Assembly (NCBI GenBank): GCA_029856105.1
Contig: JAHQWH010000221.1
Span: 1-14,419, forward strand
DNA: 14,419 nucleotides
Reading direction: 5' to 3'
DNA from: Promethearchaeia archaeon
Lineage (GTDB): Archaea > Asgardarchaeota > Lokiarchaeia > Sigyniarchaeales > SOKP01
Under the pieces are notes generated by a model. The model had not been told where the DNA came from and ran no database searches. It worked only from the letters and a program-made list of their open reading frames with translations. Shown here piece after piece: positions 1 to 14,419 of this stretch. The first letter of the stretch is position 1. Each line of letters opens with the position of its first letter. A program made the translations under genes and the position numbers.

Positions 1-1062
1 CTTTTTCAGTTTATCAATATTTAACGGTAATAAAGCATCCTTATTTTTCAATAGTACTATACCATTTTCAGCTATCTTGCGAGCTATTGATTGATGTTCG
101 AGTGTATTTCTATTTCCACTTGGGAGCGTATTTTTATCGTCAAATAATCCAACTAAAAACATAACTCTCAGTAACCTCTTGATATTATCGTTTAATGAGT
201 CTTCGGTGAATTTACCTTCTTGAAAGGCTTTTTTCATATTTCTTTTATTGTACTTTTTTGCTGTAGGCATTTCGAGAGATAATCCTGCTGTAACACAACT
301 TCCTGTACTTGTATTGGCTGTAGCGTTCCAATCTGAAACTGTGAACCCTCTAAAGCCCCATTGTTCCATCAACCTTTCTCTTAATAGATTATAATTCTCT
401 GATCCATAAATTCCATTTACTTTGTTATAACAAGTCATGAAGGACCACGCATCAGCTTCTTGGACGGTCGCTTTAAAGGCAGGTAAATATATTTCTTGGA
501 GCGCTCGTTCGCTCACTTCGGAACTCACTGTGAATCTGTTTGTTTCTTGATTGTTACATACGAAGTGTTTTACACAAGCAGCGATTTTCTGGCTTTGAAT
601 TCCTTTTACTGTAGCAACAGCAAGAACTTTATTTAAATGTGGGTCCTCTGTTTGATACTCAAATGTCCTTCCATTCATTGGAGTTCTTTGAATATTAATT
701 CCAGGAGCAAGTAGCATATGAGCGCCGACTTCACGAACTTCTTCGGCTACAGCCTTTCCAAACTCAAAAGATAGTTTGGGGTCCCACGTAGCGGCCCTAC
801 AAATAGCAGAGGGAAAATAAGTGCTCTTTATTTCACCCATCGTGTCAGATCGAACCCCATGAGGGCCATCATACATCGTAAATGATTTTATACCCAACCT
901 TTTAATAGGTTTAGTATGCCACATTAATCTTCCCGAACATAGCTTAAATTTTTCCTCAAGAGTTAATCGGCTTAATAAATCTCTAATTCGTTCTTCTAAC
1001 TCTAAACTTTCATTTCTGAACGGAAGCTGATATAATTCTTCTTCTGAATAATTTTTACTCAC
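1..1062 (-). CDS. Glycoside hydrolase family 3 (beta-glucosidase/xylosidase-like), 3'-truncated by window edge
   Basis: Not in the ORF track; translated by hand from GTG at 1062: MSKNYSEEELYQLPFRNESLELEERIRDLLSRLTLEEKF...DGPHGVR...FPSAICRAATWD...ACVKHFVCNNQETNR...WGFRGFTVSDW (nucleophile Asp)...AENGIVLLKNKDALLPL. The segments read stay in one frame out to base 1. No signal peptide. Confidence 0.93.
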   Translation of the reverse strand, partial: MSKNYSEEELYQLPFRNESLELEERIRDLLSRLTLEEKFKLCSGRLMWHTKPIKRLGIKSFTMYDGPHGVRSDTMGEIKSTYFPSAICRAATWDPKLSFEFGKAVAEEVREVGAHMLLAPGINIQRTPMNGRTFEYQTEDPHLNKVLAVATVKGIQSQKIAACVKHFVCNNQETNRFTVSSEVSERALQEIYLPAFKATVQEADAWSFMTCYNKVNGIYGSENYNLLRERLMEQWGFRGFTVSDWNATANTSTGSCVTAGLSLEMPTAKKYNKRNMKKAFQEGKFTEDSLNDNIKRLLRVMFLVGLFDDKNTLPSGNRNTLEHQSIARKIAENGIVLLKNKDALLPLNIDKLKK

Positions 1063-1116
1063 ATTATTTGACCTTTTTCTACTTTTAATTAATTTAAAGA
1101 AATTAATAAAATTAAT

Positions 1117-1821
1117 TCATGTACCGGCTATTCTTTTTGGATATTTTGTTTGTGCCTTGAGATTTTCCTAAAAAAGTTCATTTAACAATTCAAATCGTTT
1201 TTCTTTAAAATTGTTTTTCTACCATAAGTTATGTAATTCATGCGGATCATTTTTAAGATCGTAAATCTCTCCAAAATCACGTAACCATTCATATACTGTT
1301 AATTTAAAATCCTCTGTAACTAAATGCCTTACCCTAGCTTGAATTGGTCCAACTTCATCATCATGTTCTATCAAACATCAATCCCGAATTTTTTCCTTTG
1401 GATTTTCTAGAACGGGATAAAATTTATCTGGTGGGAAAACCCAACTATAAAAGGATTCTGTAGATTTATATTCCGTTCGAAATGGTGCTGTATTAAATTG
1501 ATGATGTATTTTTCCAAAAGCAGCAGTTCTCCATCCTGCTTTTCCTAAAGTTTTTGTGATTGTAGGAATATCCTCAGATAAGATCATACCATTACTCCTT
1601 ACTCCATTAACATTAGGATATAATCCTGTGAGCAATGTTGCTCTATTAGGCATGCAATATGGGTTGGTGCAAAATACGTTGGTGAATCGAACCCCTTCAC
1701 TCGCTAATTTATCTATATTAGGTGTTTTCAAAATAGAATTTCCAGAACAACCAAGATGATTTGCACGCTGTTGATCTGTCATTATGAACAAAACATTCAT
1801 TTTTTCGCTAATTTTAAACAT
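1117..1821 (-). pseudogene. Arylsulfatase A-like sulfatase pseudogene (internal in-frame deletion plus three in-frame stops)
   Basis: N-terminus has NVLFIMTDQQR, the formylglycine motif CMPNRATLLTG and GKIH. Past TGA 1378-1380 the same frame gives a sulfatase C-terminus: CLIEHDD...RHLVTEDFKLTVY...GEIYDLKNDPHELHNLW*(TAG 1219-1221)...LF*(TAG 1168-1170)ENLKAQTKYPKRIAGT*(1117-1119). Total 235 codons, about half a typical sulfatase. Confidence 0.85.
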
Positions 1822-2059
1822 CCCCGTATAATAATCTATTCAATTGAGATATAAATATTTGTTATTAAAAAATATAAATCATTACCATGTAGGTTATTAT
1901 ATTATTTAAATTAAAAATATATTATTAATTCAATAACGCCCTCAGTTCATTATTTTTAGACTATGAATAGACAAAAGATTACTTTTAAATAATTTTTTAA
2001 GTTTTCATTTTTTTTTTTTAATATTATAAAAAATCTGTTAATATTTCTGTTTTTTTTCT

Positions 2060-3088
2060 ATGAATTTAGCAAAATATATTATTCGGCGCGCTTTATTAGT
2101 AATTCCTGTTTTAATAGGAGTAATCGCTGTGTCATTTATACTTTTGAGATTAAGTATTCCACCTGATAGAATTATTCTTCAAAGATTACCTCGAAGATGG
2201 ACTATGGAAATGTATGAATTCGAGTATAAGCAATTAGGTTTCGATAAGCCTATTTTTATTCAATTTTTAATATTTGTAAGAGATTTGTTTATTGGAAACT
2301 GGGGTTATTCGTATATATTTATCCCAGATTCTAATGTTAAAGATATAATAATGCAACGTTTACCAAGAACATTAGAGCTCACAATTCTTAGTTATTTGAT
2401 TTCAATAATAATTGGTGTTAAATTAGGATTATTTACTGGTTCGAATCGTAATAAAAAAAAAGATAAGTCATTAAGGTATATTACCTATGCATCTATGGCA
2501 ATACCACCCTTTATATTCGCGATGTTTTTTTGTCAAATGGCAGCATATAAAGATCTCAGGCTTTTCCCCTTTTTTGGTTACAAAACACTTGGTTTAGGAG
2601 ATCCTCCGGTTTATACTAATGCTCGAATAATCGATTGTGTACTTTCTAGAAACTGGCTCTTATTAGGAGATTATTTATATCATATCTTTATCCCAATGAC
2701 TGCTATGGTAGTTTTTCAACTTTCAATAATATTTCGTCATACTCGATCTAGCATGATTGGCGTTCTTCAAGAAGATTACATAAGAACCGCATATGCTAAA
2801 GGATGTAATAAAAGACGAGTAATTAATCATCATGCTTTAAAAAATTCATTAGGACCTTCTGTTACGATGATTTCTTTTGCATTTCCTAAGATATTTGCAG
2901 GTTTTGTAGCATTAGAAGTTGCTTTCCAACTTCCAGGATTAGGAGATTTATTCTATCGAGCAATATCTAGGGGAGATTATGCTGTGGTAATTCCAATTAT
3001 CTTTCTAATAGCAATCACCGTCCTTATTATGAATCTTCTCGCCGATATTGCCTATGCTGTAATAGATCCAAGAGTAAGATTAACTTAA
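2060..3088 (+). CDS. dppB: ABC transporter permease, DppB/OppB family
   Basis: N-terminal YIIRR..IPVLIGV, GFDKPIFIQF, RLPRTLEL, EAA loop RSSMIGVLQEDYIRTAYAKG...HALKNSL, C-terminal DIAYAVIDPRVR. Confidence 0.93.
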   Translation: MNLAKYIIRRALLVIPVLIGVIAVSFILLRLSIPPDRIILQRLPRRWTMEMYEFEYKQLGFDKPIFIQFLIFVRDLFIGNWGYSYIFIPDSNVKDIIMQRLPRTLELTILSYLISIIIGVKLGLFTGSNRNKKKDKSLRYITYASMAIPPFIFAMFFCQMAAYKDLRLFPFFGYKTLGLGDPPVYTNARIIDCVLSRNWLLLGDYLYHIFIPMTAMVVFQLSIIFRHTRSSMIGVLQEDYIRTAYAKGCNKRRVINHHALKNSLGPSVTMISFAFPKIFAGFVALEVAFQLPGLGDLFYRAISRGDYAVVIPIIFLIAITVLIMNLLADIAYAVIDPRVRLT

Positions 3089-3245
3089 TTTAAATAAATC
3101 AAATATTAGATGATTTGTATTCACTAAACTTTATGATTTTATTTTTAATTTAATTTGCCCATTAGATTAATAAACAAATTAAATTATCCTAACACGTTCT
3201 TTTTGGAATAAAGATTATTTATAATTTAGATTATTGGATTTTAAT

Positions 3246-4247
3246 TTAGAGATTTCTTAATTTTGGGTCGAAGGTATCTCTTAATCCATCACCTAATAAT
3301 AAAAAGCCTACTACTGTAATTATTATCATAATACCAGGCCATACTGAAGCCCAAGGAGCATCTATAAAGTGATATCTAGCATCACCAATATCTGTACCCC
3401 ATTGAATTAGACTTTGATCGCTATAACCTAAAAAAGATAATGCTGCTAATGAAAGAACAATTCCCCCAATATCAAATGTAAGGTTAATAATTATTGGTTG
3501 ACTACAATTAGGTAAAATATGTTTAAACATTATTCTCCAATTACGCGCTCCAACAACCCTAGCAGCATCAATATATGGTAATGACTTTGCTTGAAGTACA
3601 GAGCCTCTAATTAAACGAGCATAAATTGGAATTCCGATTATACCATAAACTAAAATGATATTCCAAAAGTTTCGTCCTATTATTTGAAGAACAATCATCG
3701 CTAATATTAATCCGGGAAATGCTAATAAAATATCTCCGATTCTCATGATAATAGATCCAAACCACTTTCCATAATAAGCAGCTATGACTCCAAATAATAA
3801 ACCGAATATTACACTGAAGATAACTGAGGGAAATGCAATTATTAAAGCAGATTTAGCTCCAAATATTATGCGTGCTAAAATATCTCTTCCATAAGTTTGG
3901 CCTAATGGATGCTCAGAGGAAGGAGGAGACCATATATTTCCAACATAAAGATTTGCTTCTTCATAAGCATATGGAGATATCCATTCGGGAAAAACAGCGA
4001 GAGTTGTTACTATAAATACGATAACCAACCCGATTATTGTTAAAGGATTTATTAATCTATAAATAGTCCTTCTTTTACTAACAGTTCTTTCATATTCTCT
4101 ATCTCGAAAACTTAGGCTTTTAATTCTATACGCAGGAATGAGTAAAAATTTCAGATTTAAAAAAATCCTTTTAAAACTTTGTTGAGAACTTAATTTTTCA
4201 TCGTTGACTTCTTCAGAATCGATGGATTCTTTTGAACTATTTGTCAT
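3246..4247 (-). CDS. dppC: ABC transporter permease, DppC/OppC family
   Basis: PPSSEHPLGQTYGRDILARIIFGA, EAA loop YIDAARVVGA...IMFKHILPN, AALSFLG, GDGLRDTFDPK. Confidence 0.93.
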   Translation of the reverse strand: MTNSSKESIDSEEVNDEKLSSQQSFKRIFLNLKFLLIPAYRIKSLSFRDREYERTVSKRRTIYRLINPLTIIGLVIVFIVTTLAVFPEWISPYAYEEANLYVGNIWSPPSSEHPLGQTYGRDILARIIFGAKSALIIAFPSVIFSVIFGLLFGVIAAYYGKWFGSIIMRIGDILLAFPGLILAMIVLQIIGRNFWNIILVYGIIGIPIYARLIRGSVLQAKSLPYIDAARVVGARNWRIMFKHILPNCSQPIIINLTFDIGGIVLSLAALSFLGYSDQSLIQWGTDIGDARYHFIDAPWASVWPGIMIIITVVGFLLLGDGLRDTFDPKLRNL

Positions 4248-4479
4248 AACTCATACCTAAAAATCCACATAAAATTATTATTTTAGTTTTCTCAATTAAA
4301 TTTAAAAAATTTAAGTAAATTTAAAACTTTATCGTGTTCTGAGAAGATATTAAAAATAGATATTAAAATAAAATTAGATTGACCTTTATCAAAAAGAATC
4401 AAGATCCACTTATATAAACAAATCTTCCTGCTTCAGCATGCATTTAACGATGTTTTCCCTTTCTAGGTGTTCCATCAAT

Positions 4480-6579
4480 TTATTTTATTCTAAACGATGT
4501 TGATATAAAACTCTCCTCTTTAGAAGAGGGTCCAACATTCGCAATGTATTCTATTGGTTCAATAACCCATTTTTTCTTATTAGAATCGTAATACGATAGG
4601 TCTTCTGCTTTAAGTTTTAAGGTTAGCGTTTTAGTTTCTCCAGGGTTCAAATATACCTTCCCAAATCCTTTTAATTCTTTAATTGGACGATCAACTGAAG
4701 AGTTATTATAACTTATGTATAATTGTACGATTTCTTCTCCGGCTATGTGTCCATCGTTTGAAATATCTACGTTAAATTCTATTTTGGCATTTTTAGAAAT
4801 GGGTTCTTCATTCTTGCGAATATTTTTATAAGTATAAGTTGTATAACTTAGTCCATATCCAAAAGGGAAAGCAGGTTCATATCCATTTTTGTCCATTAAC
4901 TTGTATCCATGATAATATCCATATTCAATAGATTTTGCATATTTATCAAAGAAGGGAAGCTGATCTTCTGATTTTGGAAATACAATGGGAAGCTTACCAC
5001 ACGGATTAAATTTTCCAAAAATAACCTCACCAATTGCTGTTCCACCCTCCATTCCAGGATACCACGCCATTAATATTGCGGGAACTTTATCTTTCCAAGA
5101 TTCAACTATTATTGAACTTCCTCCTTCTAATACAACAATAGATTTCTCGTTTGCTGAAGCAATCGCTAATATTAGTCTTTCGTCTTCCTCTACCAATTCA
5201 AGCGAAACCCTATATCCTCCTAAAGGAGGAATATATTCGCCTTCGTCATCGCTTGTGTTGCCTACAACAACTATTACAGCGTCGGTTTGACGAGCTAATT
5301 TTTCAACGGTCTCAAGGTTTCTTCCATCGTTGTGTATTATTTCTACACTATTTCCAGCAGAATTTTTAATTCCCTCGAGAGGGGTTATTACGTAAGGCGG
5401 ATATACCCTGCTACTGCCGTTGTCTCCGATATTAGGTGTGTCTGCAAGCTTTCCTATCACTGCAATTTTTTTAATATTGTTTTTATTTAGTGGAAGTAGA
5501 TTTTTCTCATTTTTCAACAGCACTATACTTTTCCTCGCGGCATCTAATGCAAGCTGAATGTGCTCTTTGCATGCAACTTTATCTATATTATATATCGCAG
5601 GATCTCCTTCATGTGCGAATTTGAGTTTTAGTCTCAAAATTCTTAAAACGGTCTCATCAATTTGCTCTTCCGAAATTTTTCCCTTCTCTAAAAGCCTTAT
5701 CAACTTTTTTGGTTTCATACGAATTCCAAAAGGCATCTCAATATCAACTCCAGCATTTACTGCCTCCATTCCTTTTCGAATGCCCTGAACAAAATCTGTA
5801 ATTACAAAACCTTTGAAATTCCAATCAGTTTTTAGTATATCGCGTAAAAGATGTGAATTATGGCCACAATATTTTCCGTTGACCTTGTTATATGCATTCA
5901 TAACGGATGTTACACCTGCTTCGACGCATTTTTTAAAATGCCAAAGATACACTTCCCTTAAGGTCCGTTCATCTATTTTTACGTCAACTTCAAATCGCAT
6001 GTTCTCCATGCTATTACACGCGTAATGTTTTGCACACGACATTACATGCTTCTGCGTTCCTTTTATGAGGGCTACTCCAAAGGCTCCAAGATGAAAAGTA
6101 TCTTCGCCATAAGTTTCCTGAGCCCTACCCCATGTGGGATGTCTCAGAAGATTAATACAAACGCCACCAAAATAATTAGCTCCTTGAGCTTTTGCTTCGA
6201 TTCCGATCGCATTTCCTATATTTTCTTCTAGTTCCAAATCCCACATTGCCCCTCTTGCCATAGAAACAGGAAAACAAGTAGAATTACCCAATGCAACGCC
6301 TCTAGGACCATCAATGAATTCAATACCGGGAATTCCAAGATTATCATCAACACCAGCAGGGACGGGTTTATAATTATATCTTGATTCTGAACCCTCCCAA
6401 CTCTCCGAACTCTCCGAACTCTCCGAACTCTCAAAATGAATACCAAGCTTACCATCACCAACCATCTGCCACGTTTTTTCTTTTATAGTCATAAGTGAAA
6501 GAATTTCTCGTGCTTTTTTGTTAATCTCATCTTCTGAGAGCCCAATTAACTCGTCCCACTTTAATTTTCGTTCAGCCAT
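4480..6579 (-). CDS. Glycoside hydrolase family 3 beta-glucosidase with C-terminal Fn3-like domain
   Basis: DGPRGV, GRAQETYGED, CAKHYACN, FKGFVITD (nucleophile), SIVLLKN, AWYPGMEGG, FPFGYGLSYTTY, RPIKELKGF. 699 aa, no signal peptide. Confidence 0.95.
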   Translation of the reverse strand: MAERKLKWDELIGLSEDEINKKAREILSLMTIKEKTWQMVGDGKLGIHFESSESSESSESWEGSESRYNYKPVPAGVDDNLGIPGIEFIDGPRGVALGNSTCFPVSMARGAMWDLELEENIGNAIGIEAKAQGANYFGGVCINLLRHPTWGRAQETYGEDTFHLGAFGVALIKGTQKHVMSCAKHYACNSMENMRFEVDVKIDERTLREVYLWHFKKCVEAGVTSVMNAYNKVNGKYCGHNSHLLRDILKTDWNFKGFVITDFVQGIRKGMEAVNAGVDIEMPFGIRMKPKKLIRLLEKGKISEEQIDETVLRILRLKLKFAHEGDPAIYNIDKVACKEHIQLALDAARKSIVLLKNEKNLLPLNKNNIKKIAVIGKLADTPNIGDNGSSRVYPPYVITPLEGIKNSAGNSVEIIHNDGRNLETVEKLARQTDAVIVVVGNTSDDEGEYIPPLGGYRVSLELVEEDERLILAIASANEKSIVVLEGGSSIIVESWKDKVPAILMAWYPGMEGGTAIGEVIFGKFNPCGKLPIVFPKSEDQLPFFDKYAKSIEYGYYHGYKLMDKNGYEPAFPFGYGLSYTTYTYKNIRKNEEPISKNAKIEFNVDISNDGHIAGEEIVQLYISYNNSSVDRPIKELKGFGKVYLNPGETKTLTLKLKAEDLSYYDSNKKKWVIEPIEYIANVGPSSKEESFISTSFRIK
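6390..6432. repeat. In-frame 9-bp tandem repeat (AACTCTCCG) inside the GH3 gene, encoding (ESS)n
   Basis: Perfect copies at 6399-6407, 6408-6416 and 6417-6425, a partial copy at 6426-6432 and a degenerate copy aaccctccc at 6390-6398. Translates as FESSESSESSESWEGSES. Confidence 0.92.
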
Positions 6580-6852
6580 TTTTTTTTGAAACCTTTTTTA
6601 TTGGTTTTATGAGTACTGCAAAAAGATAAGTATTTTTCTTAAACTTTGATTTTTTTTAATAATGATAAGTCAAAAAAGATTATATCATTAATTAAAGATA
6701 TTGAATGGGTTGTAGGGGTACTAAATCTAATTTATGGTTTATATTTTAGAACTAAAGACATAAGATTAAGATCATTTCCTCGTTTAGTCTAAACCCGAAT
6801 TTGATTTCTCAACTTACTTAGTAAATAATTCCTAAATTTATTTTTGTTTAAT

Positions 6853-7443
6853 TTAATTTTTCCTACATAATAATTCTCCTTTTCCAATTGGTACAATCAT
6901 AGCGTCTACACGTTTGTCAGACAATGCTTTATTTATCATAGGCTTTAATGTCTCATAGTGATTTATTGCATTGTCAGCTACCAACAATCCTCCTTGTATC
7001 AAGTTTGGTATTATTAAATCATAACATTCTTCATAAATTTCTTTTTCAGCATCCAAAAAACAAAAGGATACATTTTTTTCAGTTATCAAATAATTGAGAG
7101 CATCCCCCTCAATTAGTTCAATATATTTCTCCATTTTACTCTCTCGAAATGTCTCTTTAGCAATTTGTATTTTTTTCTCCAAAATTTCATATGTTTTAAT
7201 TTTAATATTCCTTTTCATGCATGCTAAAGCTATCCATAGTGTGGAATAGCCGGCACTGGTTCCGATTTCTAAGATTTGTCCTTTTGGTGCAGAAGCTGCT
7301 AAAATTGCGAGAAATTTACCTGTTTCAGGCGGTATTTGTCGCAATCTTTCCATTCGGGGCGTTCCATTAGCTCTATCTTTAGAATCGAGACCCTCTAAAT
7401 ATCTCATTCTTCTTATTACGAGTTCTGGGATGTTATGAAACAT
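6853..7443 (-). CDS. SAM-dependent O-methyltransferase (family 3 / YrrM-like)
   Basis: SAM motif [44 protein letters not shown]. Confidence 0.88.
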
Positions 7444-7506
7444 TATATTTCACTTGATTAGTACATTAACTTATAATAAATATAACTATTAATATATTGA
7501 TTATCA

Positions 7507-8262
7507 ATGACGCATGAATTACTTCGAACCAATATTTCACTAGAGGAAGCAGCGAAAATTCAAGAGAAATATAGTAGAATATTAAAAGAGTCAGACCAGA
7601 GAATCACTAAAATCACTGGTATAGAGCAGATTAAATGGATTGCTGGAGTAGATATCTCCTATTATCAAGATAGAAATGAAGAGTGGGGCGTATCGTGTGC
7701 TGTTCTCTGGAATTTGACTAAGAATGAGATGGAAAATCATTGTCTCGCGGAAGATATTATTAAATTCCCTTATAAAACCGGTCTTTTGGGTTTTAGAGAG
7801 TGTAACTTGCTTGCACAAGCTATAAACAAGCTTCCAGAAACGCCAGATATTATTATGTGCGATGGTCACGGAATTATCCATCCTAAACGATTTGGAGAAG
7901 CGGTACAGTTAGGTCTAGCTTTAGACGTCCCAACTTTTGGTGTAGCAAAAAATCCATTTATTGGATATTCAGAGTGGAAAACATTAAAGAGAAAAAAAGG
8001 TAAAAAAGTGCCGATTTGGGCTTATGATCCACAAAAATCAACTACCATACCCCAAGAATTATTGGGAAATGCTGTTTGTTTAAACGATAGTATGAAACCT
8101 ATCTTTATTAGCGTTGGGTACAAAACAATTTTAGATTTATCTACAAAAGTTACTTTAAAAACAACTAAAAACCATAGACAGCCAGAACCTCTTTATTTAG
8201 CAGATTACTTTTCAAGGCAAAAAATAAGAGATCGTTTCAAACTAAAACTGGTAATATTTTAG
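7507..8262 (+). CDS. nfi: Endonuclease V (deoxyinosine 3' endonuclease)
   Basis: Catalytic motifs IAGVDISY, FPY..GLLGFRE, DIIMCDGHGIIHP, plus FGVAKN, KPIFISVG and PEPLYLAD. Confidence 0.92.
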   Translation: MTHELLRTNISLEEAAKIQEKYSRILKESDQRITKITGIEQIKWIAGVDISYYQDRNEEWGVSCAVLWNLTKNEMENHCLAEDIIKFPYKTGLLGFRECNLLAQAINKLPETPDIIMCDGHGIIHPKRFGEAVQLGLALDVPTFGVAKNPFIGYSEWKTLKRKKGKKVPIWAYDPQKSTTIPQELLGNAVCLNDSMKPIFISVGYKTILDLSTKVTLKTTKNHRQPEPLYLADYFSRQKIRDRFKLKLVIF

Positions 8263-8336
8263 AGAAATGCTATTTTTAAAGGAAGAAAAATATTTTTTAA
8301 TTAAATTAATAATAATAAATTATTTGGGTGATGTAT

Positions 8337-9527
8337 ATGAGCTTCAAAGTAAAAAATAATGTTTATTGGGTAGGTAAAGTAGATTGGGAACTCCAAAAAT
8401 TCCATGGAGACGAATATTCCACGGATCGTGGTTCTACTTACAATTCCTACTTAATTAAGGAAGAAAAAATTGTACTAATTGATACTGTTTGGAAGCCATT
8501 TTCGAAAGAATTTGTTGAGAATCTATCTAAAGAAGTTGACTTAAATAAGATTGATTATGTTATTACAAATCACGCGGAGAGTGATCATAGCGGAGCACTT
8601 CCAGAACTCATGGAAAAGATACCAGAAACGCCAATATATTGTACTGCAAATGGCGTAAAGTCAATAAAGGGACATTATCATAAAGATTGGAATTTTCAAG
8701 TAGTAAAAACGGGGGATACGTTAGATCTAGGAAACGGTAAACAATTAATCTTTGTAGAAATGAAGATGCTTCATTGGCCTGATAGTATGGCATGTTATTT
8801 GACCAAAGACAATATATTATTCAGCAACGATGCTTTTGGTCAACATTACGCCACTGAATTTATGTATAACGATCTTGTTGATCAAGATGAACTTTATTCG
8901 GAGTGCTTAAAATATTACGCTAATATTCTCACACCTTTCAGTATGTTTGTTGATAAAAAAATAAAAGAGGTTTTGGATCTTAAAATCCCTATTGACATTA
9001 TTGCAACAAGTCATGGAGTTATTTGGAGAGACAATCCAACTCAAATCGTAGAAAAATATTTAGCTTGGGCTAACGATTATCAAGAAAACCAAATTACAAT
9101 ATTATACGGCACAATGTGGGATGGAACAAAAAGAATGGCCGAAGCAATTACCAAAGGAATCCGCGAAATTGATAAGGAAGTTAATATTAAAATGTATAAT
9201 GTAGCAAAAACCGATAAAAACGATTTAATTACAGAGATCTTTAAATCTAGGATTATTCTTGTAGGTTCACCTACTATTGGTGGAGGAGTTCTATCTGGTG
9301 TTGCCGAAATTATGGAAATGATTAGAGAAATGCGTTTTAAAAACAAGAAAGCGGCGTCATTCGGCTGTTATGGATGGAGTGGAGAATCAATAAAGATCAT
9401 AAAGGAACATTTAGAAAAAAGCGGTTTTTCTGTAATTAACGACGGTATACGTGCTATGTGGAACCCTGATGATGAAAGCATTGAAAAATGCGTAGAATTC
9501 GGCAGAGAAATAGCTAATACTAAATAA
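8337..9527 (+). CDS. fprA: Class A flavodiiron protein (FprA/NorV-like NO/O2 reductase; metallo-beta-lactamase plus flavodoxin domains, no rubredoxin domain)
   Basis: Di-iron ligands NHAESDH, MLHWPDS, SNDAFG, TSHG. Flavodoxin motifs TMWDGT, GSPT, FGCYGWSGE. I prefer ATG 8337 over the track's GTG 8328 because GGTGA (8327-8331) lies 5 nt upstream. Confidence 0.93.
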   Translation: MSFKVKNNVYWVGKVDWELQKFHGDEYSTDRGSTYNSYLIKEEKIVLIDTVWKPFSKEFVENLSKEVDLNKIDYVITNHAESDHSGALPELMEKIPETPIYCTANGVKSIKGHYHKDWNFQVVKTGDTLDLGNGKQLIFVEMKMLHWPDSMACYLTKDNILFSNDAFGQHYATEFMYNDLVDQDELYSECLKYYANILTPFSMFVDKKIKEVLDLKIPIDIIATSHGVIWRDNPTQIVEKYLAWANDYQENQITILYGTMWDGTKRMAEAITKGIREIDKEVNIKMYNVAKTDKNDLITEIFKSRIILVGSPTIGGGVLSGVAEIMEMIREMRFKNKKAASFGCYGWSGESIKIIKEHLEKSGFSVINDGIRAMWNPDDESIEKCVEFGREIANTK

Positions 9528-9530
9528 TTA

Positions 9531-9556
9531 ATTTTTTTTAATATCTTTTTTATTTC
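9531..9556 (+). terminator. Oligo-T archaeal-type terminator after fprA
   Basis: Two T runs (tttttttt...tttttt) directly after the stop, with no GC hairpin. Confidence 0.45.
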
Positions 9557-9702
9557 AAAATGTTAATGTCTATAAGCAATTCATAATAATTGCCAAAATA
9601 TTTTCGTGTTATACCGCTTTAAGCTGCATTTTTGCAATAGAAAAAGAATAACTCAGTATAGAACGGTTTAATTAGAATAATTAAATGGAGAAAAGAGTTT
9701 TC

Positions 9703-9716
9703 CTTTACGGGTAAAG
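9703..9716. promoter_or_regulatory. Palindromic operator CTTTAC-GG-GTAAAG, copy 1
   Basis: Perfect 6-bp arms. Lies just upstream of an A-rich BRE-like stretch and TTATAA (9723-9728). Recurs at 10357. Confidence 0.7.
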
Positions 9717-9792
9717 TAAAAATTATAACACATAATTATCCATTTTGATTAACTATACATTTTAATTAAAAAAAACTATAGATGAGATCCTT

Positions 9793-10299
9793 ATGGCGCC
9801 TATATCTGCTATAATTGCTCCAATATTGATTAACTTCCTCCACAACGTATTTACTGCTTTGTGGATTGGGGGTATGCTGACGCTTGCGTTTACCGTTTTA
9901 CCGGCAATGAGGAAAGTTCTTGGTAAATCCAAAGAAACTCAAGCATTGAATTCTATGATAAAAAAAAAACTTAGTCTGTTAACCTACATCAGTATAATTG
10001 GACTGATAATTACCGGGTTACTTATGTCTAATAGATCTGTATTATCTGGGTTATCCACTGGCTTTTTGAGCTTTGGAAATGAATACTCGACCCTTATGAG
10101 CATAAAACATTTGTTATACTTCCTGATGGTATTCTTAAGTTTGTTCCGCAGTCAGATTGTGGATAGAGTTAAGAAATTCACACCAGAACAGAAGCAGAAG
10201 CTTAATATGCTCACGCTATTGCTGAATATTCTTGCGGGATTAGCGGTTCTGTTTCTCAGTTCATATGTTAGCGTACTTGCAGCGTTACCAACACCTTAA
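9793..10299 (+). CDS. Four-TM membrane protein, CopD/DUF4149-like
   Basis: Four hydrophobic segments. TM1 FLHNVFTALWIGG resembles the CopD-type LH....W.GG motif, and EYSTLMSIKHLL resembles Y...L..K..L. Confidence 0.7.
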   Translation: MAPISAIIAPILINFLHNVFTALWIGGMLTLAFTVLPAMRKVLGKSKETQALNSMIKKKLSLLTYISIIGLIITGLLMSNRSVLSGLSTGFLSFGNEYSTLMSIKHLLYFLMVFLSLFRSQIVDRVKKFTPEQKQKLNMLTLLLNILAGLAVLFLSSYVSVLAALPTP

Positions 10300-10356
10300 A
10301 AAAATCTTTTTTTTTCATATATTTTTAATCTAATCTTTATTTTTTTTATTTTTTCA

Positions 10357-10370
10357 CTTTACGGGTAAGG
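10357..10370. promoter_or_regulatory. Palindromic operator CTTTAC-GG-GTAAGG, copy 2
   Basis: 13/14 identical to 9703-9716. Ends 29 nt before the ATG of the HTH_10 regulator. Confidence 0.7.
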
Positions 10371-10399
10371 TTTTTCTAAAAAGATAATTTTCTTTTATT

Positions 10400-11041
10400 A
10401 TGCCTCAAGATATTGTTCAAATTAGGCTTGAAATAGATGTCCCTCACGATAAATGGCTATTCAAATTTAACGAAAAATATCCCGAATTAAATTTTTATAT
10501 CCTATCGAAATTTCTTATAGAAAAAAATGCGGGGATAACTTTATTCCAAATAAGGGGGCGATCTGTTAAACAATTTATTTCAGATCTAAAGGAACAATTA
10601 ACTAAGAATTCTTTCCAAATCTTATTTGAAGGAAACGATCTTGTAATTATGAACATTAGAGTGGTTGATCCATGGATTTTAAACACATTGATAAAAACTG
10701 AGCTTTTAATATTATATCCAATACTTGTAAAAGAAGGTAAAATAAGAATAGAAGCTATTACTAATCGTTCTAAAGTTGATGATTTCTTAACAGAATTAGA
10801 AAAAAAAGGCATAAAAGCATCCATAGGAAGTATAGGATACGGCTTTAAACCTACTTTACTCACCCAAAGACAAAATGAAATATTAAATATTGCTTATAAA
10901 AACGGATATTTTGATATTCCAAGGATGGTTTCGTTAACCGAATTTGCTAATAATCTGAATATATCCAAATCTGCTCTTTCTGAAACTTTGAGAAGAATTT
11001 TTAAAAGACTTTCTGATAATTATCTTAAATCGACCAATTGA
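10400..11041 (+). CDS. HTH_10 (bacterio-opsin activator-type) transcriptional regulator
   Basis: C-terminal LTQRQNEILNIAYKNGYFDIPRMVSLTEFANNLNISKSALSETLRR is the archaeal HTH_10 signature. The roughly 150-aa N-terminal domain is a putative sensor. Confidence 0.9.
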   Translation: MPQDIVQIRLEIDVPHDKWLFKFNEKYPELNFYILSKFLIEKNAGITLFQIRGRSVKQFISDLKEQLTKNSFQILFEGNDLVIMNIRVVDPWILNTLIKTELLILYPILVKEGKIRIEAITNRSKVDDFLTELEKKGIKASIGSIGYGFKPTLLTQRQNEILNIAYKNGYFDIPRMVSLTEFANNLNISKSALSETLRRIFKRLSDNYLKSTN

Positions 11042-11122
11042 ACCAAAAATTAGACATTTTATTATAATTAAATTAACTAATACTATTCATAACTTTAAAA
11101 AAAAAAAGGTGTAAAGTAAAAC

Positions 11123-11686
11123 ATGAGTGAAAGAAAAGGCGCTATAATTCTATTATGGATCGTCGCATTTGGATCTCTAGGATTCAGCGGATATTTGTTC
11201 GTCAAGAATGAAATTTTTAGTGCTCATTCTCCAGACAGTGGACTAACTCTCGTGGGATTATGGGATGATCTTGCAAAGAATAAAGAATTCGCACCATTCA
11301 CAACTGATTATTCCTGGCTTATTGAATTTGACAATAATCAGTTTAATAATTCTAATTATATCGAAGTAAGCAATAATAATACGAGTTTTAAGTTATTAAA
11401 GGAGGGTTTTTATAAAATAACACTTCTCTTACTGTTGTATTATGTTGACGCTTCCGAAGTATATTGGGCATATTTTATAAGAAATGGCTTATTTGATCAC
11501 TGTCTTGCTAGAATTGCGATATCTGATAATCCCAGTTCCCCATATCATCAAGTTGAGTCTTCAGTATATGTAAAAAGTACAGGTCTTGATAATTTTTCAA
11601 TACGATGCTATAGCACTGGTTCTGATGCATTTGAAATTGGATACCTGCAAAATTTTAACCAACTATCAATTGAATACAATAACTAA
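11123..11686 (+). CDS. Hypothetical protein with N-terminal membrane anchor and beta-rich extracellular domain (possibly C1q/TNF/BclA-like)
   Basis: 187 aa. Basic N-terminus, one hydrophobic helix, four N-x-S/T sequons, SFKLLKEGFYKITL strand motif. AAGGTG precedes the ATG and oligo-T follows the stop. The fold call is inference. Confidence 0.75.
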   Translation: MSERKGAIILLWIVAFGSLGFSGYLFVKNEIFSAHSPDSGLTLVGLWDDLAKNKEFAPFTTDYSWLIEFDNNQFNNSNYIEVSNNNTSFKLLKEGFYKITLLLLLYYVDASEVYWAYFIRNGLFDHCLARIAISDNPSSPYHQVESSVYVKSTGLDNFSIRCYSTGSDAFEIGYLQNFNQLSIEYNN

Positions 11687-11907
11687 GATTTTTGCTTCCC
11701 AAATTTCTTTTTTTTATTTTATTGGTTTTAGAATAAACATTTATTTGAAGACCATAAATTGCATTTGCAGAAAATTATTTTGTATCTAGCAGTTTAAGTA
11801 TTGTATAGGAAAAAAACTAATCTCGAAGATGTTCGCTTTAAAACTTATATCCTATCAAATTTTAGACAGCTTAGTTATTAAAAAAAAAAATTTAAGATGA
11901 AAATTAA

Positions 11908-12246
11908 ATGAAAATAATAGATATTAAAGAAGTGAAAATCTCTGACACACCTCATAAAGTAGCAGTTAAAAAATTATTTAATTTTGAGCACGCAACAATC
12001 GTTCATATTGAACTCAAATCGGGAGAGGCTCTTAAAAGGCATTTAACTCCTGTAGACGCATTTTTCTACGTTCTTGAAGGCAACGGTATTGTTGAAATTG
12101 GGAAAGAAAGAGAAGAAATTCACAAAGATCAATTGATCTTCAGTCCTGCTAAAATCTCTCATATATTGGCAAACGAATCTGACGATGTATTTCGATTTTT
12201 AGTTATTAAAACTCCTACTCCTACTTCAGAAACAAAAATCCTTTAA
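11908..12246 (+). CDS. Cupin-domain protein (Cupin_2)
   Basis: LKSGEALKRH..PVDAFFYVLEGNG and IFSPAKISHILAN cupin motifs 1 and 2. Confidence 0.88.
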   Translation: MKIIDIKEVKISDTPHKVAVKKLFNFEHATIVHIELKSGEALKRHLTPVDAFFYVLEGNGIVEIGKEREEIHKDQLIFSPAKISHILANESDDVFRFLVIKTPTPTSETKIL

Positions 12247-12276
12247 ATATACCTATCTTTTTTTAAATGTTTTAAG

Positions 12277-12741
12277 TTAGAGATATTTGACCCAGATTAC
12301 TGCATCATCGTTAGGATACAAAGAGGGAATGTCTGAAACTTTGCGAAAGTCCATATGGTTATAGAATAGTTCTCCAATATTGTTGCTTTTTTCCATAAAG
12401 AGATAAATAACTCGCAATTTATATCCAGCTTTAGAGAAATATTTGTTTGCTTCATTTATTAGCATTATCACTAATTCTCTTGCTATCCCTTGTCGTTTAA
12501 AATTGGAAGATGTGCCTAATCCAACTATCTCTATAACACCGTCATCCAAACCACCACGAGTATCCCATGTAATAGTTCCTATAATGTTTTTATCGCATAC
12601 GCAAATTAATGTTTTAAACCGATAAATTAAATCTTTCGCAAATTGTTGGGCGCGCTGTTTATGGTTTTCGACTTCGTCTAAATACATCTTTACGAGAATA
12701 TCCATGTCTTTTTCTGTAGCGTTTCTTATTATTTTATCCAT
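12277..12741 (-). CDS. GNAT family N-acetyltransferase
   Basis: IIRNATEKD N-terminus, acetyl-CoA motif A FKRQGIAREL, N..GELFYNHMDF. GAAGGTGA ribosome-binding site upstream. Confidence 0.88.
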   Translation of the reverse strand: MDKIIRNATEKDMDILVKMYLDEVENHKQRAQQFAKDLIYRFKTLICVCDKNIIGTITWDTRGGLDDGVIEIVGLGTSSNFKRQGIARELVIMLINEANKYFSKAGYKLRVIYLFMEKSNNIGELFYNHMDFRKVSDIPSLYPNDDAVIWVKYL

Positions 12742-12780
12742 AAAATCACCTTCATTTATTAAATAAATCTTTTATTTTAA

Positions 12781-13749
12781 TTAAGTTTGAGATAGAAGGT
12801 CGATTAAAGCCCGAGGAATTTCCTTGTAGTCGTTTACAGCGTAAAACTTTCCTCTCCCTGCTTTTGCTAATTTCCGACAGGTATCAATCCCACGATCTGC
12901 ATCATTTCCAGCAGGCATGCCAATCACATGTAGTGTGGGATATTTTTTAGCAAAATCTAGAGGATCTTTGCCTCTATTATAATTTCCATCACTAATAAGA
13001 ATACCAAACTTATGACGTGTTTTTTCTCTCACTTTATTAAGCTCTTTAAGCCCTTTTTCAAGCCCGATTTCAATATTTGTAAAACCAACGGCTTCAGAAT
13101 CTAATATTTCATCAATTATGTTGTTTATAGGCTTTTTTTGATCAATTTTCTTGAGAACCATTGCGGTTGAGTTGAATAAAACTATGCCGTATTCTTCTTT
13201 TTCCATATTATAGGCTAAAACGGAAGTAGTGAGAGCTGCATTAAGTAAAAGTTTGCCGTACATGCTTCCACTTGTGTCAAGAATCAGAACAATTTTCCTT
13301 TTCTCTCGTTGTCTTCTTATTCCGTAGATATTTTTATAAGTTAAACTTTTTTTGTAAATGTTCAATGGATTGTGCTGAATAGTTTCATCTAAGTCAAACT
13401 CTGGCATCCCAATATGATAGTAAGGAACAGTTTTCTTATAATTTCCTCTAATTCCCTTACTCGTTATTTTTAAGGAAGTTTTCAATATGCTCTGTCTGGC
13501 TAGCCTTCTAAAAATTTTTTTGTATTTTTCTGAAATTGGACGTCTTATAAAAAAGTAGACTTCTGCCATAGAGGCTTCAGAATTTTTTGCTTTTTCTGTG
13601 AAGAACTTCACGCCTTCGTCACAATCCAAAGCGTCGGTTGAAGCATATACATTTGACTTAAGTAAGCCTAATATTGCTTCGAGATTCTTGTATTGAATAG
13701 CTAAGTAAGTTAGTTCCTTAATCTTTTTGTAGTCTAACGTATTTGCCAA
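12781..13749 (-). CDS. von Willebrand factor A (vWA) domain protein, MoxR partner; true 5' end probably further upstream
   Basis: MIDAS residues ILDTSGSM, GFTNI, ISDG. Pre-vWA EFDLDETI motif. The TTG start at 13749 is doubtful because the frame is open up to 13950 with protein-like sequence. Confidence 0.88.
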   Translation of the reverse strand: MANTLDYKKIKELTYLAIQYKNLEAILGLLKSNVYASTDALDCDEGVKFFTEKAKNSEASMAEVYFFIRRPISEKYKKIFRRLARQSILKTSLKITSKGIRGNYKKTVPYYHIGMPEFDLDETIQHNPLNIYKKSLTYKNIYGIRRQREKRKIVLILDTSGSMYGKLLLNAALTTSVLAYNMEKEEYGIVLFNSTAMVLKKIDQKKPINNIIDEILDSEAVGFTNIEIGLEKGLKELNKVREKTRHKFGILISDGNYNRGKDPLDFAKKYPTLHVIGMPAGNDADRGIDTCRKLAKAGRGKFYAVNDYKEIPRALIDLLSQT

Positions 13750-13892
13750 ATGCTGGTAATAATCTGGTTTTTTCCTTTTTTTCCGAATTATTTCAAATCT
13801 TAAGATCTCTCCATCGGGAAGCCTTTCCGTAAGTCTAACGTGAAGTCTTTTACTCTCAATCTCCTCGGAATCCTCCGCAGAGAAATCATCGA

Positions 13893-14419
13893 TTATTGAA
13901 AATCCATTTTGTTTAAAACTGATAGTACAATGTCTGTAATAATTTCGGTTTTAGAACTGGTTACGCCATCTTCAAGGTCAATCTTGTTATATAAAGCCAT
14001 GATTGCCGCATCGACCCAATTTTTTGAACTTTTTTCATTTTCCGATTTCGAAATTAACTCTGCCAAATCAATTGCGCCTCTTATCGAACTTCCTCTGCGT
14101 ATTGAATTGTTATTTCTTGAAATTTGAACTATTTGTTGTGAAATTATTGCGATTTCATCACTGCTAGGATTATTCAAATTGGCTTCTTGTTTAATAATGA
14201 GAATTTCTTCTTCAGGAGGTTGAAAATCTAATTTTATCCAAATAAACCTATCTTTTAAAGCCTCTCCTATAACGGTCACGCCTATATGAGCGGCAGGATT
14301 TTGTGTGGCAATGACAAAAAACTTTTTATGAGCTTTAATTGTTTTTAGTTTAGGTATTTCAATCGTGCCTTCGTCTAATGCAGTTAAAAGAGAATTTTGA
14401 GTGCTCTCAGGCATTCTGT
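13893..14419 (-). CDS. MoxR-family AAA+ ATPase, 5'-truncated by window edge
   Basis: Begins just after Walker B ((N)RMPESTQNSLLTALDEG). Sensor 1 FFVIATQNP, arginine finger EALKDRF, sensor 2 GSSIRGAIDL. The frame is open to the window edge, so ATG 14414 is internal. Confidence 0.9.
   Translation of the reverse strand, partial: RMPESTQNSLLTALDEGTIEIPKLKTIKAHKKFFVIATQNPAAHIGVTVIGEALKDRFIWIKLDFQPPEEEILIIKQEANLNNPSSDEIAIISQQIVQISRNNNSIRRGSSIRGAIDLAELISKSENEKSSKNWVDAAIMALYNKIDLEDGVTSSKTEIITDIVLSVLNKMDFQ
13911..13917 (-). other. Candidate -1 ribosomal frameshift slippery heptamer T_TTA_AAC
   Basis: X_XXY_YYZ in the correct phase of the AAA+ frame (gtT TTA AAC), 5 sense codons before its stop. The -1 frame is the vWA frame. 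Confidence 0.5.

Follow-up and report, generated by a model that had tools for sequence, protein, structure and literature searches.

How is a protein translated from a reading frame that has no start codon for its first 67 codons and that lies in the −1 frame of the gene in front of it? The question is raised by an ATPase gene and its vWA partner in the window, i.e. the whole analysed DNA stretch of 14,419 nt, which is one full contig of the 3.66-Mb MAG G000 (238 contigs, 92% complete, 6% contamination). A sequence-only reading of this DNA had put forward programmed −1 frameshifting as the way in which a MoxR-type AAA+ ATPase becomes fused to the vWA protein, and had named two candidate slip sites. 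Here, this proposal is followed up mainly by comparison with orthologous Asgard loci.

Layout of the ATPase–vWA junction

The features of the junction all lie on the minus strand. The 3′ part of the ATPase gene (13893–14417; AAA_3 at E 6e-9, AAA_5) defines the zero frame; because the stretch is an entire contig, whose end cuts the gene, only the last 174 ATPase codons and the stop TAA (13895–13893) are present. The gene ends with GTT (13919–13917) TTA AAC AAA ATG GAT (13904–13902) TTT (13901–13899) CAA TAA, and so carries two correctly phased heptamers, T_TTA_AAC (13911–13917) and G_GAT_TTT (13899–13905), the latter one codon before UAA. Relative to the ATPase, the vWA is encoded in frame −1, which is free of stops from 13950 to 12781 (389 codons); its first canonical start, a TTG at 13747–13749, stands 67 codons in, is the choice of the gene callers and is not conserved, being absent in the orthologous locus L003. 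On re-reading, the proposed layout proved correct in its ATPase 3′-end, in the −1 frame open from 13950 without ATG, GTG or TTG for 67 codons, and in the minus-strand coordinates and phasing of both heptamers, while the translation given for the supposedly intergenic part (FKQNGFSIIDDFSAEDSEE...YYQHL) was reproduced exactly.

Decoded after a shift at G_GAT_TTT, the −1 frame would extend over 12781–13899, with 372 codons (S-I-I-D-D-F-S...) and a stop at 12783–12781, and together with the ATPase would give a predicted fusion of ∼661 aa (289 + 372 aa in the orthologue L003). Its start-less segment, 13750–13899, when read as translated, comprises an acidic linker together with the first part of a conserved N-terminal region (..EEIExKRLHVRLTE..).

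Identities of the two proteins

A domain scan agreed with the proposed identities, giving AAA_3/AAA_5 upstream and VWA downstream. The full-length orthologous ATPase has 290 aa (L003:686-1555), matches AAA_3 and AAA_5 at E 1e-19 and 68 bits each (cut-offs 27 and 22) and contains the Walker A motif GSVGVGKT; the solved relatives found for it were the MoxR-family protein 2r44, CbbQ and NorQ. Its Walker B is of the form hhhNE (LFINEINR) in place of hhhDE, a family-wide trait that includes the in-frame fusions P0148 and P0155 described below. Judged from these profile matches, the ATPase is MoxR-class and not ChlI/ChlD. Membership in the chelatases was considered and rejected: PF01078 (Mg_chelatase) matched the ATPase only as a 54-residue fragment (E 4e-5), the chelatase models TIGR02031 and TIGR02442 reached 18.4 bits (cut-off 499.6) and 20.7 bits (cut-off 779), respectively, and no match to CobN/ChlH (PF02514) was obtained in the 92% complete G000, in which positive controls worked. 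As the ATPase is not of the ChlI/ChlD type and CobN/ChlH was not found, the locus is not a member of the frameshifted chlD family. Midasin was likewise dismissed as a special relative, since six AAA domains together make up its E-value of 1e-34, and the best single one scored ∼40 bits, no better than CbbQ (39.5) or MoxR 2r44 (50); the midasin domain logic of an AAA_5 ring, an acidic linker and a MIDAS resembles the predicted fusion by analogy only.

The vWA domain was located at 12814–13293 (VWA, E 1.8e-10, 41.8 bits, cut-off 23.8). Its MIDAS is intact, with D225-x-S227-x-S229 (13264–13278), T291 and D321, and these columns are invariant in an alignment of 20 relatives. For the vWA N-terminal region, neither sequence nor profile search found a solved relative.

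A phased heptamer and the −1 relation are conserved across most Asgard families

An orthologue was found in 256 of 400 sampled Asgard genomes, and the comparison set was made up of 79 orthologous loci, drawn from 24 GTDB families within the phylum. The vWA frame lay in −1 and was accompanied by a phased U-run heptamer (N_NNT_TTT or T_TTT_TTY) in 71 of the 79 loci, covering 19 of the 24 families and several closed genomes, so that the pattern exceeds chance and the −1 overlap, for which conservation had been anticipated, is shared by most of the orthologues. Among these 71 −1 loci, G_GAT_TTT was the commonest heptamer (36), followed by A_AAT_TTT (14) and T_TTT_TTC (8), and the rarer ones were A_GAT_TTT (3), T_TTT_TTA (3) and others (7); the zero-frame stop came 0–1 codons after the heptamer in 69 of them. 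The codon between UUU and the stop was mostly CAA, CAG, CGN or CAY, and 19 loci had none, with the stop directly following UUU. On G_GAT_TTT the re-pairing would be perfect in the A site and partial in the P site (G_GAU), while A_AAT_TTT, C_CCT_TTT and T_TTT_TTC/A of the relatives fit X_XXY_YYZ fully.

The residue before Phe differs between families (D/N/H/P/L/G), yet the third base of its codon is always T; elsewhere in these genes, NAT accounts for 75% of NAY and TTT for 65% of Phe codons. An invariant third-position T despite a changing residue indicates that the nucleotide is constrained in addition to the protein. Some of the U-run conservation nevertheless belongs to the protein level, because the junction Phe is also kept as an amino acid in the separate-gene families (KFFR), and the counts overstate the independent support because the sampled loci are related. 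Full of stops upstream, the −1 frame becomes open no more than 3 nt from the heptamer in 24 loci and right at the heptamer in 4. Such an opening at or near the heptamer means that the frame change or start must fall at or after the heptamer, and the −1 stop within one codon upstream of it in the 24 loci leaves no space for another start or shift site.

Other arrangements were also observed. In families f18 and f32 the two are separate genes, with the vWA frame in +1 and its ATG 10–13 nt past the ATPase stop. Six loci of five families (L061, L076, L078, L079/L086 and L082) have a U-run and also a TTG or ATG that overlaps the stop or lies right next to it; independent vWA initiation is possible in these. 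The sole −1 locus without a U-run is L044 (genome G056, family f5), where A_AAC_CCT immediately precedes TGA, the −1 frame becomes open at this very heptamer, a TTG overlaps the ATPase stop and a kink-turn (k-turn)-like motif follows downstream; A_AAC_CCT may be a second type of slip site. In L083 (G177, a closed genome) and L088 (G285), from two families, the vWA frame is +1, overlaps the ATPase by 74 and 47 nt, respectively, and holds no start for >160 nt, and L088 shows a KRKIRLEE motif in the +1 frame just past the ATPase stop; both loci may be decaying or may use another, +1 type of recoding.

Substitution pattern of the start-less segment

The orthologues share no conserved start codon past the heptamer, and the called vWA proteins range from 294 to 367 aa. 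The expectation that orthologues would lack a vWA start was hence borne out in so far as no start is conserved, but it did not hold for a few Asgard families with a normal ATG or a stop-overlapping start. Within the genus, the variabilities at the three codon positions were 0.116/0.056/0.298 in the −1 frame upstream of the first canonical start and 0.101/0.012/0.296 in the undisputed downstream coding part. By this measure, the start-less segment evolves as coding sequence and is indistinguishable from the downstream part. The residues upstream of 13749, a lack of conservation of which would have spoken against the proposal, are conserved across the order and the phylum, and the −1 ORF is intact everywhere (∼370–390 codons) and under purifying selection.

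In-frame fusions are colinear with the conceptual −1 product

An exhaustive HMMER search retrieved many single-ORF proteins of 560–711 aa whose C-terminal half matches the vWA part. Ten of them were domain-scanned, and AAA_5/AAA_3 was found at the N-terminus in all ten and VWA at the C-terminus in nine; natural in-frame AAA_5+VWA proteins measure 580–711 aa. Two independent contigs carry the fused P0148 and five carry P0151; the contig of P0155 is of Asgard type, with EAP30, S17e and Spt5 as neighbours, and a further in-frame fusion (L089) was identified in an Asgard reference genome. When the conceptual −1 product of L003 (661 aa) was aligned with P0148, a single HSP joined residues 8–658 to 9–620 with 37.6% identity (E 2e-132), and P0155 and P0163 aligned likewise; where the shift product has DF|S at its junction, P0148 has DYS and P0155 has DFF. 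The in-frame fused homologues sought as a check on the proposal thus exist, and they are colinear with the conceptual −1 product as one piece.

The gene of the in-frame fusion P0155 (L050) reads GAT TTT TTT CGT at its junction (3868–3885), and a −1 slip on this seven-T run would meet a stop after three codons and leave an ATPase-only product, a dnaX-like logic that is the reverse of the arrangement in the −1 loci.

A −1 ribosomal frameshift weighed against its rivals

The main rival to a frameshift is coupled reinitiation without a proper start, by which two proteins would be made, the vWA protein starting after the UAA on a non-canonical codon (e.g. AUA in AUAA) or at an internal vWA start, and the −1 relation would be a relic of an ATGA/TTGA overlap. 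A 4-nt start/stop overlap does by itself yield the −1 relation, TTGA, ATGA or TGATG is found at the stop in L044, L061, L076, L078, L079 and L082, and the plainly separate genes with ATG of f18 and f32 imply that a free vWA protein can work. However, the stop-overlapping codon is ATA, TTA, GTA or CTA depending on the family, as dictated by the stop, with no conserved near-cognate start, and the one-step change from ATA to ATG (CAATAA to CAATGA, one A-to-G), which would give an ATGA overlap and keep the ATPase stop, was never fixed in the genus (0 of 27 loci). Reinitiation also leaves unexplained the invariant third-position T before UUU, the stop 0–1 codons later and the colinearity with the in-frame fusions, and so we regard it as unlikely. 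Could the base instead be gained in the transcript? RNA polymerase slippage on the T-run would add a base and bring some transcripts in frame (programmed transcriptional realignment), and runs of 6–7 T do occur in some families (T_TTT_TTC, T_TTT_TTA); frameshifted chlD genes with long A-runs have been suspected of the same (PMC3711429). Most loci, this stretch included, have only four T, whereas known transcriptional slippage requires ∼7–9 or more bases (PMC3711429), and the heptamer phasing and the nearby stop, both conserved, would be irrelevant to it, which makes slippage of the polymerase highly improbable here.

A shift in this stretch also or instead at T_TTA_AAC had to be considered, as this is a canonical, correctly phased heptamer and the −1 frame here is open from 13950. 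Only 5 of the 27 genus loci have it, and relatives read GTTCTAAAT, GTGTTAAAT or ATATTGAAT at the same position; a −1-frame stop lies between it and G_GAT_TTT in 20 of the 27, and the intervening −1 residues lack conservation, so little credence can be given to slipping there. Of the two slip sites put forward from the sequence alone, G_GAT_TTT thus stood up, with its U-run kept in 71 of 79 loci, and T_TTA_AAC did not. With only G_GAT_TTT conserved, the junction to be expected is ...LNKMDF|SIIDDFS..., for which the tryptic peptide from this stretch is MDFSIIDDFSAEDSEEIESK, and not ...SVLN/KQNGFSIIDD. Finally, that the stretch is one contig of a 238-contig MAG could raise the suspicion of an assembly indel or a vWA pseudogene, but the same arrangement recurs in 71 independent assemblies, single-contig genomes included, with a −1 ORF that is everywhere intact and under purifying selection, and, as far as comparison reaches, an artefact or decay can practically be dismissed.

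We therefore prefer programmed −1 ribosomal frameshifting at G_GAU_UUU, with a free ATPase and an ATPase–vWA fusion as its products, and give it a probability of roughly 80%, without RNA or protein data at hand. The comparison of loci establishes the conserved site, the frame relation, the lack of a conserved start, the coding-type evolution and the colinearity with fusions, and in these respects (heptamer, overlap, start and fusions) it supports the core of the initial proposal, namely a programmed −1 frameshift that joins a MoxR-class AAA+ to a vWA protein; that the shift is ribosomal, and how efficient it would be, are inferences. Ribosomes on the 290-aa ATPase ORF would reach G_GAU_UUU one codon short of UAA, where most would continue and terminate to give the free ATPase, and a fraction would slip back by one base, with tRNA-Phe leaving UUU for the UUU that overlaps it and tRNA-Asp leaving GAU for GGA. 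The shifted ribosomes would then read UCA AUA AUC... through the acidic linker, the conserved helical region and the MIDAS-bearing vWA domain, producing the predicted ∼661-aa fusion. A kink-turn-like hairpin directly behind the site could serve as the probable stimulator, possibly bound by L7Ae, for which no binding data exist. Both products may be needed, e.g. in a hexamer with one or few tethered vWA adaptors, by analogy with the 6:1 CbbQ:CbbO; this need is inferred, and so is, without having been shown, that the shift sets the ratio of free ATPase to fusion.

A kink-turn-like hairpin behind the heptamer

The hairpin spans 13857–13895 on the minus strand, with the C-stem UAAUC (13895–13891)/GAUUG (13861–13857), the bulge GAU (13890–13888), a tandem GA (13887–13886) opposite GA (13863–13862) and an inner hairpin CGGA/UCCG. 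The pattern UAAUC-GAU-GA-UUU ... GAG-GA-GAUUG meets the layout of a k-turn motif as a pattern of letters, with no binding or geometry data; a second register is possible, and in the MFE fold the region is paired in another way. Here, the ATPase stop sits inside the C-stem and the order of elements is permuted, the bulged strand coming first, and the spacer from heptamer to stem is 3–4 nt, against the usual 5–9 nt to a stimulatory structure. Most families have the order GA-[C-stem]-loop-[C-stem]-GAU-GA, starting 5–8 nt past the heptamer. Within the genus, the eight codons after the shift are near-frozen at synonymous sites, with a third-position variability of 0.048 versus ∼0.30.

A strict k-turn scan was performed, demanding a C-stem of 3 bp, a bulge of 3 nt, tandem GA/GA and two additional pairs, with a start no more than 9 nt from the heptamer, and the expectation was taken from dinucleotide shuffles. 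The pattern was detected in 22 of 27 genus loci (expected 3.1) and 17 of 33 other −1 loci (expected 1.4), and altogether in 43 of the 71 −1 loci, 28 failing, but in none of 5 separate-gene loci and none of 3 in-frame fusions. Only the strict scan discriminates; a relaxed one was uninformative (25 versus 13 expected, and 30 versus 10). The C-stem sequences are diverse (GGAGG/CCUCC, GGGAAUUCG/CGAAUUCCC, AGGAAUU/AAUUCCU, GGCUC/GAGCC and others), and in eight examples of equal length the C-stem was 94% paired, with three pairs changed on both sides and a covariation score of 0.405, compared with 0.157 in shuffles and ≤0.16 for slid partners. As these eight were picked by a scan that demands pairing, the numbers lean towards structure.

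The hairpin probably acts as a stimulator, although this role is inferred. A plain thermodynamic stimulator was rejected: the folding energy after the site was lower than in other windows of the same genes (−9.5 versus −5.8 kcal/mol), but little excess remained over dinucleotide shuffles (mean z −0.56 in 60 loci; z −1.1 in this stretch), which is not unusual. Rfam gave no meaningful match over 13600–14100. That the stimulator is a true kink-turn bound by L7Ae, by which the slip would come under protein control, is a tentative idea and rather doubtful without binding data. L7Ae-family genes are present in G000, and L7Ae is a component of the ribosome and of sRNPs; if the idea is true, the level of free L7Ae would determine the number of ATPase subunits that have a MIDAS/vWA adaptor tethered to them. 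No paper describing a k-turn that naturally stimulates frameshifting came up in a literature search; this would be the first natural k-turn frameshift signal and, if the kink-turn holds, a new class of frameshift stimulator. In SECIS elements bound by SBP2 and in L7Ae-bound k-turns, a C-stem, a 3-nt bulge and tandem G.A pairs adjoin the recoding site, and the pattern of letters here lies next to the proposed slip site in the same way.

Relation to known systems

The closest parallel is fs-chlD of the Mg/Co chelatases, in which a −1 shift makes one gene yield a short AAA+ and a long AAA+-linker-vWA subunit (PMC3711429, Antonov et al. 2013; PMC9227772, Kuznetsov et al. 2022). Like the Asgard locus, fs-chlD, which is found in archaea and bacteria, is annotated as two adjacent genes and has in-frame fused homologues. 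Its AAA+ is of the ChlI type, whereas that of the Asgard locus is MoxR-class (AAA_3/AAA_5); its tested sites are A-runs of 7–11, in contrast to a U-run; and no kink-turn has been reported for it, whereas the Asgard −1 loci mostly have a k-turn-like hairpin. In CbbQ-CbbO, NorQ-NorD, CoxD-CoxE and RavA-ViaA, an AAA_5/AAA_3 ATPase of ∼270–310 aa is likewise followed by a MIDAS-bearing vWA partner, but these are two genes with their own starts, while the Asgard vWA partner has none and would be reached by recoding. The dnaX gene (tau/gamma) of E. coli encodes two AAA+ clamp-loader-type subunits with a common N-terminus, and their ratio depends on a −1 shift, as is inferred for the Asgard products; the dnaX shift truncates the protein whereas the Asgard shift would extend it, and the dnaX site, A_AAA_AAG with an upstream SD and a plain hairpin, is unlike the Asgard one.

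In Archaea, fucA1 of Sulfolobus solfataricus is a cellular gene made up of two slightly overlapping ORFs, which a −1 shift at a heptamer within the overlap connects (PMC1616953; reviewed in PMC8211752), and a 2021 review listed only fucA1 and a suggested chelatase case as cellular archaeal −1 frameshifting (PMC8211752). The fucA1 arrangement is confined to few strains, uses A_AAA_AAT and gives a short product without known role; the Asgard case is phylum-wide, and its zero-frame product is itself a complete ATPase. A literature search found no description of this Asgard ATPase–vWA frameshift. If the preferred frameshift holds, the site, kept across most families, would be the broadest archaeal example of −1 frameshifting and would make recoding accessible to study in a natural setting, on the nearest relatives of the eukaryotic ribosome. 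Hundreds of entries annotated as "VWA domain-containing protein" with arbitrary starts would then be the C-terminal halves of a fusion, the device of encoding an AAA+ and an AAA+-vWA subunit in one gene would have arisen outside the chelatases too, and an AAA_5-linker-MIDAS product, midasin-like in domain logic, would occur in archaeal relatives of eukaryotes.

Genomic neighbourhood and a paralogous pair

Conserved gene neighbourhood was tried as a clue to function and set aside, as the neighbours are inconsistent across families. Within the genus, MoeA lies upstream of the locus (L018:1-576) and a GNAT acetyltransferase downstream of the vWA gene (12277–12741 in the window), and MoaA/MoaB/MoaC stand beside the fused P0148 (L070 1-1859); molybdenum-cofactor genes thus border the locus in two unrelated contexts. 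Other neighbourhoods contain CDC48 or BadF/BcrA; with such unrelated neighbours in other families, any connection with the maturation of Mo enzymes (cf. CoxD/CoxE) is no more than a lead.

The same genome also carries a conventional paralogous pair (L049, G000:C98; 540–1481 and 1500–4013), which is an internal contrast to the putatively recoded one. It consists of a MoxR gene for a 313-aa AAA_5 ATPase and, after a 19-nt gap, a gene for an 837-aa vWA protein with its own ATG, and is followed by a third ORF (4018–6378) encoding 786 aa without a Pfam match.
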